Part shown: piece by piece, positions 1-64,000 of the stretch
How the letters are laid out: every line of letters starts with the position of its first letter
How positions within the stretch are numbered: the first letter of the stretch is position 1
Origin: Embleya hyalina
GTDB taxonomy: Bacteria > Actinomycetota > Actinomycetes > Streptomycetales > Streptomycetaceae
Length of the DNA stretch: 64,000 nucleotides
NCBI RefSeq assembly: GCF_003967355.1
Contig: NZ_BIFH01000051.1
Span: 42,337-106,336 of the forward strand
Reading direction: 5' to 3'
Program-made: the position numbers and the translations under genes
Notes under the pieces: generated by a model
Databases searched by the model: none
Seen by the model: only the letters and a program-made list of their open reading frames with translations
What the model was told of the DNA's origin: nothing

Positions 1-431
1 ATCGGCACGACTACGCGGCGGCCGACACGGATGTGGTGAGCGAGGCGCGGAAGGACTATCGGGAGTTGTTCGAGTCGACCGTGTACGAAACCGAGCACCC
101 GGTCGTGCGGATACACCCGGTCACGGGTGAACGCACGCTGGTTCTGGGGGCGTTCGTGCGTCGGCTGGTGGGCTTCGACGCCGAGGACTCGGCGGCGTTG
201 CTCGCGCTGTTCCGGAAGCACGTCACTCGGCCCGAGAACACCGTGCGGTGGCGGTGGCGGGCGGGTGACGTGGCGATCTGGGACAACCGGGCGACCCAGC
301 ATCGGGTGATCACCGACTTCGACGGGGCGCGGCGGTTGTTGCACCGGGTGACGATCGACGGGGACGTTCCGGTGGGGGTGGATGGTCGGCCCAGCCTCGC
401 GCTTCTGCCTGTCCGCGAGGCGGTGGCCTAG
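1..431 (+). CDS. TauD/TfdA-family Fe(II)/2-oxoglutarate-dependent dioxygenase, C-terminal part (5' end lies outside the window)
   Basis: The frame is open from the window edge. The C-terminal motif block (…[14 protein letters not shown]…WDNRATQHR…) is typical of taurine-dioxygenase-like enzymes. GC3 is high. Confidence 0.7.
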
Positions 432-790
432 GACGGCGGGCCTGGCCGGCTCAGGTCGGCCTGGGTCGGCTTGCCGTCCTCAAACGCCGGACGGGCTGAT
501 CGGCCCGGCCTTCGGCCGAGGCGGCCTCAAACGCCGGCCGGGCTGGAGTTTCGCCCGGTCGGCGTTTCGCCCGACGTTGCGGAGGTGGCACCGGACGCCG
601 GCGTGGGTGGATTTGGCCTGCCGGCGTTTCAACCGACGTTGCGGAGGTGGCGCCGGACGATGTTTCGGGCCTGGTTGCGGGGTTGGCTCTGGACACCGGT
701 GGGCGGCGGTTTGGGTCGCCGGCGTTTCGTCCGACGTTGCCGGGTGTGGCGCCGGACGTTGGTGGGCGGTTTTGTGTGTGGTGTTGGTCA
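431..790. repeat. Intergenic repeat cluster. It holds a copy of the GGCCTCAAACGCCGGCCGGGCTGG element (about 470-550) followed by about three tandem ~75-bp units (cggcgtttcNNccgacgttgcNggaggtggcNccggacg, about 545-770).
   Basis: The repeats are directly visible. A copy of the first element with about 90% identity over ~73 bp recurs at 29050-29130. The cluster lies between convergent gene ends. Confidence 0.8.
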
Positions 791-1198
791 GGTTGGGTTT
801 CGGGTTGGTGTGCGGCGGCGGGTTGCCAGTTCGAGGAGGTGGTGGAGGGTGGCCTGCTTCGGGAGGGTTCGCGGGAGGCGGTCGCCGTAGGGGAGGCGGG
901 AGCGGGCCTTGCGCCACAGGCGGTCCGGGAGGGTTTTGGGGTCCTGGTGGTAGCGGACCTTGGTGAGGAGTCGGCGGGCCTCCGCGTCGGCCGGGTTGAG
1001 GGCGAGGGTGACCGCCAAGTGTTCGGCGGCGGTGTTCCAGCGGGCGCTTCGGGCCGCCCGTACCGCGTCGTTGAAGTGGCGGTCGGCCAGTTCGACGAGG
1101 CCGGCGAGCGCGCCGAGGTCGCCGCCGCAGGCCGGGCAGCGGCCGGTCAGGTCGGCGATCCGGCGGCGGCACAGGGGGCAGGTGATCGCGAACGCCAT
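788..1198 (-). CDS. Small zinc-ribbon (CPLC…CPAC) plus TPR-like helical protein, 136 aa; last gene of the Hsp70 operon
   Basis: Internal ATG at 1198..1196 lies 1 nt after the Hsp70 stop (TGAcATG). GC3 is high. The sequence has a CxxC…CxxC motif followed by a helical repeat region. Confidence 0.6.
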   Translation of the reverse strand: MAFAITCPLCRRRIADLTGRCPACGGDLGALAGLVELADRHFNDAVRAARSARWNTAAEHLAVTLALNPADAEARRLLTKVRYHQDPKTLPDRLWRKARSRLPYGDRLPRTLPKQATLHHLLELATRRRTPTRNPT

Positions 1199-1199
1199 G

Positions 1200-3763
<2,564 letters not shown>

Positions 3764-3767
<4 letters not shown>

Positions 3768-4486
3768 CTGGTGCTACCGCCTTCGGAGTTCGGGTCGTTC
3801 GAGGGTTCGGGGCGCGGAGCCGCGGGAGGTTCGCCGTCGTCGGTGCGCCCGGGGGCGGCCTCGCGTTCGGCCGGGGTGGGTACGAAGCCGAGCACGACCT
3901 GTGCGCGGCGGATCACCTCGCCGTCGTCGAGGAGTACTCCGGGTCGCAGCGTCCTGGCCACGATCATCGCCGCCTCGTCGCCGCTGTCGGGGGCGTGCGC
4001 GACGTCCACCCGGCGGCCGACCGCGGCGTACGCCTCGCCCACGGGATCGTCGAAGCGCACGCCCGCGCGGTCGAGCGCCGTGGCGAACCGCCGGGCGATC
4101 GAGGCCAGTACGGCCGGCGCGGGCTCGCCGTCCAGGCAGCCGCGCAACTCGTGCAGCGCGACGGCGGCGTCCGCGGCCAGGCCGGTGTACCGCTCGTGGG
4201 TGGACTCCAGGCGTTTGCGCATCTCCTCGCGCCCGGCCTCGCGTTCGCGCGCGGTTCGCCGCACCACGTCGTAGACCAGCGCGAACGGCGGGTCGAGCGC
4301 GTGCTCCGGCACCGCGCGCTCGCTCTCGGTGATCGCCATCGGATCCGCGGCGGAAGCGGCCGACTCGGCCGGGTCGGCGGTACCGGTCGACGGGGTCGAC
4401 GCGGGCGAGCCGCCCCGCTCGGGCCGGCTCGCCGCGCCCGCCGGTGGGTCCGCCCCGAGGGGGCCCCGCTCGGGTGTCGCTGCCAT
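3764..4486 (-). CDS. GrpE-like nucleotide-exchange factor paralogue, about 240 aa
   Basis: The C-terminal approx. 150 aa align in pattern with the GrpE beta-domain (…GVRFDDPVGEAYAAV…GEVIRRAQVVLGFVP). The start ATG overlaps the stop of the upstream J-like gene (TGATG). The stop overlaps the Hsp70 ATG. Confidence 0.7.
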
Positions 4487-4947
4487 CAGTGCGCCCCTTC
4501 TTCCGTCCACAACGGTACGAACTCGCGCGGCGCGGGCGGCGGCACCAGGCCCGCGAGCACACGTCGGTCGATCCCGATCCTCGGCGGCCCGGCCGACTCC
4601 GGGGGCTCGGTCTCGGCGAACTCCTCGGCCAGCTCGCCCGGATCGGGGCCGGGCCGCTCGGGTCGGTGGGTGAGCAGTTCGGCCGCCAACCGCCCGGCCG
4701 GATCGGTCAGCGTCTCCTCGGCCGCGTTCACCTCGGCCGGGGCGAGCACCCGGCCGTGCACCGGGAATCGGTCCGCGCTCCGGGTGATCCGCTGTCGGCG
4801 CTTGCGCACCTGTGCCTTGATCGCCGCCCGGCCGGTCAGGTCCGGATCCAGGTCCAGGATCTGGAAGGCGGTGCCCCGGTAGGGGTTCCGGCCGGCCTGC
4901 CAGGCCCAGGGGTTCTCCCGCGCGCCCTCGCTCGCGGTGGGTTCCAT
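4486..4947 (-). CDS. J-domain-like protein, 153 aa; helix II/III pattern is conserved but HPD is replaced by SAD
   Basis: …AFQILDLDPDLTGRAAIKAQVRKRRQRITRSADRFP…AEVNAAEETLTDPAGRLAAELL matches the J-domain consensus YEILGV…EIKKAYRKLA…HPD…EAYEVLSDPEKRAAYD, except for the HPD tripeptide. The gene begins 7 nt after the upstream stop. Confidence 0.5.
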   Translation of the reverse strand: MEPTASEGARENPWAWQAGRNPYRGTAFQILDLDPDLTGRAAIKAQVRKRRQRITRSADRFPVHGRVLAPAEVNAAEETLTDPAGRLAAELLTHRPERPGPDPGELAEEFAETEPPESAGPPRIGIDRRVLAGLVPPPAPREFVPLWTEEGAH

Positions 4948-4953
4948 CGGCTC

Positions 4954-6228
4954 TCAACTCCATGCGGGGCCGTGCCCCGTGGCCAGCGACAACACGACGC
5001 CGCGCAGCGCGTTGACGATCTCGGGTTTGTCCGCGTCCGGGTCGGCGGCCACCTCGTCGGCGAGCCGGCGCGCGGTGGCCAGGTCCTCCGGTTGCGGCGC
5101 GTGCAGGTTGATCAGTACGCGGGCCATGAACAGCCGCCCCCACGGCCCGGGTTCGGACATCGCCAGCGCCCGGCGCAGCGCGTCCCGCACGTGTCCGTCC
5201 GGCAGCCCCTGGCGTTGTCGGGCGGTGGCGGCCAACGCCCATTCCTCGGCGGCCAGTTGCTCGACGTCGCGGTACATGCTCTTGAGCGCCAGGTCGCGGT
5301 CGAGTTCGAGGGCGCGCAGCAGGTGTCGGCCCGAGCGCAGCGTGGCCTGTTCCAGTACGGCGGGTTCGGTGGCCGGGCCGGACTCCAACTCGCGCACCAC
5401 GATGCCGCGCCAGTATTCGTGCCGGGCCAGCTCGACGGCGAACGAGCCCTCGGGGGTCCCCACTTCGTCCCAGGCGGGCAGCACGAGCCGGGCCACCCGC
5501 TCGACCAGCGGCTCGATCTTGTGCGCCCACCCGGGCGCGGCCACCACGATCTCGATGTGGCGCCGGGTCGCGTACAGCAGGGCCCGGGCCGCCTCCGCGT
5601 TGCCGGGGTCCACCGTGAGCCAGGAGGCGAGCAGTTCGACCACGTCGTCGTAGCGGCCCTCCTCGACGTCGCGCGACGCCTCGGCCAGCGCCTCGCGGAC
5701 CAGGTCGGCCCGGGCGTTGGCGATCACCGACGGCGGGAAGCCGGACTCGCGGACCAGGTCGAGGTGTTCGCGCGCGGACAGCGGATCGCGCAGGCGCCGA
5801 TCGGCGGCCAGGGTCAGATGCGGGGCGAGCAGGTCGCGCGGCAGCCGCTCGCGGACCTCCTGGACGGTCGCCGCCGGTACCGGGCCGCCCGCCACCGCCT
5901 CCAGGTGCTCGTGCATCCGGTCCCAGAAGGCGCTGTCGTGGTACAGCTCGGCCCAGTGCGCCAACGCCCTTTTCCAGTACGGGTGGGCCGCCTCGCTCTC
6001 GCCCGCCAGCTCCAGGTCGTAGGCGCGCGCGTGCAGCGCGACCGCGAGGTGGTGGGTGCGCCACGGTCCGCCGCCGGTGGTCCACAACCGCTCGGCCGGC
6101 GCGCTCCACGGCTGCGCGTCGGCGCCGGTGCCCAGGCTCGCGTACGCCTCGCCGTCCAACGGCCCGTCGCCCGCGCCGTGTTCGCGCAACCTGGCGGCGA
6201 ACGCGCGCAGCTCCGCGCGGTCAGTCAT
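4954..6228 (-). CDS. Hypothetical helical-repeat (TPR-like) protein, about 424 aa
   Basis: GC3-biased ORF. The ATG at 6228 overlaps the stop of the upstream AAA+ gene (ATGACTGA). Confidence 0.6.
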   Translation of the reverse strand: MTDRAELRAFAARLREHGAGDGPLDGEAYASLGTGADAQPWSAPAERLWTTGGGPWRTHHLAVALHARAYDLELAGESEAAHPYWKRALAHWAELYHDSAFWDRMHEHLEAVAGGPVPAATVQEVRERLPRDLLAPHLTLAADRRLRDPLSAREHLDLVRESGFPPSVIANARADLVREALAEASRDVEEGRYDDVVELLASWLTVDPGNAEAARALLYATRRHIEIVVAAPGWAHKIEPLVERVARLVLPAWDEVGTPEGSFAVELARHEYWRGIVVRELESGPATEPAVLEQATLRSGRHLLRALELDRDLALKSMYRDVEQLAAEEWALAATARQRQGLPDGHVRDALRRALAMSEPGPWGRLFMARVLINLHAPQPEDLATARRLADEVAADPDADKPEIVNALRGVVLSLATGHGPAWS

Positions 6229-8242
6229 CGGCGCCCCCCACCACGAGCGCACCGGCCACCACCCGCACCCGGACCGCGCCGATCGGCCGGCCGGCGGCGT
6301 CGGCCTCGTCGAGCAGGCGCAGCACGCCCGGCACCACGGCGGTCACGCAGCGGTTGACGCCGCGTGCCGCCTCCTCCGGTCGGCCGCGCCAGGCGACGGT
6401 GGCGATGTGGTCGGCGGCCTCCTCGGTCCAGGTCAGCGCGACGCCGAGCTGGTCGCGCAGCCGCGCGGCGAGTCGGGTCAGGCCGTTCTCCGCGATGCCG
6501 CGCAGTTCGGTGGGGCCGAACGGCGAGTAGAGGATCACCTCGTCCACCCGGTTGAGGAATTCGGGCCGGAAGAACCCCTCCATCGTGCGGCGCAGCCGGG
6601 CGCTCGCGGCGGTGTGCCCGGTCGAGCCCTCGGCCAGGATCGAGCCGATCAGGTTGTCCACGCTGTCCACGTCGTCCTCGACCGCCTCGGCCGCGGAGTG
6701 GGTCGCGCCGAGGTTGGTGGTCAGGATCACCACCGCGTCGTGCGCCTCGCGCACCGGGCCCGCCGGATCGCCGATCCGGCCCTCGTCGAGCAGCCGAAGG
6801 AGCGCGTCGAGCACCCGCGCGTCGGCCTTCTCCACCTCGTCGAACAGGAACACCCGACGCGGGTTGTCGCGCAGGCCGTTGGTGAGCTTGCCCTCGCCGA
6901 AGCCGACGTAGCCGGGCGGGGCGCCGATGAAGTTGTTGATCGACTCGCGCGCGCTGAACTGGCCCATCTCGAAGACCAGGACGTCGTCCTCGGAGCCGTA
7001 GACGACCTCGGCGAGCAGCCGGGCGGTCATCGTCTTGCCGGAGCCGCTGGGGCCGCACAGCAGCAGGGCCGCGCGCGGCCGGTCGTCCGGACGGAAGCCG
7101 CGGGTGAGCGAACGTTTGATGAGTTCGACGTGGAAGGCGAGCCGCTCGACCACGCTCTCCTGGCCGATCAGGCCCGCGCGCAGCCGGCGTACCGCCTCCT
7201 CGGGGGACATCGGGGTGCCGGCCCGGTCCGGTTCGGGCTCGGCCGGCTCGCGGTAGTAGGTGTCGGCGAACCGGCGCAGCCGGTCCAGGTCCAGGCCGAT
7301 GTCGCGGAAGAACCCGGCCGCCAGGCCGTTGGGGGTGTCCAGGAGCGCGGCGAGCAGGTCGCGTTCGGTGATCCGGGCGCCGGTGTCCGGGTCCGGATCG
7401 GGGCGGCTCGCGGCGAACGTCGCCGCGCGGCGCAGGGTCTGCCGCAGCGGCTCGTCGGCGGTGATCGGGCCGGTGCCCGCCGGGCCGCGGACCCGGGCGC
7501 CGGTCAGCGCGATGGTCTGTTCGCGCAGCGCCCGTACGTCCCGGCGCAGGAACAGGAAGGCCTGCTCCAGGAGTCCGCCCGGGGTGGTGGCCAGCGCGTG
7601 CAGCAGCATCGCGATGCCGCACTGCCGCCGGCCGAGTCCGCTCGCCTCGGCGACCATCATCGCCGGCACCCGCCGGGCGCCGGGGGCGAACGCGGTCTCG
7701 TCGATCGACCCGTCGGCCCGGCACACCTCCGCCGCCGGGCGCGCCGCGGCCACCTCGGCCCGCCAGGCGTCGAGGTCCACCCGGCCGTAGCCGACGAGCA
7801 GGTCCACCGCGCCCGGCTCCAGGCGGGGCAACAACTCCGCGAGCAGCGCACGTTCGTCGACGTAGCCGGTGTCCGCCGCGGCGGCGAAGCCGGCCCACAG
7901 GTCGGCGGTGACCGGCAGGCCGCCGAGCGCGCCCGCGCCCCGGCCGTTGCCGCCCGCTCCGGCGGCCGGTCCGCCGCCGCCGAGCAGGCCGGCCGCGAGC
8001 ACGTCCGGCGGGATGCCCTGGCGGGCGAACAGGCCGCAGGCGCGCCCGCCGTCGATCCGGGCCAGGGCGATCAGCGTGTGGGCGACCTCGACCGTGTGCG
8101 CGCCGAGTTCGCGGGCCACCGCCGAGGCGGTCTCGAACCGGCGGGTGGCCACCAGCAGCCCGCTGTCGAACACCTGCTCCGGCACTCCCAGGATGTCCGT
8201 CTCCACGTCGCCTTCTCCCCCGCCTCGCCGATCCGATCGCAC
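6221..8242 (-). CDS. Clp/Hsp100-family AAA+ ATPase with a Clp_N-like N-domain and a single D2-type (AAA_2) ATPase module, 673 aa
   Basis: IGQESVVERLAFHVELIKRSLTRGF…LLLCGPSGSGKT…FLFDEVEKA…ILTTNLGA…FRPEFLNRVDEVILYSP is a canonical ClpA/B D2 domain. N-terminal Clp_N-like repeats are present. There is no D1 ring and no ClpP-binding IGF loop. Confidence 0.85.
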   Translation of the reverse strand: MRSDRRGGGEGDVETDILGVPEQVFDSGLLVATRRFETASAVARELGAHTVEVAHTLIALARIDGGRACGLFARQGIPPDVLAAGLLGGGGPAAGAGGNGRGAGALGGLPVTADLWAGFAAAADTGYVDERALLAELLPRLEPGAVDLLVGYGRVDLDAWRAEVAAARPAAEVCRADGSIDETAFAPGARRVPAMMVAEASGLGRRQCGIAMLLHALATTPGGLLEQAFLFLRRDVRALREQTIALTGARVRGPAGTGPITADEPLRQTLRRAATFAASRPDPDPDTGARITERDLLAALLDTPNGLAAGFFRDIGLDLDRLRRFADTYYREPAEPEPDRAGTPMSPEEAVRRLRAGLIGQESVVERLAFHVELIKRSLTRGFRPDDRPRAALLLCGPSGSGKTMTARLLAEVVYGSEDDVLVFEMGQFSARESINNFIGAPPGYVGFGEGKLTNGLRDNPRRVFLFDEVEKADARVLDALLRLLDEGRIGDPAGPVREAHDAVVILTTNLGATHSAAEAVEDDVDSVDNLIGSILAEGSTGHTAASARLRRTMEGFFRPEFLNRVDEVILYSPFGPTELRGIAENGLTRLAARLRDQLGVALTWTEEAADHIATVAWRGRPEEAARGVNRCVTAVVPGVLRLLDEADAAGRPIGAVRVRVVAGALVVGGADD

Positions 8243-8251
8243 CGGTTCGGA

Positions 8252-9616
8252 TCACGCCTCGTCACCGGCGAGCAGCCGCTCGGCCAGGTCCGCCCGGGCC
8301 CGGGCCGCCTCGGGCCGTCCCGCGCCCAGGTCCCGTACGCCCAAGGCCAGTATTCGGTACGCGGCGGCCGTCGCGATCGCCCGGCCGAGTCGTCCCTCGC
8401 GCAGTTCCGCCGGCGACGACTCGAGCAGCGTGGCGGCCAGTTCCGGGTCGGCGCGGGTGACCCGGTGCAGCACCAGGCCCGGGCCCAGCGGCGTGCGGCG
8501 GACCCAGCCCGCACCGTAGCGCCGGAGCAGGTCGCGCGCGGCACCGGCCACCATCGAGTCGTCGCCCTCCAGCGTGCCGAGCAGCAGCCGCGCGGGCCAG
8601 GTGTCGGCGTAGGGCTCGTCGACCACGTGCGGCTCGTGCTCGGCGCCATCCGGGCCGGCACCCGCCGTCCCGTCGCCGCCGCCCGCCGCCCCGCCGACGC
8701 CCGACAGCCCGTGTCGCAGCAGCCGCACCGCGCCCGCGTCGTCGCCACGCTCCAGCAGATCCGCCGCCGCGACCACCAGGGCCGCCGCCGTCCCGGGCCG
8801 CACGCCGGCCGCCGCCCCGCCGTCCCGCGCCGCGACGGCGGCCCGGTGCAGCTCGCGATACTCGGCGTGGTCCGGATCGAGCATCGCGGCCTCGTACAGA
8901 TACCGGACCGCCCGTTCCGGGTCGCCACCGGTCAGCTCCCGATGCCCCTCGACGGCGAGCCGATGGGCCAGGCGCGGCGCGGCGGCGGAGCAGCCCTGTT
9001 CGAAGGCGAGCCGGTAGCAGGTGCGCGCCGCGGCCTCCGCACCGCGCGCCGCGGCCCGGTCGCCGATCACGCACACCCATTCGGCCCGCGTACCCGGCGC
9101 ACCGGGCGGCGCGACCACCGGCAGCAGCCGCCACAGGTCGTGGTCGGGATGTCGGGCCGGCTGCTCGAAGCGCTCCTCCAGGCAGTCCAGGACCCGGGTG
9201 GTGGCGGCGACCCGCCAGCGCCGGACGGGCGCGCGCGGATCCAGGCCGCCGAGCACGTCGAGCAGCGCGCGCTCCAGCGGGCGCGGTCCGGCCTCCAACG
9301 CCTTCTCCAGCGTGGTCCAGGTCTCCGCGAAGTCGCTGCCGGGCTGGACCACCCACCAGCGCAGCACCGCGTCGATCGCGCGGACGTAGTGGCCCCGGGG
9401 GTCGCGCCCGAGCACGTCGGCGAGCATGCGCGCGGCGGTCTCCGGCTGCTGCGTGGCCACGGCCTGGATCTGGCTCTCGATCAGTCCCCGGTTGCGGACC
9501 ACCTCGGCGTCGGAGGCGTTGGCCAGGAAGTCCCGCATCGCGACGAGTCGAGGCTCCACCTCGCCCTCCCGATGCGTGGCCATCCGGAACGCCCGCACCG
9601 CCCCGGCATCCGACAT
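8252..9616 (-). CDS. Hypothetical helical-repeat (TPR-like) protein, 454 aa; first gene of the operon
   Basis: GC3-biased ORF that ends 9 nt before the AAA+ gene. An intergenic promoter region lies upstream. Confidence 0.6.
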   Translation of the reverse strand: MSDAGAVRAFRMATHREGEVEPRLVAMRDFLANASDAEVVRNRGLIESQIQAVATQQPETAARMLADVLGRDPRGHYVRAIDAVLRWWVVQPGSDFAETWTTLEKALEAGPRPLERALLDVLGGLDPRAPVRRWRVAATTRVLDCLEERFEQPARHPDHDLWRLLPVVAPPGAPGTRAEWVCVIGDRAAARGAEAAARTCYRLAFEQGCSAAAPRLAHRLAVEGHRELTGGDPERAVRYLYEAAMLDPDHAEYRELHRAAVAARDGGAAAGVRPGTAAALVVAAADLLERGDDAGAVRLLRHGLSGVGGAAGGGDGTAGAGPDGAEHEPHVVDEPYADTWPARLLLGTLEGDDSMVAGAARDLLRRYGAGWVRRTPLGPGLVLHRVTRADPELAATLLESSPAELREGRLGRAIATAAAYRILALGVRDLGAGRPEAARARADLAERLLAGDEA

Positions 9617-9814
9617 GGCGTCTCCCCCGCGAACACGACCATCCGACTGCGCCGGTCGTGACGACGTACAAGCAGCCGACGTACATGCAGCACGGTACCC
9701 GGCCGCGCCGGCCCAGGGAGGACACCGGGCGAACCCGTCCTCGTAACGTGATCGTCACCGATGGTGAGACCGCGGACGCGCCGAACCCGGGTGAGAGCGA
9801 CCCCGAACATCGGG

Positions 9815-9820
9815 TAGTAT
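9815..9820 (+). promoter_or_regulatory. Candidate -10 hexamer TAGTAT for tRNA-Lys
   Basis: A TAnnnT hexamer sits 14 nt upstream of the mature tRNA 5' end. Confidence 0.3.
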
Positions 9821-9834
9821 TTCTCTCGCAGCAA

Positions 9835-9908
9835 GCGCCGCTAGCTCAGTTGGTTAGAGCAGCTGACTCTTAATCAGCGGGTCCGGGGTTCGAGTCCCTG
9901 GCGGCGCA
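9835..9908 (+). tRNA. tRNA-Lys (anticodon CTT)
   Basis: The cloverleaf folds manually. The 7-bp acceptor stem GCGCCGC/GCGGCGC pairs, the anticodon loop is CTCTTAA, and the T-arm is GGTTCGAGTCC. Confidence 0.85.
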
Positions 9909-9922
9909 CAGCGGCAACATCG

Positions 9923-9957
9923 AGAAGGGCCCGCCGGTTTCCGGCGGGCCCTTCTCG
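9923..9957 (+). terminator. Hairpin terminator downstream of tRNA-Lys (gagaagggcccgccgg-tttcc-ccggcgggcccttctc)
   Basis: Perfect 16-bp GC-rich stem. Confidence 0.6.
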
Positions 9958-10050
9958 CATGTACCCATGCGATCCACCGCGCGGCTCTCGTCATCGCCCG
10001 TCGGTCGTCCGTAGATCGTGTAACAACCCTCGACGGGTAGGATCGGTCGG

Positions 10051-10623
10051 ATGTCGGTGAAACATGGCTTTCCACTGATTTTGTTGCTGTTTGCCCTGGT
10101 CACGGGGTGCGCGGTGGACTCCGGTGTGCGCGTCGCGGGCAAGCCGGAACCGGTCGGGATCCCGCTCGCGGCGCCGCCCTCCGGGGCGGGCCTGAGCATC
10201 GATCCGGTTCGGGTGCTGCGGGAGGACGCGGGGGTCGGCGTCAAGATCAAGGCGGTGCTCACCCCGTCCTGTGGCACGTCGTATCCGGTGAGCGCGCAGT
10301 ATCTGAGCGCGCCGGGAGTGCCGGGGACGCCGCTGCCCGTCGCGGTGGTGTCGGTGTTCCACTGCGGGCCCGAGAACTGCACGATGCGCCGGGACGTCGC
10401 CGCGTACGTGTACCGGCTCTTCGAGGACGGGCACACCGAGCGCGTGTTCGCCTCGGAGGAGCCGGGGAGTCGGATCGAGGTCGGAAAGCGGATGTTGATC
10501 CTTCAGCTGCCGGCGTACCGGGCCAACGAGCCGGCGATCTGCCCCTTCGGCGAGCACGGGGTCGGATTGCGGTGGGATGGTTCGCAGTTCGTCGAGAACG
10601 AGGTCGGAAAGGGTGTGTCGTGA
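10051..10623 (+). CDS. Lipoprotein (lipobox LVTG-C), hypothetical, 190 aa
   Basis: Signal peptide followed by a Cys lipobox. The stop overlaps the response-regulator GTG start (GTGA). Confidence 0.7.
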   Translation: MSVKHGFPLILLLFALVTGCAVDSGVRVAGKPEPVGIPLAAPPSGAGLSIDPVRVLREDAGVGVKIKAVLTPSCGTSYPVSAQYLSAPGVPGTPLPVAVVSVFHCGPENCTMRRDVAAYVYRLFEDGHTERVFASEEPGSRIEVGKRMLILQLPAYRANEPAICPFGEHGVGLRWDGSQFVENEVGKGVS

Positions 10624-11309
10624 GCAAACCGCACGTGCTCGTCGTGGAGGACGACGAGGTCATCCGCGAGGCGACGCAACTCAATCTGGAACGGGACGGG
10701 TTCCGGGTGAGCACCGCCGCCGACGGCGAGGCCGGGCTCGCCGCGTTTCGCGGCGAACGGCCGGACGTGGCGCTGCTGGACGTGATGTTGCCGCTGATGA
10801 ACGGGATCAGCCTGTGTCGGCGAATCCGGGCGGAGAGCCTGATCCCGGTGATCATGGTCTCCGCGCGCGACGACCCGATCGACATCGTGGTCGGTCTGGA
10901 GGCGGGCGCCGACGACTACGTGACCAAGCCGTTCGACACCGTGGTGCTGCTCGCCCGGATCCGGGCGCTGCTGCGCCGCGCGCAGCGCACCGCCGGCCCG
11001 GACGAGGAGTCGGGGCCGCTGCGCTTCGGCGACCTGGAGATCGACCCGGACGGCGTGCAGGTGCGCCGGTCCGGCGAGTTGCTCGCGCTGACCCCGACCG
11101 AGATGAAGCTGCTGCTGCGCTTCGCCGAGTCACCGGGCACGGTGCTGAGTCGGGACACCCTGCTCGAAGGCGTCTGGGAGTACGCCTGGGGCGGCGACAC
11201 CCGGGTCGTGGACGTGCACGTCCAGCGGCTGCGCAACAAGGTGGGCCCGGGCCGGATCGAGACGGTCCGCGGCTTCGGCTACAAGCTGCGCCCGGGACCC
11301 GTCGGGTGA
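10620..11309 (+). CDS. OmpR/PhoB-family response regulator, 229 aa
   Basis: Receiver domain (VLVVEDDE…LLDVMLPLMNG…ADDYVTKPF) plus a winged-helix output domain (…VDVHVQRLRNKV…GFGYKL). Confidence 0.9.
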   Translation: MSKPHVLVVEDDEVIREATQLNLERDGFRVSTAADGEAGLAAFRGERPDVALLDVMLPLMNGISLCRRIRAESLIPVIMVSARDDPIDIVVGLEAGADDYVTKPFDTVVLLARIRALLRRAQRTAGPDEESGPLRFGDLEIDPDGVQVRRSGELLALTPTEMKLLLRFAESPGTVLSRDTLLEGVWEYAWGGDTRVVDVHVQRLRNKVGPGRIETVRGFGYKLRPGPVG

Positions 11310-12520
11310 GTCTGCGCTGGCGAATCTCGGCGGTGGTCACGGTGGTCAGCGTGGCGGTCGCCGTCGCGCTGAGCCTGACCGTGCACTTCGCCTTCGCCTA
11401 CAAGCAGGCGGACGAGGCGCGCAAACTCCAGATCGACCGGATCGACCTGGCCCTGCGCGAGTACCTCCGGACCGGACAGCCGACGTTCGGCAGCCGGCTG
11501 GACGACCCCCGGGTACCGGCGGCGCTGCGCCGGGCGGTGCGCGACGGCGACCGGGCCACCGAGTTGTCCGAGGGCCGGATCTGGGCGGCGGTCGGGGTGG
11601 ACGGGCACATCCTGTCGCTGCGCTCCAGCTATCGGGACCGGACCAGCGACCTGGCCTCGCTCGACCGGGTGCTGCTCATCGGCGCGGCCGGCGTGGTGGT
11701 GTGCGGGTCCGGGGTGGGCGTGCTGATCGGGGCGCGGCTGTCGCGTCGGCTGCGGCGGGCCGCCGACGCGGCTCGGCGGGTCACCGCGGGCGAGCGGTCG
11801 ATCCGGGTGCGGGCGGCGATCGGCGGCAGCGGTCGGGACGAGGCGGCGGAGTTGGCCACGGCGGTGGACGCGATGGCCGACGCGTTGCAGGCGCGGCTCG
11901 ACGCGGAGCGCCGGGTCACCGCCGACATCGCGCACGAGTTGCGCACACCGCTGACCGGACTGAGCGCCGCCGCCGACCTGTTGCCCGCGGATCGGCCGGG
12001 CGAGTTGGTCCGCGATCGGGTCCGGGCGCTGCGTTCGCTGGTGGAGGACGTGCTGGAGGTGGCCCGCCTGGACACCGCGACCCAGCGGGCCGACCTGACC
12101 GAGGTACCGCTGGGCGCGTTCGCCGCCCGGCGGGTGGCCGCGCTCGCGCCCGACGCCGAGTTGCGGGTGATCGGGGCCGAGGTGGTGGTCACCGACCCGA
12201 GGCGGTTGGAGCGGATCCTGGCCAACCTGCTGACCAACGCGACCAAGCACGGGCTCGCGCCGGTGGTGGTGGAGGTGGACGGACCGCGGATCCGGGTCGT
12301 GGACGCGGGGCCGGGTTTTCCGGCGACGCTGCTGCGGGAGGGGCCCAGCCGCTTCCGGAAGGGCACCGACGACCGGGCGGCCGGCGGGCACGGTCTGGGC
12401 CTGACCATCGCGATGGGTCAGGCGGCGGTGCTGGGTGCGTCCCTGACGCTGAGCAATCCGGAGGCGGGCGGCGCGCTGGCCGAACTCACGCTGCCTTCGG
12501 GGGCGTCGGCGGTCGAGTGA
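11306..12520 (+). CDS. Sensor histidine kinase, 404 aa
   Basis: N-terminal TM segment. H-box ADIAHELRTPLT. N/G boxes (NLLTNATKHG, GHGLGLTIA). GTGA overlap with the response-regulator stop. Confidence 0.85.
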   Translation: MSLRWRISAVVTVVSVAVAVALSLTVHFAFAYKQADEARKLQIDRIDLALREYLRTGQPTFGSRLDDPRVPAALRRAVRDGDRATELSEGRIWAAVGVDGHILSLRSSYRDRTSDLASLDRVLLIGAAGVVVCGSGVGVLIGARLSRRLRRAADAARRVTAGERSIRVRAAIGGSGRDEAAELATAVDAMADALQARLDAERRVTADIAHELRTPLTGLSAAADLLPADRPGELVRDRVRALRSLVEDVLEVARLDTATQRADLTEVPLGAFAARRVAALAPDAELRVIGAEVVVTDPRRLERILANLLTNATKHGLAPVVVEVDGPRIRVVDAGPGFPATLLREGPSRFRKGTDDRAAGGHGLGLTIAMGQAAVLGASLTLSNPEAGGALAELTLPSGASAVE

Positions 12521-12572
12521 GTGTCGGGCGCGGATCCCGGTCCGGCCCGGTCGATGAAGAAAGGGGTGCCTC

Positions 12573-13160
12573 GTGGGTGGTGCGGTCGGGTTGGTGCTGG
12601 CGGCCGGAGGTGGGCGGCGGCTCGGGGGGCGGGCCAAGGCCCGGTTGGTGCATCGCGGGCGGCCGCTGGTGGAGTTCGCGGTCGCCGAGTCGCGCCGCGG
12701 CGGGTGCGACCGGGTCGTGGTGGTACTCGGCGCGGAGGCCGACGCGGTGCTCGCCGAGGCCGAGTTGACCGGCTGCGTCGTGGTGCGCAACGACGACTGG
12801 GCGAGCGGCATGGGCTCATCGCTCGCCGCCGGGGTCGCCGCGCTGCCCGCCGACGCCGACGCCGTCGTGGTCACCCTCGTGGACATGCCCGGCGTGGGCG
12901 CGGCGGCCGTGGCCCGGTTGATCGCCGCGCACGCCGCGCCGGAGGACCTGATCGCGGCGGCCTACGCGGGTCGGCGCGGCCATCCCGTCCTGTTCGGGCG
13001 CGCCTGGTGGGCCGAGTTGGCGGCCGGGGCCGAGGGGGACGCCGGCGCCCGGGCGTTGCTCGCCGAGCGGCGGGACCGGGTTCGGCTGATCGAGTGCGCC
13101 GACGTCGCCGACCCGTTCGACATCGACACGCCCGCCGACCTGGACCGGCTGGACCCCTGA
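12573..13160 (+). CDS. MobA/MocA-like nucleotidyltransferase (molybdenum-cofactor guanylyl/cytidylyl-transferase family), 195 aa
   Basis: GLVLAAGGGRRLGG…K motif. RBS AAAGGGG lies 6 nt upstream of the GTG. Confidence 0.65.
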   Translation: MGGAVGLVLAAGGGRRLGGRAKARLVHRGRPLVEFAVAESRRGGCDRVVVVLGAEADAVLAEAELTGCVVVRNDDWASGMGSSLAAGVAALPADADAVVVTLVDMPGVGAAAVARLIAAHAAPEDLIAAAYAGRRGHPVLFGRAWWAELAAGAEGDAGARALLAERRDRVRLIECADVADPFDIDTPADLDRLDP

Positions 13161-13168
13161 TCGACGAA

Positions 13169-13196
13169 GGACCCGAGCCGCCGGGGGCTCGGGTCC
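13169..13196. terminator. Bidirectional hairpin between convergent mobA-like and sepF-like genes
   Basis: ggacccgagcc / ggctcgggtcc 11-bp stem. Confidence 0.5.
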
Positions 13197-13251
13197 TCGC
13201 CGCCGGCGGGAGTCCGTACCGACCCCCCGGGATCGCGCCCGACGACGCCGG

Positions 13252-13782
13252 CTACGCCTGGTTGAAGAAGCCGTCCTGGTTCTGCTGCGTCGGGTCGCCC
13301 GTGAGCAGCCGCGCGTCGGCCGGCATCAGCAGGAAGACCCGCTTCGCCAGCCGCTCGATCGCACCGCGGCGGCCGAAGGTCAACCCCGACGCGAAGTCGA
13401 CGACACGCTTGGCGTCCGATTCGTCCATCGCGGTCAGATCGATCACGACCGGGATGTCCTGCCGGAAGTACTCGCCTATCGCCCTTGCCTCGTGGTAGCT
13501 CTTCGGGTGCACGACGGCGATCCGGGTGCCCGGCTGCGTCGGCGTCTCCGAAGCGGCCGCGCGCGCGGCGAACACCTCGGAGGCCGGCACCACGCTGCCC
13601 TCGAGGGCGCGCGAACGCGACTCCTCGGGTTCGTCGTCGTAGACCCAGCGCGACCCCGTATCGTCGTCGTCCGCGTCGTATGTCCCGGTCTCGTAGGCAC
13701 CCGCGCCGGTGCGGTAAAGGTCGTCGTCCACGTCCCCCGAACCGATCCCGAGCCACGAGCCGGCCTTGCGCAATGCGCCCAT
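13252..13782 (-). CDS. sepF: SepF-family cell-division protein paralogue, about 176 aa
   Basis: N-terminus MGALRKAGSWLGIG… and C-terminal domain IAVVHPKSYHEARAIGEYFRQDIPVVIDLTAMDESDAKRVVDFASGLTFGRRGAIERLAKRVFLL match SepF. RBS GGAGGTG precedes the ATG. The gene is not in a dcw cluster. Confidence 0.75.
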   Translation of the reverse strand: MGALRKAGSWLGIGSGDVDDDLYRTGAGAYETGTYDADDDDTGSRWVYDDEPEESRSRALEGSVVPASEVFAARAAASETPTQPGTRIAVVHPKSYHEARAIGEYFRQDIPVVIDLTAMDESDAKRVVDFASGLTFGRRGAIERLAKRVFLLMPADARLLTGDPTQQNQDGFFNQA

Positions 13783-14150
13783 GGGCACCTCCGCGTCCGG
13801 TCGTCCCGGCCCCGTCCGGGTTATCTCGTCATCCTCCACTCGACCGAACTGTATGCGAGTGCCGGGTCCGGCGCGTCGAACGACGCGCCTATAAACGGAC
13901 AGATCATCCAACCGGCCTCGAACGGGCGTACTCGGTGCGGCTTCTGACGCCATTTGAGATCTTTATCCGTGCATTCCGAAGCGAATCGCATCGAAAGTGC
14001 GCCCGATTCGCTCGAACACGATATCTCGAACTGGTGTACGAATAACGGAATATGCCCGCCGAATGAACCCGAACGGTCCACTGGTACATACCTCTACCGG
14101 TGGACCGGGGGCAGGTCGCAGACTCGGATGCGACATCTTCGGAGGTGAGC

Positions 14151-14897
14151 ATGGATTCGCCTTTCCGCATCGTGCGGCCCCCTCGTCCGCTCGAAGAGCC
14201 GTATCCCTCCCGTGCCCGGATCAACGAACAGGTCGGCGCCGTCTGGGAATGGGGGATGCGCGAGGATCCCGCCGCGGCCGTCCGGCTCTACCACCAACTC
14301 GGCGAGGTCGCCGCCCGGGTGCTCGGCGGCACCGATCGGGACACGCTCAACGTGCGCCGCGCGTACGCGCACTTCGTCGGCATCGACGGCGATCCGCAAC
14401 GGGCCGCCCGGTTGTTGGCCGGGCTGGTCCCGGTGGCCGGCCAGGCGCTGGGCCCCGGCGACTGGGTCACCCTCGACATGCGGCTGTGCCACGCCAGGTT
14501 CCTCGGCGAGGGCGGCGAGCCGCGGGGCGCGACGACGTTGTTCGCCCGGCTGGTCGCGGACATGACCCGCGCGCTGGGCGCCGAGGCGGAGAGCACGCTG
14601 ACCGCACGCAGCTACCTGGCCCGCTTCACCGGGGAGTGCGGCGATCCGCTGCGCGCCGCGGAGATGTACGGCGCGCTCGTGATCGACTCGATCCGGATCC
14701 TGGGCGCCGACTGCCTGGGGTCGTTGGTCGCCCGGGCGGGTCACGCCGTCAACCGCGGCCTGGCCGGGCACCGCGGCGAGGCCCTGGCCCTGTACGACCC
14801 GCTGGTCGCCGACTTCGCCCGGGTGTTGGGCCCGGATCACCCGGAAACCCGGCAGACCCAGACCTGGCAGCGATATTTCCGAGGGGGAAACGGCTGA
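14151..14897 (+). CDS. Tetratricopeptide-repeat protein, hypothetical, 248 aa
   Basis: RBS GGAGGTG precedes the ATG. The body is built of TPR-like helical pairs. Confidence 0.6.
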   Translation: MDSPFRIVRPPRPLEEPYPSRARINEQVGAVWEWGMREDPAAAVRLYHQLGEVAARVLGGTDRDTLNVRRAYAHFVGIDGDPQRAARLLAGLVPVAGQALGPGDWVTLDMRLCHARFLGEGGEPRGATTLFARLVADMTRALGAEAESTLTARSYLARFTGECGDPLRAAEMYGALVIDSIRILGADCLGSLVARAGHAVNRGLAGHRGEALALYDPLVADFARVLGPDHPETRQTQTWQRYFRGGNG

Positions 14898-14954
14898 ATC
14901 CGGTGGGGAGTCGGCGGCTAAAGTGGCACGCCGACACGACCGGAACGGGGAACG

Positions 14955-17519
14955 GTGGTCATGGAAGCACTGCGCGACGGGGATCCGACGCGGCTGGGGC
15001 CGTATCGGCTGCGCGGCCGGCTGGGCGAGGGCGGGATGGGCGAGGTCTTCCTCGGCACGTCCCCGAGCGGCGTCCGGGTGGCGGTCAAGACCGTGCGTCC
15101 GGAGTTCGCGACGGACCACGGTTTCCGGGACCGGTTCCGGCGCGAGATAGACCTGGCGCGGCGGGTGGACAGCGCCTGGACCGCGCCGATCGCCGAGGCC
15201 GATCCGGACGCGCGACCGCCGTGGTTGGCCACCGAATACCTGACCGGGCTCTCGTTGTCCGAGGCGATCACGACGTACGGCGCGCTGCCCGAGGGCGCGC
15301 TGCGCATCATGGGCGCGCAGTTGGCCGAGGCACTGATGGCGATCCATCGCGCGGGCCTGATCCATCGCGACCTCAAGCCGTCGAACGTGATCCTCGGTCG
15401 GGATCGGCTGCGGGTGATCGACTTCGGCATATCCCGGGCGGCGGACGAGGGCGGCCAGGGGCTGACCGGGACCGGTCGGGTGGTCGGGTCGCCGTCGTTC
15501 ATGTCGCCGGAACAGGCGGGCGGGCGGCGGATCGGACCGGAGAGCGACGTGTTCTCGCTGGGCTCGGTGCTGGTCTTCGCGGCCACCGGGCGGGGGCCGT
15601 TTCACGTGGAACCGCCGGTGGCGCAGTTGCAGATGATGATGCGGGTGTTGCGCGACGCACCCGCGTTGGAGGAAGTACCGGAGGGACTGCGGGACTTGGT
15701 CCGGCACTGCCTGGACAAGGAGCCCGAGGCGCGACCCACGCCGGCCGAGATCCTGGCCCGCTGCATGGGCGACTCCGAACCACCGGTGGGCACTTCGTGG
15801 TTGCCGTCGGCGCTCGCGGCCGAGTTGGAGCGGCGGCACCTGGGCGACGCGTTGTCGCCGGGTCCGGTGGGCGCCGCGACGGACGAACCTCTCGGCCGCG
15901 CGGTGGGGATCGGCGCGGACGCGGGTACGCCGACGACGGTCGCCGTGGCGGTGTCCGAGTCGCCGGGCGAACGGGTCGCCGCGCCGCCGCCGGCTCTGTC
16001 GCCGACCGTCGCCGTGGCCGAACCGCCGCCCGTCGGGCGGGGGTTGGCCCGTCGCGCGTTCCTGATCGGCGGCGGCGCGGTCGCCGTGGCCGCGGTGGGT
16101 GGCGGCGCGGGCTGGTTGTTGATGGGCGACGACGCGGATCCGGGCAGGCGGGTGTGGTCGTATCCGGCGGGCGCCGGCGGTGGTTCGTCGCTGAGCGCGC
16201 AGGGCGATCTGGTGTTCCACGTCGCCGACGGCGCGGGCGGCGGCAAGGGCCAGGTCACCGCGATCGACGCGGAATCCGGCCGGAAGGTGTGGCGCAAGGC
16301 CACCGCGGGCAACTCGGTGTCCGCGCCGCTGGCGACCAAGGACCACCTGTTCGTCGCCTCCTGGACGGTGGACCCCTCGGCCTCGGTCCCGGAGCGGTCC
16401 CAGCCGACCCTGTGCACGGTGCACGCCTTCGACCCGGTCGAGGGCGAACTGCGGTGGAGCCTGGAGTACAAGGCCCGCTGGGTGAACCTGCCGGCCGGCC
16501 TGGATCAGGGCCTGCTGTACCTGGGCGTCGCCGAGGAGAACTCCTACAGCACCGGACCCGGGGCGATCGTCGCGATCGACGCGGCCACGCACCGTGAGGT
16601 GTGGAGGGCGGGGCTGACGGCGGATGCCGGCATGCCGGGGACGCCGACGTTCGGGAACGACCTGGTGGTCGCCGTCGCCCAGCCCAAGGCGTCCTACAAC
16701 CCGTCCGCGGTCCACGCCTTCGACCGGTCCGGCAAGCCGAGGTGGCAGGTCCCGTTCAAGAGCCGGCCGTGGGGTCGCGATCCGGTGATCGTCGGGGACC
16801 GGGTGCTCACGGTGGTGACCGACAGTTCCAGCGGCGGCGTGTTCACCTGGCAGCGATACGCGCTCGACGCGACCACCGGGGCGGTGTTGTGGGGGCCCAT
16901 CCCGGTCGACGGCGGCCAGGCCCGTTCGCTCACCGTGGCCGGCGACCACGTCTTCATGGTCTACGACGGGGCCACCGACGAGGCCAGGTCGGGTGTCGTG
17001 GCGGTGGACCCGCTCACGGGCTCGCAGTCGTGGAAGTTCGAGATGGAGGCCCGCAACGCGAGCGAGATCACCCGGGTGGGCGACGTGGTCTACGTCGCGT
17101 GTCACCCCTCCAAACCGCAGGCGGGCGTGACACCGAGCGCGACCACGACCACCACCCCGCCGCCCACCAACCCGCCGGCCACGTCGGTGTCCACGGGCAA
17201 GGTCTACGCGCTGGAGGCGAGTACGGGCGTGGTGCGGTGGTCGGCCGAGATGCCCTCGTACGGCGCGCTGACGGCCCCCGTCGTCGCGGGCGACAAGGTC
17301 TACGTCTCGATGGACGCCGCCAGGTCGGACGCCTCGCGCGACGACGCGGCCCAACTGCTGGCCCTGCACACCAAGACGGGCAAGGTCGCCTGGAAAGCCC
17401 CCCTCCCGTCCCCGGTATCGTCCCGCCCCTTGGCGGCACGGGGCAACGTATACATCGCCCAGTGGCTCCGCCCCGACGAGGGCAACTCGAACGCCTCGGT
17501 CATCGCATACGAGCAGTAG
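14955..17519 (+). CDS. Ser/Thr protein kinase with C-terminal PQQ-type beta-propeller repeats, 854 aa
   Basis: Kinase subdomains GEGGMGEVF, VAVK, HRDLKPSNVIL, DFGIS, SPE. A Pro-rich linker and TM segment follow. Repeated 'W..…G…V…DG.VY' propeller blades complete the protein. Confidence 0.9.
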   Translation: MVMEALRDGDPTRLGPYRLRGRLGEGGMGEVFLGTSPSGVRVAVKTVRPEFATDHGFRDRFRREIDLARRVDSAWTAPIAEADPDARPPWLATEYLTGLSLSEAITTYGALPEGALRIMGAQLAEALMAIHRAGLIHRDLKPSNVILGRDRLRVIDFGISRAADEGGQGLTGTGRVVGSPSFMSPEQAGGRRIGPESDVFSLGSVLVFAATGRGPFHVEPPVAQLQMMMRVLRDAPALEEVPEGLRDLVRHCLDKEPEARPTPAEILARCMGDSEPPVGTSWLPSALAAELERRHLGDALSPGPVGAATDEPLGRAVGIGADAGTPTTVAVAVSESPGERVAAPPPALSPTVAVAEPPPVGRGLARRAFLIGGGAVAVAAVGGGAGWLLMGDDADPGRRVWSYPAGAGGGSSLSAQGDLVFHVADGAGGGKGQVTAIDAESGRKVWRKATAGNSVSAPLATKDHLFVASWTVDPSASVPERSQPTLCTVHAFDPVEGELRWSLEYKARWVNLPAGLDQGLLYLGVAEENSYSTGPGAIVAIDAATHREVWRAGLTADAGMPGTPTFGNDLVVAVAQPKASYNPSAVHAFDRSGKPRWQVPFKSRPWGRDPVIVGDRVLTVVTDSSSGGVFTWQRYALDATTGAVLWGPIPVDGGQARSLTVAGDHVFMVYDGATDEARSGVVAVDPLTGSQSWKFEMEARNASEITRVGDVVYVACHPSKPQAGVTPSATTTTTPPPTNPPATSVSTGKVYALEASTGVVRWSAEMPSYGALTAPVVAGDKVYVSMDAARSDASRDDAAQLLALHTKTGKVAWKAPLPSPVSSRPLAARGNVYIAQWLRPDEGNSNASVIAYEQ

Positions 17520-17882
17520 CCCCCCCGCGGGCACGGTCCGCGGCGCGGCGAGGACCGGGGCGACACAGGGGCGGAACCTGCGGACGCGGGCCGCAGGCGG
17601 GCTTGGGCAACGCGGGGACGAGTCGCGCGGGCGCACGGCCGGCCCGCCCACCACAGTCGCCGCACGCGCGAAGCCCCCGTCGCCGGCGGGCGCGTGCGCG
17701 CGGACACATGAATGGGCGCGCAGCGGGAACGGGAAGGCCGGTTGCGGTATCCGGTTGCCCGTTCGGCCTCCGACGCGCGCCTCCGTCCCCGGCTTCCGGT
17801 GGCGGGTGGCGGGCGTCGGCTGCTCCGTATCGGGTGCCCCGTGTTCCGCGACGCACACCCCTACTCCCCGAGACGAGGAAGC

Positions 17883-18323
17883 ATGGCCGAGTTGGGACCC
17901 GTCGACGCGATCGTGTTGGGTTTTCCGGGTCAGCGGCTGACCTCGGCCGTACTCGACGCGTTCGAGTCGGTCGAGGAGCGCGGCGATGTCCGGCTGATCG
18001 ACGCCCTGATCGTGGTCAAGGACGTCGCCGGGGTGGTGAGCAGCCACGAGGTCGGCGAGTTCGAGGGACTGCGCGACATGGCGGCGGAGTTGGCCGCGCG
18101 CGAGCTGCTGGGCCTGGCCGGCGCCGAGGACGCCGAGCAGATCGGGCAGGTGATGCCGCCGGATTCGCTGGTCGTGGTGCTGTTCGTGGAGAACATCTGG
18201 GCCCGCGAGGTGGCGACCCGGATCCGCGATTCGGGCGGTCGGCTGCTCTCGTACACCCGCCTGCCGCAGTCCGTCCTGGACGACGCGGAGGAGGCTTTGG
18301 CGAACAGCACCGACGGCGGCTGA
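17883..18323 (+). CDS. Hypothetical protein (conserved actinobacterial DUF), 146 aa
   Basis: ATG with a GAGGAAG RBS. GC3 bias. Confidence 0.55.
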   Translation: MAELGPVDAIVLGFPGQRLTSAVLDAFESVEERGDVRLIDALIVVKDVAGVVSSHEVGEFEGLRDMAAELAARELLGLAGAEDAEQIGQVMPPDSLVVVLFVENIWAREVATRIRDSGGRLLSYTRLPQSVLDDAEEALANSTDGG

Positions 18324-18450
18324 GCCCGGCGGACCGACGGCAACGAATCAATCTCCGGAGGGTAAAGCAGGGCAAAGTCCTGCAACCCGACCCACCGGTT
18401 GGACGTCTCAGTCGACGCAAGGGCACATCCCCGAGCACGTGGAGGTCGAC

Positions 18451-18918
18451 ATGACCACCGGCATTCGCCGTACCGCCGCCGTCGCGGTGACCGCGGGACT
18501 CCTGCTCACCGGCGGCCTCGCGGCCCCGGCTCTCGCCGCGGCGGCCTCGCCGGCCGGCAGCCATCAGGCGGCCCACCGGATCGGCGTCGTGGAGAAGGTG
18601 ACCGCCTTCTACGACCAGTACCTGGACGCGATCAACGGCACCAATCCCAACATGGACCCGACCGAGGTCCGCAACGAATTCCTCACCCCCGAACTCGACG
18701 CCCGCCTGGACGCGTGGGCCGAGGAGAACCTGGCCGACCCGGTCTTCCGCGCCCAGAACACCCCCGACAGCCGCGACGTCCGCTACGAGGGCAGCGGCGC
18801 CGGACACGCGACGGTCATCGTCACCGAGCACTTCGGCGACGGCTCGACCATCGACGTCTGGTATGAGGTCCCGCTCGACGGTGGCCGCATCTCGGACCTG
18901 AAGGATGCACCGCGGTAG
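18451..18918 (+). CDS. Secreted hypothetical protein (signal peptide), about 155 aa
   Basis: RBS GGAGGT. The N-terminus has a positively charged segment, a hydrophobic segment and AxA sites. Confidence 0.6.
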   Translation: MTTGIRRTAAVAVTAGLLLTGGLAAPALAAAASPAGSHQAAHRIGVVEKVTAFYDQYLDAINGTNPNMDPTEVRNEFLTPELDARLDAWAEENLADPVFRAQNTPDSRDVRYEGSGAGHATVIVTEHFGDGSTIDVWYEVPLDGGRISDLKDAPR

Positions 18919-18940
18919 GCGAGAGCCGGTTCGCGACACG

Positions 18941-18981
18941 AGGGGAGGGCCGAGGCGGGGTCTCGGCCCTCCCCTCTTCGC
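18941..18981. terminator. Bidirectional hairpin terminator (gaggggagggccgag…ctcggccctcccctc)
   Basis: Perfect 15-bp stem between convergent genes. Confidence 0.7.
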
Positions 18982-18999
18982 CGCCCGATCCCGGGAGGG

Positions 19000-19326
19000 T
19001 CAGGCGGACTCGGTGGGCAGACCCGCGCCGACCCAGTCCTCGATGCCCTCGGCGTACTTGCGAACGTTCGTGTACCCGAGGTGGGTCAGCCGATCGGCCA
19101 CCTGGCCACTGTTCGGGCAGGCCGGGTTCGAGCAGTAGGTGACGATCGCGGCGGCCCGATCCGGCAGCAGCGTCGGCGCGAGGGTGTCCACGTCGTCCCG
19201 AACCAGGGCGACGGCCCCCGGCAGATGTTGCTTGGCCCAGTACTCCCCACCGAGCGCGTCGACGACGATCACGGTGCCGCCGGCGATCCCGGCGCGCAGT
19301 TCGTCCCGGGTGATGAGTGCGGTCAT
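19000..19326 (-). CDS. Rhodanese-domain sulfurtransferase, 108 aa
   Basis: Single rhodanese domain with the active-site Cys loop (…VTYCSNPACPNSGQ…). Confidence 0.8.
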   Translation of the reverse strand: MTALITRDELRAGIAGGTVIVVDALGGEYWAKQHLPGAVALVRDDVDTLAPTLLPDRAAAIVTYCSNPACPNSGQVADRLTHLGYTNVRKYAEGIEDWVGAGLPTESA

Positions 19327-19352
19327 GGCGATGCCTCCATCTCACAGAGAAT

Positions 19353-19400
19353 CGGACTAGAGTCCGCTTATGCCCGACGACATTAACGGACCGCAGTCCG
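19353..19400. promoter_or_regulatory. Two copies of a CGGACnnnnGTCCGCTT palindromic operator (19353-19366 and 19387-19400) in the rhodanese/tetR divergent region
   Basis: cggactagagtccg is a perfect 14-bp palindrome. cggaccgcagtccg is a near-copy just inside the tetR 5' end. Confidence 0.6.
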
Positions 19401-20008
19401 CTTCTGCAATCCCGGTGGACCTCGACCTGCTCCGCACCCCACCCCCCAGGGAACGCGCCGACGCGGCCCGCAACCGCGCCGCGATCCTGGAAGCCGCCGC
19501 GGCGCTGTTCGCCGAACACGGCGTCGAATCGGTATCCATGGACCAGATCGCCACGGCGGCCGGCGTCGGCAAGGGCACGTTGTTCCGCCGCTTCGGCGAC
19601 AAATCCGGCCTGGCCACGGCCCTCTTGGACACGCGCGAACGCGCGCTCCAGGAAGCCATCCTCGGCGGCCCGCCCCCACTCGGCCCGGGAGCCCCGGCGG
19701 AGGACCGCCTGGCAGCGTTCCTCGACGCCTACGTCGACTACCTCCTGGAGCACCTCGACCTGATCCGCATGTCGGAGACCTCGACCCCGGGCGCCCGCTA
19801 CCGAATCGGCGCCTACCGGTTCTGGCACCGCCACGTGGCGATCCTGCTCCCCGCGAAAACCCCCGACCCGACCTACACGGCCCACGCCCTGTTGGCCCCG
19901 CTGTCCGCCGAACACGTCACGGCCCTGCTCCCGGAACTGGGCCCGACCCGCATCCGAGAGGGCGTCCTCCACCTGGCCGAGTCGACGATCGGAACCCCGC
20001 CCCGCTGA
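19370..20008 (+). CDS. TetR-family transcriptional regulator, 212 aa
   Basis: Its HTH RNRAAILEAAAALFAEHGVESVSMDQIATAAGVGKGTLFRRF matches the TetR family. Confidence 0.9.
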   Translation: MPDDINGPQSASAIPVDLDLLRTPPPRERADAARNRAAILEAAAALFAEHGVESVSMDQIATAAGVGKGTLFRRFGDKSGLATALLDTRERALQEAILGGPPPLGPGAPAEDRLAAFLDAYVDYLLEHLDLIRMSETSTPGARYRIGAYRFWHRHVAILLPAKTPDPTYTAHALLAPLSAEHVTALLPELGPTRIREGVLHLAESTIGTPPR

Positions 20009-20488
20009 GTGTCCGAGGACCCACCCCCGGGCAGGAATCGCCTCATGGTGGAACTACCCGCGGACACCCGCCGGATGATCGAAACGCCACACATCTGGTA
20101 CGTGGCGACGATCAACAAGGACGGATCCCCCCACGTCGGCCCCATGTGGCTGGGCCTCGACGGCGACCTGCCCCTGATCAACACCGCGATCGGCCGAATC
20201 AAGGAACAAAACCTGCGCCGCGACCCGCGCATATGCCTGTCCCTGGCAGACCCGGCGAACCCCTACGACCGGGTACAGATCCGCGGCCACGCCGCACACT
20301 TCGTCCAGGGCCCCGAGGCAGACCGGAACATGGACAGGCTGGCCCACGCCTACCTGGGCACCGACACCTTCGAATGGCGAGTCCCGGGCGAACAACGCGT
20401 CGTCATCCTGATCGAACCCACCAAAGTGCGCCGCGTAGTCGGAGTCGAACCCTTCCCCAAAGGCGCCCCGGGCTCGACCACCCCATAG
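20009..20488 (+). CDS. PPOX-class (pyridoxamine 5'-phosphate oxidase-like) F420-dependent enzyme family protein, about 150-159 aa
   Basis: The fold-family signature is …HIWYVATINKDGSPHVGPMW… The start is either the GTG at 20009 or the ATG at 20045. Confidence 0.65.
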   Translation: MSEDPPPGRNRLMVELPADTRRMIETPHIWYVATINKDGSPHVGPMWLGLDGDLPLINTAIGRIKEQNLRRDPRICLSLADPANPYDRVQIRGHAAHFVQGPEADRNMDRLAHAYLGTDTFEWRVPGEQRVVILIEPTKVRRVVGVEPFPKGAPGSTTP

Positions 20489-20531
20489 GCCCGCAACCGA
20501 TTCCCGCACGGCAACCGACGGGCGCCGGACC

Positions 20532-21182
20532 TCAGTGGATGGCGGCGGAAGGAATCGGTCGCCAGGTTTGTTCGTGGGGGATCGCCGTGCCCGGGGTGTG
20601 GCCGGCTTCGAGGTGGGTCAGGACGGATTCGATGTGGTGGCTTTGGCCGTCCGTGCGCATCGGGGCGATCTTCGCGGCGGCGAATTTGCGGATCGTGCTT
20701 GCGTCGGCGTCGGTCCACAGGCGGTCGGTGGCCAGGGCCAGGCGGTTCAGGACGTACTCGAACGTGGCGTGGGAGAACTGGAGTTCCGAGCCTGCCGGGG
20801 GTTCGAGCGTGGGGTGGGCGGTGAAGCCGCGGAGTTTGACCAAGGCGTCGGGCTCCGGGACGAGCCGGCCCTCCTCCGGGGGTTCGAGGGCTTCCAGGTA
20901 GGTCAGGCCGTTGCGCAGCCGCTGGGTGACGCCCTGCTCCGTGCGCTCCGAGACGCAGCGGCCGACGAGTTCGGCGCCGTTGAGGGCCAGGTGGGCGGCG
21001 GCGAGGTACTGGGACTGCGCCACCAACGACCCCGCCGCCGACACGAATTCGCGCAGCACGCCCGCCGTGTGGAGGTACTTGCAGGCGTAGGGCGAGATCC
21101 CGTAGCGGGCGGAGGCCGGTGCCCAGACCTCGGCCTCGCCTCGCGGCAGCGCGTGTCGGGTACGTCGGATCGATGGCTTCAT
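20532..21182 (-). CDS. Hypothetical protein (heme-oxygenase-like / iron-containing redox enzyme family candidate), about 217 aa
   Basis: GC3-biased ORF with an internal ATG. The function is uncertain. Confidence 0.45.
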   Translation of the reverse strand: MKPSIRRTRHALPRGEAEVWAPASARYGISPYACKYLHTAGVLREFVSAAGSLVAQSQYLAAAHLALNGAELVGRCVSERTEQGVTQRLRNGLTYLEALEPPEEGRLVPEPDALVKLRGFTAHPTLEPPAGSELQFSHATFEYVLNRLALATDRLWTDADASTIRKFAAAKIAPMRTDGQSHHIESVLTHLEAGHTPGTAIPHEQTWRPIPSAAIH

Positions 21183-21237
21183 GGCCTCATGGGTACCGCC
21201 GGCCCCGACCCCCGGACAACCGGATTTCGCCGCCGGA

Positions 21238-22437
21238 TCACTCGGCGGCCGGTTCGGCGGCAAGGTGGTGGGAGAGGAGGGGGATCGCGGCCAGGGATAC
21301 CGCCAGGGTCCCGGCGCCCGCCAGTTGCAGGGCTCCCGTACCGCCCAGGGCCGTTGCCGCCGGACCGCCCAACGCGGCGCCCGTCAGGTTGGCGGCGTTC
21401 AGGCCGGCGCTGGACGTGGCGAAGGCACGGCCCCGGGTCTCGGGTGGGACGCGGGCGTGGATCAGGTTGCGAATGGCCAGGTTGGCCAACACGTTGGCCA
21501 CACCCATCAGGACGAACATGGCCACGGCGACCGCGAACACCGCCGCCGTGGCGCTGATCAGCAGGCACCCGCCGGACAACGCCCCGGCACCGACCAGCAC
21601 CGCCGGCTGCCGGCCCACCGGGATCCGCCCGGCCCACAACGCGGCCGCCAGGAGCATGCCGGCCATGTGCGCGCTGACCAACCAGCCGTAGCCCGTGTCG
21701 TCGGCACCCAGGTCGTCCCGCACGAAGAACACCCGCGCCACGTTCAGGATCGCGGTGAACACCACCGCCACCGCAAGGGTCGGGATCGCCACCCGCAACA
21801 CCCGATCACCGCCGAGCACGCCGATCCCCTCGCGCACCTGGGCCGGCCACCCCGACCGGGACCGCCCGCCCGACACCGGCTCACGCCGGATCCGCAGCGC
21901 CACGAACGCCGCCGACATCACGGCGTAGGACACGACGTTCCCGAGCAGGATCACCCGATCACCGACCCCGGCGACCGCGAGGCCGGCCGCCGCCGGACCC
22001 GCCACATTGCCGACCGAGCGCAACGTCTCCATCCGTGCGTAGCCCCGCGCCGCCCCCTCGTCCCCGACGATCTCCGGCACGAGCAGTTGCAACGTCGGCG
22101 ACACCACCGCGAGCCCGGCCCCGAGCAACGCCAGGAGCACGATGACGCCGACCACATTCGTGGTGACCACCAACCCCAGCGCCACCACCGCCTGAAGCCC
22201 GGTCGCCACGACCACCAACCGGCCGCTCTCCACCCGGTCCACCAGCGGCGCGGCCAACGGCCCCACCACCACGATCGGCAACACGCCCGCCACGACGAGG
22301 GCCGAGATCACCGCGCCCGACCGCCCCTGATCATGTAATCGCAGGATCAGCACGACCATCGCCATCTGGTCCCCCATCGCGGACAACCCGTAGGCGGCGG
22401 CCACCACCGACAACACGACCTCGCGATTCCGGCTCAT
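21238..22437 (-). CDS. MFS transporter, about 400 aa
   Basis: 12 predicted TM helices. The real start is the internal ATG of a longer ORF. Confidence 0.8.
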   Translation of the reverse strand: MSRNREVVLSVVAAAYGLSAMGDQMAMVVLILRLHDQGRSGAVISALVVAGVLPIVVVGPLAAPLVDRVESGRLVVVATGLQAVVALGLVVTTNVVGVIVLLALLGAGLAVVSPTLQLLVPEIVGDEGAARGYARMETLRSVGNVAGPAAAGLAVAGVGDRVILLGNVVSYAVMSAAFVALRIRREPVSGGRSRSGWPAQVREGIGVLGGDRVLRVAIPTLAVAVVFTAILNVARVFFVRDDLGADDTGYGWLVSAHMAGMLLAAALWAGRIPVGRQPAVLVGAGALSGGCLLISATAAVFAVAVAMFVLMGVANVLANLAIRNLIHARVPPETRGRAFATSSAGLNAANLTGAALGGPAATALGGTGALQLAGAGTLAVSLAAIPLLSHHLAAEPAAE

Positions 22438-22576
22438 CCACGGATGTTGCCGGCCGCGGCCGACCCCGCCCAGAGCCGCCGGCGTGTTGCGGCCGAGGGA
22501 TTGACCGCTCCCGCGCACGATGTTGTCCGAGTGATCACTCGACGAGGACGGCAGTACGAAGACAGGAGCGACGAAC

Positions 22577-24013
22577 ATGGCGGAGCGCGCACACATCGGT
22601 GTCACCGGACTGGCCGTGATGGGCCGCAACCTGGCCCGCAACTTCGCCCGACACGGGCACACCGTCGCCGTGCACAACCGGACCTCGGCCAAGACCCGGG
22701 CCCTGGTCGACGAGTTCGGCCACGAGGGCACCTTCCTACCCGCCGACACCGCCGAGGAGTTCGTCACCCTGCTCGAACCACCCCGTCGCCTGGTGATCAT
22801 GGTCAAGGCCGGCGCTCCCACCGACGCGGTGATCGACGAGTTCGCCGCGCTCCTCGAACCCGGCGACATGATCGTCGACGGCGGCAACGCGCACTTCGCG
22901 GACACCCGCCGCCGCGAGGCCGCCCTGCGCGAGCGCGGGATCCACTTCGTCGGTACCGGCATCTCCGGCGGCGAGGAGGGCGCGCTGCTCGGCCCGAGCA
23001 TCATGCCGGGTGGCTCCCCCGAGTCGTACGCGGCGCTCGGTCCGATCCTGGAGGACATCGCCGCGAAGGTCGACGGCGTCCCGTGTTGCACGCACATCGG
23101 CCCGGACGGCGCCGGTCACTTCGTCAAGATGGTGCACAACGGCATCGAATACGCCGACATGCAGCTGATCGCCGAGGCGTACGACCTGCTCGGCCGCGCC
23201 GCCGGGCTGCGGCCGGCCGAGATCGCCGAGGTGTTCAAGGGCTGGAACTCCGGCCGCCTGGAGTCGTATCTGATCGAGATCACCGCCGAGGTGCTCGCAC
23301 ACACCGACGCGGACACCGGCCGGCCGTTCGTCGACGTGGTCCAGGACCGCGCCGAGCAGAAGGGCACCGGGCGCTGGACCGTACAGACCGCGCTGGACCT
23401 GGGAGTTCCGGTCAGCGGCATCGCCGAGGCGGTGTTCGCCCGCTCGCTGTCCGGCCACACCGACATCCGCGCGGCGGGCCGGGGCCTGCCCGGACCGACG
23501 CCCGGCACGCTCGACGGGGAGGCCGCGGCGCGCTTCGCCGACGACGTCGAGCAGGCGCTGTACGCGTCCAAGATCGTGGCGTACGCCCAGGGCATCCACC
23601 AGATCGAGGCGGGCAGCACCGAGTACGACTGGGCGATCGACCCGGGCAAGGTCGCCGAGATCTGGCGCGGCGGCTGCATCATCCGGGCCCGCTTCCTGAA
23701 CCGGATCCGCGAGGCGTACGACTCCCCGCGGCGGCCCGACTCGCTGCTGAGCGCCGAGTACTTCCGCGACGCGCTCGCCGGTGCCCAGGACGCGTGGCGT
23801 CGCGTGGTCGCCACGTCCGCCGAACTGGGCATCCCCGCACCGGGGTTCGCCGCCGCCCTCGCCTACTACGACGGCCTGCGCTCGCCGCGCCTGCCCGCCG
23901 CGCTGATCCAGGCCCAGCGCGACTTCTTCGGCGCGCACACCTACCGCCGGGTGGACCGCGACGGCTCCTTCCATACCGAGTGGTCCGGCGACCGCACGGA
24001 ACACGCGGTCTGA
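22577..24013 (+). CDS. gnd: 6-phosphogluconate dehydrogenase, decarboxylating
   Basis: Full-length match to the 6PGDH family (GLAVMGRNLA…, IGPDGAGHFVKMVHNGIEY…). Confidence 0.95.
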   Translation: MAERAHIGVTGLAVMGRNLARNFARHGHTVAVHNRTSAKTRALVDEFGHEGTFLPADTAEEFVTLLEPPRRLVIMVKAGAPTDAVIDEFAALLEPGDMIVDGGNAHFADTRRREAALRERGIHFVGTGISGGEEGALLGPSIMPGGSPESYAALGPILEDIAAKVDGVPCCTHIGPDGAGHFVKMVHNGIEYADMQLIAEAYDLLGRAAGLRPAEIAEVFKGWNSGRLESYLIEITAEVLAHTDADTGRPFVDVVQDRAEQKGTGRWTVQTALDLGVPVSGIAEAVFARSLSGHTDIRAAGRGLPGPTPGTLDGEAAARFADDVEQALYASKIVAYAQGIHQIEAGSTEYDWAIDPGKVAEIWRGGCIIRARFLNRIREAYDSPRRPDSLLSAEYFRDALAGAQDAWRRVVATSAELGIPAPGFAAALAYYDGLRSPRLPAALIQAQRDFFGAHTYRRVDRDGSFHTEWSGDRTEHAV

Positions 24014-24028
24014 CCGCGGTCGGCGAAC

Positions 24029-24058
24029 CCGGCGGGGACGGCCGTCCGTCCCCGCCGG
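24029..24058. terminator. Bidirectional hairpin (ccggcggggacgg-ccgt-ccgtccccgccgg)
   Basis: 13-bp GC stem between convergent gnd and deaminase genes. Confidence 0.6.
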
Positions 24059-24064
24059 AAGCCC

Positions 24065-24622
24065 TCACTCCCAACGCCCCGCCAACAACCGCGTCATCGC
24101 GCCCGTCAACGAGCCGCGCAACTGCCGCCGCACCGCCGGCGTCAGATGGCGCAGCCACAGGTGCGCCGCCCGATCACCCATCAACCCCACGCACAGCAGC
24201 GGATCCTCGAACAGGAACCCCGGGGCATGCCAGCTCATGCACGCGTCCGGATCGGGGTCCACGGCCGGCACGCGCCGGATGCCCACCGCGGCGAGCGCCG
24301 ACGCGCAGATCAGACAACACGCGCCGGCGGCGTCCTTGAACTCGCCCGTCTCCAGCGGTAGTCCGAGCATCCTGGCCTGATGCAGGCAGTCCATCTCGGC
24401 GTGTAGTCCACGCTTGGCGGAACCCTCGAAGATCCGTCGACCGAAGCTCATCACGCAGTCGGCCTCGACCCGCGCCGGCAGCCCCCGCCCGGACGACTCG
24501 ACCCGCTCGGCGGCGGTCCGCACCCACCCGACCCACTCGCCCGCGATCTTCGGCACGATCATGTCCGCGGGCGGCATCTGCGTTCGGCCGCCGGCAACCT
24601 TCGGACAGTACTCGCAGTGCAT
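24065..24622 (-). CDS. CMP/dCMP-type (CDA-fold) zinc deaminase domain protein, 185 aa
   Basis: Zn-binding motifs HAEMDCL … ACCLICASAL. RBS GGGGAGG lies 4 nt before the ATG. Confidence 0.65.
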   Translation of the reverse strand: MHCEYCPKVAGGRTQMPPADMIVPKIAGEWVGWVRTAAERVESSGRGLPARVEADCVMSFGRRIFEGSAKRGLHAEMDCLHQARMLGLPLETGEFKDAAGACCLICASALAAVGIRRVPAVDPDPDACMSWHAPGFLFEDPLLCVGLMGDRAAHLWLRHLTPAVRRQLRGSLTGAMTRLLAGRWE

Positions 24623-24770
24623 GGCGCCTCCCCAAAGACGACATGCCGAAAGCTAGCGTGGGCGGGGTCGACGCCACCAGCACAAGACCGGCCGAAACCC
24701 AGCGGAAACCCACCGGGACGAACACCGGGGACCGACTCCGGGGACGAAACGCCGGGGAAAAACACCGTTG

Positions 24771-24854
24771 TGCGGCCGAAGGGACTCGAACCCTCATATC
24801 CTCTCGGACGGCAGGACCTAAACCTGCTGCGTCAACCAATTGCGCCACGGCCGC
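24771..24854 (-). tRNA. tRNA-Leu (anticodon TAG), long variable arm
   Basis: Reverse complement GCGGCCGTGGCGCAATTGGTTGACGCAGCAGGTTTAGGTCCTGC…GGTTCGAGTCCCTTCGGCCGCA. The acceptor stem pairs and the anticodon loop is TTTAGGT. Confidence 0.8.
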
Positions 24855-25012
24855 GTACGACCGGCCCTCGCGACGATGCCCCGAGGCCGACCAGGGCTCA
24901 TGGTAGTGCCCCGAGCTGCGGCCGGCCGGCACATATCGGCCGCGACCAACCGTCCGGCCGGCACTCGGAACACACCACACCACCCCGAAACCAACCATCC
25001 GGCACCCGCGGC

Positions 25013-25615
25013 TCAGCCGCGCAGCCGCCCCGTCGCCCGGCGCGCCAACACCAGCGCACCGTCGCGCGTGGTCCCGCCGAGCCCCAGGACCGTTCGCGTA
25101 CTCAACCCCTCGAGCAGCGCCAGCAACTCGGACGCCGCCACCACCGGATCGTCGACGACGAGCACCCCCTTGGCCGCCCCCCGGGCCAACACCGCGGCCA
25201 GGTCCCGCTGCCACCCCAGGTCGATCTCGTCCTGCGCGGCCAGCAGTTCGGCGTTGCCCGCCGTCCGGGCCCACAGCTCCACCCAGAGCATCCAGCGCGG
25301 ATCGCGCGGACCGACGGGCAGGTACAGGTCCAGGAACAGGTCCAACTTACGATCGGCGGCGACCCGGCGGGCGAGCAACCGGGTGCGCTCCTCGGCCAGC
25401 CGGTCCTCGCTCCAGCGCAGCGCGGCCAGGAGCAGCTGATCCTTGCTGCCGAAGTAGTACAGGATGTGCCCGCCGCTGGTGCCCAGGCGCTCGGCCAGAC
25501 CGGACATGGTCAGCGCCGCCAGGCCGTTCTCGGCGATCGCCGCGACGGCCTCCTCCAGCATCCGGTCCTGCGCGATCCGACCGTCGCGCCGCCTCGTGGC
25601 CACCACCGATACCAC
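25013..25615 (-). CDS. TetR-family transcriptional regulator, 200 aa
   Basis: HTH …LEEAVAAIAENGLAALTMSGLAERLGTSGGHILYYFGSKDQLL. Confidence 0.9.
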   Translation of the reverse strand: MVSVVATRRRDGRIAQDRMLEEAVAAIAENGLAALTMSGLAERLGTSGGHILYYFGSKDQLLLAALRWSEDRLAEERTRLLARRVAADRKLDLFLDLYLPVGPRDPRWMLWVELWARTAGNAELLAAQDEIDLGWQRDLAAVLARGAAKGVLVVDDPVVAASELLALLEGLSTRTVLGLGGTTRDGALVLARRATGRLRG

Positions 25616-25680
25616 CTCTCGACCGCGCGACCACCCCGCCCGCGCAAGGGCTCGACCCTACTCCCCCGACGTCGCGAACC

Positions 25681-25784
25681 TTGAACGACGGTCAAATTCT
25701 CCCCCTCTTCGGCAGGAACTCTTGACACCCTCCCCCACCTCGGCGCACCTTGAGTGACGTTCAAAGTTCTTGAATGCCATTCAA
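25681..25784. promoter_or_regulatory. Three TTGAA(N)6-7TCAA-type palindromic operator candidates (ttgaacgacggtcaa; cttgagtgacgttcaag; cttgaatgccattcaag)
   Basis: Perfect 17-bp palindrome at about 25768-25784 plus two degenerate copies. They lie in the divergent region between tetR and the permease. Confidence 0.55.
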
Positions 25785-25843
25785 GCTTCGGCCGGGCCGC
25801 GCACCACGAACGACCGAGCCGCACACCACGAAGAGGAGGTCCG

Positions 25844-27298
25844 GTGTCCCTGCCCCACACGGACTCCGCAAGCGCCGCCCGAAGCGCCGCCCCGCACGAC
25901 ACCCCGAGCACCACCCCACCCGGCACCGGCGTCGCCTCCGACGAGCTGTTCCAGGTGGAGACGCACGGGATCGACCCGATCCCGGACCACGAGCGCCACG
26001 GCAGCGCCAGGGACGTCTTCTGGCTCTGGTTCGGCTCGAACCTCTCCTTCACCTTCGTGATCAACGGCACCCTCGCGGTGATGTTCGGGTTGTCGTTCGG
26101 GGCGGCGATCGCCGTCGTCGTGATCACCGGCTTCTCCTTCTTCGCGGTCGGCGCCCTCGGCCTCGCCGGCGTCCGCACCGGCACCGCGACCCTGGTGATC
26201 TCGCGCGCCGCGTTCGGCGTACACGGCAACTTCCCGGCCGGCCTGCTCAACTGGGTGGTCGGCATCGGATACACGATCTTGAACACCGTGGTCGGCACCT
26301 TCGCCCTCGAAGGGCTGTTCGCCGAGCTCGGCTGGGTCGGCGGCGACCTCGCCCGGGTGGTCGCGCTGGCGATCACCCTCTCGCTCACCTTCGCGGTGGC
26401 GATGTGGGGGCACGCCACCGTGCAGGCCGCGGAGCGCTGGATGGCCTACGTCCTGGGCATCGGCTTCGGCCTGCTGATCCTGTTCGTCGTCCCCGGCCTG
26501 AGGACCGGCGACGCGCCCGAGACCTCGAACACGTTCCACGCGATCTCGCTCGCCGTGCTCGTCCTGGTCGCCGGCCCGATCTCCTACCTGCCGATGCCCT
26601 CGGACTACACCCGCTACCTGCCCCGGGACACCTCGCTGCGCTCGATCACCCTGTGGGGCGCGGCCGGCGGAATGCTCTCCTCGGTGCTGCTCGGCGTACT
26701 CGGCGTGGCCGCGGCCACCCAGGCCGACATGACCGACCCGGTGGCGGGCGTGGCCGACCTGGTGCCCGGCTGGTTCGAGGCGCCGTTCCTGCTGCTCGTG
26801 GTGGGCGGCTCGATCACCAACTCGATCCTGACCCTGTACTCCTCCAGCCTGAACCTCCAGGTGCTGGGCATCCCGTGGTCGCGCGCCAAGGGCATCCTGG
26901 TCAGCACCGCGTTCATCCTGGTCGGCTCGTTGTGGGCGCTGTTCAACGGCAACTTCACCGACAACCTGACCAGCTTCCTGTCCGTGCTCGTGGTGGTCTT
27001 CGCGCCGTGGGGCGGCGTGTTCATCGCCGACACGCTGATGCGCCGCTGCCGCTACGACGCCGACGGCCTGCACGACATGCGCGGCGGTGCCTACTGGTAC
27101 ACCCGCGGCTTCCATCCCGCCGGGATGATCGCGCTCGGCGCCGGCATCGCCTTCGCCGCGCTGACCGCCGAGTCCGCGCTGTGGACCGGCGCCCTCGTGG
27201 AGACCTTCGACGGCGACTTCACGCTGCTCGGCGCGGTCGTCTCCGGTCTCGCCTACTGGGCCCTCGCCCGTCGCGAACCGCAGTTCGCCAAGCACTGA
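25844..27298 (+). CDS. NCS1-family purine-cytosine/nucleobase permease, about 484 aa
   Basis: RBS AAGAGGAGG precedes the GTG. 12 TM helices and the CodB-like pattern are present. Confidence 0.8.
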   Translation: MSLPHTDSASAARSAAPHDTPSTTPPGTGVASDELFQVETHGIDPIPDHERHGSARDVFWLWFGSNLSFTFVINGTLAVMFGLSFGAAIAVVVITGFSFFAVGALGLAGVRTGTATLVISRAAFGVHGNFPAGLLNWVVGIGYTILNTVVGTFALEGLFAELGWVGGDLARVVALAITLSLTFAVAMWGHATVQAAERWMAYVLGIGFGLLILFVVPGLRTGDAPETSNTFHAISLAVLVLVAGPISYLPMPSDYTRYLPRDTSLRSITLWGAAGGMLSSVLLGVLGVAAATQADMTDPVAGVADLVPGWFEAPFLLLVVGGSITNSILTLYSSSLNLQVLGIPWSRAKGILVSTAFILVGSLWALFNGNFTDNLTSFLSVLVVVFAPWGGVFIADTLMRRCRYDADGLHDMRGGAYWYTRGFHPAGMIALGAGIAFAALTAESALWTGALVETFDGDFTLLGAVVSGLAYWALARREPQFAKH

Positions 27299-27345
27299 AC
27301 CACCTCGCACCAGACCCCCATCGCACCACCCCTGGAGTTGTCACC

Positions 27346-28989
27346 GTGTCCCGCACCGCCGACCTGGTCCTGCGCAACGCGCTCATCCACACCGTCGACC
27401 CCGATCTGCCCGAGGCCGAGGCGCTGGCCGTCCGGGACGGGCGGATCGCCTGGGTGGGCGCGGACGCCGACGCGGCGGCCTGGATCGGTCCGGAGACCAC
27501 CGTGCTCGACGGCGCCGGGCGGCGGGTGCTGCCCGGCTTCATCGACGCGCACAACCACGTCCGGCTCGGTTCGGACGACGCCTGCGTACAACTGGCGGGG
27601 GCGCGCACGTTGGCCGACATCCACGAACGGATCGGCGCCTGGCTGGCGGCCAACCCGGACGCCGAGTGGGTCGAGGCCGAGGCGTTCGACTACTCGGCGA
27701 TCCCCGACGGACGCATGCCGCGCGCGAGCGACCTCGACCCGATCACCGGCGACGTGCCGGCCTTCGTGCTCAGCTACGACGTGCACACGGCGTGGCTCAA
27801 CAGCGCCGCGATCGAGCGGCTCGGCATCACCCGGGACAGCGACGTGCTGCCCTTCGGCCGGGTGGACAAGGACCCGGAGACGGGCGAACCGACGGGCTTC
27901 GTCAAGGACTTCGCGGTGCGCGGCCTCTCCCGTGACGGACATCGCGCGCTGCGGGACCTGGGCGTGCCGTGGGCCTCGGCCGACCGGCAGTACGGGCGGC
28001 TGGCCAAGAGCCTGGACGACGCGATCCGGTTCGGCATCACCACCGTGGTCGAGCCGCAGAACTCGCTCGACGACCTGGCGCTGTACACCCGGGCGCGGCA
28101 CGAGGGCCGGCTGCGCTCGCGGATCGTCGCGGCGCTGTTCCACCCGCGCGGCACCACCGACGCCGACCTGGACGAATTCGCCGCCGCGGCACGTGAGTTC
28201 GCCGACGACCGGCTGCGGGTGGGGCCGCTGAAGCTGTACATCGACGACGTGGTCGAGCCGCGCACCGCCGCGCTCCTGGAGCCGTATCGCGGGTGCGCCC
28301 GTCATCGGGGCGAGACGTTCTACCCGGCGGAGGAGTTCGCCGACCTGCTGGCGCGGCTGGACGGGCGGGGCTTCCAGTGTTTCGTGCACGCGACCGGCGA
28401 CCGGGGCATCCGCACCGTCCTGGACGCGGTCGAGCACGCCCGGGCGGTCAACGGCGAGCGCGACGCGCGGCACCAGGTGGTGCACGTGGAGTGCCTGGAC
28501 CCGGCGGACGTGTCCCGCTTCGCCGAGCTGGGCGTGGTGGCGTGCATGCAGCCCAGGCACTGCGCGCCGGAGATCGCCGGGCCGGGGCGGGACTGGGCGG
28601 AGAACGTCGGCGAGGAGCGCTGGCACAAGGCGTGGCCGATGCGGAGCCTGCGGGCCGCCGGGGCGGTCCTGGCGCTGTCCAGCGACTGGAACGTGGCCGA
28701 GATGGACCCGATGGTCGGCGTGTACACCGCGCTCACCCGCGCGCCGCTGGCGGGCGGGCCGGCCTGGATCCCGGAGGAGACGCTCGACGTGGAGGCCACG
28801 ATCCACGGCTACACGATGGGCTCGGCCTACGCGAACTTCCTGGAGCACGAGCGCGGGTCCCTGACGGTGGGCAAGCTCGCCGACTTCGTCGTGCTCTCAC
28901 GCGACATCATGCGGGTCGCTGCCGCGGAGATTCCGGGCACGGTCTGCGAGGTCGTCGCGGTCGGTGGCGAACTCGTGCACACGGCCTAG
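27346..28989 (+). CDS. Amidohydrolase-family metal-dependent hydrolase (amidohydrolase 3), 547 aa
   Basis: FIDAHNHV metal-binding HxH, …HATGDRG…, …SDWNV…. Confidence 0.8.
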   Translation: MSRTADLVLRNALIHTVDPDLPEAEALAVRDGRIAWVGADADAAAWIGPETTVLDGAGRRVLPGFIDAHNHVRLGSDDACVQLAGARTLADIHERIGAWLAANPDAEWVEAEAFDYSAIPDGRMPRASDLDPITGDVPAFVLSYDVHTAWLNSAAIERLGITRDSDVLPFGRVDKDPETGEPTGFVKDFAVRGLSRDGHRALRDLGVPWASADRQYGRLAKSLDDAIRFGITTVVEPQNSLDDLALYTRARHEGRLRSRIVAALFHPRGTTDADLDEFAAAAREFADDRLRVGPLKLYIDDVVEPRTAALLEPYRGCARHRGETFYPAEEFADLLARLDGRGFQCFVHATGDRGIRTVLDAVEHARAVNGERDARHQVVHVECLDPADVSRFAELGVVACMQPRHCAPEIAGPGRDWAENVGEERWHKAWPMRSLRAAGAVLALSSDWNVAEMDPMVGVYTALTRAPLAGGPAWIPEETLDVEATIHGYTMGSAYANFLEHERGSLTVGKLADFVVLSRDIMRVAAAEIPGTVCEVVAVGGELVHTA

Positions 28990-29464
28990 CGGCGGGCCGG
29001 TGGGGGGCGGGCCGGCCTGCGGCCCACCCGGCCTCGAGCGCCGGCCGGGCTGGGTGGCCTCAAGCGCCGGCCGGGCTGATCTACCCGGCCTCCGGCCGAG
29101 GCGGCCTCAAACGCCGGCCGGGCTGGATTTTGCTCGGCCCGCGTCTCAAGGTCGGCGCGAACCCACCCACGCGAATTCAGGCCGAGCCCACACCAGCCCG
29201 GCCGGCGCTTGAGGCCGCCCGACCGGACTCCGGGCAACCCAACCCAGCCCGGCCAGCGCCTGAGGCCACCCGCCCGGATTCAGGCCGAGCCGACACCAGC
29301 CCGGCCGGCGTTTGAGGCCGCCCGACCGGACTCCGGGCAACCCAACCCAGCCCGGCCGGCATCTGAGGCCACCCGCCCGGACTCAGGCCGAGCCGACATC
29401 AGCCTGGCCGGCGTTTGAGGCCGGTTGGGCAGGGTTCGGGCGGGTCGGGGGGCGTTGTGGGGGG
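28990..29464. repeat. Repeat-element cluster. Direct copies of the GGCCTCAA(A/G)CGCCGGCCGGGCTG element (about 29020-29130) are followed by about 2.5 tandem ~102-bp units (29176-29425) carrying the same element in inverted orientation.
   Basis: The reverse complement of cctcaagcgccggccgggctg is cagcccggccggcgcttgagg, which is present three times downstream. The cluster lies between convergent gene ends. Confidence 0.8.
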
Positions 29465-29941
29465 TCAGGGTGATTCGAGTTTGAGGTCCTTGAGGAGCTT
29501 GGCCACGTGGCCCGTGGCGCGGACGTTGTACAGCGCGCGTTCCAGCTTGCCGGTCTCGTCGACGATGAACGTGGAGCGGATCACGCCCTTGACCGTCTTG
29601 CCGTACATGGTCTTCTCGCCGAAGGCCCCGTACGCCTCCAGCGTGGCCTTGTCCGGGTCCGCCAGCAGGGTCACCCGCAGGTTCTCCTTCTCCCGGAACC
29701 TGCCCAGCTTCTCCGGCTTGTCCGGGGAGATGCCGAGCACGTCGTAGCCGGCCCCGGCCAGCAGGTCGAGGTTGTCGGTGAAGTCGCACGCCTGCTTGGT
29801 GCAGCCCGGGGTCAGCGCGGCCGGGTAGAAGTACACGATGACCTTGCGGCCCGCGTAGTCGGACAGCGAGACGGACTTGCCGTCGGCGTCGGACAGGGTG
29901 AAGGCGGGGGCGGTGTCGCCCGCCTGGAGGCGGTCGCTCAC
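29465..29941 (-). CDS. bcp: Thiol peroxidase Bcp (peroxiredoxin, bacterioferritin comigratory protein), 158 aa
   Basis: …FYPAALTPGCTKQACDF… peroxidatic Cys motif. RBS GAGGAG precedes the GTG. Confidence 0.85.
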   Translation of the reverse strand: MSDRLQAGDTAPAFTLSDADGKSVSLSDYAGRKVIVYFYPAALTPGCTKQACDFTDNLDLLAGAGYDVLGISPDKPEKLGRFREKENLRVTLLADPDKATLEAYGAFGEKTMYGKTVKGVIRSTFIVDETGKLERALYNVRATGHVAKLLKDLKLESP

Positions 29942-30192
29942 GAAGAACTCCTCGAATCGAATCGCTCGGCAACGCAACGTACGCCCGCAACGCTAGCGCC
30001 GCGGTCGGACCGATCCCGGCCCCGCGCCCCGAGCCGGCCGCGCGTCCCCGGGGCGCGTTCTTCGTCAAAGCAGGGCAAAAACCGACGCCCGGGCGCCCTT
30101 GTTGCCACCATCACCCAATTGCAACCCTTTTGCAGGTGCGGCCCGAGGTCATAGGATCCCTCCGCCGAATCCGGCATTTCGGGAGGGGCCAC

Positions 30193-30879
30193 ATGCACAT
30201 ACCCAACGGCTTCATCGACGGCCCCGTATCCGCGGGCGCCGGCGTGATCGCGGTCGCCGGCGTCGCCGTCGGCCTGCGCGGCGCACGCCGCGAGCTGGAC
30301 GAACGCACCGCGCCGCTCGCCGGCCTGGTCGCGGCCTTCGTCTTCGCCGTCCAGATGCTCAACTTCCCCGTCGCGGGCGGAACCAGCGGCCATCTCCTCG
30401 GCGGCACGCTCGCCGCGATCCTGGTCGGCCCGTACACCGGCGTGTTGTGCGTGGCGGTCGTACTGCTGATGCAGGGCCTGTTCTTCGCCGATGGCGGGCT
30501 GACCGCGCTCGGCCTGAACATCACCATCATGGGCGTCGTGACGGTCGTGGTCGGCTACGGCCTGTACCGGCTCACCCTCGGCCTGCTGCCCGCCCGGCAC
30601 TCGTCCGTACCGATCGCCGCGTTCGTCGGCGCGCTGGTCTCGGTGCCCGCGGCCGCCTGTGTGTTCACCCTCTTCTACGCCATCGGCGGCACCACCGACG
30701 TATCGATCGGCAAGGTGGCCGGCGCGATGATCGGCGTGCACGTGCTGATCGGCATCGGCGAGGCGATCATCACCGCCGCCACCGTCTCCAGCGTGCTGGC
30801 GGTACGGCCCGACCTCGTCCACGGTGCGCGCGGCCTGGCGCGTCCCCTCGAACTGCGCTCGGCTGGGGAGACCCGATGA
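30193..30879 (+). CDS. cbiM: ECF-type cobalt/nickel transporter substrate-capture component CbiM, 228 aa
   Basis: N-terminal MHIPNGF… typical of CbiM/NikM. RBS GGGAGGGG. Confidence 0.85.
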   Translation: MHIPNGFIDGPVSAGAGVIAVAGVAVGLRGARRELDERTAPLAGLVAAFVFAVQMLNFPVAGGTSGHLLGGTLAAILVGPYTGVLCVAVVLLMQGLFFADGGLTALGLNITIMGVVTVVVGYGLYRLTLGLLPARHSSVPIAAFVGALVSVPAAACVFTLFYAIGGTTDVSIGKVAGAMIGVHVLIGIGEAIITAATVSSVLAVRPDLVHGARGLARPLELRSAGETR

Positions 30880-31232
30880 CCCGCGTCCGTACCCGCACCC
30901 TGCTGATCGCCGGGGCCGTGCTCGCCCTGATCCTGGCCGGGTTCGTCAGCTACTACGCCAGCCAGAGCCCCGACGGCCTGGAGAAGGTGTCCGCCGACAA
31001 GGGCATCGACGCCAAGGAGCAGGACCACCAGCTCAAGGACGGCCCGCTGGCCGACTACAACGTCAAGGGCGTGCACAACGAACGCCTGTCCGGCGGCCTG
31101 GCCGGGGTGATCGGCGTCGCGGCCACCCTCGTGGTCGGCACCGGCGTGTTCCGGCTGGTCCGCCGCCGCCCGAGCGACGCCGCCCCGGCGAGGCCCGCCC
31201 ACGACGCCGTCGACTCGGGCAGCGGCGGCTGA
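30876..31232 (+). CDS. PDGLE-domain protein (CbiN-equivalent small subunit), 118 aa
   Basis: …YYASQSPDGLEKV… PDGLE motif. ATGA overlap with cbiM. Confidence 0.75.
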   Translation: MTRVRTRTLLIAGAVLALILAGFVSYYASQSPDGLEKVSADKGIDAKEQDHQLKDGPLADYNVKGVHNERLSGGLAGVIGVAATLVVGTGVFRLVRRRPSDAAPARPAHDAVDSGSGG

Positions 31233-31233
31233 C

Positions 31234-31995
31234 ATGACCGGCGGACCCGAACACCGGCTCTTCCGCCCGGGCGACTCGCCCGTGCATCGGCTGCCGCCGC
31301 ACTGCAAGCTGCTCGCGCTGATCGGCTTCGTCCTGGCCACGGTGTCCACCCCGCGCGAGGCCTACTGGGCCTTCGGCGCGTACGCGGCGCTGCTCGCGGT
31401 CGTCGCCGCCGTCGCCCGCGTCCCGGCCGGCTTCGTACTGCGCCGGATGCTGGTGGAGACCCCGTTCGTGCTCTTCGCGCTGCTCCTGCCCTTCGTGGCC
31501 GACGGGCCGACCGTCGAGGTGCTGGGCCTGACGGTCAGCCACGACGGCCTGCTCGGCGCCTGGAACGTACTCGCGAAGGGCACCCTCGGAGTGGTCGCCG
31601 GCGTCCTCCTCGCGGCCACCACGGAACTGCGCGCGCTGCTGCTCGGCCTGCAAAAGTTGCGCATGCCGCCGCTGCTCGTGCAGATCATGTCGTTCATGCT
31701 GCGCTACGGCGGGGTGATCACCGCGGAGATGGGCCGGATGCGGATCGCCCGCGAATCGCGCGGCTTCGTCGCGCGCGACCTGCGCCAGACCCCGGCGGTG
31801 GCCAAGTCGGCCGGCGCGCTGTTCATCCGCTCCTACGAGCGCGGCGAGCGGGTGCACCTGGCGATGCTCAGCCGCGGGTACACCGGGACCATGCCGATCC
31901 TCGTGGACACCCGGGCGAGCGCCGCCCAGTGGGCCGCCGCCGCGACGCTGCCCGCGGCGGCACTCGCGGTGTGGGCGGGGGCGCTGCTCCGGTGA
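31234..31995 (+). CDS. cbiQ: ECF transporter transmembrane component CbiQ, 253 aa
   Basis: CbiQ-family TM protein placed between PDGLE and cbiO. Confidence 0.8.
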   Translation: MTGGPEHRLFRPGDSPVHRLPPHCKLLALIGFVLATVSTPREAYWAFGAYAALLAVVAAVARVPAGFVLRRMLVETPFVLFALLLPFVADGPTVEVLGLTVSHDGLLGAWNVLAKGTLGVVAGVLLAATTELRALLLGLQKLRMPPLLVQIMSFMLRYGGVITAEMGRMRIARESRGFVARDLRQTPAVAKSAGALFIRSYERGERVHLAMLSRGYTGTMPILVDTRASAAQWAAAATLPAAALAVWAGALLR

Positions 31996-32100
31996 CCTCG
32001 CGCGTGACCGGACAATCGCGGGATCCGCGACACCGCGCGAGACGACAGACGCCGCGCGAGACGAGGAACACCGCGCGACCCGAGAACGGAGTTACCCCAC

Positions 32101-32868
<768 letters not shown>

Positions 32869-32977
32869 GCGCCCGCAGCGCACCGAAGGACGCCACGGGA
32901 CCCGGTTGACCCGGGGCCGGGGAGGTAACTGACAGACTTGGGCCACACACGAGCGCAGGAGCCGGAGAGGACGGGTT

Positions 32978-33460
32978 GTGAGCGACCACGGGCGGGAACT
33001 GTCTCCGGCGGAGTTGGAGCGGCAAGGCCGGGCGGCATTGGGCCGTCCGGTGACGGCACACGCTGAACGGAGTCGGGTGGAGTCGGTGAACGGTGCACAC
33101 AAGGCTGACGTTTCGAACGCCGGGCACGGGGACGGCAAGTCCGCCGGCCACGATGTGAACGGTGCCCCCGACCGGCGTACGCCGCAGCAGATCGAACGGG
33201 ACATCGAGGCGGCCCGGGCCAACCTGGCGGTGACCCTGGACGAGATCGTCGACCGGGTGAAGCCGGCCAACGTCGCGGCCCGCGCGAAGGACAAGGTACG
33301 GGCGCAGTTCATCGACAGCGACACCGGCGCACCGCGCATGGAGCGCGTCGTGCCGCTCGCGGGCGGCGTGGCCGGGCTGGTCCTGCTGGTCGTCCTGGTC
33401 AAGAGCCGGGGCGGCGACAAGGCCGCGGCGAAGAAGGCCAAGGCCGCCAAGAAGCGCTGA
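32978..33460 (+). CDS. DUF3618-domain protein with C-terminal TM anchor and lysine-rich tail, 160 aa
   Basis: …TPQQIERDIEAARANLAVTLDEIVDRVKP… is characteristic of DUF3618. Confidence 0.6.
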   Translation: MSDHGRELSPAELERQGRAALGRPVTAHAERSRVESVNGAHKADVSNAGHGDGKSAGHDVNGAPDRRTPQQIERDIEAARANLAVTLDEIVDRVKPANVAARAKDKVRAQFIDSDTGAPRMERVVPLAGGVAGLVLLVVLVKSRGGDKAAAKKAKAAKKR

Positions 33461-33611
33461 CCACCGCGGCACGCCGGTCGGGCCGACGCCGGGTCCGACC
33501 GCGTGCGGCCCGGCCGAGGCCGATTCGGGACCGTTCCCCGGCCGAAGCGGATCGGGACATCACACCTCCCGGTGACGCACGTTCGGCCTCGGACGGGTAG
33601 CTTGTCGAAGC

Positions 33612-33986
33612 GTGAGTTCCGACAGGTCCCAGTCTTCGAGCAACAACACCGCCCACGACCTCGGCGAGAAGCTGCCCATCCGCATGCTGCACGACCGTGT
33701 CCTGGTCCGCCAGGACGCGGCGGAGGGTGAGCGCCGCTCCGGCGGCGGCATCCTGATCCCCGCGACCGCGCAGGTCGGCAAGCGGCTGGCGTGGGCCGAG
33801 GTGGTCGCGGTCGGCCAGAACGTCCGCACCGTCGAGCCGGGCGATCGTGTCCTGTACGACCCCGAGGAGCGCGCCGAGGTCGAGGTGCGCGGGGTCCCGT
33901 ACGTCCTGCTGCGCGAGCGCGACCTGCACGCGGTCGCCGCCGAACGCATCGAGGTCTCCGGCGAGGCAACCGGCCTGTATCTCTAG
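33612..33986 (+). CDS. GroES (Hsp10) co-chaperonin paralogue with about 20-aa N-terminal extension, about 124 aa (start uncertain)
   Basis: …IRMLHDRVLVRQDAAEGERRSGGGILIPATAQ…AEVVAVGQ…EPGDRVLYDP… follows the GroES pattern (IKPLxDRVLV…SGI.IP…AxVVAVG…GDxVLY). Confidence 0.7.
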   Translation: MSSDRSQSSSNNTAHDLGEKLPIRMLHDRVLVRQDAAEGERRSGGGILIPATAQVGKRLAWAEVVAVGQNVRTVEPGDRVLYDPEERAEVEVRGVPYVLLRERDLHAVAAERIEVSGEATGLYL

Positions 33987-34157
33987 CCCGCCCGACGCCG
34001 ACCGATCCGGCGGATCGGGCGTGGCGTCCTCCGCACGCCGGATGGTGGTTCCGTTCACCATCCGGCGGCCCACACCGGCCGGTTCACCCCTCGGGGTGAA
34101 CTCTTCTGCCAGGATGACCCGATCCGCACGAAGAGCCGGCCACGAGGAGAGGGACAG

Positions 34158-34820
34158 ATGCCGCGACGTCGGATCTGGATAGCGGCGCTGTGCGCGGTCG
34201 CCTTGGCGGGTTTCGTGGCCGGTGGCCTGGTCGGCGTGTTCAACGGTGGCGGCGGCGGCTCCTCGCATGCCGCGGCGACCTCGCCGGTGCCGACCACGTC
34301 GCCCTCGCCGACGGCGGTGACCGCCGGGCAGATCAGTTCCGCGCCGCCGACCACCGCCCCGCCCACCTCGGCCTCGCCCACGCCGTCCAAGTCCGCGTCC
34401 GCCAAACCGCCGCTGGCCGCCAACGGGCGCTACGTACTGCTGCTGCCGGACGGCCGGGCGATGGACGTGATGGGCGCCAGCGACCGGGATCGGGCCGCGG
34501 TGATCGCGTACCCGATGGGAGCGGGCAAGGCGAACCAGCAGTGGGTGATCCGCGACGCGGGCGGCGGCTTCGTCCGGCTCGAGTCGGCGCTCTCGCGCAA
34601 GTGCCTGGAGGTGTCCGGCGGCCGGGAGCCGCGCGCCTACCAGGACGACTGCGGGCGCGCCGAGAACCAGATGTGGAAGCCGCAGCCCAGCGGCTCCGGC
34701 GTGGTCTTCGTGGCCCGCAACGGGGCCGCCCTCGGGCTGGGCGACCAGGTCGGCGGCCAGCAGGGCCTGGGCCTGGTCCCGGTCGGCTCCGGGTCGGTGT
34801 GGCGGCCCAGCGGCGCCTGA
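34158..34820 (+). CDS. Membrane-anchored/secreted ricin-B-lectin (QxW) domain protein, 220 aa
   Basis: N-terminal TM/signal segment, Pro/Thr/Ser-rich linker and a beta-trefoil with QQW and QMW motifs. Confidence 0.7.
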   Translation: MPRRRIWIAALCAVALAGFVAGGLVGVFNGGGGGSSHAAATSPVPTTSPSPTAVTAGQISSAPPTTAPPTSASPTPSKSASAKPPLAANGRYVLLLPDGRAMDVMGASDRDRAAVIAYPMGAGKANQQWVIRDAGGGFVRLESALSRKCLEVSGGREPRAYQDDCGRAENQMWKPQPSGSGVVFVARNGAALGLGDQVGGQQGLGLVPVGSGSVWRPSGA

Positions 34821-34853
34821 GCACGGGCGCCGCCGGGCCGTCGGCGGCGTACC

Positions 34854-36305
34854 TCAGCCGCCGTTGTACTTCTTCGCGACGCGCGCGCCCAGGTCCGGGT
34901 CGACCTTCGTCCAGTATTCGATCACCCGGGGCAACACCTCGGCGGTCACCGGACCGTCGCTCTTCATGTGACCGACGATGTTGCCGACCAGATGTTCCCG
35001 GTCGGTCTCGGACATCACCTTGCGATACAGCGTGCCCGGCTGGCCGAAGTCGTCGTCCTCGGCGTGCGGCCGGTAGGCCGAGCGCACGATCTCGCCGGCT
35101 ACCTCGTAGTTCTCGTCCTCGTACGGCGCCGGATCGGCGACCGGTCCACCGCGGCTGTTCGGCGCGTACACCGGGTCGCCGTAGTTCTCGTACCGCATCG
35201 CGCCGTCCTTGTTGTAGGAGTGCACGGGCACGATCGGCCGGTTGATCGGCAACTGGAGGTAGTTCGGCCCGATCCGGTAGCGGTGTGTGTCCGGGTAGCT
35301 GAACAGCCGGCCCTGGAGCATCTTGTCCGGGCTGGCACCGATGCCGGGAACCAGGTTGGCCGGTTCGAACGAGGCCTGCTCGACCTCGGCGAAGTAGTCC
35401 GAGGGGTTGCGGTCCAGCGTCATCCGGCCGACCTCGATCAGCGGGTAGTCGCCGTGCGGCCACACCTTGGTCAGGTCGAACGGGTTGAAGCGGTAGTCGG
35501 CCGCCGCCTCGAACGGCATCACCTGCACGTGCAGCGTCCACGACGGGTGGTCGCCGCGGGCGATCGCCTCGCGCAGGTCGCGCAGGTGGAAGTCGCGGTC
35601 CTCGCCGGCCATGGCGGCGGCCTCGGCGTCGGTGAAGTTCTCGATGCCCTGGTCGGTCAGGAAGTGGTACTTGATCCAGAACTTCTCCCCGCCCGCGTTC
35701 ACCCACATGAAGGTGTGGCTGCCGAAGCCGTGCATGTTGCGCCACGTCCTGGGCGTGCCCCGGTCGGACATCAGGAACATCACCTGGTGTGCCGACTCCG
35801 GCGAGAGCGTCCAGAAGTCCCACTGCATGTCGTGATCGTGCAGGTGGGTGTCCGAGCGGCGCTTCTGCGAGTGGATGAAGTCGGAGAACTTGCTCGGATC
35901 CCGGATGAAGAAGATCGGCGTGTTGTTGCCGACCAGGTCGTAGTTCCCGTGCCGGGTGTAGAACTTGATCGCGAAACCGCGCGGGTCGCGCACGGTGTCG
36001 GGAAACCCGAGTTCGCCGGCGACGGTGGAGAAGCGGATGAACATCGGGGTCTCGCGGCCCGGCTGGAACAGGTCCGCCTTGGTGAACCGGCTCACGTCCG
36101 CGGTGACCCGGAAGACGCCGTGGGCGCCGCCGCCCTTGGCGTGCACCACCCGCTCCGGCACCCGCTCGCGATTGAACTGGGCCATCTTCTGGATGACGTA
36201 GTGGTCCTGGAGCAACAACGGACCGTCGGGTCCGACGGAGAGCGAGAACTCGTCGCTCGGGGCGGGAATGCCCGCGTCGGTCGTGGTCGTGGGGCGTTCG
36301 GTCAT
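34854..36305 (-). CDS. Monofunctional heme catalase, about 483 aa
   Basis: Catalase signatures [13 protein letters not shown], FxRxxxxSRxR, GFAIKFYT… The real start is the internal ATG with an AAAGGGA RBS. Confidence 0.95.
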
Positions 36306-36542
36306 CACCGATATCCCTTTCGTGTCCTCGGGTCGTACATGGGTCGGGTTCGATTGCTCCTTATGCCCGATGTGCTCTCCGGCACGCCTGGATCGCGGAA
36401 CAGCACGGGGTGTGCGGCGGTTGCACCTCAGAGCACGAATTCGCCCGCGGACGGGGCGGCGGGCGGGGCGGGACACGGGCCGGAATGCGGCCGGGAACGG
36501 GCCGAGTGACGGCCGAGGGCGGGCCGGAGAGAGGGACGCGGA

Positions 36543-37592
36543 GTGGACGCGGTAAAGCTGTCGGTACTGGACGTGGCACCGGTCGGGACGGGATATTCGG
36601 CGACCGAGGCGCTACGGACGAGTACCGAGTTGGCCAAGCGGGCCGAGCGGTGGGGCTTCCACCGGTTCTGGGTGGCGGAGCACCACAACATGCCCGGCAT
36701 CGCCAGTTCGTCCCCGCCGGTGCTGCTCGCGCATCTGGCCGCGCACACCACCACGCTGCGGCTGGGATCGGGCGGGGTGATGTTGCCCAACCACGCGCCG
36801 CTCGTGGTGGCCGAGCAGTTCGGCACCCTGCAGGCGCTGCACCCCGGCCGGATCGACATCGGCATCGGCCGGGCCCCGGGCACCGACCAGGTCACCATGC
36901 GCGCCCTGCGGCGCGGCGGCGGGGCCGAGTCGGTGGACGAGTTCCCGCAGGCGCTCGGCGAGCTGATCGGCTTCGTCACCGGGCGGTTCGCCGAGGAGCA
37001 CCCGTACGCGCGGATGCACGCCGTGCCGGGTCCCGCGTCCGGGATCGAGGCGGGCGGCGAGTTCGCCGCCGCGGAGGCGCCGGTGTGGCTGCTCGGGTCG
37101 AGCGGTTACAGCGCGCAGCTGGCCGGGATCCTCGGGCTGCCGTTCGCCTTCGCGCACCACTTCAGCGGACAGCACACACTGCCCGCGCTCGAGCTGTACC
37201 GCGAGTCGTTCCAGCCGTCGGCGTCGCTCAAGGAGCCCTACGCGATGATCGCGGCCGGGGTGATCGCGGCCGACACCCGGGAGCAGGCCGAACGGCTCGC
37301 GTTGTCGCAGGCGTTGTCGATGCTGAAGCTGCGCAGCGGCAACCCCGGGCGCATCCCGTCGCCGGAGGAGGCCGAGGCGTATCCGTGGACGCCGGCCGAG
37401 CGCGAGTTCGTGGAGAGCTACCAGCGGCAGCACATCAGGGGAGACCTCGCCGACGTGCGGGCGGGCATGCGGGAGCTGCGCGAGCGCACGCAGGTGGACG
37501 AGTTGATGGTGATCAGCAACGTGTACGGGCACGACGCGCGAATCCGGTCGTACGAGCTGATCGCGAAGGCTTGGGGGCTGATCGGGGAGTGA
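36543..37592 (+). CDS. LLM-class (luciferase-like) flavin-dependent oxidoreductase, 349 aa
   Basis: …[29 protein letters not shown]…. Confidence 0.85.
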
Positions 37593-37671
37593 GGGGCGCG
37601 CCGCCCGGCGGTGCGGGCCGCCGGGTGCGGCGTGGGCATCGGCGCCGCGGGCCCTCGGCGCGGCCCACCGC

Positions 37672-39243
37672 TCAGCGGACCGTGACCTCGATGTGATGGT
37701 GACCGGTGGCGCCGTCCGGGATCACGTCGGCCGACCTGTCGGTCTGGACCGCGCCGGTGCCGTCCGTGGCGCGTACCCGCAGGGTGTGCCGGCCCGGGGT
37801 GGCGTCCCAGATCCACCGGTATTGGCGCCACGTGTCGGTGGTGGTCCGCGGCGCGAGTTCGGCGGCCTGCCAGGGGCCGTCGTCGACCCGGATCTCCACC
37901 GCGGTGATGCCTCGGTGCTGGGCCCAGGCGACGCCGGCGACCGGGACGGGGCCGGCGCGCAGGTCCGTCGCGTCGCGGGGGGTGTCCAGCCGCGACTGGG
38001 TCTTGATCGGGGCCTGGCGGGCCCAGCCGAGCCGGACCCAGTAGGCGCTGAACGCGGCGAACCGGGTCACCTCGATGTCCACGATCCACTTGCACGCGGA
38101 CACGTACCCGTACAGGCCCGGCACCACCATCCGGACCGGGAAGCCGTGCTTGATCGGCAGCGGCTCGCCGTTCATCGCGTACGCCAGCATCGCGTCGCGC
38201 CCGTCCATGACCTCGCGCAGCGGGGTGCCGATGGTCATCCCGTCCGGCGAACGCGAGACGATCTGGTCGGCGCCGGGCCGCACGCCCGCCTCGCGCAGCA
38301 GGTCGGCCAGCGGGGTGCCCAGCCACCGGGCGTTGCCGATCAGGTCGCCGCCGACGTCGTTGGAGACGCAGGCGAGGGTGATGTCCCGCTCGATCGGGAA
38401 GCGGGCCCGCAGTTGTTCGTAGCTCAGCCGGATCTCCCGGTCGACCATGCCGTGGATGCGCAGTTCCCAGTCCTCGGCGCGCAGTTGCGGCACGGTGAAC
38501 GCGGTGTCGATGCGGTAGAAGTCCGCGTTCGGGGTCAGGTACGGGGCCAGCCCCGGTACGACGAGGCCGGCGCCCGCCGGGGCCGCCGGGCTGATCGGCC
38601 GGGGCAGCGTGCCCGCGACGCCGGCCCGGGACTTCTCCGCGTCGAAGCGGGCGTGCTGGAGCATCCGGCCGCCGAATCCGGCCAGCGCGGCCGCGGCGGC
38701 GGCACCGACCACGAGTACGGTGCGGCGCGCGGTGTCCGGGGCCGGTTCGGCCACGTCGTCCTCGGGCGCGACCGGCAGCGGGCGGGCGAGGGGCCGGCGG
38801 TCGACCAGGTCCGGGCGGGTGAGCAGGACCAGCGCGAGCACCCCGAGCAACGTGCCGACCAGCGTCGGCGCCAGGTCGGCGGCGCGGTAGGAGGGACGGT
38901 CGGCGGCGGTCCACGCGGCGAAGCCGCCGAGCGCCAGGACCCCGGCGACGCCGTAGCGCAGCCGGCGGGCGGCGAGCACCCCGAGGCCGGCCGCGAACAG
39001 CGCGAGCAGCACCGCGATCACGGTCAGCAGGAACGCCTTGTCGCCGGTCCCGAAGGTACGGATCGCCCACTCGCGCGGCCCCGTCGGCGCCCGGTCGGCG
39101 ACCGCCCCGCTGATCGTCACGAACGGCGTGGCCTCCGGCCGGACGAACGCCGCGACCACCTCGGCCACTCCCACCGCGACCGCAGCCGACACCACGCCGA
39201 CCACCGCGGCCCTGATCCCGCCGGCACGCCGCACCCCGCCCAC
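37672..39243 (-). CDS. Molybdopterin-dependent oxidoreductase (sulfite-oxidase family) with N-terminal transmembrane domain, 523 aa
   Basis: …CVSNDVGGDLIGNARWLGTPL…GFPVRMVVPGLYGYVSACKWI… Moco-binding core plus a C-terminal dimerisation/Ig-like domain. Confidence 0.8.
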   Translation of the reverse strand: MGGVRRAGGIRAAVVGVVSAAVAVGVAEVVAAFVRPEATPFVTISGAVADRAPTGPREWAIRTFGTGDKAFLLTVIAVLLALFAAGLGVLAARRLRYGVAGVLALGGFAAWTAADRPSYRAADLAPTLVGTLLGVLALVLLTRPDLVDRRPLARPLPVAPEDDVAEPAPDTARRTVLVVGAAAAAALAGFGGRMLQHARFDAEKSRAGVAGTLPRPISPAAPAGAGLVVPGLAPYLTPNADFYRIDTAFTVPQLRAEDWELRIHGMVDREIRLSYEQLRARFPIERDITLACVSNDVGGDLIGNARWLGTPLADLLREAGVRPGADQIVSRSPDGMTIGTPLREVMDGRDAMLAYAMNGEPLPIKHGFPVRMVVPGLYGYVSACKWIVDIEVTRFAAFSAYWVRLGWARQAPIKTQSRLDTPRDATDLRAGPVPVAGVAWAQHRGITAVEIRVDDGPWQAAELAPRTTTDTWRQYRWIWDATPGRHTLRVRATDGTGAVQTDRSADVIPDGATGHHHIEVTVR

Positions 39244-39822
39244 CTCACGCTCGAAATCCGCCTCCCCTCATCCTGACGCCCCGACCCGGGCAGCGGACGA
39301 ATCGCCCGCTTACCGTTGTGTGACGAAGCGTCGGCGGCCGAAGCGTCGATCACCCGCCACGCTCCACCCCCTGCACACCCCACCCGCCCCGGCGGCCCGC
39401 CGTCCGGGCAACTTTCCGCGATACGGCCGACGTTTACCGAGCCGTGTACGGACGCCCGCGGGCGAGTCGGCTCATCGAGCGGTCGGGGTCGCCGGATGTT
39501 CGAGGCGGGCGGTCGGGGCCGGTTTGTTCCGGAGGCCGGCGCGCGGTGGGCCGAATCGGTGGGCAAGAGCGCCGTCCGCGTGCGGGCGGATCGATATGAC
39601 GTCGGTTACTCCGGGGGCGTTGTGTGGGGGCGCGTGGGGGGTCTCTGCGTACTCTCGGGGGGTGGTATTCGTATCCAGCGGCGCGCCGAACGGGATCGTC
39701 GATTCCGGGGTCGGTGGCCCTCCCGCGGCCCGGGCCGGGTTCGAGCGGTCGCCGCATGTGGCCGGTCGGCCGATGCGGGGTGTGCTCGGGTTCGCCGGCG
39801 TCGACGTGTTCGGAGCGCTCGC

Positions 39823-40578
39823 GTGAAACTTACCGTCGTCGGGTGTTCCGGCAGCTTTCCCGGACCGGACAGCCCCTGCTCGTGCTACCTCCTCGAAGCC
39901 GACGGGGTGCGGATCCTGGTCGATCTCGGCAACGGCGCGCTCGGCGCCCTCCAGCGCCATGCCACGCTCGGCTCGATCGACGCCGTACTGCTCAGCCACC
40001 TGCACGCCGACCACTGCCTCGACCTCGCCTGCTACTTCGTGGCCCGCAAGTACTGCCCGGCCGGGGAGTTGCCCCGGCTGGCGGTCTACGGGCCGGCCGA
40101 CACGCACGAGCGGATCGCGCGCGCCTACGACGTCGAGGGCGCGATCGACAACGGGCGCATGGCCGAGGTGTTCGACTTCCGCACGGTGGTCACCGGCACC
40201 TTCGAGGTGGGCCCCTTCCGGATCACCGCCGACCGGATGCCGCACCCCGTCGAGTCCTACGCGTTCCGGATCGAGGTGGGCGGGCGATCGCTGGTCTACT
40301 CCGGCGACACCGGGGTCAGCGACGACCTGGTGCGCATCTCGCGCGGTGCCGACCTGCTCCTGTGCGAGGCATCGTTCGAGCACGGTCGAGAGGACCTGCC
40401 GCACGTGCACCTGAACGGCCGGCAGGCCGGCGAGCATGCCGAACGCGCGGGCGTGGGGCGGCTGTTGCTCACCCACATCCCGCCGTGGACCAGCCGCGAG
40501 CGTAATCTCGACGACGCCCGCAAGACCTTCACCGGCGCCGTCGACCTGGCGCTGCCGGATGCCTCGCACACGGTCTGA
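39823..40578 (+). CDS. MBL-fold metallo-hydrolase, 251 aa
   Basis: HxHxDH motif (LSHLHADHCLD). Conserved actinobacterial position upstream of rph. Confidence 0.8.
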   Translation: MKLTVVGCSGSFPGPDSPCSCYLLEADGVRILVDLGNGALGALQRHATLGSIDAVLLSHLHADHCLDLACYFVARKYCPAGELPRLAVYGPADTHERIARAYDVEGAIDNGRMAEVFDFRTVVTGTFEVGPFRITADRMPHPVESYAFRIEVGGRSLVYSGDTGVSDDLVRISRGADLLLCEASFEHGREDLPHVHLNGRQAGEHAERAGVGRLLLTHIPPWTSRERNLDDARKTFTGAVDLALPDASHTV

Positions 40579-40630
40579 ACCCGGCGCCGCGCGGTCCGGA
40601 CCGACACCCGCCACGGCTTAGGCTGGAGGC

Positions 40631-41356
40631 ATGTCACGAGTAGACGGCCGTACCCCCGAGCAGCTCCGCCCGATCGGCTTCCAGCGCAAGTGGCTCGACC
40701 ACGCCGAGGGCTCGGTCCTCGTCGAGTTCGGTCGCACCCGCGTCCTGGTCGCCGCCAGCGTCACCGAGGGTGTGCCGCGCTGGCGCAAGGGCAGCGGCGA
40801 GGGCTGGGTGACCGCCGAATACTCGATGTTGCCGCGCGCCACCCACACCCGCGGCGACCGCGAGTCGGTCAAGGGCCGGATCGGCGGGCGTACCCACGAG
40901 ATCTCGCGGCTGATCGGCCGCTCGCTGCGTGCGGTGATCGACACCAAGGCGCTCGGCGAGACCACCATCCACCTGGACTGCGACGTGCTCCAGGCGGACG
41001 GCGGCACCCGGACGGCGGCGATCACCGGGGCCTATGTCGCGCTCGCCGACGCGGTGACCTGGGCGCGCGAGCACAAGCTCACCCGCAAGGGCGCCAATCC
41101 GCTGATCGGGTCGGTGGCGGCGGTCAGCGTCGGGATCATCGACGGCGTGCCGATGCTCGACCTCCCCTACGAGGAGGACGTGCGGGCCGAGACCGACATG
41201 AACATCGTCTGCACCGGGGACGGGCGTTTCGTCGAGGTGCAGGGCACCGCGGAGAAGGAGCCGTTCGACCGTGCGCTGCTGAACGACCTGCTGGATCTGG
41301 GCGCCCGGGGCTGCGCGGAGTTGACGACGCTTCAGCGGCGCGCCCTGGAGGGCTGA
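40631..41356 (+). CDS. rph: Ribonuclease PH
   Basis: Full-length RNase PH (…[27 protein letters not shown]…). Confidence 0.95.
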
Positions 41357-41636
41357 GCGGCCGAGTGGCGCAGCCCCGGGGACCACGAGGCGCGGGCTTC
41401 GGGTCCCGGGGCCGCGGGGAGGCAATGGCGGTACCCCGAGGGGGCGTTCCCGGCATACCGTGGCAAACGGTGGTCACGCGTCGGTTTCGAGTGTCACGTA
41501 CGCGCAACCGACACGCACCGGGTGTGCGACCGTCGGCCCGGCGCGGCCCCGGACACCAGTACGGTCATGGCACCTGGTCATCCCGATCAGCGGCAGCCAC
41601 GCCGGGCCCGACGGCCCGCCCCTGACGAGGAGCACC

Positions 41637-42035
41637 ATGTTCCGCGCCACGTACCGTCCGCGCCGGGTTCTGCGCGTCACGATCGCCGCCACCGCCATGG
41701 CGGGCGCGTTGTTCGCCACCGCCGCGTGCAGCGAGGCGCAGAAGGCGATCTCGTGCGCCGAACTGGCCACCAACCTCACCAACGACATCGCGAGCCTCGG
41801 CAACGTGCTGAACGACCCGGACGCCGCCCGCAAGGCGCTCGACAACCTCCAGAAGACCTTGAACGACAAGACCAAGGACCTGGACTCCGAGGACGCGAAG
41901 AACGCCGCGAACGGCCTGGGCGACGTGATCACCCAGCTCAGCACCAAGGCGGCCAACGGCGGCAACCTCAGCGCGAGCGACGTGCAGCCGCTGATCAACG
42001 GCGCGAAGAACCTGACCACGATCTGCGTCAAGTAG
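41637..42035 (+). CDS. Lipoprotein/secreted hypothetical protein, 132 aa
   Basis: Signal peptide with an …ATAACS lipobox-like site. RBS GAGGAG. Confidence 0.55.
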   Translation: MFRATYRPRRVLRVTIAATAMAGALFATAACSEAQKAISCAELATNLTNDIASLGNVLNDPDAARKALDNLQKTLNDKTKDLDSEDAKNAANGLGDVITQLSTKAANGGNLSASDVQPLINGAKNLTTICVK

Positions 42036-42172
42036 GTCGCGCGGTCGACCGGGCCGAGCGGATCGAGCAGGACGGGCGGGGAGCCTCGCGGAGGAGGCGC
42101 CGCGGTGCGCTCGCGATCGTCCGCGCCGAAGCGCAGGATGGAAGTGGTGACCTCCGAAGGAGATGATCCACC

Positions 42173-42523
42173 ATGCTCGCTGTGCGATCGATCAACGAAG
42201 CCGACGAGAGCCGCGACATACCGCACGGTCACCTGGACGTGGTCAGTCTGGAAGGCGTCGATTTCGGCGTCGCCCGATTCGAACCGGGCTGGCGCTGGTC
42301 GACGGACGTCGGGCCCATCGCCGGGACCGACAGTTGCCAGTTCCACCACAATGGTTACGTCGCCCAGGGACACATGCACATCCGCATGGACGACGGTGAG
42401 GAGAAGGACCTGAAGGCGGGCGACGTCTTCGTCTGCGACCCGGGCCACGACGCGTGGGTCGTCGGCGACGAGACCGCGCTGGTCTTCGACTTCGCCGGCA
42501 ACATCCACGACTACGCCAAGTAG
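42173..42523 (+). CDS. Cupin-domain protein, 116 aa
   Basis: Cupin motifs (…HHNGYVAQGHMHI… / …GDVFVCDPGHDAW…). Confidence 0.6.
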   Translation: MLAVRSINEADESRDIPHGHLDVVSLEGVDFGVARFEPGWRWSTDVGPIAGTDSCQFHHNGYVAQGHMHIRMDDGEEKDLKAGDVFVCDPGHDAWVVGDETALVFDFAGNIHDYAK

Positions 42524-42619
42524 TCGCGACCGAGCGGCGATCCGGGCACCCGCGCCCGGACGGCGGTGACCCGCACGCCGGATTCGGTCGGTGCTCGGGG
42601 CGACCCTAGGCTTTGCGCC

Positions 42620-43222
42620 ATGAGCCGTCTCGTACTCGCCACGCGCAACGCCAACAAGGTCGTCGAACTCCAGCAGATCCTCGCGGGCGTCGGACTCGAC
42701 GTCGAACTCGTGGGGATGGACGCCTATCCCGATGTGCCCGACGTGCCCGAGACGGGGCTCACCTTCGCGGCCAACGCGCTGCTGAAGGCGCACGCCATCG
42801 CGCGGGCCACCGGACTCCCGGCGATCGCCGACGACTCGGGCCTGTGCGTGGCCGCGCTCAACGGGATGCCCGGGATCTTCTCCGCCCGCTGGGCCGGCAC
42901 ACACGGCGACGACACGGCCAACCTGCGGCTGCTGCTCGCCCAACTGTCCGACATCGCCGACGAACACCGCGCGGCGTGGTTCGCGTGCGCGGCGGCGCTC
43001 GCGCTGCCCGACGGCACCGAGCGGGTGGTCGAGGGCCGGTTCGAGGGCACGCTGACCCGCGAGCCGCGCGGCACCGGCGGCTTCGGCTACGACCCGATCC
43101 TGCGAGTGGCCGGTGACACCCGCACCGCCGCCGAGTTGACCGCCGCCGAGAAGAACGCGATCAGCCACCGGGGGAAGGCGTTTCGCGCGCTGGCCCCGAT
43201 CGTGTCCGAGCTGATCGGCTGA
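42620..43222 (+). CDS. rdgB: Non-canonical purine NTP pyrophosphatase RdgB/HAM1
   Basis: …LVLATRNANKVVELQQIL… …FGYDPIL… The rph-rdgB pairing is conserved. Confidence 0.9.
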   Translation: MSRLVLATRNANKVVELQQILAGVGLDVELVGMDAYPDVPDVPETGLTFAANALLKAHAIARATGLPAIADDSGLCVAALNGMPGIFSARWAGTHGDDTANLRLLLAQLSDIADEHRAAWFACAAALALPDGTERVVEGRFEGTLTREPRGTGGFGYDPILRVAGDTRTAAELTAAEKNAISHRGKAFRALAPIVSELIG

Positions 43223-43328
43223 CCACCCCGCCCGGCCGCCCGTTCCTGCCGGGATTCGGCAGGGTTGGTAGCGTCTTCGTGCCGGGTTTCCGGCAGCGAA
43301 GCGGGGCTACGGGGTACGGGGGCAAGGC

Positions 43329-44438
43329 GTGAAGAGCCACGACGGGATACCCGCCGAGTTCCTGCGCGACTGGGCCGAACTGCTCGGCGAGATCTCGACC
43401 ACCGGGCGCCTGTTGCGGCGCGCCGAGCTGGACGTGCTGGCCGACCTCGGCGAGCGGGCCGCGGAGGCCGGACACCACTGGCGCGCGCTGGTCGACCTGT
43501 ACCTGCGCGAGACCCGCCGCGTGTGGACCACCCTGCCGGGCGTCGCCCGCGCGGGAAGCGTCGGTGAGGCGGCTCGCGCGGGCGAGGCGGTGCTGACCGC
43601 CTCCGAGGCGGCGATCACCGCGCTGGGCGCCGGCCACGAGCGGGCCCAGCGGTTGGCGGTCCGCCAGGCGGAGGCCGCCCGTCGCGAGTTCATCGACGAC
43701 CTGCTGTACGGCCGCAGCGACCCGGGCCGGCTCGCCGAGCGTGCCGAGCGGTTCGGGCTGCGGCTGGCCCGCGCGCACGTGGTCGCGGTGGCCGTGGGCG
43801 CGGTGGCGTACGACGAGGCGCACCCGCTGGCCCGCCGGGTCGAGCGCGAGCTGATCGGCCGATTCGGCGAACGCGACGTGCTGCTGACCACCAAGGGCGG
43901 CCGGCTGGTGTGCGTCGCGCCGGACGACGAGCGGCCGGTGCTCGCCGCCTTCGCCGAGTACGCGACCCGGGCGGGCGGCGGGCGGGAGAGCGCCGACCGG
44001 GTCGCCCTGGGCCGATCGCACCCGGGCGCGGGCGGCGTCGTGCTGTCCTACGAGGAGGCGCTGGGCGCGCTCGACCTGGCCGAGCGGCTGGACCTGCCGG
44101 GCTCCGTGCTCGACGCGGCCGATCTGCTGGTCTTCCCGGTACTGCTGCGCGATCGGGCGGCGATGGCCGATCTGGTCCGCACCGCGCTCGGGCCGCTGGT
44201 GCACGCGCGCGGTGGCGCGGCCCCGCTCCTGGAGACGATCGCGGCGTGCGCGGCGGCGGGCTACGTCAACGCCGAGGCCGCCCGTCGGTTGCGGATCAGC
44301 GTACGCACGCTCTCCTATCGGCTGGAGCGGATCCGGACGCTGACCGGATACGACCCGGCCGACGCGTTGCAGCGCTACACCCTGGAGACCGCAGCGCTCG
44401 GTGCCCGCGTCCTGGGCTGGCCGAGTAACCCCCTTTAG
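43329..44438 (+). CDS. PucR-family transcriptional regulator, 369 aa
   Basis: C-terminal PucR-type HTH (…AARRLRISVRTLSYRLERIRTLTGYDP…). Confidence 0.75.
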   Translation: MKSHDGIPAEFLRDWAELLGEISTTGRLLRRAELDVLADLGERAAEAGHHWRALVDLYLRETRRVWTTLPGVARAGSVGEAARAGEAVLTASEAAITALGAGHERAQRLAVRQAEAARREFIDDLLYGRSDPGRLAERAERFGLRLARAHVVAVAVGAVAYDEAHPLARRVERELIGRFGERDVLLTTKGGRLVCVAPDDERPVLAAFAEYATRAGGGRESADRVALGRSHPGAGGVVLSYEEALGALDLAERLDLPGSVLDAADLLVFPVLLRDRAAMADLVRTALGPLVHARGGAAPLLETIAACAAAGYVNAEAARRLRISVRTLSYRLERIRTLTGYDPADALQRYTLETAALGARVLGWPSNPL

Positions 44439-44565
44439 CCGGGTTGTCCCCCGGGTCGCGGATCGGACGTCAAGGAGCGGCCAACACTGCCGGCTTCCGG
44501 CAATGCGCGCGCGTCCGCGGCGATGTCACCATGACGGCGCACGACGGGCCGAGGGGGGTGGGACG

Positions 44566-45210
44566 GTGGGGGATTTCGTGCGGGCGGCACTGGCGTTTCC
44601 CGCCGTTCTGTTCAGCTTCGCGCTCGTCGTGGTGGCGGCCTATTGGTTGCTGGTGTTGATCGGCGGTGTCGCCGTGGGCCATGGGGGCCCCGGGGGCGGC
44701 CATCATGACGGGCCCTGGGCCCACGGGGGTCATGATGGTCACGGGGGCCATGGGGATCACGGCCCGGGCGACACCGCCGGTGTCCCGGTCACGGTCACGA
44801 TCTCGTTCGCGATCGCCGTGACCTGGTTCTGCTGCCTGGTCGGTACCGCGCTGACCGAGCGGTGGTGGCTGCGCGCCGCGGCGCTCCCCGCGGCGCTCGG
44901 TGCCGGATGGTTCGCCGCGCGCCTCGCGCGGGCGCTGGGCCGCCGCTTTCTGAAGGCCGAACGCCCCTCCCTGCGGGCCGACTTCGTCGGTCGTACCTGC
45001 CTGATCCGGACCGGTCGGGTGGGCCACGACTTCGGTCAGGCCGAGGTCCGGGCCGAGGACGGCTCGACCGCGCTCCTCCAGGTCCGCACCGACGAGAGCG
45101 GGCTGGTCTCCGGCAGCACCGCGTTGATCTTCGACTACGACGTCGCCGGCGAGTTCTTCCGGGTCACCCGCTTCGACAGCGCGCTGGACCCGGATCGCGT
45201 CACCGGCTGA
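44566..45210 (+). CDS. NfeD/YqiJ-like membrane protein with a His/Gly-rich segment, about 214 aa
   Basis: Two TM helices and a C-terminal NfeD-type beta-barrel (…RTGRVGHDFGQAEVRAEDGSTALLQVRT…). It lies immediately upstream of the flotillin gene. Confidence 0.65.
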   Translation: MGDFVRAALAFPAVLFSFALVVVAAYWLLVLIGGVAVGHGGPGGGHHDGPWAHGGHDGHGGHGDHGPGDTAGVPVTVTISFAIAVTWFCCLVGTALTERWWLRAAALPAALGAGWFAARLARALGRRFLKAERPSLRADFVGRTCLIRTGRVGHDFGQAEVRAEDGSTALLQVRTDESGLVSGSTALIFDYDVAGEFFRVTRFDSALDPDRVTG

Positions 45211-45357
45211 CTCTCCTTCGTGCTCCCGGCCGCCCCGAGCCGGTCCACGAGCACCCGCCCGACTTCCGTTCCGCCCGCCCTGCCTCCTGCCCGTCCGCCG
45301 CCGCGCGCCGTTGCCCGTGCGGTCACCAACGTCCCGTTCGACCAAGGGATTTCACTG

Positions 45358-47388
45358 ATGGATGCCATCACCGTGGGCATCGGCGTGCTCGTCGCCGTCG
45401 TCCTGCTCGTCGTGCTCGTCGTCTTCCTCGCCGTGACCCGGCTCTACCGCAAGGTCTCGCAGGGCCAGGCCCTGATCATCTCCAAGGCCAACACGGTCGA
45501 CGTCACCTTCACCGGCGCCGTGGTGCTGCCGGTGCTGCACCGGGCCGAGACCATGGACATCTCGGTGAAGACCATCGAGATCCGCCGGACCGGGCGCGAG
45601 GGGCTGATCTGCCGGGACAACATCCGGGCGGACATCCACATCTACTTCTTCGTCCGGGTCAACAAGACCGTCGAGGACGTGATCAAGGTGGCCCAGGCGA
45701 TCGGCGCGGACCGGGCCAGCGACCGGGCGGCGATCCAGGACTTCTTCGCGGCCAAGTTCGCCGAGGCGCTCAAGACGGTCGGCAAACAACTCGACTTCGT
45801 CGACCTGTACACCAAGCGCGAGGAGTTCCGGGACCGGATCCTCGCGGTGATCGGCACCGACCTCAACGGCTACCACCTCGACGACGCCGCGATCGACTTC
45901 CTCGAACAGACCCCGATGAGCCAGCTCGACGCCGCGAACATCCTGGACGCCCAGGGCATTCGCAAGATCACCGAGCTGACCACCATCGAGCACGTGCGCA
46001 CCAACGAGTACCAGCGCACCGAGGAAAAGGAGATGACCCGGCAAAACGTCGAGGCCCGCGAGACGGTGCTCGAACTGGAGCGCCGCCAGGCCGACGCGGA
46101 GATCAAGCAGCGCCGCGAGATCGAGATCAGCCGTGCCCGCGAGGAGGCGGAGACCTCCCGGGTGCAGGCCGAGGAGCGGCTGCGCGCGCAGTCGGCGCAC
46201 ATGAAGACCGAGGAGGCGCTCGGGATCCAGAACGAGAACCGGGAGCGCGAGGTCGCCGTCGCGCAGAAGAACCGCGAGCGGGTGATCGCGGTGGAGAACG
46301 AGCGGATCGAGAAGGACCGCCTCCTGGAGGTGATCGCCCGCGAGCGGGAGACCCAATTGCGCCGGATCGCCGGTGACAAGGAGGTCGAGGCGGAGAAGCG
46401 GGACATCGCCGAGGTGATCCGCGAGCGGATCGCGGTCGAGCGCACGGTGGCCGCGCAGGAGGAGGAGATCAAGAAGCTGCGGATGGTCGAGGAGGCCGAA
46501 CGCGAGCGGCAGGCGCAGATCATCCACGCCGAGGCCGAGGCCCAGGGACGGCTGGTCAAGGACATCAAGGCGGCCGAGGCCGCCGAGCAGTCGGCCGGCC
46601 ACCGCGCGGCCGAGCAGCTCACCATGGCCGAGGCCCGGCGCAAGTCGGCCGAACTGGACACCCAGGCCGCGATCCGCGCCGCCGAGGGCAAGCGGGCCGA
46701 GGCCGCCGCCGTGGGTCTGGCCGAGGCCGAGGTGACCGAGCGGATGGCCGACGCGGTGTCCAAGCGGGGTCTGGCCGAGGCCGCGGTGACCCGCGAGAAG
46801 GCGCTGGCGAGCGCCGACGGGCTGCGCGAGCGGCTGAAGGGCGAGGCCGAGGGCCTGACCGAGAAGGCCGCCGCGATGGCCGCGCTCGACGAGTCCAGCC
46901 GGATACACGAGGAGTACCGACTGCGCCTGGAGGCGGAGAAGGAGATCCGGCTCGCCGGCCTGGAGGTGAACCGGCAGATCGCCGAGGCACAGGCCACCGT
47001 GCTGGCCACCGGCCTGGAGAACGCCAAGATCGACATCGTCGGCGGGGACAGCGTGTTCTTCGACCGGATCATGGGCGCGATGGCCGCCGGGAAGAGTGTG
47101 GACGCCTTCGTCGACCGCTCCGACACCGTGCGCACGATGGCCGCCTCCTGGCTGGACCCGAACGGCTCGACGTTCGTCGACGACCTCGGCGCACTGGCCG
47201 CGGGCCTGGGCTCGGGCGGCGTGCGCGACCTGACCCTCGCGGGCGCGCTCGGCGCGCTGATCGCCGGCGGCGGACCGCAGTCGGCCACCCTCCAGGGCCT
47301 GCTGGACGCGGTCCGGGCCGGCGGGCTGGGCGACACCCGGCTCGCCGACCTGACCGCCCCGGCCCGGCTCAACGGCCTGGCCAAGTAG
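45358..47388 (+). CDS. Flotillin-family SPFH/band-7 protein (FloT/YqiK-like), 676 aa
   Basis: N-terminal TM segment, SPFH domain, and a long EA-rich coiled-coil flotillin repeat region. Confidence 0.9.
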   Translation: MDAITVGIGVLVAVVLLVVLVVFLAVTRLYRKVSQGQALIISKANTVDVTFTGAVVLPVLHRAETMDISVKTIEIRRTGREGLICRDNIRADIHIYFFVRVNKTVEDVIKVAQAIGADRASDRAAIQDFFAAKFAEALKTVGKQLDFVDLYTKREEFRDRILAVIGTDLNGYHLDDAAIDFLEQTPMSQLDAANILDAQGIRKITELTTIEHVRTNEYQRTEEKEMTRQNVEARETVLELERRQADAEIKQRREIEISRAREEAETSRVQAEERLRAQSAHMKTEEALGIQNENREREVAVAQKNRERVIAVENERIEKDRLLEVIARERETQLRRIAGDKEVEAEKRDIAEVIRERIAVERTVAAQEEEIKKLRMVEEAERERQAQIIHAEAEAQGRLVKDIKAAEAAEQSAGHRAAEQLTMAEARRKSAELDTQAAIRAAEGKRAEAAAVGLAEAEVTERMADAVSKRGLAEAAVTREKALASADGLRERLKGEAEGLTEKAAAMAALDESSRIHEEYRLRLEAEKEIRLAGLEVNRQIAEAQATVLATGLENAKIDIVGGDSVFFDRIMGAMAAGKSVDAFVDRSDTVRTMAASWLDPNGSTFVDDLGALAAGLGSGGVRDLTLAGALGALIAGGGPQSATLQGLLDAVRAGGLGDTRLADLTAPARLNGLAK

Positions 47389-47405
47389 CGGGCCGCGCGA
47401 TCACC

Positions 47406-50400
47406 GTGCCGTACGAGGGAGTTGACCCGAACGTGAGCGGCCAGACGGGCGGCCCGGAGGCCGAGCCCGGGACCTACGAGGTGCTGCGCGGGCGACTGCT
47501 CGTCGCGGCCCGCGAACTGGGCACGCGGGCCCGGGAGTTGAACGAGCGCCGGGTGCGCACCTACGGCGGCGGCGCGCCGGCGCTGACCGCCACCCACCGG
47601 CTGTACACCGAACGGGCCGTGGTGGCCCGGGACATCGTCCAGGTCGGCGGCCTGCTCCTGGCCGGCTGGAACACCGGCGGCGGGCCCGGCGAGGAGGTGG
47701 GGCCCGCCGACGTGTTCGCGCTGTACCGGCGCACCCCGGAGGGCTTCGTGCCGGCCCCGACCGACGCCGTCCCGGGCCTGCTCGACGACGCCCGGTTCCG
47801 GCAGGACTTCACCGCGCTGTACCGCTACTTCCGGGACACCCGACTGCTGCGGCTGCGCGACACCGGGACGCACCTGCTCGCGGTCTTCCGGGTCGGCGAA
47901 CGCCTCACCGACATCCGGGTGTTGCGCTGGCGCCTGGCCCCCGACGGCACCCCCGCCTACCTCGACGCACAGGGCGAGCGCGAGCACGTCATCCCGGACG
48001 CGTACGACTTCCCCTGGACCGAGAGCACCCGCGCCGACCACGTACCGGGCCGGCACCCGCACATCGCGATCGCCGACACGCTGTATCTGGCCACGTCGGG
48101 CGGCCGGCTCGTGGTCAAGGTCGAGAACGACACCGAGACCGCCGAGGGGGTCTACGCGGAACCCGTCGACGACCCGCTCCAGTCGCTGGCCGACGCCGAG
48201 GTCGCGCACGCCCGGGTCGGACCGCTGTTGCTGGTCCGGGTGCGCCCGTACAACGAGAGCGAGCCGCGCCACCTGGTGTACAACACGCGCACCGCCGAGG
48301 TGCGCCGCCTCGACGGCATCGCGGCGGCCTGCCGGCGCCTGCCCGACGACCAGGGCATCGTCTTCCCCGGCGGCTATCACCCGAGCACCGGCGGCGCGCG
48401 CACCTTCGACATCGACACCACCGACGCGGAGTTCGAGGCGACGGTGCGCTCGCCCAACGGCGAGGACGTGCTGTACGTGTTCCATGCCCGGGCCGAGGGC
48501 CGCATCACGCTGCTGTCCTACAACGTGATCCGGGAGGAGGCCGCCGCGCCGATCGTCGGGCACGGCCGGGCGTTCTTCGCGGACGGCACGATGGCGATCC
48601 TGCGGGTGGTCGACGCCGAACCCACCCGGACGCACACCGTCCAGGTGTGGGACACGCCGTACACCTCGGACGCGTACGCCGCGGCGCGCCCGCCCGGTAC
48701 CGGCCCCCTGGCCCGGATCGGCAACCCGGAACTGGTCCGCGGCATCGCCGACGCCCTCGCGATCACCGCGATGGCCGAGGAGACCGCGCCCACGACCGCC
48801 GTCTTCACCGCGATCACCGCCGCCGCGGCCCGGGTCGAGGACACCCACCACTGGCTCGGCGACGCCGAACTCGGGTCCCTCGCCGAACCGTTGGCCACCG
48901 TGCGCGGCGCCGCTGCGGATGTCGTCGAGGAGTTCCGCCGGGTCCTGGACCTGCGCCGGATCGCCGCCGACGCGCTCGCCGAGGCGGTCGCGAGCACCAC
49001 CGCGCTGACCCGGCGGGTACGCGGCGAGGTGCCGGACAGCGCCACCGCCTGTGTCCGGCAGCTCGGCGAACTCCGGTACGCCCAGGGCCGGTTGGCGAGC
49101 CTGCGAGACCTCCGCCACGTGGACGCGGACGCGCTCGCCGAGGCGGATGCCGTGCTGGTCGCGGCACTGGCCGAGGCGGGCCGGCGGGCGGTGGCGTTCC
49201 TCGCCGACGACGACGCCTTCGTGGCCACCCACCGGATCGTCGACGAGTTGACCGCCGAGGCCGCCGCGTCGACCACCGTGGCCGAGGCGGGCGCGCTGAC
49301 CGCCCGGATCGACGAACAGGCCGACGGGCTGCGCGTGGTCACCGAGGTGATCGGCACCCTCGACGGCACCGACGCCGGCGTGCGCACCACGATCCTGACC
49401 CGGATCGGCGAGGTCCTGGGCGGGGTCAACCGGGCTCGCGCGACCCTGGACGCGCGCCGCCGCGACCTGCTCGACGCCGAGCAGCGCGCCGAGTTCGCCG
49501 CCGAGATGGCGCTGTTGGAGCAGACCGTGGTCGGCGCGCTGGCCGCCGCCGAGACGCCCGAGGAGTGCGACGAGCACCTGGCCCGGTTGCTGGCCCGGAT
49601 CGAGGACCTGGAGGCCGGGTTCGGCGCGCTCGACGAGCACCTGGCCCGGATCGGCGCCGAACGCGAGCGTGTCCACGACGCGTTCTCGGCCCGCAAGCAG
49701 GCCCGACTCGACGAGCGGGCCCGGCACGGCCGCCGCCTCGCCGACTCCGCACAGCGCGTCCTCACCACCATCGCCCGCCGGATCACCACCCTCGCGAGCA
49801 TCGACGAGATCAACACCTGGTTCGCCTCCGACGCCCTGGTCGGCAAGGTCCGCTCGACCGCCGGGGAACTGCGCCGCCTCGGCGACCCGGTTCGCGCCGG
49901 CGAGTTGGAGGGCCGGCTCACCGCGGCCCGCCAGGAGGCCGTCCGGGCCCTGCGCGACCGGGCCGAACTGTACGACGCGGCGGGCACCGTACGGCTCGGC
50001 CGGCACCGGTTCGCGGTGCACGACCGCCCGATCGAGTTGACCCTGGTCCCACACGGGGACACCCTCGCGTTCGCGATCACCGGCACCGACTACCGCGAGG
50101 TGGTGCGCGAGCCGCTGCCCGCCGCCCATCGGGTCTTCCACGACCAGCCGCTGGGCTCCGAGTCGCCACAGGTCTACCGGGCCGAATACCTCGCGGCGGT
50201 GGTGCTCGCGGAGACCGAGGGCCGTGCGATCGACGCGCTGCCGGCCGAGGAACTGCTCGCCGAGGTACGGCGGATCGCGCTGTCCCGCCCCGGCGAGGGC
50301 TACGACCGGGGGGTGCACGACCGGGACGCGGCGGCGCTGCTCGCGGCCGTACTGCGCCTGCGGGCCGGCGCCGGGCTGCTGCGGTTCGCGCCGGAGGTAC

Positions 50401-52223
50401 GGGCGGCGGCCCAGCTGTACTGGGCGCACGGCGTCGCCGCCGACGCCCGGCAACCCTGGACGACCCGGGCCCGGTCGCTCGGCCGGGCCAGGGACGCCTT
50501 CGGCCCGATCCCCGCCGTCGCCGACCTGGCCGCCGAACTCGGCGAGCGGGCAAGCGGGTTCCTGACCGAGGCGCTGGCCCCGCCGACCGCGTCGAGCACC
50601 GCGATCGGCGCCTACCTGTTCGAGGAACTCGCCGCCGGCGGACCGCGCTTCGCCACCGGCGCGGTCGCCCGCACGCTCCTGACCGGCTTCCGCGCCTCGC
50701 TCGGCGGCGACGACGCCGCCGCGGCCAAGGACTTCGCCGAGGACCTGCGGGCCCTCGACGGCGACCTGGCCGCGCGGCATCAGCTCGTCGGCGCCTGGCT
50801 CGGCGCCTACGCCGCACGCCTCGACACCGCCCCGCCCCCGGAGTTGGCCGAGGCGATCGCCGTCGAGGTGTGCGGGGCGGCGCTGGAGCGACACCACGTC
50901 GACGCCCCGATCGGCACCACCGTCACCGGCCTGCTCGGCGCCCACCCGCGGGTGGCGAACGGCGGCACGCTTGACCTGCGCCTGGACGAATTCCTGGTGC
51001 GCACCGACGAGTTCCGCCGCACCCGGGTGCCCGCGTACCGGGCGTACCAGCGCCGGCGCGCGGAACTGCTCGCCGCCGCCCGCGAGCGGCTGCGGCTCGA
51101 CGCGCACACCCCCCGGGTGATGTCGGCGTTCGTCCGCAACCGGCTGATCGACGAGGTCTACCTGCCGCTGATCGGCGACAACCTGGCCAAACAGCTGGGC
51201 GCCGCGGGGCCGGAGCGGCGCACCGACAGCCAGGGGCTGCTGCTCCTGCTGTCCCCGCCCGGCTACGGCAAGACCACGCTGATGGAATACGTCGCCGCCC
51301 GACTGGGCCTGCTGTTCGTCCGGATCGACGGCCCCGCGCTCGGCGCGCGCACCACGTCCCTGGACCCGGCCGCCGCGCCGGACGCCGCCGCGCGGCGCGA
51401 GGTGGAGAAGATCGGGTTCGCCCTGGAACTGGGCGCCAACGTGCTGCTGCACGTGGACGACATCCAGCACGTCTCGCCCGAACTGCTGCAGAAATTCGTC
51501 TCGTTGTGCGACGCGCAGCGGCGGATCGAGGGTGTGCGCGACGGCGAGTCGCGCAGCTACGACCTGCGCGGGAAACGTTTCGCGGTGTGCATGGCCGGCA
51601 ACCCGTACACCGAGTCCGGTGCGCGTTTTCGGATCCCGGACATGCTCGCCAACCGGGCCGACGTGTGGAACCTGGGCGATGTGCTCGGCGGGCGCGAGGA
51701 GTTGTTCGCGCTCAGCCACATCGAGAACGCGCTGACCGCCAACCCGGTCCTGGCCCCGCTCGCCGGGCGCGACCGGGCCGATCTGGACCTGCTGATCCGG
51801 CTGGCCCGCGGCGACGGCACCGCGCGCCCGGATCGGCTCGCGCACCCGTACGACGCGACCGAACTGGAGCGCGTCCTGGCCGTGTTGCGCCGACTGCTGC
51901 ACGTGGTGGAGACGGTGCTCGCGGCGAACCGGGCCTACATCGCCTCGGCCGCGCAATCCGAGGCCGCGCGCACCGAACCGCCGTTCCGGCTGCAGGGCTC
52001 GTATCGGGACACCAACAAGCTGGCCGAGCGCATCCTGCCGGTGCTGGACGAGGTCGAGGTGGAGCGGCTGTTGGACGACCACTACGCGGCGGAGGCCCAG
52101 ACGCTGACCACCGACGCGGAGGCGAACCTGCTCAAGCTCGCCGAACTGCGCGGCCGGTCGACCCCCGAGCAGCGGGCGCGGTGGGCGGAGGTGAAGCGGG
52201 CCTACCCGGCGGCGCGCGGCTGA
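47406..52223 (+). CDS. Giant (1605 aa) protein with C-terminal MoxR/AAA_5-like ATPase module; N-terminal approx. 1200 aa of unknown function
   Basis: Walker A LLLLSPPGYGKTTLMEYVAARLGL, Walker B VLLHVDDIQHVSPE, sensor region GNPYTESGARFRIPDMLANR. GC3-biased over its full length. The gene begins 18 nt after the flotillin stop. Confidence 0.8.
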   Translation: MPYEGVDPNVSGQTGGPEAEPGTYEVLRGRLLVAARELGTRARELNERRVRTYGGGAPALTATHRLYTERAVVARDIVQVGGLLLAGWNTGGGPGEEVGPADVFALYRRTPEGFVPAPTDAVPGLLDDARFRQDFTALYRYFRDTRLLRLRDTGTHLLAVFRVGERLTDIRVLRWRLAPDGTPAYLDAQGEREHVIPDAYDFPWTESTRADHVPGRHPHIAIADTLYLATSGGRLVVKVENDTETAEGVYAEPVDDPLQSLADAEVAHARVGPLLLVRVRPYNESEPRHLVYNTRTAEVRRLDGIAAACRRLPDDQGIVFPGGYHPSTGGARTFDIDTTDAEFEATVRSPNGEDVLYVFHARAEGRITLLSYNVIREEAAAPIVGHGRAFFADGTMAILRVVDAEPTRTHTVQVWDTPYTSDAYAAARPPGTGPLARIGNPELVRGIADALAITAMAEETAPTTAVFTAITAAAARVEDTHHWLGDAELGSLAEPLATVRGAAADVVEEFRRVLDLRRIAADALAEAVASTTALTRRVRGEVPDSATACVRQLGELRYAQGRLASLRDLRHVDADALAEADAVLVAALAEAGRRAVAFLADDDAFVATHRIVDELTAEAAASTTVAEAGALTARIDEQADGLRVVTEVIGTLDGTDAGVRTTILTRIGEVLGGVNRARATLDARRRDLLDAEQRAEFAAEMALLEQTVVGALAAAETPEECDEHLARLLARIEDLEAGFGALDEHLARIGAERERVHDAFSARKQARLDERARHGRRLADSAQRVLTTIARRITTLASIDEINTWFASDALVGKVRSTAGELRRLGDPVRAGELEGRLTAARQEAVRALRDRAELYDAAGTVRLGRHRFAVHDRPIELTLVPHGDTLAFAITGTDYREVVREPLPAAHRVFHDQPLGSESPQVYRAEYLAAVVLAETEGRAIDALPAEELLAEVRRIALSRPGEGYDRGVHDRDAAALLAAVLRLRAGAGLLRFAPEVRAAAQLYWAHGVAADARQPWTTRARSLGRARDAFGPIPAVADLAAELGERASGFLTEALAPPTASSTAIGAYLFEELAAGGPRFATGAVARTLLTGFRASLGGDDAAAAKDFAEDLRALDGDLAARHQLVGAWLGAYAARLDTAPPPELAEAIAVEVCGAALERHHVDAPIGTTVTGLLGAHPRVANGGTLDLRLDEFLVRTDEFRRTRVPAYRAYQRRRAELLAAARERLRLDAHTPRVMSAFVRNRLIDEVYLPLIGDNLAKQLGAAGPERRTDSQGLLLLLSPPGYGKTTLMEYVAARLGLLFVRIDGPALGARTTSLDPAAAPDAAARREVEKIGFALELGANVLLHVDDIQHVSPELLQKFVSLCDAQRRIEGVRDGESRSYDLRGKRFAVCMAGNPYTESGARFRIPDMLANRADVWNLGDVLGGREELFALSHIENALTANPVLAPLAGRDRADLDLLIRLARGDGTARPDRLAHPYDATELERVLAVLRRLLHVVETVLAANRAYIASAAQSEAARTEPPFRLQGSYRDTNKLAERILPVLDEVEVERLLDDHYAAEAQTLTTDAEANLLKLAELRGRSTPEQRARWAEVKRAYPAARG

Positions 52224-52912
52224 GCGGAGGCGGGCTCCGGCGCGGCCTCGGCGGCCTGCGCCGGCTCCGGGATCCACGCGGCGGTGAGCACGCCGTGCCG
52301 GGTCCACCCCAGCGTGCGGTACAACTCCCGCCCGGCGGCGGTGGCGACCAGGACCCCGGTCCGGGCGCCGCGCGCGGCGGCGGCGTCGGCGAGCACGGTC
52401 ATCACCACGCTGCCCAGGCCGCGCCGACGGTGCGCGGGGTCGGTATGGATCTGGTCGGCCACCGCGGTGTCCCCGGTGACCCCGATCCGCCCGCGGGCGG
52501 CGACCGCGCCGTCGGCGGCGAGCAGCCGGCCGAAGATCGTCTCGTCCCGGCTCTCGACCTCGACCGTGTAGCCGGCCGGCGCCGCCACCGACTGTCGGCG
52601 CAGCGGCCCGGTCATCGGATACTCCGGCTCGCCCACGGTCCACGCGGAGGTGAGCGCGGGCCGCACCCGCTCGACGGGCGCGAGGGTCTTGATCCAGGTG
52701 CCGGGCTCGGTCCGGGTCCGAACCACCTCGGCCGGCCGGTCCGGGTCGAAGAACACGTAGCGCACCCGATGGCCGGGCAACCCGACGTCGAGCCGATACC
52801 CGCCGTCCACCGCGACCGGTGCCGTCACCGACCGAGCCACCGCCCACCCGCCGACCCAGGCCCGGATCAGCTCTGCGTCGGACATGACCCGTTCCCGATC
52901 GGCGGTGCTCAC
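52202..52912 (-). CDS. GNAT-family N-acetyltransferase, about 227-236 aa
   Basis: Acetyl-CoA-binding motif …HRRRGLGSVVMTVL… The 3' end overlaps the convergent giant gene by 22 nt. Confidence 0.7.
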   Translation of the reverse strand: MSTADRERVMSDAELIRAWVGGWAVARSVTAPVAVDGGYRLDVGLPGHRVRYVFFDPDRPAEVVRTRTEPGTWIKTLAPVERVRPALTSAWTVGEPEYPMTGPLRRQSVAAPAGYTVEVESRDETIFGRLLAADGAVAARGRIGVTGDTAVADQIHTDPAHRRRGLGSVVMTVLADAAAARGARTGVLVATAAGRELYRTLGWTRHGVLTAAWIPEPAQAAEAAPEPASAQPRAAG

Positions 52913-53238
52913 GACAACTCCCCATCACGGCGGCGACACGAACCGATCAAGCTTATTGCAAGGCGTTTGCAACAAGCCGAGCGCGGGTCCCTCCGCCGAG
53001 GCTCCGGGCGACCCGACCCCTCGCGTGCCTGGTCACCGAGAGCCGAGCGCGCCTCTCGTGTCCGCGCTTCCCGCGTCGTGCGGGGCGAGCTCCGGTCGAC
53101 CATCGCGCGGTGTGCGGAGCCGCCGTGCACGTGCTCGCCGAAGTGCCGGTGGCCCCATGGGACGCGGTGGACCCGAACGGCGCGGTGGACCCCGACGACG
53201 CGGAGCGATCGGCGTCGACGGCCGCGCCCGTGTGCCGG

Positions 53239-54213
53239 CTACGGGACGAGCACGACCCGGCCGAGTTGGGTGCGTTCCTCCAGCACTCGGTGGGCCCGTA
53301 CCGCCTCGGTCAGCGGGAGGGTCGCGTGGACGGCCACCCGCAGGCGGCCCGCCGCCAGGTGTTCGGCGAGTTCGGCCGTCTCCTCGCGGGCCCGTTCGGG
53401 GGCGGCGGCGCGCCAGGCCAGGAGGGAGAAGCCGGCCACGGATCGGAGGGCGAACAGGTCGGTGGGCGCGATGCCGGACACGTCGCCGCTCGCCGCGCCG
53501 TAGACCACGACCCGCCCGAACGGCGCCACCACGTCGAAACCGCGGCGCAGGATCTCCCCGCCCACCGAGTCCAGCACGACGTCCACGCCCCCGGGCACGA
53601 TCTCCCGCACCCGATCCGGCCAGTCGGCGGCGGAGTAGTCGACGGCGAAGTCGGCGCCGTACGCCCGGACGAAGTCGAACTTGGCCGCCGACCCGACGGC
53701 GGCCACGACCGTACCGGCGCCGAGCAGCTTGGCCAGTTGCACGACCAGGTGGCCGATCCCCCCGGCGGCGGCGTGCACCAATACCGTCTCGCCCGGGGCG
53801 AGTCGCCCGGTCCGCACCGCCCGCAGCGCCACCGGCGCGGCCAGCGGCAGCGCACTCGCCGCGCCGGGGTCGAGCCCGTCGGGCACCCGCACCGACCACT
53901 CGGCGTCGGCGAGCACGAAGTCGGCGAACGCGTCCTCGGCCAATGCGGCCACCCGCGCACCGACCGGCGGACCGGCCACCCCCGGGCCGAGTGCTTCGAC
54001 CCGGCCCACCACGTCACCGGTGAGCACGCCGGGCAGCGGGCGTCGGAACAGCGGACCGGCGGCGGGACCGCGCCTGAACCGGGTGTCGACGAAGTTGGCG
54101 CCGATCGCCTCGCTCCGGATCAGCACCTGTCCCGGTCCGGGCTTCGGCACATCGACCTCCTCCACGGTGAGGACTTCCGGATCGCCGTACTCGTGGTAGC
54201 GGACTCGTCGCAT
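53239..54213 (-). CDS. Zinc-type alcohol dehydrogenase / quinone oxidoreductase (MDR superfamily), about 324 aa
   Basis: Rossmann motif AAAGGIGHLVVQLAK. MDR domain organisation. Confidence 0.85.
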   Translation of the reverse strand: MRRVRYHEYGDPEVLTVEEVDVPKPGPGQVLIRSEAIGANFVDTRFRRGPAAGPLFRRPLPGVLTGDVVGRVEALGPGVAGPPVGARVAALAEDAFADFVLADAEWSVRVPDGLDPGAASALPLAAPVALRAVRTGRLAPGETVLVHAAAGGIGHLVVQLAKLLGAGTVVAAVGSAAKFDFVRAYGADFAVDYSAADWPDRVREIVPGGVDVVLDSVGGEILRRGFDVVAPFGRVVVYGAASGDVSGIAPTDLFALRSVAGFSLLAWRAAAPERAREETAELAEHLAAGRLRVAVHATLPLTEAVRAHRVLEERTQLGRVVLVP

Positions 54214-54262
54214 TCGACCCTCCGGGCGGCAGGAGAACATGGTGGATATCGACCGGCATCAA

Positions 54263-54314
54263 ACTGGACCGCCGGTCAAGTTGACTCGAACGTACTGGAC
54301 CGCCGGTCAAGTTG
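54263..54314. promoter_or_regulatory. Direct repeat (2x) of ACTGGACCGCCGGTCAAGTTG, each containing a GACCG-CCGGTC near-palindrome
   Basis: Two 21-nt copies lie 31 nt apart in the divergent MDR/tetR intergenic region. Confidence 0.55.
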
Positions 54315-54353
54315 TCCATGGATCACCAGCCTCGACCAGTGATGAGGAACGCG

Positions 54354-54971
54354 ATGCCCGACGCCCCCACCGACCGCCCCGAACGCGCCGACGCCGCCCG
54401 CAACCGGCGCGCGATCCTGCGCGCGACCGAGGAGCTGCTGGCCCGGCACCGCCCGGAGCAGATCTCGATGGAGCAGGTCGCCGCGGCGGCGGGCGTCGGC
54501 AAGGGCACGGTGTTCCACCGCTTCGGCAGCCGGATGGGCCTGATGGAGGCCCTGATGGCGGAGCGCGCGCTCGCCCTGACCGAGGCGGTCACCACCGGCC
54601 CGCCGCCGCTCGGCCCCGGCGCCCCGCCCCGCGAGCGCCTGCTCGCCTTCCTCGACGCCATCGTCGACGTGGTCGCCCGCAACAAGGGCCTGATGGCCGC
54701 ACTCGGCCACGCCGCGAGTACCGCTCCGAAACCGGACGTCGACCCCACCGAGGACCCGCGCACCGCACACCCGGTCTACGGGTTCTGGCACGGACACATC
54801 GCCGACCTGCTCGCCGCCCACCGCCCCGGCCTCGACGCCGAGACGCAGGCCCACCTCCTGCTCGCCGGCCTGCAAAGCCGATCCGTGTTGCGCCTGCTCG
54901 AACAGGGCGAGGGCGAACGGGTCGCCGCCGCCGTCCACACCCTGGCCGAAGCCCTGCTCACCGCCCCCTGA
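54354..54971 (+). CDS. TetR-family transcriptional regulator (paralogue of the 19370 TetR), about 205 aa
   Basis: HTH RNRRAILRATEELLARHRPEQISMEQVAAAAGVGKGTVFHRF. It shares the …GPPPLGPGAP.ERL.AFLDA… core with the other TetR. Confidence 0.9.
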   Translation: MPDAPTDRPERADAARNRRAILRATEELLARHRPEQISMEQVAAAAGVGKGTVFHRFGSRMGLMEALMAERALALTEAVTTGPPPLGPGAPPRERLLAFLDAIVDVVARNKGLMAALGHAASTAPKPDVDPTEDPRTAHPVYGFWHGHIADLLAAHRPGLDAETQAHLLLAGLQSRSVLRLLEQGEGERVAAAVHTLAEALLTAP

Positions 54972-55065
54972 CGCCCGCGCCCCCAACGCGTCGAGGCCGC
55001 CTCCGCACCCCGGCGCGAACCGGGAGGCGGGAAGCGGCCTCGACAGCGGGAACGGAGATCGAGCC

Positions 55066-56577
<1,512 letters not shown>

Positions 56578-56728
56578 TCACGCCCGCATAACGCATATGG
56601 TCATGCTAGCCATTCCCCCGGGGCGCTCCGATGTGATCTCGCATGCCGGAACTTCCCATATCGACGGGTGAGACGACGGTGAGGCGACGGCGGGTGGGAC
56701 GACGGCGGGTGGGCCCCGCCGATCCCCG

Positions 56729-57142
56729 TCAGTAGGCGTCCACCACCTCGACCTCCTCCTCGGTGATCACGCCGTCGACGATCCGGTACGACCGGAACTC
56801 GTAGGTGTCCTCCTCGCGCGTGGACACCAGCACGTAGTGCGCGTTCGGCTCGGACGCGTAGGACACGTCCGTGCGCGACGGATACGCCTCGGTCGCGGTG
56901 TGCGAGTGGTAGACGATCACCGGCTCCTCGTCCCGGTCGTCCATCTCCCGGTAGAGCTTGAACAGGTCGGCCGAGTCGAACTCGTAGAACGTGGGCGAGC
57001 GCGCGGCGTTGAGCATCGGGATGAACCGCTCGGGCCGGTCGCTGCCCTCGGGCCCGGCGACGACGCCACACGCCTCGTCGGGGTGGTCGGCACGGGCGTG
57101 GGCGACGATGCGATCGCGCAGGGCTGCGGTGATGGTGAGCAT
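56729..57142 (-). CDS. mec: Mec+ JAMM/MPN+ zinc metalloprotease (CysO C-terminal processing/desulfhydrase)
   Basis: …DHPDEACGVVAG… …VIVYHSHTATEAYPSRTDV… is the JAMM motif. Confidence 0.9.
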   Translation of the reverse strand: MLTITAALRDRIVAHARADHPDEACGVVAGPEGSDRPERFIPMLNAARSPTFYEFDSADLFKLYREMDDRDEEPVIVYHSHTATEAYPSRTDVSYASEPNAHYVLVSTREEDTYEFRSYRIVDGVITEEEVEVVDAY

Positions 57143-57211
57143 GCCCCGAGCGTACTGAGCACCCGCCCGACCCGTGTGCCCGCGCGGCCGGCGCCGGCTC
57201 CGCCCCCGCGC

Positions 57212-58621
57212 TCAGACCCGCGCCCCGTGCCCGCGCCGTACCGGGATGTACGCCACCACCAGGAACGCCACCCAGATCGGCACCACGTACAGCGCGATCC
57301 GGGTGTCCGCCGAGAAGCCGAGCAGGACCACCACCATCACCAAAAACGCCAGCACCGCCCAGCCCGTGTACGGCGCGCCCGGCATCCGGAAGCCGTGCCC
57401 GGCGAGCCGCCCCCGGTCCACCGCGCGCCGGTAGCGCATCTGGCAGCCGACGATCATGCCCCACGTCCACAGCGCGCCGACGGTGGCCACCGAGGTGATG
57501 TACATGAACGCCTTGTCCGGGACCACCGCGTTGACCAGCACCCCGAGCCCCATCACGATCGCCGAGGCGGTGATCGCCATGGCCGGCACCCGGTGCGAAC
57601 TGAGCCCGCTCACCCCCGGCGGCGCCTGCCCGTCCACCGCGAGCGTGCGCAACATGCGCCCGGTCGAGTACAGCCCCGAGTTGCACGAGGACAGCGCCGC
57701 GGTGAGCACCACGAAGTTGATGATCGCCGCCGCCGCAGGAATGCCCACCCGGTCGAAGACCAGCACGAACGGGCTCTCCTCGGCGTGGAAGTCGGTCCAC
57801 GGCGCCAGCGAGAGGATGATCACCAGGGCGCCGATGTAGAACAGCCCGATCCGGAACGGGATGGTGTTGATCGCGCGCGGCAGCACCTTCTCCGGGTTCT
57901 GCGCCTCGCCCGCGGTCACCCCGACCAGTTCGACACCCAGGAACGCGAACATCACGATCTGGAGCACCAGCAGGGTCTCTCCGACGCCGTTGGGCGCGAA
58001 CCCGCCGTCGGACCACAGGTGCGATACGGACGCCTGGTCGCCGGCCTCGCCGAAACCGAGGATCAGCACCCCGATGCCGACCAGGATCATCCCGATGATC
58101 GCGGTCACCTTGATCATCGAGAACCAGAACTCGAACTCGCCGAACAGCTTGACCGAGATCAGATTGGCCGCGAACAACACGAGCAGCACCACGAGCGCGG
58201 TCACCCACTGCGGGATCGCCGGCCACCAGTACTGCACGTAGACGCCCGCGGCGGTGATCTCCGCCATCCCGGTGACGACCCACATGATCCAGTACGTCCA
58301 CCCGGTGACGAACCCGGCGAACGGACCGAAGAACTCCCGCGCGTATTCCGCGAAACTGCCCGCCACCGGGCGGTACATCAGCAATTCGCCCAGCGCGCGC
58401 ATGACGAAGAAGATCATTACGCCGGCCACCGCGTAGGCGGCGATCAACGACGGCCCGGCCTTCTCGATCGCCCCGCCGGCACCGAGGAACAGCCCGGTGC
58501 CGATCGCCCCGCCGATGGCGATCATCTGGATCTGCCGGCCGTTCAGCCCCCGCTCGTAGCCCTCGGCGTCCGCGCCGGGCCCGGCCGCCGAGGCGGCCGA
58601 TCCGGCTTCGGTATCCATCAT
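57212..58621 (-). CDS. APC-superfamily amino-acid permease, 469 aa
   Basis: 12 TM helices. Signature …IQMIAIGGAIGTGLFLGAG… RBS AAGGGGAG. Tandem ATG ATG start. Confidence 0.85.
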   Translation of the reverse strand: MMDTEAGSAASAAGPGADAEGYERGLNGRQIQMIAIGGAIGTGLFLGAGGAIEKAGPSLIAAYAVAGVMIFFVMRALGELLMYRPVAGSFAEYAREFFGPFAGFVTGWTYWIMWVVTGMAEITAAGVYVQYWWPAIPQWVTALVVLLVLFAANLISVKLFGEFEFWFSMIKVTAIIGMILVGIGVLILGFGEAGDQASVSHLWSDGGFAPNGVGETLLVLQIVMFAFLGVELVGVTAGEAQNPEKVLPRAINTIPFRIGLFYIGALVIILSLAPWTDFHAEESPFVLVFDRVGIPAAAAIINFVVLTAALSSCNSGLYSTGRMLRTLAVDGQAPPGVSGLSSHRVPAMAITASAIVMGLGVLVNAVVPDKAFMYITSVATVGALWTWGMIVGCQMRYRRAVDRGRLAGHGFRMPGAPYTGWAVLAFLVMVVVLLGFSADTRIALYVVPIWVAFLVVAYIPVRRGHGARV

Positions 58622-58749
58622 GATCGCTCCCCTTCGTCGGTACGGAGGCCGTATTACCAACGACGGGGAGTGGAAACCGGTATTCCGATTGTTCCTGCGT
58701 GTCCCTTTCGCGGGGACGGCCGGTTCGTCGTGGGTGCGCCGGTGCGCGG

Positions 58750-59397
58750 TTACAACGCGCCGAGCAGGGAGTCCTGGAGGCCGCCCAGCCAGTGGAACAC
58801 CGCGAACAGCCACCGGCGCGGGTCGTCGTCGGCCAGCTTGGCCTCGAACTCCTCCATGTCCTCGGTGACTTCCAGTCGTGTACCGATCACCAGGCGCAGG
58901 TCGTTGAGGGTGCCGAGCCAGGCCTGTACACCCGGCGCGTCCAGCACCACCCGGTGCTCGCGGCCGCTCACGACCCGGTCGTCCTCGGCCGGTTCGGTCA
59001 GATCGACCAGTTCGGCAAGGTCGGCGAGCACGATCCGCGCGTTGTCCCGCTTGCGCAGCCGCAGGTCGGTCTCGGTGTACCGGCGGAACTCGGCCGCCGC
59101 CGCCACGTCGTCGGCGTAGGCGTCCGGCAACAGGCGGGCCAGCGCCGGGTCGTCCGGAGTGGCCGGCACCTCGGTCGAGCCGAGCCCGGTCAGGCCCAAT
59201 TCGGCGGCCAGCGGATCGACCGCCTCGTCGTCCGGCGAGACCATCTCGACCAGTTGACCGCACAGATCGGCCAGCACTCGCACGTGCATGTCCTCGAGGA
59301 CGATCTCGGGCCGTCCCGAGCGTCCGCGCATGAAGAGGCCGTTCACAGGCTGTGCAACTCCCGGAGAATATGGGCGAGGAGAGGGTGCGACGGCCAC
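58750..59397 (-). CDS. DUF2017-domain protein (conserved ClpS neighbour in Actinobacteria), about 193-215 aa
   Basis: Acidic helical protein immediately downstream of clpS. The start is uncertain (internal ATG at about 59331). Confidence 0.6.
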   Translation of the reverse strand: MAVAPSPRPYSPGVAQPVNGLFMRGRSGRPEIVLEDMHVRVLADLCGQLVEMVSPDDEAVDPLAAELGLTGLGSTEVPATPDDPALARLLPDAYADDVAAAAEFRRYTETDLRLRKRDNARIVLADLAELVDLTEPAEDDRVVSGREHRVVLDAPGVQAWLGTLNDLRLVIGTRLEVTEDMEEFEAKLADDDPRRWLFAVFHWLGGLQDSLLGAL

Positions 59398-59434
59398 CCG
59401 AGGGGCCGGCCGGGTCGTTCCAACCGCGCGGGCG

Positions 59435-59725
59435 TCACTTGTCGTGCTGGATGGTCGCCCACAGCCCGAACCCGTGCATCGCCGTCGTGTCGCGCTCCAT
59501 CTCCTCGCGCGTCCCCGACGACACCACGGCCCGACCCTTGTTGTGCACGTCGTGCATCAGCTTCTCGGCCTTGCGCTTCGGATAGCCGAAGTAGGACTGG
59601 AAGACGTAGGTGACGTACGACATCAGGTTGATCGGATCGTTCCAGACGATGCACACCCATGGGGTCTCGGCCCGGACGTCCTCGTCGGGCTGATGCTTCT
59701 CGACCTCGATGGGAGCGACACTCAT
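59435..59725 (-). CDS. clpS: ATP-dependent Clp protease adaptor ClpS
   Basis: …[55 protein letters not shown]… matches the ClpS core. Confidence 0.9.
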
Positions 59726-59841
59726 GGGACCCATGCTGCCATCAGGCCAGGGCCCGGGCGAACCGGCTCGACGGGGGTGGGCGTGCCCGGATGTGACCCG
59801 GGGCGTACCCGTCCCCCCTCGGGTACGGCAAAATCCCGCGC

Positions 59842-60786
59842 ATGTCCTCTGCGCCCGCACCGGGTTGGTACCCGGACCCGGAGATCACCGGCCACATCCG
59901 TTACTGGGACGGCGGTGCCTGGGTGCCGGACAGCAGCCGGCCCGCCGAGGAACCCGGCCGGCCCGCCGACGGCCCGACCGCCGACGTGGGCGGCGGCGCG
60001 ATCCGGGCCAACACGCCCGAGGCGATCGAGCAGGGCGGCCGGGTGATCCGCGGCGAGGTGCTGTCCACGAGCACCGGCGCGCCCTACGACATGTCGTCGA
60101 CCGGGATGTACGCGCCGCCGAGCGCCGAGCCGGGACCGGCCGCCGGGCCGGGCGCGCCGCGTTCGGGGCCGACCGGTCCGACCGCGCCGACCGGTGGGCG
60201 GAGGGGGGCGACGCCGCCGGCCGAGACCGTGCCGCCGCCGCGCGCCGACGGCGAGCCGGGGCCGTGGCGGCCGGTACAGGCCGACCTGTTCGGCAGCAAC
60301 GAGCGACGGCCGGCGCACCTGGGCCGGCGCCTGCTCGCCCGGATCGCCGACGCGCTGGTGCCGCTCGCGGCCGGCATCGCGGTGGCCATCCCGGTCGTGC
60401 CGGACGCGGTCGACCACATCCGGGACAAGATCGACCGGGCCCGCTACGAGGGGCGCGACACCACGGTGTGGCTGCTCGACGGCACCACCGGCACCGCGCT
60501 CGCCATCGTGCTCGGCACGGTGCTCGCGGCGGCGCTGCTGTACGAGGCGCTGCCCACCTGGAAGTGGGGCCGCTCGCTGGGCAAGACCCTGTTCGGCCTG
60601 CGGGTGGCCGACCTGGACAGCCACGACACCCCCACGCTGTGGCAGTCGGTACGGCGCTGGCTGGTCCTGTACGTCCCGGGCGTGTTCGTCGTCGGCGTGC
60701 TCGGCGCGCTGTGGGGGCTGTTCGACCGGCCGTGGCGCCAGGGGCTGCACGACAAGGCGGCCCGTACGTTCGTCGCCCGGGACTGA
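59842..60786 (+). CDS. DUF2510 (GWYPDP) N-terminal domain plus RDD-family membrane protein, 314 aa
   Basis: N-terminus …[21 protein letters not shown]… The RDD core is near the C-terminus (…[11 protein letters not shown]… …[14 protein letters not shown]…). Confidence 0.75.
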
Positions 60787-60833
60787 ACGGGCGGCGGGCG
60801 GGTCCGCACGGCGCACCCGACTCGCCCGCCCCC

Positions 60834-60869
60834 GTCACCGGTCACCGGTCACCCGTCACCCGTCACCCG
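60834..60869. repeat. Heptanucleotide microsatellite (GTCACC[G/C]) x5
   Basis: gtcaccggtcaccggtcacccgtcacccgtcacccgt in the RDD/RDD intergenic region. Confidence 0.8.
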
Positions 60870-60921
60870 TACAGACGCGACACGCCAGGGTTGGCCGAAG
60901 GCGTCACGCTCACGTCGGGTT

Positions 60922-61650
60922 ATGTCCGCTTTACTCAGTTTTATGACAGGAAGCCCACCGCCCCCGCCGCCGCCTTCCGATCCGTCCGGCAACGACCCGA
61001 CGGGCGGGAACCCGTCCGGACAACAACCGCCCGCCGGCAGCCGACCTCCGTACGGGCAGGATCCGACCGGGCAACAACCGCCCTACGGACGGGATCCGTC
61101 CCAACAGCCGCCGTACGGCCAGGACCCCACGGGCCAGTACCCCTACGGCCAGGGCGGCCCGTACGGCCAGGAGCCGACCTACGGCGCGGGCGCGGGCGGC
61201 GGATACGGCGGCGGGCCGACGCTCGGCGGGCCGCTGCGCCGACTGGTCGCGCGGATCATCGACAGCCTGATCGTCGGCGTGGTCGCCGGCCTGATCTCCT
61301 GGCCGGTCACCGGCAACGACTACGACGACGTGTCGTTCGGCGCCCAATTCACCTCGGGGCTGATCTTCTCGCTGATCTACTTCGTCTACGAGGGCTTCCA
61401 ACTCGACCGGTTCGGCCGCACCCTCGGCAAGCGGGTGGTGCGCATCCGGGTGGTTCGGGTGGCCGACGGCGGGCCCATCGCGGGGTCGATCGCGTGGACC
61501 CGCGCCGGCGTCTACACCCTTCCGGTCATCGTGCCCTGTCTGGGCACGTTGTTCTGGCTGGTCAACGTCCTGTGGCAGTTGTGGGATCAGCCCTGGCACC
61601 AGTGCCTGCACGACAAGGCCGCGCGCACCACGGTCATCCGCGGGGCGTGA
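60922..61650 (+). CDS. RDD-family membrane protein with Pro/Gln/Tyr-rich repeat N-terminus (PPYGQDPTGQQ x4-5), 242 aa
   Basis: Peptide repeats are encoded by imperfect 33-nt DNA repeats (about 61030-61150). The RDD core is …RLVARIIDSLIVG… …[14 protein letters not shown]. Confidence 0.75.
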   Translation: MSALLSFMTGSPPPPPPPSDPSGNDPTGGNPSGQQPPAGSRPPYGQDPTGQQPPYGRDPSQQPPYGQDPTGQYPYGQGGPYGQEPTYGAGAGGGYGGGPTLGGPLRRLVARIIDSLIVGVVAGLISWPVTGNDYDDVSFGAQFTSGLIFSLIYFVYEGFQLDRFGRTLGKRVVRIRVVRVADGGPIAGSIAWTRAGVYTLPVIVPCLGTLFWLVNVLWQLWDQPWHQCLHDKAARTTVIRGA

Positions 61651-61837
61651 CCCGAGCCGAGTGATGCCGTGCGCGGATCCCGAGTACTGCCGTCGTCGTG
61701 CCGAGCGCGACCCCGATGCCCATGGCGACGGCAGCCCCCGCCACGGTGCGCGGTTCCCATGCCGCGAGTAGTGAGACCGTCAAGACGATCGTGACGAATA
61801 CGCCGTAGCCGAGTCGGAAGAAGTCTCCTCTTGCCAC
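61634..61837 (-). CDS. Small two-TM membrane protein, 67 aa (candidate)
   Basis: GTG start with GGGGAGGTG 7 nt upstream. Two hydrophobic helices. Moderate GC3. Confidence 0.35.
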   Translation of the reverse strand: MARGDFFRLGYGVFVTIVLTVSLLAAWEPRTVAGAAVAMGIGVALGTTTAVLGIRARHHSARVTPRG

Positions 61838-62019
61838 GACGCACCACCTCCCCTGCACCCCTTTGTGCACGCCCCCCTGTTTCACGCTACTGCGCGCGAC
61901 GCGCAATGTAAGCATTCGATCGCGATCGGGATTTATCGGTCCCGACTCCGGGCACCCTCCCGCGATCGGTCGGGGCGGTGGTCCTCGATCTCGGACCACC
62001 CGAGCCCCGGAGCGTCCTC

Positions 62020-63819
62020 GTGCATCCCAGGCGCGTCACTCCCGCCCTCGTCACCGTGTTGTGCGCGCTGCCGATCCTCGCCGCGGTGCCCACTCCCGCG
62101 GCGCCGGGACCCGGCGAACCGGCCGCGGGGGCCGACGCCGGGGCCTTCGCCGAACGCGACCACGACCTGTCACACCCGTTCAGCGAGCGGCGCCGACAGC
62201 GGCGCGACGCGGCGGTGCGGGCGATGACCGAGGAACCGGGGCCGGTCTCGCGCACCGTGCCGGCGGGGGAGGCGGGCCGCGCCGAGACCCGACCGCCCGC
62301 CGAGTCGCGGGTGTTCGTGATCCTGGTCGAGTTCGGCGACCGCGTCGACGGCCCGAACGGACAGCGCCACGACTCGCGCCCCGGCCCACGGCACAACACG
62401 ATCCCCGCGCCGGACCGGGCCCGGGACACCACCACGATGTGGCGGCCGAGCTACGAACGCGACCACTACCGGGACCTGTTCTTCGGCCCGGGCACGGTCG
62501 CGCCGTCCCTGGCCTCGTACTACCTGCGGCAGTCGGCGGGACGCTACTCGATCGACGGCGAGGTCGCCGACTGGGTGCGGGTGCCGTACAACGAGGCGCG
62601 CTACGGCAACGACGCGTGTGGCAGGAACGTCTGCCGGGACGTCTGGGCGCTGGTCCGCGACGCGCTGAAGGCCTGGTACGACGGGCGGGCCGCAGAGGGG
62701 CTGAGCGCCGCGCGGATCCGCGAGCGACTCGCCTCGTTCGACCGGTGGGACCGGGACGACTTCGACGGCGACGGGAACTTCGACGAGCCCGACGGCTACC
62801 TGGACAACGTGGAGATCGTGCACGCCGGCGTGGACAAGGCCCAGGGCGGCGGCGAACAGGGCCGCGGCGCGATCTGGTCGCACCGCTGGTACGCGGAGGC
62901 CGACCAGGTGGGCCGCACCGGGCCGGCCGACAACCGGGCGGGCGGGGTGCCGATCGGGGACTCGGGGATGTGGGTCGGCGACTACACGATGCAGCCGGAG
63001 AACGGCGGGCTGGGCGTGATCGCACACGAGTTCGGCCACAACCTGGGCCTGCCGGACCTGTACGACCGGGGCGACTCCGCCGAAGGCCCACCCGGCTTCT
63101 GGTCACTGATGGCCCTCGGCGCCTACCTCGGCGACGAGGACGGCGCGGGCTCCCTGCCGGGCGCCCTGTCCGCGTGGGACAAGCTCCAACTCGGCTGGCT
63201 GGACGTCCGAGTCGTCGACCCGACCCGAAAAACCGTGGTGCAACTGGCCCCCAACCAGTCCACGGGCGACCCACAGGCCCTGCTGATCCCACTCCCCCCA
63301 CGCCCCGACGGCGCGAAACGCTGGTACATCGTCGAAAACCGCCAATACGTGGGCGCCGACACCACCCTGGTCGACGGCCCGTACCACCTCACCGCCGGCA
63401 AACGTGTGGCCATCCACTTCCCCTACGGCGAGGGCGTGCTGATCTGGCTGTGGGACACCGCGTTCACCGACAACGACGTCTCCCGCCACCCGGGCGAGGG
63501 CCTGATCCTCCCGATCGACATCCACCCGGACCCCCTCCGCGACCCCACCGGCAAACCCCTGCCCACCCGCTTCCAAATCGCCGACGCGGCCCTGACCGCA
63601 AAATCCGAACAAACCTCCGCGATCACCCTGGGCCACCTGGGCACCTTCCCTTCCCGCCCGGGCACCCCGACCTTCACCGACACAGCCACCGCCTACTGGT
63701 CCCAGGCATCCCCCACGGCCGGCGTGAAGGTCCCCCACAGCGGCGTACAAATCCACACGGAAGGCCCCACCAGAACAGGCGGCGCCACAAGAGTCACAAT
63801 CACCGGACCAACCCCATGA
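62020..63819 (+). CDS. Secreted M6-family metalloprotease (immune inhibitor A / InhA-like)
   Basis: Signal peptide. Zinc site HEFGHNLGLPDLYD. The M6 catalytic domain is followed by a C-terminal beta-rich domain. Confidence 0.85.
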   Translation: MHPRRVTPALVTVLCALPILAAVPTPAAPGPGEPAAGADAGAFAERDHDLSHPFSERRRQRRDAAVRAMTEEPGPVSRTVPAGEAGRAETRPPAESRVFVILVEFGDRVDGPNGQRHDSRPGPRHNTIPAPDRARDTTTMWRPSYERDHYRDLFFGPGTVAPSLASYYLRQSAGRYSIDGEVADWVRVPYNEARYGNDACGRNVCRDVWALVRDALKAWYDGRAAEGLSAARIRERLASFDRWDRDDFDGDGNFDEPDGYLDNVEIVHAGVDKAQGGGEQGRGAIWSHRWYAEADQVGRTGPADNRAGGVPIGDSGMWVGDYTMQPENGGLGVIAHEFGHNLGLPDLYDRGDSAEGPPGFWSLMALGAYLGDEDGAGSLPGALSAWDKLQLGWLDVRVVDPTRKTVVQLAPNQSTGDPQALLIPLPPRPDGAKRWYIVENRQYVGADTTLVDGPYHLTAGKRVAIHFPYGEGVLIWLWDTAFTDNDVSRHPGEGLILPIDIHPDPLRDPTGKPLPTRFQIADAALTAKSEQTSAITLGHLGTFPSRPGTPTFTDTATAYWSQASPTAGVKVPHSGVQIHTEGPTRTGGATRVTITGPTP

Positions 63820-64000
63820 CAACCACGGAGCAAGAGACCGCGCCGAATCCCCCAAGCCATATTCCGAAACACCCCGGGCACTCCCCGACGAACACTGGAT
63901 CTCACCCACGGACCACCGATACGGGATGAACCCGATATAAGGGGCAGACCACCGCCGGCGTACGGGGCTCCAAGACCGAAGCTCCCGACGAGACGGGCGC

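Follow-up and report, generated by a model that had tools for sequence, protein, structure and literature searches.

Genes and repeats at the two loci

The window, meaning the whole 64,000-nucleotide stretch of Embleya hyalina DNA analysed here, contains ten copies of a core sequence, GGCCTCAARCGCCGGCCGGGCTG(G), against a chance expectation of 0 (copies counted as 24-mers with three or fewer mismatches; 0.00 expected in 100 shuffles). The cores lie at 476, 523, 29030, 29056 and 29103 on the forward strand and at 29193, 29244, 29296, 29347 and 29399 on the reverse strand, two of them within 476–546 and eight within 29030–29422, and both loci are situated at convergent gene junctions, as the preliminary description had stated. 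The resemblance between the loci that it had reported was also recovered, with 69 of 76 positions identical (91%) between 476–551 and 29056–29131, and the repeat search extended the pair to 84 nt at 88% identity (468–551 and 29048–29131).

Locus 1 is a 356-bp convergent intergenic region full of repeats (432–787; delimited from the open reading frame list and the repeat search). It is preceded on the forward strand by the 3′ portion of a dioxygenase gene of the TauD/TfdA family (3–431, with the stop codon ending at 431; Pfam TauD E = 1.4e-27), which also adjoins the orthologous Embleya loci, and is followed on the reverse strand (788–1198) by the gene that ends an HSP70-like operon and encodes a conserved 136-aa Cys-rich hypothetical protein whose orthologues are 82–92% identical in named Embleya species. 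A search for exact protein records returned none that matched two of the window proteins. The first core copy, GTCCTCAAACGCCGGACGGGCTGA (476–499, forward strand), belongs to a stem subfamily with GTCC/GGAC and is orthologous in four Embleya species, and the second, GGCCTCAAACGCCGGCCGGGCTGG (523–546, forward strand), is the exact consensus with 0 mismatches. Between these two forward cores lies a spacer-module hairpin, CGGCC-TTC-GGCCG (506–518, forward strand), which forms a 47-nt composite unit with one core and recurs elsewhere, being shared with locus 2 and with arrays of 47–49-nt period at many Embleya loci. An inverted half-core, GAAACGCCGACCGGGC, follows on the reverse strand (553–568; 2 mismatches in 16), with a second inverted half-core remnant at 615–630 (reverse strand; 3 mismatches in 16). 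The 3′ part of the second core pairs with the first inverted half-core to give a tail-to-tail hairpin at 529–567, with a 9-nt loop and 15-nt arms (529–543 and 553–567) that are 93% complementary, and this hairpin is likewise present in the sister species Embleya sp. NPDC056575 (L118). The pairing of inverted copies suggested earlier is thus seen in the fold of segment 515–575 (−38.3 kcal/mol, z = −3.5), with modest structure over the locus as a whole (z = −2.6).

The remainder of locus 1 is largely occupied by a tandem array on the forward strand (555–780), which the preliminary description had placed at 545–770 with a 75-bp period; its existence and its specificity to this locus were upheld, but the period measured in the repeat search is 62–63 nt. 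The first unit begins at 555, a second, cut down to 36 nt, at 617, a diverged one at 653 and the last at 716; Tandem Repeats Finder made no call on the array. The unit motif CCGACGTTGCGGAGGTGGC was found here and once more at the orthologous locus of the sister species, and the array is therefore regarded as locus-specific. What is left of the inverted core, CCGGCGTTT or TCGGCGTTT, opens three units and is degraded in the diverged unit at 653; the array is thus not an unrelated addition but corresponds, in degenerate form, to the inverted array of locus 2. Since Embleya sp. NPDC056575 carries a single array unit, an expansion of ~180 nt can be placed in the E. hyalina lineage, and the locus-1 array is a local expansion seeded by the inverted half-core and the adjacent spacer.

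Locus 2 is a 475-bp convergent intergenic region (28990–29464) between an amidohydrolase gene on the forward strand (Amidohydro_3; 27346–28989; a translated stretch of 539 aa is 100% identical to an Embleya hyalina protein) and an AhpC/TSA-family peroxiredoxin gene (bcp) on the reverse strand (29465–29941 in the open reading frame list; the orthologue is a 158-aa AhpC-TSA protein). It holds three forward cores (29030–29126) followed by five inverted cores, which together fold as a giant hairpin (−342.8 kcal/mol, z = −11; central part −92.2 kcal/mol, z = −10) and provide the second instance of pairing between inverted copies. The forward cores at 29030–29053 and 29056–29079 stand in a 26-nt register, and the third (29103–29126) follows in a 47-nt register that includes the CGGCC hairpin spacer. 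The cores at 29193, 29244, 29296, 29347 and 29399 form an inverted array (29163–29423, reverse strand), for which Tandem Repeats Finder reported a period of 51 nt in 5.0 copies and a higher-order period of 103 nt in 2.5 copies with 93% matches.

Sequence and structure of the repeat unit

The unit is ~26 nt long (24–26 nt), reads Y-GGCC-TCAARCGCC-GGCC-GGGCTG-RN, and consists of a stem of 4–5 bp that closes a conserved loop of 9 nt (TCAARCGCC) and is followed by the invariant, single-stranded tail GGGCTG, with sharp conservation edges and unconserved flanks. The stem is formed by the two GGCC blocks (4 bp) and a Y:G pair at the base. When the stem positions were left free in the search, the combination GGCC/GGCC was counted 268 times, GTCC/GGAC 42 times and CGCC/GGCG 19 times, and mixed combinations were rare. 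Stem cells are 97% paired, all slid controls collapse, and double-change cells number 26 against 3.5 ± 1.7 in shuffles (0/500), a comparison in which covariation among co-descended copies does not amount to a count of independent events; with that reading, the compensatory changes support the predicted stem. The outer pair, T:G or C:G between position −1 and G18, is found in 94% of copies and can form on the given strand alone. Within the stem, wobble pairs show no significant strand asymmetry (15 G:T and 10 A:C). A lone unit folds no better than its shuffles (z = +1.7, as RNA and DNA alike) and is not thermodynamically stable; the stem rests on covariation. An alternative stem pairing positions 8–13 with 18–22 was rejected, as it is incompatible with the covarying pairs 1:17 and 2:16, and the A that is common at position 9 breaks it.

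Arrangement of the copies

Among the sampled loci, at least 469 copies are gathered in at least 152 clusters, of which 58 are single copies, and runs in the same direction reach 18 units. Mixed orientation occurs in 22 of the 152 clusters, the rest being mostly direct arrays or singles. Where inverted sets do occur they are tail-to-tail, the order being forward then reverse in 22 cases and reverse then forward in 0 (p = 5e-7). This order is kept in convergent, tandem and divergent gene contexts, and gene orientation was rejected as its source because mixed clusters are present in all three. Head-to-tail spacing of 26 nt occurs 81 times, and the registers observed are either pure 26 nt or 47–49 or 62–65 nt with small spacer hairpins, the linker modules CGGCCTTCGGCCG and GACCGTGCCGGTCAnnGAT recurring between genomes. 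Inverted sets fold as long hairpins (z = −11, −10, −8.6 and −3.5 in four examples), including a doublet hairpin at 4228–4290 of locus L127 (−52.3 kcal/mol, z = −8.6). The possibility of a CRISPR array was discarded, given that spacers within an array are near-identical, the period varies from 26 to 103 nt between loci and inverted sets are present.

Distribution and genomic context

A genome scan recovered at least 117 eight-kb blocks with the core from about 37 genomes, among them about 27 Streptomyces and 7 Embleya, and one 3.1-Mb Embleya replicon carries the core in at least 40 places; because the loci were sampled by exact matches, copy numbers and taxon range are lower bounds, and the E. 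hyalina copies are those of the two clusters in 64 kb. The earlier proposal of a dispersed, multi-copy extragenic family that forms hairpins through inverted copies is therefore supported across dozens of genomes, and the contrary case of only two copies arising by local duplication is ruled out by the genome scan and the Embleya replicon. No core match was obtained in phage and viral collections, and there is thus no sign of a phage vector.

The copies are extragenic, with 5 of 375 assessable copies inside predicted open reading frames. A coding role for the arrays was rejected, as they are bounded by two stop codons and copies almost never fall in open reading frames of high GC3. Clusters were found in 29 convergent, 39 tandem and 14 divergent contexts (background 88, 228 and 92), as judged from crude, GC3-based gene calls. 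A preference for the spaces after genes was borne out, with a mild enrichment at convergent junctions (29/82 against 88/408 in the background, p = 0.01). Orientation relative to transcription is weakly biased: of the pure arrays between co-directional genes, 22 have the sense and 11 the antisense orientation (p = 0.08), and per copy the counts are 101 and 86. The neighbours that recur beside clusters belong to large housekeeping families (ABC transporters, SpoIIE, ROK, SDR, aldo-keto reductases and LysR), with neither a transposase nor any other family enriched.

A scan of the whole window at Rfam gathering thresholds returned two tRNAs and nothing else, and permissive scans of both loci and one Streptomyces array gave no family at E ≤ 10 beyond chance level. 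Canonical terminators with a T-run were predicted at 0 sites in locus 1 and at one weak site in locus 2, both within shuffle expectation; the bidirectional terminators proposed in the preliminary description were accordingly not recovered in canonical form at either locus, and such a role is one that we infer.

History across Embleya and Streptomyces

Both window loci are orthologous between Embleya species and differ in copy number. At locus 1 the orthologous spacers of other Embleya species measure 188, 206 and 98 bp, and at locus 2 Embleya sp. MST-111070 is without the copy at 29030, the alignment showing a 25-nt gap of about one repeat unit. Cores are 93–100% conserved against 70–78% in the neighbouring spacer, with 187 of 198 core bases identical versus 301 of 416 other intergenic bases (p = 1e-11). 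At orthologous Streptomyces junctions, presence or absence of a cluster differs.

No new insertion was detected in 21.6 kb aligned between relatives that are 97% identical, and no target-site duplication was visible when filled and empty junctions were compared, in BLAST-anchored alignments between species too distant to define insertion boundaries. Given these two results, we infer mobility solely from dispersal and from presence or absence between distant species. Searches of ~1 Mb of sampled loci (six-frame open reading frames) with E. coli RayT and IS200 TnpA as Y1/RAYT queries gave no match, nor did tblastn with E. coli RayT of two Embleya megareplicons (8.9 Mb together). The RayT query is 100% identical to the annotated E. 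coli rayT, and in the plasmid collection that contains these megareplicons it gave 41 tblastn hits, with no Embleya or Streptomyces record among them. Open reading frames enclosed by forward and inverted arrays likewise gave no Y1-transposase match; by eye they resemble ordinary enzymes (RdgB/HAM1-like, SGNH hydrolase-like and aldose-epimerase-like).

Comparison with known repeat systems

To our knowledge, nearly all work on REP-type repeats concerns Proteobacteria. Actinomycetota are unmentioned in a 2013 REP survey, no such family was found described for Streptomyces or Embleya in the searchable literature, and a literature search with the core sequence itself gave no match. The REP and BIME elements of E. 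coli and other Proteobacteria are also short (20–40 nt), GC-rich, extragenic and multi-copy, are sited after genes, between co-directional and convergent open reading frames, occur in clusters with conserved linkers whose copy number varies among relatives, and form larger hairpins from inverted copies, with homogeneous cores and drifting flanks (PMC3733652). REPs of this kind are often inverted dimers placed after genes, between unidirectional and convergent open reading frames (PMC3733652), and are tagged by a terminal GTAG or CGTC tetranucleotide (Di Nocera 2013). The Streptomycetaceae unit differs in having neither tag, both being absent from a position weight matrix built on 469 copies, whose ends are T-GGCC… and …GGGCTG(G); in a stem of 4–5 bp whose large loop of 9 nt is conserved and which is unstable alone; in its units being mostly head to tail at 26 nt instead of alternating as in BIMEs; in its host phylum, Actinomycetota; and in that no RAYT was found in ~1 Mb of loci or the 8.9 Mb of Embleya megareplicons. 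The earlier REP/BIME-like label therefore holds for dispersal, extragenic position and inverted hairpins, but the GTAG/CGTC tag is absent, no RAYT was found in the sequence searched and a lone unit is not a stable palindrome.

Inverted doublets with a short loop and a long hairpin, as at L127 4228–4290 and at 529–567 of the window, also recall the REPIN-RAYT systems of Pseudomonas and enterobacteria, as do the fixed relative orientation of the arms (here 22:0) and vertical inheritance with long persistence at the same loci, in agreement with the REPIN literature. Doublets are, however, outnumbered here by direct arrays, the repeats were not found to flank any single-copy RAYT gene, and one consensus is held in two genera rather than being lineage-specific. 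The CGTC-tagged REPs, which include the Rickettsia palindromic elements, are similarly REP-like with no dedicated transposase known (PMC3733652), but their hosts are Alphaproteobacteria, and the Streptomycetaceae core is without CGTC and unrelated in sequence.

Mycobacterial interspersed repetitive units (MIRU/VNTR) resemble the present arrays in being actinobacterial and intergenic, with head-to-tail units of tens of bases and copy numbers that vary among relatives. MIRUs are 40–100 bp long, are found inside operons in a single orientation and may carry small open reading frames; they are not known to have inverted sets or a conserved core of hairpin plus tail.

Interpretation and alternative explanations

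The best-supported explanation, to which we assign a probability of roughly 0.6, is that the repeat-filled region is a single cluster from a family of short, REP/BIME-like hairpin repeats native to the Streptomycetaceae (Embleya and many Streptomyces). The family is probably new and REP-like, with behaviour resembling that of REPs, BIMEs and REPINs. Units multiply locally, either head to tail or together with small spacer hairpins, and clusters stay at the same gene junction between species as copy number shifts, the arrays probably changing by replication slippage or unequal exchange. Cores may be held near the consensus by selection or gene conversion, possibly because a conserved trans-acting factor reads hairpin, loop and tail, and dispersal to new junctions could, by analogy with REP and RAYT, be brought about by this factor or by a different enzyme that acts on single-stranded DNA. 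In Streptomyces most transcripts end without a U tail, and the formation of a stem is presumed to be a key determinant of the 3′ boundary (PMC8780764). Transcribed inverted sets might serve as U-tract-independent 3′-end hairpins for both convergent genes, acting as transcript stabilisers or termination barriers, and the family is a concrete candidate for the prevailing Streptomyces transcript ends, which do not depend on a U tract.

A further, unlikely proposition is that the unit is the recognition element of a putative conserved Streptomycetaceae factor other than RAYT, which could be a new single-strand-specific recombinase or an RNA-binding or RNA-processing protein. Constraint by such a partner would explain why genera share the 24-nt consensus, why the stem covaries and why the tail-to-tail polarity is strict. 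If true, the non-RAYT partner would make the family a new type of REPIN-like "replicator plus partner" system in Actinomycetota, and a partner enzyme, if it exists, would provide a test of REP-like upkeep without RAYT.

It is equally unlikely, in our estimate, that the arrays are binding sites of a host DNA-binding protein that needs phased intergenic sites, whether a nucleoid-associated or topology factor, in the way that E. coli BIMEs are sites for IHF and gyrase, or a regulator that reads the inverted half-sites of GGCC-N9-GGCC as a dimer. Such a protein would account for core conservation far above that of the neighbouring spacer, for a single 24-nt consensus in two genera, for the regular 26-nt phasing and for the weakness of the free hairpin, and it agrees with the lack of a strong orientation bias relative to transcription and of strand asymmetry in the stem (15 G:T, 10 A:C). 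A single protein, however, would not be expected to select for changes that match between the two half-sites, and the presence of the GTCC/GGAC and CGCC/GGCG subfamilies in the same genomes fits base pairing better. The 22:0 tail-to-tail rule is also unpredicted by simple arrays of binding sites, and the asymmetry of loop and tail means that the whole site is not a symmetric operator, which further counts against a binding protein.

Little weight, about the same, is given to the repeats being a cis-acting RNA motif of 3′ untranslated regions, kept for a function in processing, stabilisation or termination and not as selfish DNA. The position of clusters after genes points this way, as do the 22 sense versus 11 antisense pure arrays between co-directional genes, the T or C at position −1 opposite G18 in 96% of copies, which pairs on the given strand alone, and the conservation of loop and tail, with the core above the spacer; REPs of other phyla are also thought to be RNA elements (PMC3733652). 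The sense bias is nevertheless not significant (p = 0.08; 101 against 86 per copy), divergent, promoter-side spacers hold clusters too, and no Rfam family was matched even at E ≤ 10.

Far less probable is that the clusters are MITEs, with forward and inverted cores serving as terminal inverted repeats for a DDE transposase encoded elsewhere. Terminal inverted repeats would produce the forward-then-reverse order with the GGCC ends facing outward, several pairs enclose 175–210 bp, and multiple direct transposase-binding sites exist at some transposon ends, such as those of Tn7 and Mu. Most clusters are, however, solo copies or purely direct arrays (58 singles; up to 18 copies in one direction), element length is variable, and the sequences between the arms are unrelated from locus to locus or are ordinary genes. 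No target-site duplication is visible and no transposase is nearby or enriched; the MITE alternative of the preliminary description thus finds no element bounded by terminal inverted repeats, no resolved target-site duplication and no related transposase. Chance similarity, or GC-rich sequence duplicated locally just once between the two window loci, has only high genomic G+C in its favour and is given a negligible probability, since 0 shuffle matches are expected, hundreds of copies exist in dozens of genomes and each locus is independently conserved at its own gene junction across Embleya species.

The REP/BIME-like family also has practical uses. Its consensus, with a supported stem, lets annotators mask the arrays, and with copy number varying among relatives the arrays could serve as strain-typing markers. 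At present, the arrays yield spurious open reading frames with "LKRRPGW"-like peptides.

Repeat clusters in the window

The 24-mer core GGCCTCAAACGCCGGCCGGGCTGG occurs 10 times in the window at ≤3 mismatches, and not once in dinucleotide shuffles. Locus 1 (432–787) carries two forward copies at 476 and 523, and locus 2 (28990–29464) carries forward copies at 29030, 29056, and 29103 followed by inverted copies at 29193, 29244, 29296, 29347, and 29399. The longer element noted in the preliminary description does recur, with 69 of 76 positions identical between 476–551 and 29056–29131, and is also 88% identical across 84 nt between the two loci. Both loci are convergent intergenic spacers, as claimed there: locus 1 is flanked by a TauD-family gene and by a conserved 136-aa gene closing an HSP70-like operon, and locus 2 by genes for an amidohydrolase and a bcp-type peroxiredoxin. 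For the amidohydrolase, a translated stretch of 539 aa matches an Embleya hyalina protein at 100% identity, with other Embleya species next closest, and the small protein adjoining locus 1 shares 82–92% identity with proteins of named Embleya species. RNA folding yields a giant hairpin for locus 2 (−342.8 kcal/mol, z = −11), in line with the expected pairing of inverted copies, and a modest structure overall for locus 1 (z = −2.6), within which a central hairpin at 529–567 is clear (−38.3 kcal/mol, z = −3.5). A separate central hairpin, GCTCGGCC...GGCCGAGC, is present within locus 2.

A tandem array at 545–770 of locus 1 exists as first described, but with a period of 62–63 nt rather than ~75 bp; of its units, which begin at 555, 617, 653, and 716, the second is truncated and the third diverged, and Tandem Repeats Finder did not call the array. 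The array motif CCGACGTTGCGGAGGTGGC has no occurrence beyond this junction in ~1 Mb of sampled sequence, and the locus-1 array is therefore a lineage-specific tandem expansion of ~180 nt. The array seed includes an inverted half-core, GCCCGGCCGGCGTTT, which is intact in the sister species and leaves remnants in E. hyalina at 553–568 and 615–630. Spurious long ORFs run over the arrays (window 382–966, 471–890, and 28293–29315, among others). Read in several frames, they encode peptides like GLKRRPGW and PQTPAGL, and automatic annotation could miscall them as hypothetical proteins.

Structure of the repeat unit

Tabulating every copy by position gives T-GGCCTCAARCGCCGGCCGGGCTG(G), with sharp conservation edges and unconserved flanks. 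When copies were re-collected with an anchor leaving positions 1–3 and 14–17 free, the free positions co-varied as a stem, with GGCC/GGCC (268 copies), GTCC/GGAC (42), and CGCC/GGCG (19) predominating, GCCC/GGGC and CTGC/GCAG found once each, and non-complementary stems in only ~35 of 369 copies. The strongest mutual information is between positions 2 and 16. In 150 distinct copies the four stem pairs are 97% paired, and double-change cells number 26 against 3.5 ± 1.7 after shuffling (0 of 500 shuffles), with all slid controls collapsing, although the copies share descent and these counts are hence not independent events. An additional outer pair, in which G18 faces T or C, is present in 94% of copies. 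The covarying positions and the outer pair together point to a unit whose predicted stem of 4–5 bp carries a conserved 9-nt loop (TCAARCGCC) and is followed by an invariant 3′ tail (GGGCTG). A lone unit is no more stable in folding than its shuffles, whether as RNA or DNA; the stem is more plausibly a feature for recognition than a free hairpin stable by itself. At the bcp junction of Embleya sp. NBC_00896 (sampled locus L127, 4260–4283 and 4356–4379), inverted copies lack the CTG tail and end in TTTGC(C/T)CGGCC in place of CCAGCCCGGCC; a tail-less core variant has thus been retained at an orthologous position.

Arrangement and linker modules

Between same-orientation neighbors the commonest spacing is 26 nt (81 cases), so that units directly abut head to tail; further peaks lie at 47–49, 62–65, and 88–93 nt. 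The longer-period arrays contain linker modules common to several genomes: the hairpin CGGCCTTCGGCCG marks the 47–49 nt class, found mainly in Embleya and present at both window loci, and the module GACCGTGCCGGTCAnnGAT marks the 62–65 nt class of many Streptomyces. In arrays of the latter class (e.g., sampled loci L096 2546–2930, L030 5930–6210, and L028 7757–7970), a second conserved module, GACCGTGCCGGTCA(C/A)(A/T)GA(T/C), lies just upstream of each core; it forms a small hairpin and is common to different species, so that in Streptomyces what moves or is selected may be a two-hairpin composite of ~63 nt.

Clusters of mixed orientation always run forward then inverted, with tails facing (22 vs. 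0, p = 5e-7, where the 22 include mutual orthologues and the independent cases are fewer). This order is kept whether the flanking genes are convergent (5), divergent (4), or tandem (6), and the polarity is therefore a property of the element and not of gene orientation. Tight doublets form strong hairpins, for example at L127 4228–4290 (−52.3 kcal/mol, z = −8.6). In the strain labelled Streptomyces albidoflavus NRRL B-1271 (L055, 1960–2130), a ~150-nt palindrome (GGTACCTCCTCACAAACTGCAGGGTGCGGGGTCA ... TGACCCCGCACCTTGCAGTTTGTGAGGAGGTACC) without relation to the core separates six forward from two inverted units.

Distribution and genomic context

A scan for the exact pattern, with each species represented by one genome, matched at least 117 eight-kb blocks; among the matches listed, these derive from the genomes of ~27 Streptomyces, 7 Embleya, and three others that are doubtful. 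At ≤4 mismatches, the sampled blocks and the window together contain 469 copies, grouped into 152 clusters that range from 1 to 18 copies. Matches in the plasmid collection are confined to Embleya megareplicons and a few Streptomyces plasmids, with at least 40 repeat places on a 3.1-Mb Embleya replicon and 10 on a 5.7-Mb replicon, and the phage records and viral contigs searched gave no core match. The preliminary description would have been refuted had only two copies existed through a local duplication; this spread rules that out, and a chance duplication is disfavored. The two Embleya replicons (PLSDB NZ_CP108777.1, 3.13 Mb, and NZ_CP108785.1, 5.73 Mb), on both of which the family is dense, are filed as plasmids and almost unannotated (7 features in one), and are of second-chromosome size. 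Isolated core matches beyond Streptomycetaceae occur in a Euzebyales MAG (L053 4759–4782, inside a predicted ORF), an Actinomycetota MAG (L031), and Amycolatopsis (L019, a 546-bp low-coverage fragment flagged UNVERIFIED_CONTAM); these may be chance matches or contaminants and not true family members.

By crude GC3-based gene calls, only 5 copies fall inside ORFs. Convergent junctions are mildly enriched for clusters (29/82 vs. 88/408, p = 0.01) and divergent junctions are depleted. Pure arrays between co-directional genes are sense in 22 cases and antisense in 11, a non-significant difference (p = 0.08).

Variation among orthologous junctions

The family is present at the junction of the TauD and small-protein genes in four Embleya species with differing architecture: two forward cores and the expanded array in E. 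hyalina (356 bp), two forward cores and one array unit in Embleya sp. NPDC056575 (188 bp), two degenerate forward cores and five inverted cores at 26 nt in NBC_00896, and one forward and two inverted GTCC/GGAC-type cores in E. scabrispora (98 bp). The first core has a positional orthologue in all four. In Embleya sp. NPDC050493 (L119, 3412–4065), neither the TauD gene nor the repeat cluster is present downstream of the small protein, and the 654-bp stretch holds no called gene and no core copy; this junction is therefore rearranged. The amidohydrolase/bcp junction reads +++----- in E. hyalina, ++----- in MST-111070, degenerate ++- in E. scabrispora, and ++-- in NBC_00896, and Yinghuangia and Peterkaempfera have another neighbor gene at this position and zero copies.

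The alignment of E. hyalina with MST-111070 shows a 25-nt gap at locus 2, roughly the length of one repeat unit, with no other cluster gained or lost over the 21.6 kb compared. This one-unit gap and the locus-1 expansion directly support growth and shrinkage of arrays by slippage or unequal exchange. Orthologous cores are identical at 143/154 and 44/44 positions against 194/278 and 107/138 for other intergenic bases (combined p = 1e-11), which argues that the cores are constrained or homogenized. In distant Streptomyces pairs, whole arrays of 400–900 bp face a junction of 80–150 bp in the other genome, the species being too distant for insertion boundaries to be read.

Classification and possible function

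Like the REP, BIME, and REPIN elements described by Di Nocera et al. (PMC3733652), the family is short, GC-rich, extragenic, multi-copy, and located after genes, and it shows clustering with linker motifs, inverted dimers, and vertical persistence. It differs from canonical REPs in having no GTAG/CGTC tag and no RAYT association found. Unlike BIMEs, its units mostly run head to tail, and unlike REPINs, the family has doublets only as a minority form; it is therefore probably a new REP-like family outside the RAYT-dependent REP superfamilies. Of the original REP/MITE-like label, the REP-like behavior stands and the MITE reading is disfavored. No protein family is enriched beside clusters, and ORFs enclosed by forward and inverted arrays, which by eye look like ordinary enzymes, gave no Y1-transposase match. 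E. coli RayT (the query being 100% identical to annotated rayT) and IS200 TnpA had no phmmer match in six-frame ORFs of all sampled sequence, and tblastn of RayT against the plasmid collection matched 41 records, none from Embleya or Streptomyces. That collection spans 8.9 Mb of repeat-rich Embleya megareplicons; with the search confined to it and the sampled sequence, a RAYT may exist on the main chromosomes. A trans-acting enzyme may disperse the unit to new junctions.

The repeats could also serve as U-tract-independent 3′-end hairpins, a role that is plausible since the majority of Streptomyces transcripts end without a U tail, and a key determinant of their 3′ boundaries is presumed to be the formation of a stem (PMC8780764). 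Against this role, a consensus scan found no canonical terminators at either window locus, and the bidirectional terminators mentioned in the preliminary description stay putative. Less probably, the repeats may be host-protein binding arrays or a cis-acting RNA motif.

The family is real, well defined, and of a known general kind, of which little has been described in this phylum. It is unusual in its covarying mini-stem, whose loop and tail are conserved, in its strict polarity, in arrays that run head to tail at 26 nt, and in a consensus that crosses genera. The literature searched, of incomplete coverage, holds no description of the core sequence or of such a Streptomyces/Embleya family, and an earlier description elsewhere is possible.

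Other features of the window

Positions 788–3767 (−) encode an 855-aa HSP70/MreB-like protein and, after a 1-nt gap, the 136-aa Cys-rich protein, which has no Pfam match; this looks like a non-canonical Hsp70 operon. The pair and a further upstream gene are kept in the Embleya loci sampled, and the small protein has more distant homologues in Frankia and one Streptomyces. Two tRNA genes are present, tRNA-Lys(CTT) at 9835–9909 (+), whose sequence is 98.8% identical over 83 nt to stretches in the Streptomyces loci L074 and L025, and tRNA-Leu(TAG) at 24770–24854 (−). A 147-nt direct repeat (78% identity) at 19451–19597 and 54381–54527, 35 kb apart, probably lies inside paralogous coding sequences. 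The heptamer CCCGTCA is repeated near-perfectly in tandem at 60831–60870 (5.7 copies, 93% matches), and more short tandem repeats occur at 61114–61185.

Follow-up and report, generated by a model that had tools for sequence, protein, structure and literature searches.

The second gene of a seven-gene operon in Embleya hyalina encodes an ATPase with two tandem Clp N-domains and one D2-type AAA+ ring, here called Clp(N-N-D2). The gene is real and intact, and its product is an unusual one-ring Clp/Hsp100 unfolding motor. Most probably it remodels proteins without degrading them, serves a private Hsp70 machine and forms the core of a likely conflict or immune-type system. The analysed window was a stretch of 64,000 nt (contig NZ_BIFH01000051.1, positions 42,337-106,336 of the forward strand), and positions in it are collected in Table 1.

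Gene call and domain content

The minus-strand open reading frame 6221-8242 carries a high-GC coding signature (GC at codon positions 1/2/3 of 0.79/0.53/0.95). The start was placed at GTG 8206, backed by the ribosome-binding site GGGGGAGAAGG and by relatives annotated from MDTDILGVPEQ, which gives a product of 661 aa. When the product of 6221-8242 was searched against Pfam, Clp_N was matched in two stretches (E 3.4e-11), AAA_2 over its full length (E 3.5e-34) and ClpB_D2-small at E 5.7e-4, with 20.3 bits slightly below the cut-off of 21.9; among the NCBIfam models the protein aligned only to the D2 part of ClpB, ClpV, ClpA, ClpK and ClpG, covering positions 562-821 of the 853 in the ClpB profile. 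This annotation bears out an earlier note on the same DNA, in which the protein was read as an N-domain with a D2-only ring (AAA_2, ClpB_D2-small). The Clp_N-like fold proposed there for the N-terminal region was also right, but not the single domain: two complete N-domains stand in tandem.

Table 1. Features of the Embleya hyalina operon and of its Clp-like ATPase
Feature	Position	Strand	Basis or remark
Gene 1 'TPR1', 454-aa Ala/Leu-rich helical protein	8252-9616	-	GC3 0.92, translation
Gene 2, Clp(N1-N2-D2) single-ring Hsp100-type AAA+ ATPase	6221-8206	-	661 aa, start GTG 8206
N1, first complete Clp N-domain, aa 15-153, eight-helix bundle	7748-8164	-	Pfam Clp_N, AF2, hhalign
N2, second complete Clp N-domain, aa 179-317	7256-7672	-	family profile, hhalign
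D2-type AAA+ large domain, aa 335-560	6527-7204	-	Pfam AAA_2 E 3.5e-34, Foldseek
Walker A GPSGSGKT	7031-7054	-	D2 motif
Pore loop GAPPGYVG	6902-6925	-	D2 motif
Walker B LFDEVEKA	6824-6847	-	D2 motif
Sensor-1 TTN	6713-6721	-	D2 motif
Hypervariable loop without IGF/L motif	6572-6712	-	loop analysis
Arg finger FRPEFLNR	6548-6571	-	D2 motif
D2 small (lid) domain, aa 565-637	6296-6514	-	Pfam ClpB_D2-small E 5.7e-4, AF2
Sensor-2 AARGVNR	6350-6370	-	A614, R615 invariant
C-terminal beta-hairpin after lid domain	6233-6277	-	AF2
Gene 3 'TPR2', 424 aa, His/Trp domain + TPR	4954-6228	-	start ATG 6228
Gene 4, J-domain-like protein without HPD, 153 aa	4486-4947	-	family profile to J-domains
Gene 5, GrpE-like protein, 240 aa	3764-4486	-	frame analysis, family profile
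Gene 6, divergent full-length Hsp70, 855 aa	1200-3767	-	Pfam HSP70, AF2, Foldseek
Gene 7, small Zn-ribbon (CPLC...CPAC) + TPR-like hairpin, up to 136 aa	788-1198	-	frame analysis, translation

The D2 motor and ClpP docking

Across 47 family members there is no variation in Walker A, the GYVG pore loop, the Walker B DE, the sensor-1 TxN, the RPEFLNR arginine finger or the sensor-2 AR. By Foldseek the D2 superposes on ClpB NBD2 (TM 0.85, rmsd 3.2-3.8), and the family profile matched ClpC D2 at E 7.6e-101 and Skd3 at E 2.6e-69 in the PDB. The loop equivalent to the ClpP-docking loop of ClpA/ClpC varies from 24 to 60 aa among the 47 members; an [ILVM]-G-[FLM] tripeptide was sought in this loop and was present in none (0/47). 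Since the IGF/L loop is absent, ClpP docking is judged impossible for the Clp-like ATPase. That the protein is a class-II Clp ATPase feeding ClpP through a non-canonical docking element would suit a D2 nearest by profile score to ClpC, a ClpP partner, and is nevertheless very improbable: the loop is hypervariable in sequence as well as in length, no clpP gene was found in the Embleya operon or in the syntenic loci examined, and proteolysis in some relatives is supplied instead by fused CHAT domains.

Absence of D1 and integrity of the gene

HMMs of D1 and of D1-small/M-domain were built from canonical ClpB, with which 18/19 and 17/19 control loci, respectively, were recovered, and were run against six frames of the 64-kb window; no D1 or M-domain remnant was matched anywhere in it, even at E<=10. 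Together with the tripeptide count, this agrees with the claim made earlier that D1, M-domain and IGF/L loop are all missing. In ClpB the M-domain is the Hsp70-docking and repression element; because neither it nor D1 is present here, recruitment by Hsp70 in the ClpB manner is impossible.

The open reading frame directly upstream lies in the same frame, with one TGA between, and taken alone this could hint at a disrupted longer gene. As a detached D1 module it was rejected, being a separate conserved helical protein without AAA+ similarity. One might still suppose that D1 was lost from a ClpB/ClpC paralogue, by truncation or decay to a pseudogene or through an assembly or frameshift artefact, and that the gene has no function of its own; this reading is refuted by the present results and retains next to no probability. 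Besides the missing D1 signal, a D1-less architecture of ~600-690 aa is common to >100 sequence clusters from ~10 phyla, down to 30% identity, each catalytic residue is invariant, and dN/dS of the whole protein is 0.27-0.37, as under purifying selection.

Tandem N-domains

The AF2 model shows two eight-helix bundles in the N-region (pLDDT 88), with a Gly-rich, low-confidence loop at aa 77-96. By hhalign, N1 was matched to N2 at 98.3% (E 1.6e-14) and to the canonical ClpB N-domain at 96.8% (E 2.2e-10), the corresponding value for N2 and ClpB being 98.7%; in the family profile alignment N2 covers the whole ClpC N-domain (i-Evalue 4.8e-15). The N-region evolves faster than the motor (dN/dS 0.39-0.50 versus 0.15-0.23 for D2). 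The Glu positions by which ClpC binds phospho-arginine show no in-register conservation in N2 in the family alignment, and recognition of a phospho-mark is therefore speculative.

The seven-gene operon

The operon spans 9616-788 on the minus strand, its genes translationally coupled and ordered as in Table 1. Gene 1 matched no Pfam family and has dN/dS 0.27-0.33; 20 loci have a homologue 5' of the Clp-like gene, and their titles name Actinomycetota in 19 cases and Thioalkalivibrio, for a MAG, in one. Paralogy of TPR1 and TPR2 found no demonstrable support (hhalign 30%). The TPR2 start codon lies inside GATGACTGA and overlaps the Clp stop by 8 nt (ATGACTGA). Its N-terminal domain of ~200 aa, with invariant H59, H66, W92, W102, R126 and H155, has no known relative and gave no match in a PDB search, and its C-terminal half matches consensus TPR proteins (E 1.4e-19).

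Neither gene 4 nor gene 5 was matched by Pfam. The J-like family profile matches a series of J-domains, best of them T. thermophilus DnaJ2 at a marginal E of 0.0016; the HPD column is unconserved, and W16, N21-P22-Y23, F28, A76 and H94 are invariant or nearly so. The GrpE-like family profile aligned over nearly the full length of T. thermophilus GrpE (3a6m), again at a marginal E (0.0037); the gene overlaps the J-like stop with its start (TGATG) and the Hsp70-like start with its stop (ATGA).

In gene 6 the Pfam HSP70 match is confined to profile positions 1-373, and all catalytic motifs are kept in the NBD (1-376). Beyond the NBD come an additional beta-sandwich (~396-471), then a domain resembling SBD-beta (~489-582), and last a long bundle of helices (592-839). 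The AF2 model (pLDDT 87.9) was matched by Foldseek to near-full-length DnaK/BiP (TM 0.75-0.77), so that the fold is DnaK-like through SBD-beta; there is no EEVD tail. Gene 7 starts 2 nt past the Hsp70-like stop, has dN/dS 0.10-0.30 and has homologues directly 3' of the Hsp70-like gene in 39 loci from several phyla.

Conserved gene order and distribution

Gene neighbourhoods were compared between 64 family loci and 19 control loci of canonical ClpB, with denominators that vary per partner. TPR2 was found beside family members in 57/60 loci, the J-like gene in 55/59, the Hsp70-like gene in 51/55 and the GrpE-like gene in 40/58, and the same order of partners was seen at none of the 19 canonical ClpB loci; independent gene calls agree with this conserved order. 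The Hsp70-like gene lies downstream of the Clp-like gene in those 51/55 loci as against 0/19 controls, and this synteny across phyla strongly supports the idea, raised conditionally in the earlier note, that the ATPase cooperates with the adjacent Hsp70. Of the general chaperone context, the note had seen the Hsp70 neighbour and missed the J-like, GrpE-like and Zn-ribbon-TPR parts of the cycle as well as the kinases and the ClpN-carrying TIR and CHAT effectors of relatives. For the route through TPR proteins that the note put forward as possible, TPR2 would be the candidate, being the most constant partner and translationally coupled to the ATPase. A Hop/CHIP-style TPR clamp on an EEVD or acidic tail is unsupported by the C-termini of the Hsp70-like and Clp-like proteins, as an acidic end is conserved in neither family.

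Family members are rare and patchily distributed (N-region matches at E<=1e-3 in only 32 representative proteins among 1.84 billion), and its hosts are mostly large-genome, morphologically complex lineages. The locus was syntenic in 8/8 full-length Embleya loci recovered and was not found in plasmid and phage collections, a pattern closer to that of a stable chromosomal function than to that of a mobile defence island.

Kinases and ClpN fusions in relatives

A Ser/Thr kinase directly follows the ATPase in ~46/63 family loci, and the catalytic Lys, Asp and DFG are retained in these operon kinases. Within 10 kb, TIR or CHAT occurs at 21/64 family loci and at 0/19 canonical ClpB controls, fused in 19 of those 21 to the same tandem ClpN module. 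ClpN-bearing frames in relatives comprise TIR-ClpN, CHAT-ClpN, TIR-CHAT-ClpN, ClpN-FHA-kinase and CHAT-ClpN fused to a two-ring Clp; some relatives also have Hsp70-vWA fusions and WD40/TPR arrays. Neither a kinase gene nor one for TIR, CHAT or a second ClpN is present in the Embleya operon, and the whole 64-kb window has no TIR, CHAT, second ClpN or operon-type kinase gene. The sole nearby kinase (14955-17519, Pkinase-PQQ propeller) lies on the opposite strand, ~5 kb off, and resembles the operon kinases of relatives only weakly. A conflict role for the Embleya operon is thus extrapolated from relatives. The link of relatives to kinases and to ClpN-carrying TIR/CHAT effectors moves the likely biology away from general proteostasis and towards conflict or signalling.

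The frequency of the kinase and its intact catalytic residues could point instead to a signalling or developmental module, in which the ATPase/Hsp70 set would act as assembly-disassembly factor for a Ser/Thr-kinase complex, with ClpN docking the kinases, and would regulate development or the cell envelope rather than defence. The flanking of Streptomyces versions by ClpN-FHA-Pkinase and TPR-Pkinase genes, and the morphologically complex hosts, would fit. We consider this unlikely: TIR and CHAT, the commonest ClpN fusion partners outside Actinomycetota, are effector domains and not signalling scaffolds, and Embleya and ~17 other loci keep the chaperone core without any kinase.

Somewhat stronger, though still doubtful, is the reading as a bi-chaperone specialised for housekeeping or stress, in which a private disaggregase set akin to ClpB/DnaK would resolve aggregates or fold a particular client class, with no conflict or signalling role and with the TIR, CHAT and kinase neighbours elsewhere as secondary recruitments. 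All four functional classes of the KJE + ClpB network are gathered in one operon, the motor and the Hsp70 NBD keep their catalytic motifs intact, Embleya has neither effector nor kinase in cis at a locus whose synteny is stable within the genus and which plasmid and phage collections lack, and Skd3 is an example of a lone NBD2-type ring with potent disaggregase activity (PMC7343390). Against it stand the rarity and patchiness of the family, a J-like protein without the HPD motif needed for canonical Hsp70 stimulation, the lack of an M-domain for Hsp70 coupling, the kinase immediately after the ATPase in most family loci, ClpN-tagged TIR/CHAT in 19 loci and never near canonical ClpB, and the WD40/TPR arrays and Hsp70-vWA fusions of relatives, which are typical of conflict systems.

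Proposed mechanism

For the preferred reading, a remodelling motor within a chaperone-gated conflict system, we propose the following. The D2-type motor is most likely hexameric and would thread polypeptide through its GYVG pore loops, with the two N-domains serving as a putative recognition module. The ATPase would be the dedicated partner of a private, atypical Hsp70 machine from the same operon (Hsp70 with a divergent SBD, J-like protein without HPD, GrpE-like protein and Zn-ribbon-TPR), and the physical bridge to that machine would most likely be TPR2, with its start codon overlapping the stop of the ATPase gene. The joining of the core, across ~10 phyla, to a kinase and often to ClpN-carrying TIR or caspase-like CHAT effectors and kinases suggests that the ClpN domains act as an adaptor through which ClpN-tagged partners reach the ring, whether ClpN contacts ClpN or both bind a common, possibly phosphorylated, ligand. 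Ring and Hsp70 cycle may then remodel these partners and so activate, threshold or reset them. The Embleya operon would be a pared-down version that lacks both kinase and effector in cis. No description of a Clp(N-N-D2)-Hsp70 system was found in the searched literature or in PADLOC, whose models give no match to the other six operon proteins.

Comparison with known systems

With ClpB/Hsp104 the protein shares the Clp N-domain fold, the D2 motifs including a GAR-type sensor-2, the D2-small domain, the lack of a ClpP-docking loop and a genetic tie to an Hsp70/J/GrpE set. It differs by having two N-domains instead of one and neither D1 ring nor coiled-coil M-domain, and its score with the NCBIfam ClpB model is 172.7 bits where the cut-off is 1232; a private, divergent Hsp70 paralogue takes the place of DnaK as its partner, and its relatives are encoded with kinases and TIR/CHAT genes.

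ClpC is the top sequence-profile match for N2 and D2 (E 7.6e-101), and its N-domain recognises adaptors and phospho-marks, to which the role of the ClpN module here could plausibly be analogous. Unlike ClpC/ClpA, Clp(N-N-D2) has no D1 and no IGF/VGF/LGF ClpP loop (0/47); the phospho-arginine Glu residues of ClpC lack in-register conservation in N2, and the kinases found with the family belong to the Hanks-type Ser/Thr class and are not McsB.

Skd3 (human CLPB) likewise has one NBD2-type ring, preceded by helical repeats that form a substrate or regulatory domain, and is not coupled to ClpP (profile E 2.6e-69, Foldseek probability 1.0). Its ring is an autonomous disaggregase that requires the N-domain in cis and works independently of Hsp70 (PMC7343390), whereas Clp(N-N-D2) nearly always has a dedicated Hsp70 system encoded beside it; the Skd3 N-terminus is ankyrin instead of tandem ClpN, and Skd3 resides in the mitochondrial intermembrane space, Clp(N-N-D2) being bacterial and cytoplasmic.

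Among phage-defence proteins, Dodola DolB and the PADLOC candidate PDC-M37B are also single AAA_2-type (ClpB-like) ATPases, partially matched by the Clp-like protein at E 1.4e-11 and 2.4e-24, respectively. The match is limited to the AAA core (aa ~342-511) and includes no ClpN domains, and the partners DolA and M37A are absent from the Embleya operon.

The proposed system would be analogous to conflict systems gated by chaperones, as described by Kaur, Burroughs, Iyer & Aravind (eLife 2020/2021), namely MoxR-vWA ternary and GAP1-N2 GTPase systems with Hsp70, GrpE and DnaJ/TPR themes, shared-adaptor logic and rare ClpN-vWA fusions (PMC7159879, PMC8195603). The set of Clp(N-N-D2), kinase, TPR2, J, GrpE, Hsp70 and ZnR genes is not described in these two papers, and the AAA+ here is a Clp D2-type unfoldase instead of MoxR, no GTPase or tubulin is included, and the adaptor is tandem ClpN in place of EAD or Death-like domains. 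Common to both are an NTPase chaperone with co-chaperones, TPR/WD40 proteins, kinases, vWA and TIR/caspase-like effectors, one adaptor domain on both NTPase and effectors, and hosts that are mainly complex, large-genome bacteria.

Clp-like gene and coding signature

The G+C content of the window is 72–76%, so that many long ORFs are spurious; real genes were therefore chosen by codon-position GC, and frame analysis recovered operon genes missed by ORF lists and Pfam. A scan for sigma-70 promoters and intrinsic terminators gave no information in 75% GC DNA. The ORF of the Clp-like ATPase is clearly coding (GC1/2/3 = 0.79/0.53/0.95). Its preferred start is the GTG at 8206, which is preceded by GGGGGAGAAGG and matches the annotated N-terminus MDTDILGVPEQ of Embleya proteins at 98% and 84% identity. 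Current database labels for this Hsp100 architecture are only 'AAA family ATPase' or a mislabelled 'ClpC'. Among Embleya orthologues dN/dS was 0.27–0.37, with D2 tightly constrained (0.15–0.23) and the N-region (0.39–0.50) evolving two to three times faster than D2.

Domain architecture and motor motifs

Pfam placed Clp_N in two stretches of the ORF, followed by a full-length AAA_2 match (E 3.5e-34) and a marginal ClpB_D2-small match (E 5.7e-4); no ankyrin repeats were matched. In NCBIfam the alignments of the protein were confined to the D2 part of ClpB, ClpV, ClpK, ClpA and ClpG, with scores far under every equivalog cut-off (for ClpB, 172.7 bits against 1232.1). An AlphaFold2 model built from a 47-sequence family alignment was confident (mean pLDDT 88.1) and contained two eight-helix bundles, N1 and N2; a linker joins these to an AAA+ large domain of alpha/beta type, after which come the helical small domain and a short C-terminal beta-hairpin. 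N1 and N2 are duplicates of each other (hhalign 98.3%, E 1.6e-14) and both match the canonical ClpB N-domain (96.8% and 98.7%, respectively), so that the arrangement typical of the Clp N-domain superfamily, an eight-helix bundle with two Clp_N repeats, is present twice. In the family profile N2 aligned to the complete ClpC N-domain. Recognition of phospho-arginine by the N-domains, as in ClpC, was considered; the N2 positions aligned to ClpC E32 and E106 are not Glu, and a conserved Glu lies one position earlier.

The C-terminal half of the family profile matched ClpC D2 best (E 7.6e-101), then ClpB, Hsp104, ClpA and Skd3, and Foldseek superposed the AAA+ module on NBD2 of Thermus thermophilus ClpB (TM 0.85, rmsd 3.2–3.8 Å). 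Invariant in 47/47 aligned members were Walker A (G385xSGxGKT392), the pore loop G428APPGYVG435, Walker B (D456-E457), sensor-1 (T496xN498), the Arg-finger motif R547-P-E-F-L-N-R553 and sensor-2 (A614-R615). As judged from these motifs the D2-type AAA+ unfoldase module is intact and its pore loop is predicted to grip substrate, and the description of the protein in the earlier note as an N-domain joined to a D2-only AAA_2 ring holds.

ClpA and ClpC bear a ClpP-docking tripeptide between sensor-1 and the Arg finger. The corresponding loop of the family is 24–60 residues long and unconserved, and [ILVM]-G-[FLM] occurs there in none of the 47 members, as the earlier note had proposed for the IGF/L loop of the Embleya protein. 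A ClpP-coupled ATPase is highly improbable; a clpP gene was found neither in the operon nor in the gene-called syntenic loci.

Search for a hidden D1 ring

The earlier note had also held that the D1 ring and the coiled-coil M-domain are missing, and had named a D1 module frameshifted immediately upstream and a truncated pseudogene as the findings that would overturn it. Neither was borne out. Canonical two-ring ClpB genes supplied HMMs for D1 and for the D1-small/M-domain region, which recovered 18/19 and 17/19 control loci, respectively; in six frames of the whole 64-kb window neither gave a match, even at E<=10. The protein has a single AAA+ module, and its AlphaFold2 model is devoid of a long coiled coil. 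The ORF directly upstream (8252-9616) shares the frame of the Clp-like ORF, with one TGA between them. It was rejected as a hidden D1 since it encodes a distinct Ala/Leu-rich helical protein of 454 residues with no AAA+ similarity, and in 20 related loci it stands as a conserved gene of its own. A pseudogene was ruled out by more than 100 sequence clusters with the same Clp_N + AAA_2 architecture of ~600–690 aa, down to ~30% identity, together with the invariant motifs and the dN/dS among Embleya orthologues; it is essentially excluded as an explanation, and on the sequence evidence the truncation hypothesis can be considered refuted. The gene product combines a duplicated, faster-evolving N-domain with a D2 motor lacking both a recognisable ClpP-docking element and an M-domain.

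Operon and partner proteins

Seven genes run from 9616 to 788 on the minus strand, packed so closely that start and stop codons overlap or adjoin, in the order helical TPR1, Clp(N1-N2-D2), TPR2, J-like, GrpE-like, Hsp70-like and a small Zn-ribbon-TPR protein. The TPR2 ATG lies within GATGACTGA and overlaps the ATPase stop by 8 nt. Partner family profiles were built from syntenic loci. The J-like profile matched several genuine J-domains (best E 0.0016); the HPD column is unconserved in the J-like family, and the window protein reads ...SADRF... there. GrpE-like had no Pfam match, and its family profile aligned at E 0.0037 with GrpE of T. thermophilus, covering positions 67–195 or nearly the whole length. 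The C-terminal half of TPR2 is a true TPR (E 1.4e-19 to consensus TPR proteins), and its N-terminal ~200 residues, for which Pfam and PDB returned no relative, contain invariant H59, H66, W92, W102, R126 and H155 and near-invariant H60, D71, E73 and H137; this His/Trp domain may hold a site for metal binding or catalysis. TPR1 and TPR2 were considered as paralogues, which hhalign (30%) did not support.

Hsp70-like keeps every catalytic signature of the NBD, and its confident AlphaFold2 model (pLDDT 87.9) superposes on near-full-length DnaK/BiP including SBD-beta (TM 0.75–0.77); a beta-sandwich is present in addition, as is a helical bundle of some length. As sole homology query its C-terminal region returned one match. 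Recognition of an EEVD or acidic tail by a TPR 'carboxylate clamp' was rejected: neither the Hsp70-like nor the Clp-like family has a conserved tail.

Coordinates, sizes and occurrence of the features described (locus handles denote homologous loci in other genomes; occurrence is counted over family loci where enough contig remains)
Feature	Position	Size	Occurrence or other loci
Clp-like ORF, full	window 6221-8242(-)		
Clp(N1-N2-D2) from GTG	window 6221-8206(-)	661 aa	
N1, eight-helix bundle (AlphaFold2)	aa 15-153		
N2, eight-helix bundle (AlphaFold2)	aa 179-317		
TPR2			57/60 loci
J-like		153 aa	55/59 loci
GrpE-like		240 aa	40/58 loci
Hsp70-like		855 aa	51/55 loci
Zn-ribbon gene			39 loci
Kinase			~46/63 loci
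Plus-strand coding regions (GC3 phase)	window ~10560-11309, ~11250-12520		
MobA-like NTP transferase	window 12573-13160		
TPR protein	window 14100-14897(+)		
Ser/Thr kinase fused to PQQ-type beta-propeller	window 14955-17519(+)	854 aa	L004-L006, L008, L010, L011
TIR-ClpN			L034, L059
CHAT-ClpN			L031, L046, L022
TIR-CHAT-ClpN			L052
CHAT-ClpN + full two-ring (D1+D2) Clp ATPase, one protein	L039:2993-7612, L030:2-5851, L084:2051-6775		
ClpN-FHA-Ser/Thr-kinase, downstream of Streptomyces versions	L002:20507-21964		L019, L025, L033
Hsp70-vWA (vWA C-terminal)	L030:19690-21804, L042:18701-20839, L054:18901-21003, L084:19155-21422		
Rhomboid protease and three unknown genes	L085:11950-12864		
Second paralogous cluster	L002:2411-9847(-), L086:19354-22013		L018-L020, L025, L033
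TPR1 homologue with LuxR/GerE-type HTH	L023:4957-7833		

Conservation of the gene context

One genome per species was scanned, giving 80 loci: 61 of the single-ring family and 19 with canonical two-ring ClpB, which served as control. With three further loci (L001-L003) the family set comprised 64. Partners were found by iterative HMM searches on six-frame ORFs, and the resulting counts agreed with independent gene calls carrying precomputed Pfam. The order Clp(N-N-D2), [Ser/Thr kinase], TPR2, J-like, [GrpE-like], Hsp70-like, Zn-ribbon-TPR is rigid, with the bracketed genes variably present; by comparison, no Hsp70 gene of any kind was found near canonical ClpB in the 19 control loci. The ATPase is genetically locked to a divergent Hsp70, predicted from its signatures to be catalytically competent, with J-like, GrpE-like and TPR-type accessories of its own. 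The Embleya operon has no kinase gene, as in about 17 other loci.

By record title the hosts belong to Actinomycetota, Chloroflexota, Acidobacteriota, Planctomycetota, Verrucomicrobiota/Lentisphaerota, Armatimonadota, Desulfobacterota, Calditrichota, Pseudomonadota and candidate phyla. The single-ring family is nevertheless rare: an N-region phmmer search of 1.84 billion representative proteins returned 32 matches at E<=1e-3, mostly 600–745 aa long. A mobile element was considered and rejected, as TPR2 had no match on 72,556 plasmids and the N-region none in 50,697 phage records.

Several local variants were recorded. In one metagenomic relative (L085) the rhomboid protease and three unknown genes part the Clp-like gene from the kinase-TPR2-J-GrpE-Hsp70 block, so the ATPase can be set apart while the cluster persists. 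In Streptomyces and Pseudonocardiaceae a second, paralogous cluster, divergent or convergent, adjoins the main operon and holds Hsp70-like, GrpE-like and a TPR2/J-like relative, with an NBD-only Hsp70 in some. The HTH in one TPR1 homologue could mean that TPR1 has a regulatory function in certain lineages; this homologue comes from a MAG labelled Thioalkalivibrio with an actinobacterial-type operon (L023), a label possibly due to a binning error. In the window itself, the plus-strand coding regions at ~10560-12520 appear unrelated to the operon and to mark its upstream boundary; the MobA-like gene follows, then the TPR protein and the kinase-propeller gene, the latter on the other strand at a distance of ~5 kb from the operon. 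A homologue of this kinase occupies the corresponding position in 6/8 full-length Embleya loci.

ClpN-tagged effectors and kinases in relatives

Many loci hold a second ORF matching the tandem ClpN region, with two or three complete ClpN copies at the C-terminus; types were assigned by Pfam. TIR and CHAT HMMs were seeded from these examples and found either domain within 10 kb in 21/64 family loci, a lower bound since many contigs end early, versus 0/19 controls. The loci divide into 16/32 outside Actinomycetota and 5/32 inside, and in 19 of the 21 the effector domain is fused to ClpN. Genes for the CHAT-ClpN-two-ring giants lie just upstream of the single-ring Clp gene; with CHAT as caspase-like protease, these giants are self-contained unfoldase-caspase chimeras, and the giant fusion of L030 also includes a kinase. 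The ClpN-FHA-kinase, whose gene is preceded by that for a TPR-kinase in the Streptomyces versions, would tie the ClpN module to phospho-threonine signalling. TIR, CHAT and kinase proteins of the same loci bear the same ClpN module. That the cluster is an assembly factor for kinase signalling is favoured by these ClpN-bearing kinases and the frequent kinase gene, and disfavoured by the kinase-free operons of Embleya and about 17 other loci; we regard it as improbable.

Common neighbours are a second Hsp70 paralogue fused to vWA, WD40/TPR arrays and extra kinases. The Hsp70-vWA gene comes after the Zn-ribbon gene in non-actinobacterial versions, and in L084 it is followed by a Pfam-recognisable GrpE gene. 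The Embleya 64-kb window contains no second ClpN ORF, and none of TIR/CHAT-ClpN, Hsp70-vWA, WD40/TPR arrays and extra kinases of this type. A specialised housekeeping bi-chaperone, favoured by this Embleya gene content and disfavoured by the ClpN-fused effectors of the relatives, appears unlikely.

Proposed mechanism

Going beyond architecture, selection and synteny, we infer as the best-supported reading that the ATPase would assemble, like Skd3 and ClpX, into one hexameric ring and would remodel its clients and not degrade them. The translationally coupled TPR2 might bridge ring and Hsp70 machine, replacing the absent M-domain. The tandem ClpN could act as an adaptor that brings ClpN-tagged effectors and kinases to the ring, by the 'shared adaptor domain' logic of bacterial conflict systems (PMC7159879, PMC8195603), and the combined Hsp70/Hsp100 activity would activate, threshold or reset the tagged effectors. 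The Embleya operon may be a reduced form with clients encoded elsewhere or bound via TPR1. A bolder reading, which we hold to be somewhat less likely than not, is an undescribed multi-phylum chaperone-gated immune or programmed-cell-death system. In it the Clp N-domain, co-opted as a Death-domain-like adaptor, would couple ring and Ser/Thr kinase to TIR/CHAT effectors with the same ClpN module, a TPR bridge would take the place of the M-domain in Hsp70-Hsp100 cooperation, and Embleya would keep a reduced or domesticated version.

Tandem ClpN on kinases as well as on TIR and caspase-like effectors points to a role as adaptor, comparable to that of Death/EAD domains in bacterial and eukaryotic immunity. 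The Clp N-domain is a known substrate and adaptor receptor on unfoldases. Were the conflict reading true, Hsp70/Hsp100-type unfolding machines would join the regulators of prokaryotic immune effectors, and a defined 7–10 gene cassette would be at hand for experiments; under the conservative reading too, an unannotated Hsp100 architecture and six unnamed partner families are documented.

Comparison with known systems

PADLOC v2 (including Dodola and PDC-M37) gave only partial AAA-core matches for the ATPase, to PDC-M37B and DolB, and no match for the five other operon proteins tested (TPR1, TPR2, J-like, GrpE-like and Hsp70-like); PHROGs gave only generic matches. A known defence system was rejected on these grounds. 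A description of the Clp(N-N-D2)/Hsp70/TPR gene set was not found in the open-access full-text literature, where the nearest accounts concern other Hsp70- or ClpN-containing conflict systems (PMC7159879, PMC8195603, PMC11090510). The Aravind-lab surveys mention no more than infrequent ClpN-vWA fusions, a single fusion of a Death-like domain to Clp, and a theme of Hsp70 + GrpE + DnaJ/TPR centred on a GTPase (PMC7159879, PMC8195603), and the Hsp70-like proteins of CoCoNuT stand in a different context. The conflict systems of Kaur et al. 2020/2021 carry the same adaptor on the NTPase and on nearby effectors, a feature matched by ClpN in the relatives (19 loci) but not in the Embleya window itself. 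Their cores, a MoxR AAA+ with vWA co-chaperone or a GAP1-N2/DO-type GTPase, are not matched: Pfam found no MoxR, vWA or GTPase in the Embleya operon, and vWA occurs in family loci only as the Hsp70-vWA fusion of some relatives. What is apparently new is the N-N-D2 Clp/Hsp100 architecture within a widely distributed, undescribed Hsp70-kinase-TPR system, which in many lineages includes ClpN-tagged TIR/CHAT effectors.

Hsp100-Hsp70 cooperation is understood almost wholly through the M-domain of ClpB/Hsp104, a coiled coil inserted in the D1 small domain where Hsp70 docks. ClpB/Hsp104 have two AAA+ modules and an M-domain, whereas the Clp-like protein has one module and no M-domain; common to both are the AAA_2 D2, GYVG pore loop, Arg finger, sensor-2 and D2-small. 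The Clp-like protein probably works like ClpB/Hsp104 but is no member of that group. A D2-only ring without M-domain that in about 10 phyla is nonetheless tied to an Hsp70, J-like and GrpE-like set of its own is a natural experiment, in which an alternative coupling interface becomes directly testable. ClpA, ClpC and ClpX differ by their IGF/IGL/VGF/LGF docking tripeptide, absent from the family, which is predicted not to be a ClpP partner of their type. The closest architectural analogue is Skd3/human CLPB, with a repeat N-domain and, as here, a single NBD2-type ring without D1 (profile E 2.6e-69 to 7ttr); the N-terminus of Skd3 consists of ankyrin repeats, whereas two Clp N-domains form the N-region of the Clp-like protein. 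Skd3 is Hsp70-independent (PMC7343390), and the Hsp70 linkage of the family suggests the opposite of such an Hsp70-independent disaggregase activity.

Follow-up and report, generated by a model that had tools for sequence, protein, structure and literature searches.

A dispersed REP/BIME-like palindromic repeat family with a putative terminator-like hairpin between the convergent amidohydrolase and bcp genes of Embleya hyalina

The window analyzed here is a 64-kb stretch of DNA from Embleya hyalina, a member of Streptomycetaceae with a GC content of 72%. In this window, an amidohydrolase gene and bcp, which encodes a thioredoxin-dependent thiol peroxidase, converge on an intergenic spacer (Table 1). 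The 5' limit of the amidohydrolase gene was set by the longest open reading frame, and the annotated orthologs have 547 amino acids. The stop codon of bcp (29465-29467) forms the right border of the repeat locus, and the Bcp protein of the window is 100% identical to an Embleya hyalina entry. The spacer contains short repeat units, and the outermost ones begin at distances of 42 and 44 nt from the flanking stop codons.

Table 1. Features of the window and orthologous gaps in Embleya. The sign ">" marks a unit whose plus strand reads CCTCAA...GGGCTG. Patterns of the orthologous gaps are given with bcp on the plus strand, opposite to its orientation in the window.
Feature	Position or gap	Strand	Details
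Amidohydrolase gene (Amidohydro_3)	27253-28989	+	Pfam PF07969, E = 1.8e-83; stop codon 28987-28989 is the left border
Intergenic spacer, full 475 bp	28990-29464		Between two convergent stop codons; eight units, >>> <<<<<
Unit 1, rightward	29029-29052	+	CGG-CCTCGAGCGCCGGCCGGGCTG; core 29032-29052, one mismatch (CTCGAG)
Unit 2, rightward	29055-29078	+	TGG-CCTCAAGCGCCGGCCGGGCTG; core 29058-29078; starts 26 nt after unit 1
Unit 3, rightward	29102-29125	+	CGG-CCTCAAACGCCGGCCGGGCTG; core 29105-29125; starts 47 nt after unit 2
Central hairpin	29100-29219		Arms 29100-29139 and 29180-29219, 40 nt, 88% complementary, 40-nt loop
Tandem array, bcp side	29163-29423	-	All five leftward units; period 103 x 2.5, 93% matches
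Unit 4, leftward	29194-29217	-	Plus strand CAGCCCGGCCGGCGCTTGAGG-CCG; pairs with unit 3
Unit 5, leftward, diverged	29245-29268	-	2 mismatches; core search and profile
Unit 6, leftward	29297-29320	-	Exact core; core search and profile
Unit 7, leftward, diverged	29348-29371	-	2 mismatches; core search and profile
Unit 8, leftward	29400-29423	-	1 mismatch; core search and profile
bcp, thioredoxin-dependent thiol peroxidase, AhpC/TSA family, 158 aa	29465-29941	-	Pfam PF00578, E = 1e-36
Copy 1 locus	475-575	+	Rightward units 475-498 and 522-545, 47 nt apart
Embleya sp. AB8	gap 70 nt		><; one perfect 23-bp palindrome; no higher-order period
NBC_00896	gap 286 nt		>><<
MST-111070	gap 457 nt		>>>>><<; period 53 x 3.4
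E. hyalina (window)	gap 475 nt		>>>>><<<; period 103 x 2.5
NPDC020630	gap 518 nt		>>>>><<<; period 71 x 3.2
E. scabrispora	gap 580 nt		>>>>>>><<; period 106 x 2.7, 97% matches

The core of the repeat is the 21-mer CAGCCCGGCCGGCGYTTGAGG. When up to three mismatches are allowed, this core is found 10 times in the 64-kb window, whereas 100 shuffles gave an expectation of 0.00; eight of the matches fall in the spacer (28990-29464). The same 10 matches, and no other significant ones, were recovered by a profile HMM of 467 copies of the family. These results support the claim of a first-pass annotation of this DNA that the locus belongs to a repeat family; copy 1 lies at window 475-545. The complete unit is 24 nt long, (T/C)GG-CCTCAARCGCCGGCCGGGCTG, and the family consensus has the form TGG-CCTCAARCGCCGGCCGGGCTG. 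The spacer holds three rightward units, where only two direct copies had been described, and five leftward units, and the GGGCTG ends of the two groups face each other. Units 2 and 3 with the spacer between them form a composite dimer, which recurs at window 475-545 and at the orthologous site in other Embleya. Copy 1 (475-575) follows a TauD-family gene with its stop at 429-431, and a diverged partner at 553-575 pairs with its second unit (522-545).

The tandem array on the bcp side can also be described with a period of 51 (51.5) nt, 5.0 copies, and 76% matches. The 103-nt period is therefore equal to two units of ~51.5 nt, so that a well-kept core and a diverged one are present in every 103-nt unit. 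The array had been described earlier as 2.5 tandem units of 102 bp at 29176-29425, each carrying the reverse-complement core. The copy number and the inverted core are confirmed, whereas the period and the extent have to be corrected as in Table 1, and a 103-nt unit carries two such cores instead of one.

Peptides of the GLKRRPG(W) type can be read in five of the six frames of the spacer, the sixth giving LERRPGW, with one to four stops per frame. The first-pass annotation had seen such pseudo-ORFs in all six frames and had regarded them as artefacts of the repeat. The latter is correct: GC content in the spacer is flat across codon positions (0.76-0.78), compared with a GC3 of 0.96-0.97 in the flanking genes, and the spacer reading frames are therefore non-coding. 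A spacer open in several frames would agree with repeats that encode small proteins (the GLKRRPGW peptides), and some arrays of the family have a period of 62-65 nt with partly variable inter-core segments of 41-44 nt, as in a CRISPR-like array. However, the inter-core segments are related to each other and have conserved ends, unlike CRISPR spacers; periods can be as short as 26 nt, too short for any spacer to fit; and orientation flips within arrays. Rfam gave no family match for the repeat, either at the gathering threshold or at a permissive E-value. The related segments, 26-nt periods, orientation flips, and flat GC3 effectively refute the CRISPR and coding readings, whose probability is close to nil.

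The best inverted-repeat arms of the spacer are 40 nt long and 88-90% complementary (29100-29139 with 29180-29219 or with 29283-29322), and further arms reach 54 nt at 78%. As RNA, the central 128 nt (29096-29223) fold at -92.2 kcal/mol on the plus strand and -104.9 kcal/mol on the minus strand (z = -10.0 and -10.9). The folding check suggested with the first-pass annotation also showed that the whole spacer is far more stable as a single strand than its shuffles, with z of about -10 to -11 (RNA, -11.3 on the plus and -9.7 on the minus strand; DNA, -11.1). In contrast, a lone 103-nt unit of single orientation folds like shuffles (z = -1.4), which indicates that the spacer owes its structure to the inversion alone. 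Within the 24-nt unit, the only palindrome is the 8-nt CCGGCCGG, and the unit as a whole is not palindromic. The units are spaced by 26 and 47 nt on the left and by 51-52 nt on the right. Because of these unequal spacings, the fold of the whole spacer consists of three core-to-core helices with large loops between them. For the same reason, the cruciform of ~400 bp proposed earlier cannot form as a continuous structure; its arms are unequal (~110 vs 250 nt) and out of register, and the best near-contiguous stem is ~40 bp with a 40-nt loop. The long imperfect inverted repeat described at the same time is real, but it is discontinuous.

A canonical intrinsic terminator consists of a GC-rich hairpin followed by a U-tract. 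In the spacer, the hairpin is present and the U-tract is absent, as no T-run lies 3' of the central hairpin on either strand. The sole match in a terminator consensus scan is a weak 5-bp stem with ATTTTG at 29114-29126. The locus lies exactly between convergent stops, as would be expected of the bidirectional terminator or mRNA stabilizer proposed earlier, but the word strong is not supported. The spacer does carry a U-tract-less stem at a short distance from a stop codon. The window has seven other convergent gaps, and six of them (33-94 nt) each contain one unique GC-rich hairpin without a T-run. A lone hairpin like that of the AB8 ortholog (Table 1) is therefore the local norm. The seventh gap (20009-20531, 523 nt) is without a strong hairpin.

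Term-seq of Streptomyces detected many 3' ends that are highly structured, have no U-tract, and show less read-through, 353 of them in S. clavuligerus (PMC8269248). The authors saw in them either I-shaped terminators or hairpins that protect transcripts terminated by Rho, and U-tract-less hairpins lowered read-through more weakly in S. clavuligerus (PMC8269248). Transcript ends in Streptomyces lie at a median of 66-76 nt past the CDS (PMC12207403), which is close to the 68-nt median distance from upstream stop to array found in the present family. No family member was found when the Term-seq supplements of S. clavuligerus and S. avermitilis were searched for the core. The U-tract-less hairpins in the window gaps, the AB8 form, and the Term-seq 3' ends together suggest that the central hairpin may be read as a bidirectional terminator or a protecting stem.

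The wider family was collected by an exact-match scan of a species-representative genome collection with a 23-mer, and the sample is biased by this search criterion. Among the matches listed, the 23-mer occurs at no fewer than 117 loci in ~36 assemblies, which belong to 7 Embleya species, ~27 Streptomyces species, one Euzebyales MAG, and one contamination-flagged contig. The listed loci and the window contain at least 469 copies (up to three mismatches) in 154 arrays. Matches in a plasmid database came from two Embleya megareplicons and one Streptomyces plasmid. Tandem periods of 26, 29, 47, 51, 62-65, 93, and 103 nt occur across the family, and the longer unit type differs genome by genome. 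There are two subfamilies, GGCC...CCGGCCGG and GTCC...CCGGACGG. Several Streptomyces carry a simple perfect hairpin, such as CCTCAATCGCCGGACGGGCTG-aaatt-CAGCCCGTCCGGCGATTGAGG at two of the loci. A literature search found no description of this repeat family, which is not proof that it is undescribed.

The copies are located almost exclusively between genes. In the listed loci and the window, 461 of the 469 copies (98%) lie outside predicted coding sequences, as called by a custom GC3-based gene caller that marks 85% of the window as coding. In 43 of 49 co-directional gaps with an array, the upstream stop is closer to the array than the downstream start is (median 68 vs 202 nt, p = 6e-8). Arrays occupy 58 of 146 convergent gaps, compared with 48 of 361 co-directional and 16 of 145 divergent gaps, and the occupancy of convergent gaps is ~3 times that of the others. 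The family is thus positioned at the 3' ends of genes. This enrichment could reflect mere tolerance of insertions where no promoter is disturbed. The orientation of arrays relative to the nearest gene is weakly biased, both in co-directional gaps (28 vs 15, p = 0.07) and in convergent gaps (26 vs 19, p = 0.37).

The polarity within arrays is fixed. All 27 mixed-orientation arrays are of the >< type, and a relaxed threshold gave 31 to 1. Within an array, direct repeats are grouped in blocks and the orientation switches once at most; none of the arrays alternates. In 29 innermost pairs, 84.9% of the cells pair, and covariation is 0.083, against 0.055 +/- 0.007 in shuffles, a value reached by 0 of 500. 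Many paired arms are hybrids of the two subfamilies, and their mismatches are therefore frequent. For 114 of the 154 arrays, which have a single orientation and both 100-nt flanks present, no good ungapped partner arm was found within 100 nt, and these arrays cannot form a hairpin of the central type. The ungapped partner-arm test next to single-orientation arrays gave a slight excess, and inspection revealed many short or gapped partial partners.

By analogy with the BIMEs of E. coli, the 24-nt core may instead be a putative site for a host DNA-binding protein (nucleoid-associated, topoisomerase, or gyrase-like), with sites clustered at the ends of transcription units. Conservation in the family alignment is confined to 24 nt with sharp edges and near-invariant positions in two genera, while the spacers vary freely, and pure head-to-tail arrays with 26-nt spacing reach up to 13 copies; both would suit such a protein, and a strand-independent function would fit the weak orientation bias. 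However, the conservation of the core is partly built in by the search criterion, and neither a candidate protein nor a known motif was identified. Pairing, and not a set of independent sites, is what the fixed >< polarity and the compensatory changes of paired arms point to. The protein-binding array is therefore regarded as improbable.

The site between bcp and the amidohydrolase gene was compared across Embleya by way of Bcp homologs. Of the six other species examined, five have a called amidohydrolase ortholog, each time convergent with bcp. Embleya sp. NBC_00888 has an MFS transporter gene between bcp and the amidohydrolase gene, and its bcp is followed by an ordinary hairpin with a T-run and by no family copies. 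The gap of Embleya sp. AB8 contains a single palindrome, ggCCTCATGCGCCGGCCGGGCTG-ga-CAGCCCGGCCGGCGCATGAGGcc, which folds at -62 kcal/mol. Its stem carries compensatory AA-to-TG and TT-to-CA changes (CCTCATGCG...CGCATGAGG). On the amidohydrolase side, the orthologs share the dimer with 47-nt spacing. The synteny and the presence of arrays across the orthologs indicate that the element is old at this site. The number of units at the orthologous site varies from 2 to 9 in six Embleya genomes, with different higher-order periods (Table 1). This variation bears out the earlier description of the locus as a slippage hotspot. Each lineage has lengthened and shortened its arms on its own, without any change of polarity.

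The first-pass annotation had itself raised the objection that the repeats might be an assembly artefact. The source is a draft, and the longest recorded contig for the identical Bcp protein is 106 kb. Moreover, short-read Logan contigs of related strains, three in number, end inside the first units, which shows that such arrays are hard to assemble. The objection fails, however, as the orthologous site carries equivalent arrays of the same polarity in a 7.0-Mb E. scabrispora contig and in the complete genomes CP182422.1 and CP108776.1, and the family occurs at more than 100 other loci. It is very improbable that the repeats, or their number, result from misassembly of the draft; what doubt there is in the draft is limited to the exact number of 103-nt units.

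A different question is whether the repeats serve the host. They may be selfish or neutral DNA, a non-autonomous MITE- or REPIN-like element whose enzyme is encoded elsewhere, with the hairpin as a by-product. This is a possible, though rather unlikely, account, and it is just as doubtful that the accumulation behind genes and in convergent gaps occurs only because the element is harmless there. The composite two-unit dimer (with a 26-nt spacer) is present at two unlinked window loci and at the orthologous sites, the longer unit types are genome-specific, orientation is almost strand-agnostic, and single-orientation arrays without a detectable full-length partner are common, all of which would suit a selfish element. 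The same applies to the high density in Embleya, where the 64-kb window has 10 copies and a 40-kb stretch of another replicon has 17, and to nested palindromes of ~240 bp whose terminal inverted repeats are formed by the core and which recur at three Streptomyces loci, twice in one of them. The dispersal of the composite dimer and of these palindromes hints at the copying of defined segments.

Several results argue against this account. All-against-all clustering of the 772 locus genes in 8-kb pieces around the 117 listed loci gave no transposase or other gene family that recurs, apart from common paralogous families such as ABC ATPase, SDR, and LysR. A Pfam scan of the 136 nearest-neighbor genes revealed no recurrent transposase. 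A transposase was also looked for between inverted arrays, but the genes flanked by arrays at two loci look, from their translations alone, like an aldose-epimerase-like protein and an SGNH hydrolase. Around 12 simple elements there was no target-site duplication of 3 nt or more, aside from one chance 4-mer, and the element had no match in phage genomes or IMG/VR viral contigs. The site is old and syntenic across Embleya and not presence-polymorphic. Nevertheless, selfish spread and the function proposed below are not exclusive of each other, since REPs are both selfish and functional.

More speculatively, the 24-nt core could mark an undescribed repeat system of Streptomycetaceae with dedicated machinery, either a copying enzyme or a host protein that reads the arrays as landmarks for the ends of transcription units, although we consider this unlikely. 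With a copying enzyme, which may have placed the unit at gene 3' ends and extended it into polar arrays around one inversion point, the system may be an actinomycete counterpart of REP/RAYT with another architecture. If there were such machinery, the strict >< polarity, the sharp 24-nt edges across genera, and the 26-nt arrays would be its signatures and not the outcome of passive slippage.

Taken together, we consider it probable that the spacer is a cluster of a dispersed REP/BIME-like palindromic family which provides a putative U-tract-less terminator or 3'-protecting hairpin and whose arms were amplified by slippage. A pair of units with opposed GGGCTG ends makes a GC-rich palindrome, which at this site lies between the convergent amidohydrolase and bcp stops. 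Transcripts that enter it from one gene or the other would fold into the central hairpin (29100-29219). In one form of this mechanism, the hairpin may halt RNA polymerase in the same way as the U-tract-less I-shaped hairpins of GC-rich actinomycetes. In the other form, it may block 3'-to-5' exonucleases and would thereby define and stabilize both mRNA 3' ends. The role as terminator or stabilizer is suggested by the position of the hairpin and by the one-hairpin ortholog of AB8. Extra copies were probably added by slipped-strand mispairing or unequal recombination between the direct repeats on each arm, which would have led to three copies on the amidohydrolase side and five on the bcp side. 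Such amplification would make the locus a fast-evolving minisatellite, with copy number and higher-order period varying between species. The weak points of the terminator reading are the missing T-run after the hairpin, the weak orientation bias, the hybrid, mismatched arms, the lack of a good ungapped partner arm in most arrays elsewhere, and an enrichment at 3' ends that a harmless selfish repeat would show as well.

If this explanation is true, a large share of gene ends in Embleya and in many Streptomyces use one recyclable hairpin module, which would bear on transcript end sites in antibiotic producers and on antisense overlap of convergent genes. It would also affect the annotation of 3'-UTRs, as the repeats yield spurious open reading frames, and the quality of assemblies, as short-read contigs break in the repeats. 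The variable arrays would then be ready VNTR markers for strain typing, and the family is a test case for the spread and growth of terminator-like palindromes in GC-rich genomes. The repeat family alone opens no new field.

Among known systems, the REP/BIME elements of enterobacteria and pseudomonads (and REPIN doublets) are similar to the E. hyalina family in several respects. Both are short, GC-rich, and extragenic, occur in hundreds of copies, and are concentrated downstream of genes and in convergent gaps; both cluster with other short motifs and have a family-specific sequence that varies by lineage. Inverted REP pairs reportedly form stable hairpins that protect the upstream mRNA. In contrast, the REP/BIME unit is an imperfect palindrome of 20-40 nt, whereas the 24-nt Embleya unit is not palindromic and two inverted units are needed for a palindrome. 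REP/BIME clusters alternate in orientation, while the Embleya family forms direct-repeat blocks with one inversion point. The REP head is GTAG or CGTC, and the Embleya consensus TGGCCTCAARCGCCGGCCGGGCTG has neither at its ends. The cognate REP enzyme, RAYT (a Y1 transposase), was not found in the 8-kb pieces around the loci, and RAYTs are single-copy. Moreover, the present host is a 72% GC actinomycete and not an enterobacterium or a pseudomonad.

Stenotrophomonas maltophilia is reported to carry another such family, the SMAG repeats. Like the Embleya family, these occur as single units, head-to-head dimers, and tandem arrays, many of them near stop codons. An effect of SMAG on mRNA level has been proposed. 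SMAG repeats differ in being GTAG-tagged stem-loops with a RAYT and are unrelated in sequence. Mycobacteria are said to possess MIRU / VNTR minisatellites, which, like the Embleya locus, are actinobacterial intergenic tandem repeats of ~51-53 nt (and multiples) with a copy number that varies between relatives. A MIRU-type VNTR is a 40-100-nt tandem repeat in variable copies, and the Embleya site has periods of 51-53, 71, 103, and 106 nt with 2-9 units. However, MIRUs are located inside operons with small overlapping open reading frames, whereas the Embleya locus lies between convergent stops and has no coding signal. MIRUs also have no inverted arm or terminator-like palindrome, and their sequences are unrelated to the Embleya family.

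The U-tract-less 3' ends of Streptomyces (PMC8269248, PMC12207403) resemble the central hairpin in having a long GC stem without a U-run some tens of nt past the stop. Such hairpins are usable from both strands, and the same form is seen in the AB8 ortholog and in all but one of the seven other convergent gaps of the window. Ordinary terminator hairpins are unique sequences, whereas the Embleya element is a multi-copy family with amplified arms. The Correia elements of Neisseria are MITEs, non-coding and intergenic, with terminal inverted repeats and a possible terminator effect. The ~240-bp Streptomyces forms with the core as terminal repeats and the simple >< elements are similar to MITEs, but no target-site duplication or parent insertion sequence was found, and the window locus is an open-ended, unbounded array. 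The locus therefore resembles REP/BIME, REPIN, and SMAG, is MIRU-like in its copy-number behavior, and lacks some defining features of each. The Embleya repeat family is apparently undescribed, but it is conceptually familiar as a REP-like family.

The core is a 24-nt dispersed repeat read as rightward ('>') or leftward ('<') on the forward strand. Among the matches listed, a '<>' junction was found in 1 of 32 cases, at a relaxed threshold. This sole case (L044 1768-1818) involves a weak copy with five mismatches within a '>>>> <<' array. The two rightward cores of copy 1, the second locus of the family in the window, are adjoined on their right side by a second repeat family, whose unit GCCGGCGTTTCNNCCGACGTTGCGGAGGTGGCGCCGGACG gave three matches in the window against 0.02 expected. 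The core at 522-545 pairs with the first copy of this unit. Because GCCGGCGTTT is common to both units, the second one may be related to the main unit as a leftward form that has diverged.

Six of the seven other convergent intergenic gaps in the window each carry a single strong, GC-rich hairpin that is unique in sequence and lacks a T-run, with a best 70-nt fold of -21 to -50 kcal/mol. Such a lone hairpin appears to be the local norm at convergent gene ends. The 523-nt convergent gap at 20009-20531 contained neither a strong hairpin nor a family copy, and it may contain a gene overlooked by the GC3-based caller. The two tRNA genes of the window showed no relation to the core repeat family.

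At the orthologous site, the Logan short-read contigs of three Embleya strains all stop about 125-160 nt past the bcp stop codon, within the first repeat units; therefore, the core family fragments short-read assemblies. In Embleya sp. NBC_00888, an MFS transporter gene is interposed between bcp and the amidohydrolase gene (L125 3478-5042; also L124 and L126). After its bcp comes an ordinary hairpin with a T-run, the MFS and amidohydrolase stop codons lie just 15 nt apart, and no family copies were found at this site (L125). Embleya sp. NBC_00896 carries two arrays, one of 8.4 units of 65 nt at 95% identity and the other of 9.2 units of 29 nt, on a replicon of 3.1 Mb that is catalogued as a plasmid. 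PLSDB enters 3.1-Mb and 5.7-Mb replicons from Embleya as plasmids, and these are nearly unannotated.

Coordinates of repeats, hairpin-bearing gaps and tRNA genes (L-numbers, pieces of other Embleya or Streptomyces genomes)
Feature	Source	Position	Strand	Detail
Second repeat family	window	553-760		three copies of ~45-nt unit
Convergent gaps, lone hairpin	window	13161-13251, 18919-18999, 24014-24064, 34821-34853, 37593-37671, 54972-55065
tRNA gene	window	9835-9908	+	Rfam RF00005, 68 bits
tRNA gene	window	24771-24854	-	Rfam RF00005, 51 bits
Contig ends in first repeat units	L120	2746-2904		Logan short-read contig
	L123	2672-2825		Logan short-read contig
	L128	2746-2903		Logan short-read contig
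Two arrays	L129	15914-16459, 19989-20250		NBC_00896; 3.5 kb apart, identical orientation
Mosaic around core	L032	1045-1185		also L007, L050, L056, L083 near core matches
Nested palindromes, ~220-250 bp	L089	744-963, 7416-7634
	L026	6138-6391
	L096	7394-7612

In many Streptomyces loci among the matches listed, the core is set within a mosaic of other dispersed repeats, in which CCCGCCCCTTCCCGAAACCGGGGCTCCGCCCCGGACCCC frequently forms the outer inverted arms and CCGCGCTnnCGCGCGG, a small hairpin, lies directly 5' of the TGG-core. This arrangement of the three elements resembles a BIME-like mosaic. In the nested palindromes, found again in different Streptomyces species, the terminal inverted repeats consist of the core, and the conserved interior holds a second inverted repeat, CTGGAACGCGGTGC...GCACCGCGTTCCAG. 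These core-bounded palindromes are MITE-like, yet without target-site duplication.

Follow-up and report, generated by a model that had tools for sequence, protein, structure and literature searches.

The 64-kb window (the whole stretch of Embleya hyalina DNA analysed here, 64,000 nucleotides) carries a further copy of a known system, a three-gene cassette already described by comparative genomics. On balance, and with moderate confidence, we regard the locus as an abbreviated form of the PSP (phage-shock-protein)-linked flotillin/YqiJ/giant-AAA+ cassette, equivalent to bacC-bacD-bacE of Pseudomonas aeruginosa, accompanied by a lineage-specific PucR regulator and working in membrane remodelling.

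Gene organization of the locus

Four genes at 43329-52223 share one direction:

43329-44438, + strand: PucR-family transcriptional regulator, 369 aa; Pfam GGDEF_2 and HTH_30
44566-45210, + strand: YqiJ / short-NfeD-type membrane protein, BacC-like, 214 aa; start set by orthologues
45358-47388, + strand: flotillin-like SPFH protein, BacD/PaFlo3-like, 676 aa
47406-52223, + strand: giant cytosolic AAA+ ATPase, BacE-like, 1605 aa; Pfam DUF3686, DUF7902 and AAA

Third-codon-position GC values of 0.93-0.96 back the plus-strand genes at 43329-44438, 45220/45358-47388 and 47406-52223, and the small membrane-protein gene has a lower value of 0.84 (extended ORF 44401-45210). Alignment with orthologues places the start of the small gene at GTG 44566, with a GAGGGGGG box upstream. 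The flotillin-like gene starts at ATG 45358, with AGGGA 8 nt upstream, and the resulting product is equal in length to its Embleya orthologues. Only 17 nt separate the flotillin stop codon from the giant gene, a spacing compatible with co-transcription. No promoter-like site came out of a promoter and terminator scan over 43100-52500, and the terminator-like sites that it returned are weak and all lie within coding sequence. Downstream, the neighbour of the giant gene is a convergent GNAT acetyltransferase gene, and the housekeeping genes rph and rdgB flank the cassette in the window. A minus-strand ORF of 564 aa at 41474-43168 was rejected as the upstream neighbour; it is spurious because its GC content at codon positions 1, 2 and 3 (0.77/0.54/0.79) is unlike that of a coding frame and because its region is occupied by three plus-strand genes with third-position GC of 0.87-0.92.

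Conservation of the cassette

The preliminary description had grouped the flotillin and giant genes into one module, and the synteny bears this out. In all 77 actinobacterial loci with enough upstream DNA, the gene that directly precedes the giant gene, and shares its strand, is the flotillin gene, and the two genes are likewise adjacent in 7/7 loci from Planctomycetota, Bacteroidota, Acidobacteriota and Gammaproteobacteria. About 18 metagenome contigs of the Pseudomonas type and three records of plasmids or chromids, Deinococcus and pQBR103 among them, show the same adjacency. The complete trio of small-protein, flotillin and giant genes is also found in Planctomycetota, Bacteroidota, Acidobacteriota, Gammaproteobacteria and Deinococcota. 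The three-gene cassette is real and strictly conserved across at least six bacterial phyla. As for the small gene, about 55 of the 77 actinobacterial loci have it ahead of the flotillin gene by tblastn, and a size-matched small protein is encoded in 7/7 loci of the other phyla, with homology shown for four of them. The YqiJ-like gene is absent from one Streptomyces subgroup and is dispensable in some Streptomyces.

Further genes join the cassette in some lineages. A PspA_IM30 gene adjoins the cassette in the Pseudomonas-type contigs and in three loci (L082, L083 and L085), L082 and L086 have a gene for the CesT/Tir-like DUF2170 next to it, and some loci encode a PLD-like or rhomboid membrane enzyme downstream. 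With Bacterioplanes queries, tblastn over the whole window gave no match to the DUF2170 or PspA genes at E<=0.01; a rhomboid query had no match in the 64 kb, and the ORFs scanned downstream of the giant gene showed no PLD-like domain. With DUF2170 and PspA not found in it, the window therefore carries the cassette in its abbreviated form, and the link to membrane stress rests on the other phyla.

Because the cassette is compact and self-contained, has flanks that vary between genera and is found on megaplasmids, it could also be read as an anti-phage defence or abortive-infection system that would sense or cause membrane perturbation. PspA is a 'phage shock' protein, and large ATPases are common in defence systems, both of which count for such a reading. 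However, PADLOC returned only an IetA match restricted to the P-loop (E=0.0055), the cassette contains no effector-like domain (nuclease, protease, TIR or pore-former), and tblastn against 50,697 phage records found no phage-borne copy. Identities of 54-68% across Actinomycetota, together with the rph and rdgB flanks, are compatible with vertical inheritance. We rejected defence-system and phage origins on the PADLOC and phage-record searches and consider a defence function very unlikely.

The regulator matches Pfam GGDEF_2 (E=7e-18) and HTH_30 (E=1.5e-11), in agreement with its initial assignment to the PucR type. Its position ahead of the cassette, which had also been put forward, holds within the Streptomycetaceae and not elsewhere: a PucR homologue adjoins the cassette in 30 loci, all from this family (25 divergent and five co-directional, Embleya among the five), while no PucR gene was found near the cassette in any other genus examined. 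PucR is probably a local regulator of the cassette in Streptomycetaceae.

The two membrane partners

The small protein has at least two clear hydrophobic segments (residues 4-42 and 72-98) and a His/Gly-rich loop encoded at about 44677-44772. Transmembrane helices are predicted at its N terminus, and its C-terminal segment has an OB-like look and a conserved sequence pattern that suggests a beta-rich domain. The protein of the window has no Pfam match of its own, and a profile search against PDB sequences gave nothing useful. The NfeD-like identity first given to it is upheld through its orthologues, as a YqiJ/short-NfeD type: UniRef names them 'DUF1449 family', the Bacterioplanes orthologue (L082) passes the Pfam YqiJ_N cut-off (23.6 bits vs 23), and BLASTP links the window protein to the small proteins of L081-L084 with E=2e-7 to 5e-14.

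The flotillin-like protein is similarly divergent, with no match to Band_7 (PF01145) even at E<=10. Band_7 matches are found in 6 of 17 close homologues (70-89% identical), with a best E of 3.9e-9, and the homologue P0126, which is 81% identical, scores 29.8 bits. Because its own Band_7 match is absent and its homologues match, its membership in the flotillins is proposed by transitive homology; database sources give the family names flotillin, SPFH and YqiK, in line with the flotillin call made at the outset. A hydrophobic segment occupies residues 1-30 (hydropathy 3.5), and residues 201-560 contain 19% Glu, 18% Ala and 13% Arg. These features are those of a membrane anchor at the N terminus and of a long E/A/R-rich coiled coil. 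The protein also has a putative, divergent SPFH domain, and its C-terminal region is conserved and bears the motif IDIVGGxxxFFD. Identity to the orthologues in four other phyla is 44-50%, and PDB sequence searches with the single sequence and with a profile returned nothing useful.

The giant AAA+ ATPase

The N-terminal ~1200 aa of the giant protein had been described as lacking any recognizable motif, and this must be corrected: Pfam identifies DUF3686 at residues 37-482 (E=2e-170) and DUF7902 at residues 603-686 (E=1.6e-26). The C-terminal ATPase, which had been called MoxR/AAA_5-type, stands as an AAA module, with AAA, AAA_22 and AAA_5 matches at residues 1274-1402, but the MoxR-type label is loosely supported, with an AAA_5 score of 17.6 bits under the Pfam cut-off of 22. 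The motifs after Walker B (DDIQH...LQKF...GNPYTE...PDMLANRAD) do resemble those of MoxR/AAA_5 proteins, many orthologues carry Pfam AAA_5, and some are named 'MoxR-like ATPase' by JGI. The giant protein is, however, five times the size of MoxR, and no VWA-domain partner gene is a conserved neighbour in 80 actinobacterial loci or in the gene tables of other phyla.

Homologues of the giant protein number more than 2,600, and nearly all of those listed have the full length (about 1,570-2,040 aa), with identities down to 23%; the gene is genuine and not a fusion created by an assembly error. Between phyla the identity is about 42-44%. The motifs SPPGYGKTT, DDIQH, MAGNP and PDMLANRAD are invariant, and between Actinomycetota and distant phyla no change is seen in the two Walker motifs (A and B), in a putative sensor-1 Asn or in the NRAD Arg. 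Walker B has DD in place of DE, and fast ATP hydrolysis is therefore not assured. The best PDB sequence matches are only to the P-loops of p97/NVL/Rix7.

AlphaFold2 models of the giant protein (pLDDT 78 and 81) suggest a layout of an N-terminal helix, a propeller-like DUF3686, a long helical region including DUF7902, a middle domain and a C-terminal AAA+ module. A helix is modelled at residues 24-53, with about 23 beta-strands after it at 59-416, and Foldseek matches DUF3686 weakly to six- and seven-bladed propellers (E=1e-5 to 1e-3, with low TM-scores), so that DUF3686 is probably a beta-propeller. The middle domain (~905-1230) is modelled confidently and has no informative match in fold searches; within the AAA+ module (~1240-1605) the core is poorly modelled, with pLDDT <50 around the P-loop. 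Foldseek matches to clathrin heavy chain, IFT-A and COPI are weak (TM 0.08-0.17) and are not taken here as a sign of homology.

PGAP (NCBI) and Pfam name this protein 'DNA repair ATPase' or 'ATPase involved in DNA repair', and it gives weak P-loop-level matches to RuvB, which would make it a repair enzyme with flotillin as an unrelated neighbour or a mere tether. However, the RuvB matches span about 40 residues at the P-loop and score 17 bits against family cut-offs of 282-299. DUF3686, DUF7902 and AAA are the only domains detected in the giant protein, with no nuclease, helicase or DNA-binding domain among them, and no DNA-repair gene is a conserved neighbour in more than 100 loci. The literature searched contains no mention of DUF3686, PF12458 or 'DNA repair ATPase' together with flotillin, and the DNA-repair name therefore has no traceable experimental basis. 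The sole conserved neighbours of the giant gene encode two membrane proteins, joined by PspA in some phyla, and this PspA/IM30 association points to envelope stress or membrane remodelling and not to DNA repair. We consider a role in DNA repair extremely improbable.

Relation to known systems

Ravi et al. (2024, mSystems, PMC11237479) described a PSP-associated operon of a band-7/flotillin protein, a 3TM YqiJ/YuaF-type protein and a novel AAA+ protein. The three protein architectures given there match the three of the window, and the 'abbreviated' operon form that they distinguish resembles the window in having neither CesT/Tir nor PspA. Their single paragraph on this neighbourhood contains no experiments and does not mention PucR, which the Embleya and other Streptomycetaceae copies add to the operon as described there. 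The link to this literature came through PspA and DUF2170, not through DUF3686.

In P. aeruginosa, the biofilm-associated operon bacABCDEF corresponds to PA3732-PA3727 (Wallart et al., 2024, PMC10948618; Mace et al., 2008). BacC (short NfeD), BacD (the SPFH protein PaFlo3) and BacE are the counterparts of the three genes of the window, in identical order. The BacE-type ORF L092:3982-9222 is 44% identical to the window protein over 1,600 aa, at full length, and carries DUF3686, DUF7902 and AAA_5. DUF3686 with the invariant AAA motifs, the adjacent flotillin and the YqiJ/YuaF-type small protein thus place the window in the Ravi/bacCDE cassette. The bac contigs were matched by exact primer matches; primer 18090R has no exact match in them, and amplicon sizes in the supplement of PMC10948618 disagree with the primer spacing. 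The window lacks bacA (DUF2170), bacB (PspA) and bacF (PLD-like), and it has an adjacent PucR gene, whereas a sigma-54 promoter and negative control by BacA are reported for the bac operon. RT-PCR showed bacA-F to be one transcript, and the BacB-F proteins rise together 6- to 13-fold in a bacA mutant (PMC10948618). Phenotypes in biofilm, rhamnolipid and virulence are reported for bacA and bacB, not for bacE, and a paFlo3 (bacD) mutant formed only ~20% less biofilm, with no other phenotypes reported (PMC13086221). The literature searched holds no experimental report of an activity of the giant protein.

The pairs YqiJ-YqiK of E. coli and YuaF-FloT of B. subtilis likewise place a gene for a small membrane protein with a C-terminal OB domain upstream of a coiled-coil flotillin gene, and unlike in these pairs the SPFH domain of the window is too divergent for Pfam Band_7. 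We know of no giant AAA+ gene in these two-gene operons. FtsH-HflK/C and the m-AAA protease-prohibitin complexes couple an SPFH cage to a membrane AAA+ machine and serve as an analogy for working only. FtsH, an AAA protease of about 650 aa, belongs to the classic clade and is anchored in the membrane. In the giant protein no transmembrane segment is predicted and a protease domain is lacking; its N-terminal 1,200 aa bear no relation to FtsH, and the homology of the two is limited to the P-loop fold.

Proposed working of the cassette

We propose that the flotillin-like protein oligomerizes on the cytoplasmic side of the membrane, where it would form a cage or dome with its N-terminal helix as the anchor, and that the YqiJ-like protein would partner this cage as in other SPFH-NfeD pairs. 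The giant protein, which has no predicted transmembrane segment and whose two partners are both membrane proteins, would be recruited to the flotillin platform by way of its N-terminal propeller and helices. The AAA+ module at its C terminus, probably working as a ring oligomer, would then build, reshape or take apart the flotillin assembly or client complexes contained in that assembly, as part of an envelope or membrane-stress response. The nearest analogies are FtsH within its HflK/C cage and the action of Vps4 on polymers of the ESCRT-III/PspA type. A physical interaction between the giant protein and flotillin, like the substrate and the direction of remodelling, is what we infer here. 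The 'membrane-associated remodelling machine' of the preliminary description is supported, and it coincides with the sub-membrane assembly or remodelling role that Ravi et al. (2024, PMC11237479) proposed from gene neighbourhoods.

Alternatively, the flotillin cage may be a passive scaffold, with the giant protein acting not on flotillin but on unrelated membrane-proximal clients, for instance by pulling out or unfolding membrane proteins that are damaged, or by acting on lipids. Flotillin in S. aureus reportedly stabilizes unfolded proteins in microdomains, FtsH-HflKC sets a precedent for an AAA+ machine working on clients within an SPFH cage, some operons carry a PLD-like or rhomboid gene, and the modelled propeller and helical N-terminal part resemble a client- or adaptor-binding module. 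The giant protein itself, however, has no protease or lipid-enzyme domain, and this possibility is a variant of the remodelling explanation, not its opposite, as the same data fit both; we find it rather doubtful. In a bolder form of the remodelling explanation, which we put forward as an unlikely case, BacE-like proteins would be dedicated ATP-driven machines for assembly or disassembly of bacterial flotillin cages, the SPFH counterpart of what Vps4 is to ESCRT-III, and their beta-propeller with the long helical region behind it would distantly recall eukaryotic membrane-coat proteins.

As the system had previously been pointed out in the literature, the value of the present analysis lies in annotation and in the choice of a tractable model. 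An ATPase labelled 'DNA repair ATPase' in thousands of genomes appears to be mislabelled, and the evidence points to membrane biology. PucR next to the Streptomycetaceae cassette suggests a regulatory input that is open to testing. The mechanism of bacterial flotillins is still debated, and the obligate ATPase partner of this subfamily offers an experimental handle on it. If the giant protein were indeed a machine for flotillin cages, flotillin microdomains would undergo an energy-dependent dynamic cycle, so far undescribed.

Gene layout of the cassette and its surroundings

The G+C content of the window is about 72%, and its nearest relatives are Embleya (Streptomycetaceae). Codon-position GC supports four co-directional genes within 43329-52223 and, together with revised starts, confirms the coordinates and gene order first noted for them:

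43329-44438, +, gene 1, PucR-type regulator, 369 aa (Pfam GGDEF_2 and HTH_30)
start 44566, +, gene 2, YqiJ-like small protein, 214 aa (start from orthologue alignment and a GTG preceded by GAGGGGGG)
ATG 45358, +, gene 3, flotillin-like protein, 676 aa (AGGGA upstream; length as in Embleya orthologues)
47406-52223, +, gene 4, giant AAA+ ATPase, 1605 aa

The ORF listed from 44401 is longer than the true gene 2, whose start was moved to 44566, and 17 nt separate the gene 3 stop codon from the gene 4 start. The spacer between the YqiJ-like and flotillin-like genes (45211-45357, 147 nt) is strongly C-rich, with runs of CCGCCC and CCTGCC; a simple scan of it found neither a promoter nor a terminator, and an RNA element or an internal promoter may lie there. 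The giant gene is convergent with a GNAT acetyltransferase gene (52202-52912, -), and the two overlap at their 3' ends by 22 nt (52202-52223); this neighbor is conserved beside the cassette in Embleya only. The other genes nearby are as follows:

40631-41356, RNase PH, before the next three genes
41460-42035, +, 191-aa protein without Pfam match
42173-42523, +, cupin
42566-43222, +, Ham1/RdgB-type NTP pyrophosphatase
55066-56544, -, PLP-dependent enzyme (PALP)
56729-57142, -, prokaryotic JAB-domain protein, near the PALP gene

A 564-aa ORF at 41474-43168 (-) was rejected as a shadow ORF, the true genes lying at 41460-43222 on the + strand. The rph and rdgB genes are a common pair. Pairs similar to PALP/JAB occur in sulfur-carrier-protein-dependent cysteine synthesis, and the pair here (55066-57142, -) has no relation to the flotillin cassette.

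The two membrane proteins

For the flotillin-like protein itself, Pfam, NCBIfam and PDB sequences gave no match, but Band_7 is matched by 6 of 17 homologues at 70-89% identity (best E=3.9e-9); database sources name the family flotillin/SPFH/YqiK. It has one hydrophobic anchor, at the N-terminus, and a stretch of 360 residues with 19% Glu, 18% Ala and 13% Arg. A domain search with the YqiJ-like protein itself also gave no match. Its orthologues carry the UniRef name DUF1449, which we take to be the former name of the YqiJ Pfam family PF07290, and one gammaproteobacterial orthologue reaches the YqiJ_N cut-off. Hydrophobic helices lie at its N-terminus, and judging from its sequence the conserved C-terminal segment looks beta-rich. 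Between the TM helices lies a His/Gly-rich loop (GHGGPGGGHHDGPWAHGGHDGHGGHGDHGPGD; residues ~38-69, window ~44677-44772), which may bind metal; it is absent from all eight aligned non-Embleya actinobacterial orthologues, and at about the same position an Asp/Ala-rich repeat occurs in a distant orthologue from Sulfidibacter.

Domains and motifs of the giant ATPase

The N-terminal ~1200 aa of the giant protein, at first thought to lack any recognizable motif, contain two Pfam domains, DUF3686 and DUF7902. AlphaFold2 models were made in two pieces, residues 1-720 (pLDDT 78) and 691-1605 (pLDDT 81), and no transmembrane segment is predicted. The features by residue are as follows:

24-53, helix (AlphaFold2)
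37-482, DUF3686 (Pfam, E=2e-170)
59-416, ~23 beta-strands (AlphaFold2)
422 to ~855, all-helical region (AlphaFold2)
603-686, DUF7902 (Pfam)
between the helical region and the ~905-1230 domain, small beta element (AlphaFold2)
~905-1230, middle domain, confidently modelled (AlphaFold2)
1274-1402, AAA-type matches (Pfam)
C-terminal part, AAA+ module (AlphaFold2; poor model around the P-loop)

The ATPase motifs SPPGYGKTT, DDIQH, MAGNP and PDMLANRAD stay unchanged from Actinomycetota out to relatives at 23-30% identity. This motif pattern resembles AAA_5/MoxR, the type proposed in the preliminary description, although the AAA_5 score of the window protein stays under the cut-off. PDB sequence matches are limited to the P-loops of classic AAA proteins. 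The Walker B motif DDIQH (residues 1351-1355, window 51456-51470) is invariant in two alignments (12 actinobacterial and 20 distant sequences). AAA+ proteins usually have a catalytic Glu where this motif has its second Asp, and the DD pair may confer slow or regulated ATP hydrolysis. The middle domain has no fold match and contains EGYxRGVHDxDA (residues 964-975, window 50295-50330), a motif without variation in Actinomycetota, and relatives at 23-30% identity keep the G-V-H-D-x-D core. This site could be catalytic or bind metal. Neither domain content nor gene context nor the literature searched supports the database name of the giant, DNA repair ATPase.

Conservation in Actinomycetota

The giant gene is not a fusion or assembly artefact: it has more than 2,600 homologues, and nearly all the actinobacterial ones listed measure 1,570-1,730 aa. 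An exhaustive search with residues 1-720 returned 741 cluster representatives (50% identity), among which full-length relatives reach as low as 23% identity. Synteny was sampled at 80 loci, one genome per species, from Embleya, Streptomyces, Nocardiopsis, Micromonospora, Nonomuraea, Actinomadura, Amycolatopsis, Actinoplanes, Herbidospora and other genera. In 77 of the 77 loci with enough upstream DNA, the gene immediately preceding the giant gene is the flotillin-like one, in the same orientation, and the proposed linkage of the two thus holds in related genomes. The YqiJ-like gene was detected by tblastn in ~55 of the actinobacterial loci; in a Streptomyces subgroup without it, PucR stands directly next to the flotillin gene. 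The PucR regulator, initially counted as part of the module, does precede the cassette in the window, but the link is confined to Streptomycetaceae (30 loci; 25 divergent, 5 co-directional). Because of this conserved, mostly divergent position, PucR is probably a local regulator of the cassette in Streptomycetaceae. The 80 loci show no further conserved neighbors.

Other phyla, plasmids and phages

Searching with a profile of distant representatives brought up full-length homologues of the giant in Planctomycetota, Bacteroidota, Acidobacteriota, Gammaproteobacteria and one eukaryote-labelled entry (P0511, full length, 1711 aa, protein set eukprot g33011.t1); Pfam also states that DUF3686 occurs in eukaryotes. 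In all seven contexts examined outside Actinomycetota, the giant is preceded on the same strand by 646-781-aa and 206-262-aa proteins, with homology to the window proteins shown at four of the seven loci (flotillin, 44-50% identity; small protein, E=2e-7 to 5e-14). PspA_IM30 adjoins the cassette in three of these contexts, DUF2170 in two, and a rhomboid gene follows the giant in one. Copies of the cassette also lie on 13 large plasmid or chromid records, Deinococcus and pQBR103 among them. In the latter, a P. fluorescens megaplasmid (NC_009444.1, 86449-103248), the cassette directly follows four genes annotated as DUF2491, DUF350, DUF1190 and glutathionylspermidine synthase family, presumably the E. 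coli yjfK-yjfL-yjfM-yjfC group. This plasmid unites two PspA-linked operon classes that Ravi et al. (PMC11237479) keep apart. The cassette had no match among 50,697 phage records, and it is unlikely to be a defence system.

Relation to the P. aeruginosa bac operon

The PspA and DUF2170 genes are absent from the 64-kb window, which therefore holds the abbreviated form of the cassette described by Ravi et al. (PMC11237479). The P. aeruginosa bacABCDEF operon encodes BacA (DUF2170 protein), BacB (PspA homologue), BacC (short NfeD protein), BacD (SPFH protein PaFlo3), BacE and BacF (PMC10948618, PMC13086221); RT-PCR found it to be co-transcribed, and in a bacA mutant the levels of the BacB-F proteins go up jointly, by 6- to 13-fold (PMC10948618). 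Because both papers leave the nature of BacE unstated, we tested its identity directly, by searching metagenome contigs for exact matches to a published primer from the bacD 3' end. Pseudomonas-type contig L092 holds this primer and both bacE/bacF junction primers, and the ORF between them encodes 1746 aa with DUF3686, DUF7902 and AAA_5, 44% identical to the window giant over 1,600 residues. These matches identify BacE as the DUF3686 protein. The gene at the BacF position is PLD-like (PLDc_2; 3271-3963, -), and the order DUF2170-PspA-short NfeD-flotillin-giant recurs in ~18 Pseudomonas-type contigs. The gene after the giant varies, being PLD-like in the P. aeruginosa-type L092 and a rhomboid protease in Bacterioplanes (L082, 13361-13933) and the Pseudomonas-type contigs L088 and L102; both encode membrane- or lipid-acting enzymes. 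According to Ravi et al. (PMC11237479), a PLD-superfamily hydrolase sometimes joins the operon.

Proposed function

The genes for two membrane proteins always accompany that for a large soluble AAA+ protein with conserved ATPase residues, and in several phyla PspA/IM30, at times joined by a PLD-like or rhomboid protein, belongs to the same operon. SPFH-NfeD assemblies are known to form from two membrane proteins of this kind. On the most economical reading, the cassette is probably a membrane-stress or membrane-organisation machine. The flotillin assembly would be the platform, and the giant ATPase would drive the ATP-dependent assembly, remodelling or disassembly of this platform or its clients, by analogy with FtsH within HflK/C or Vps4 with ESCRT-III/PspA polymers.

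Earlier publications already contain the module, its architecture and a similar functional inference, and the orthologous bac operon is under experimental study (PMC10948618, PMC13086221), with the ATPase itself uncharacterised. The window is one further member of this known cassette. Beyond the available portions of these accounts, we add that PucR is associated with the cassette in Streptomycetaceae, that some Streptomyces have lost the YqiJ-like gene and that BacE is the DUF3686 protein, together with the Walker B DD and GVHDxD motifs of the giant.
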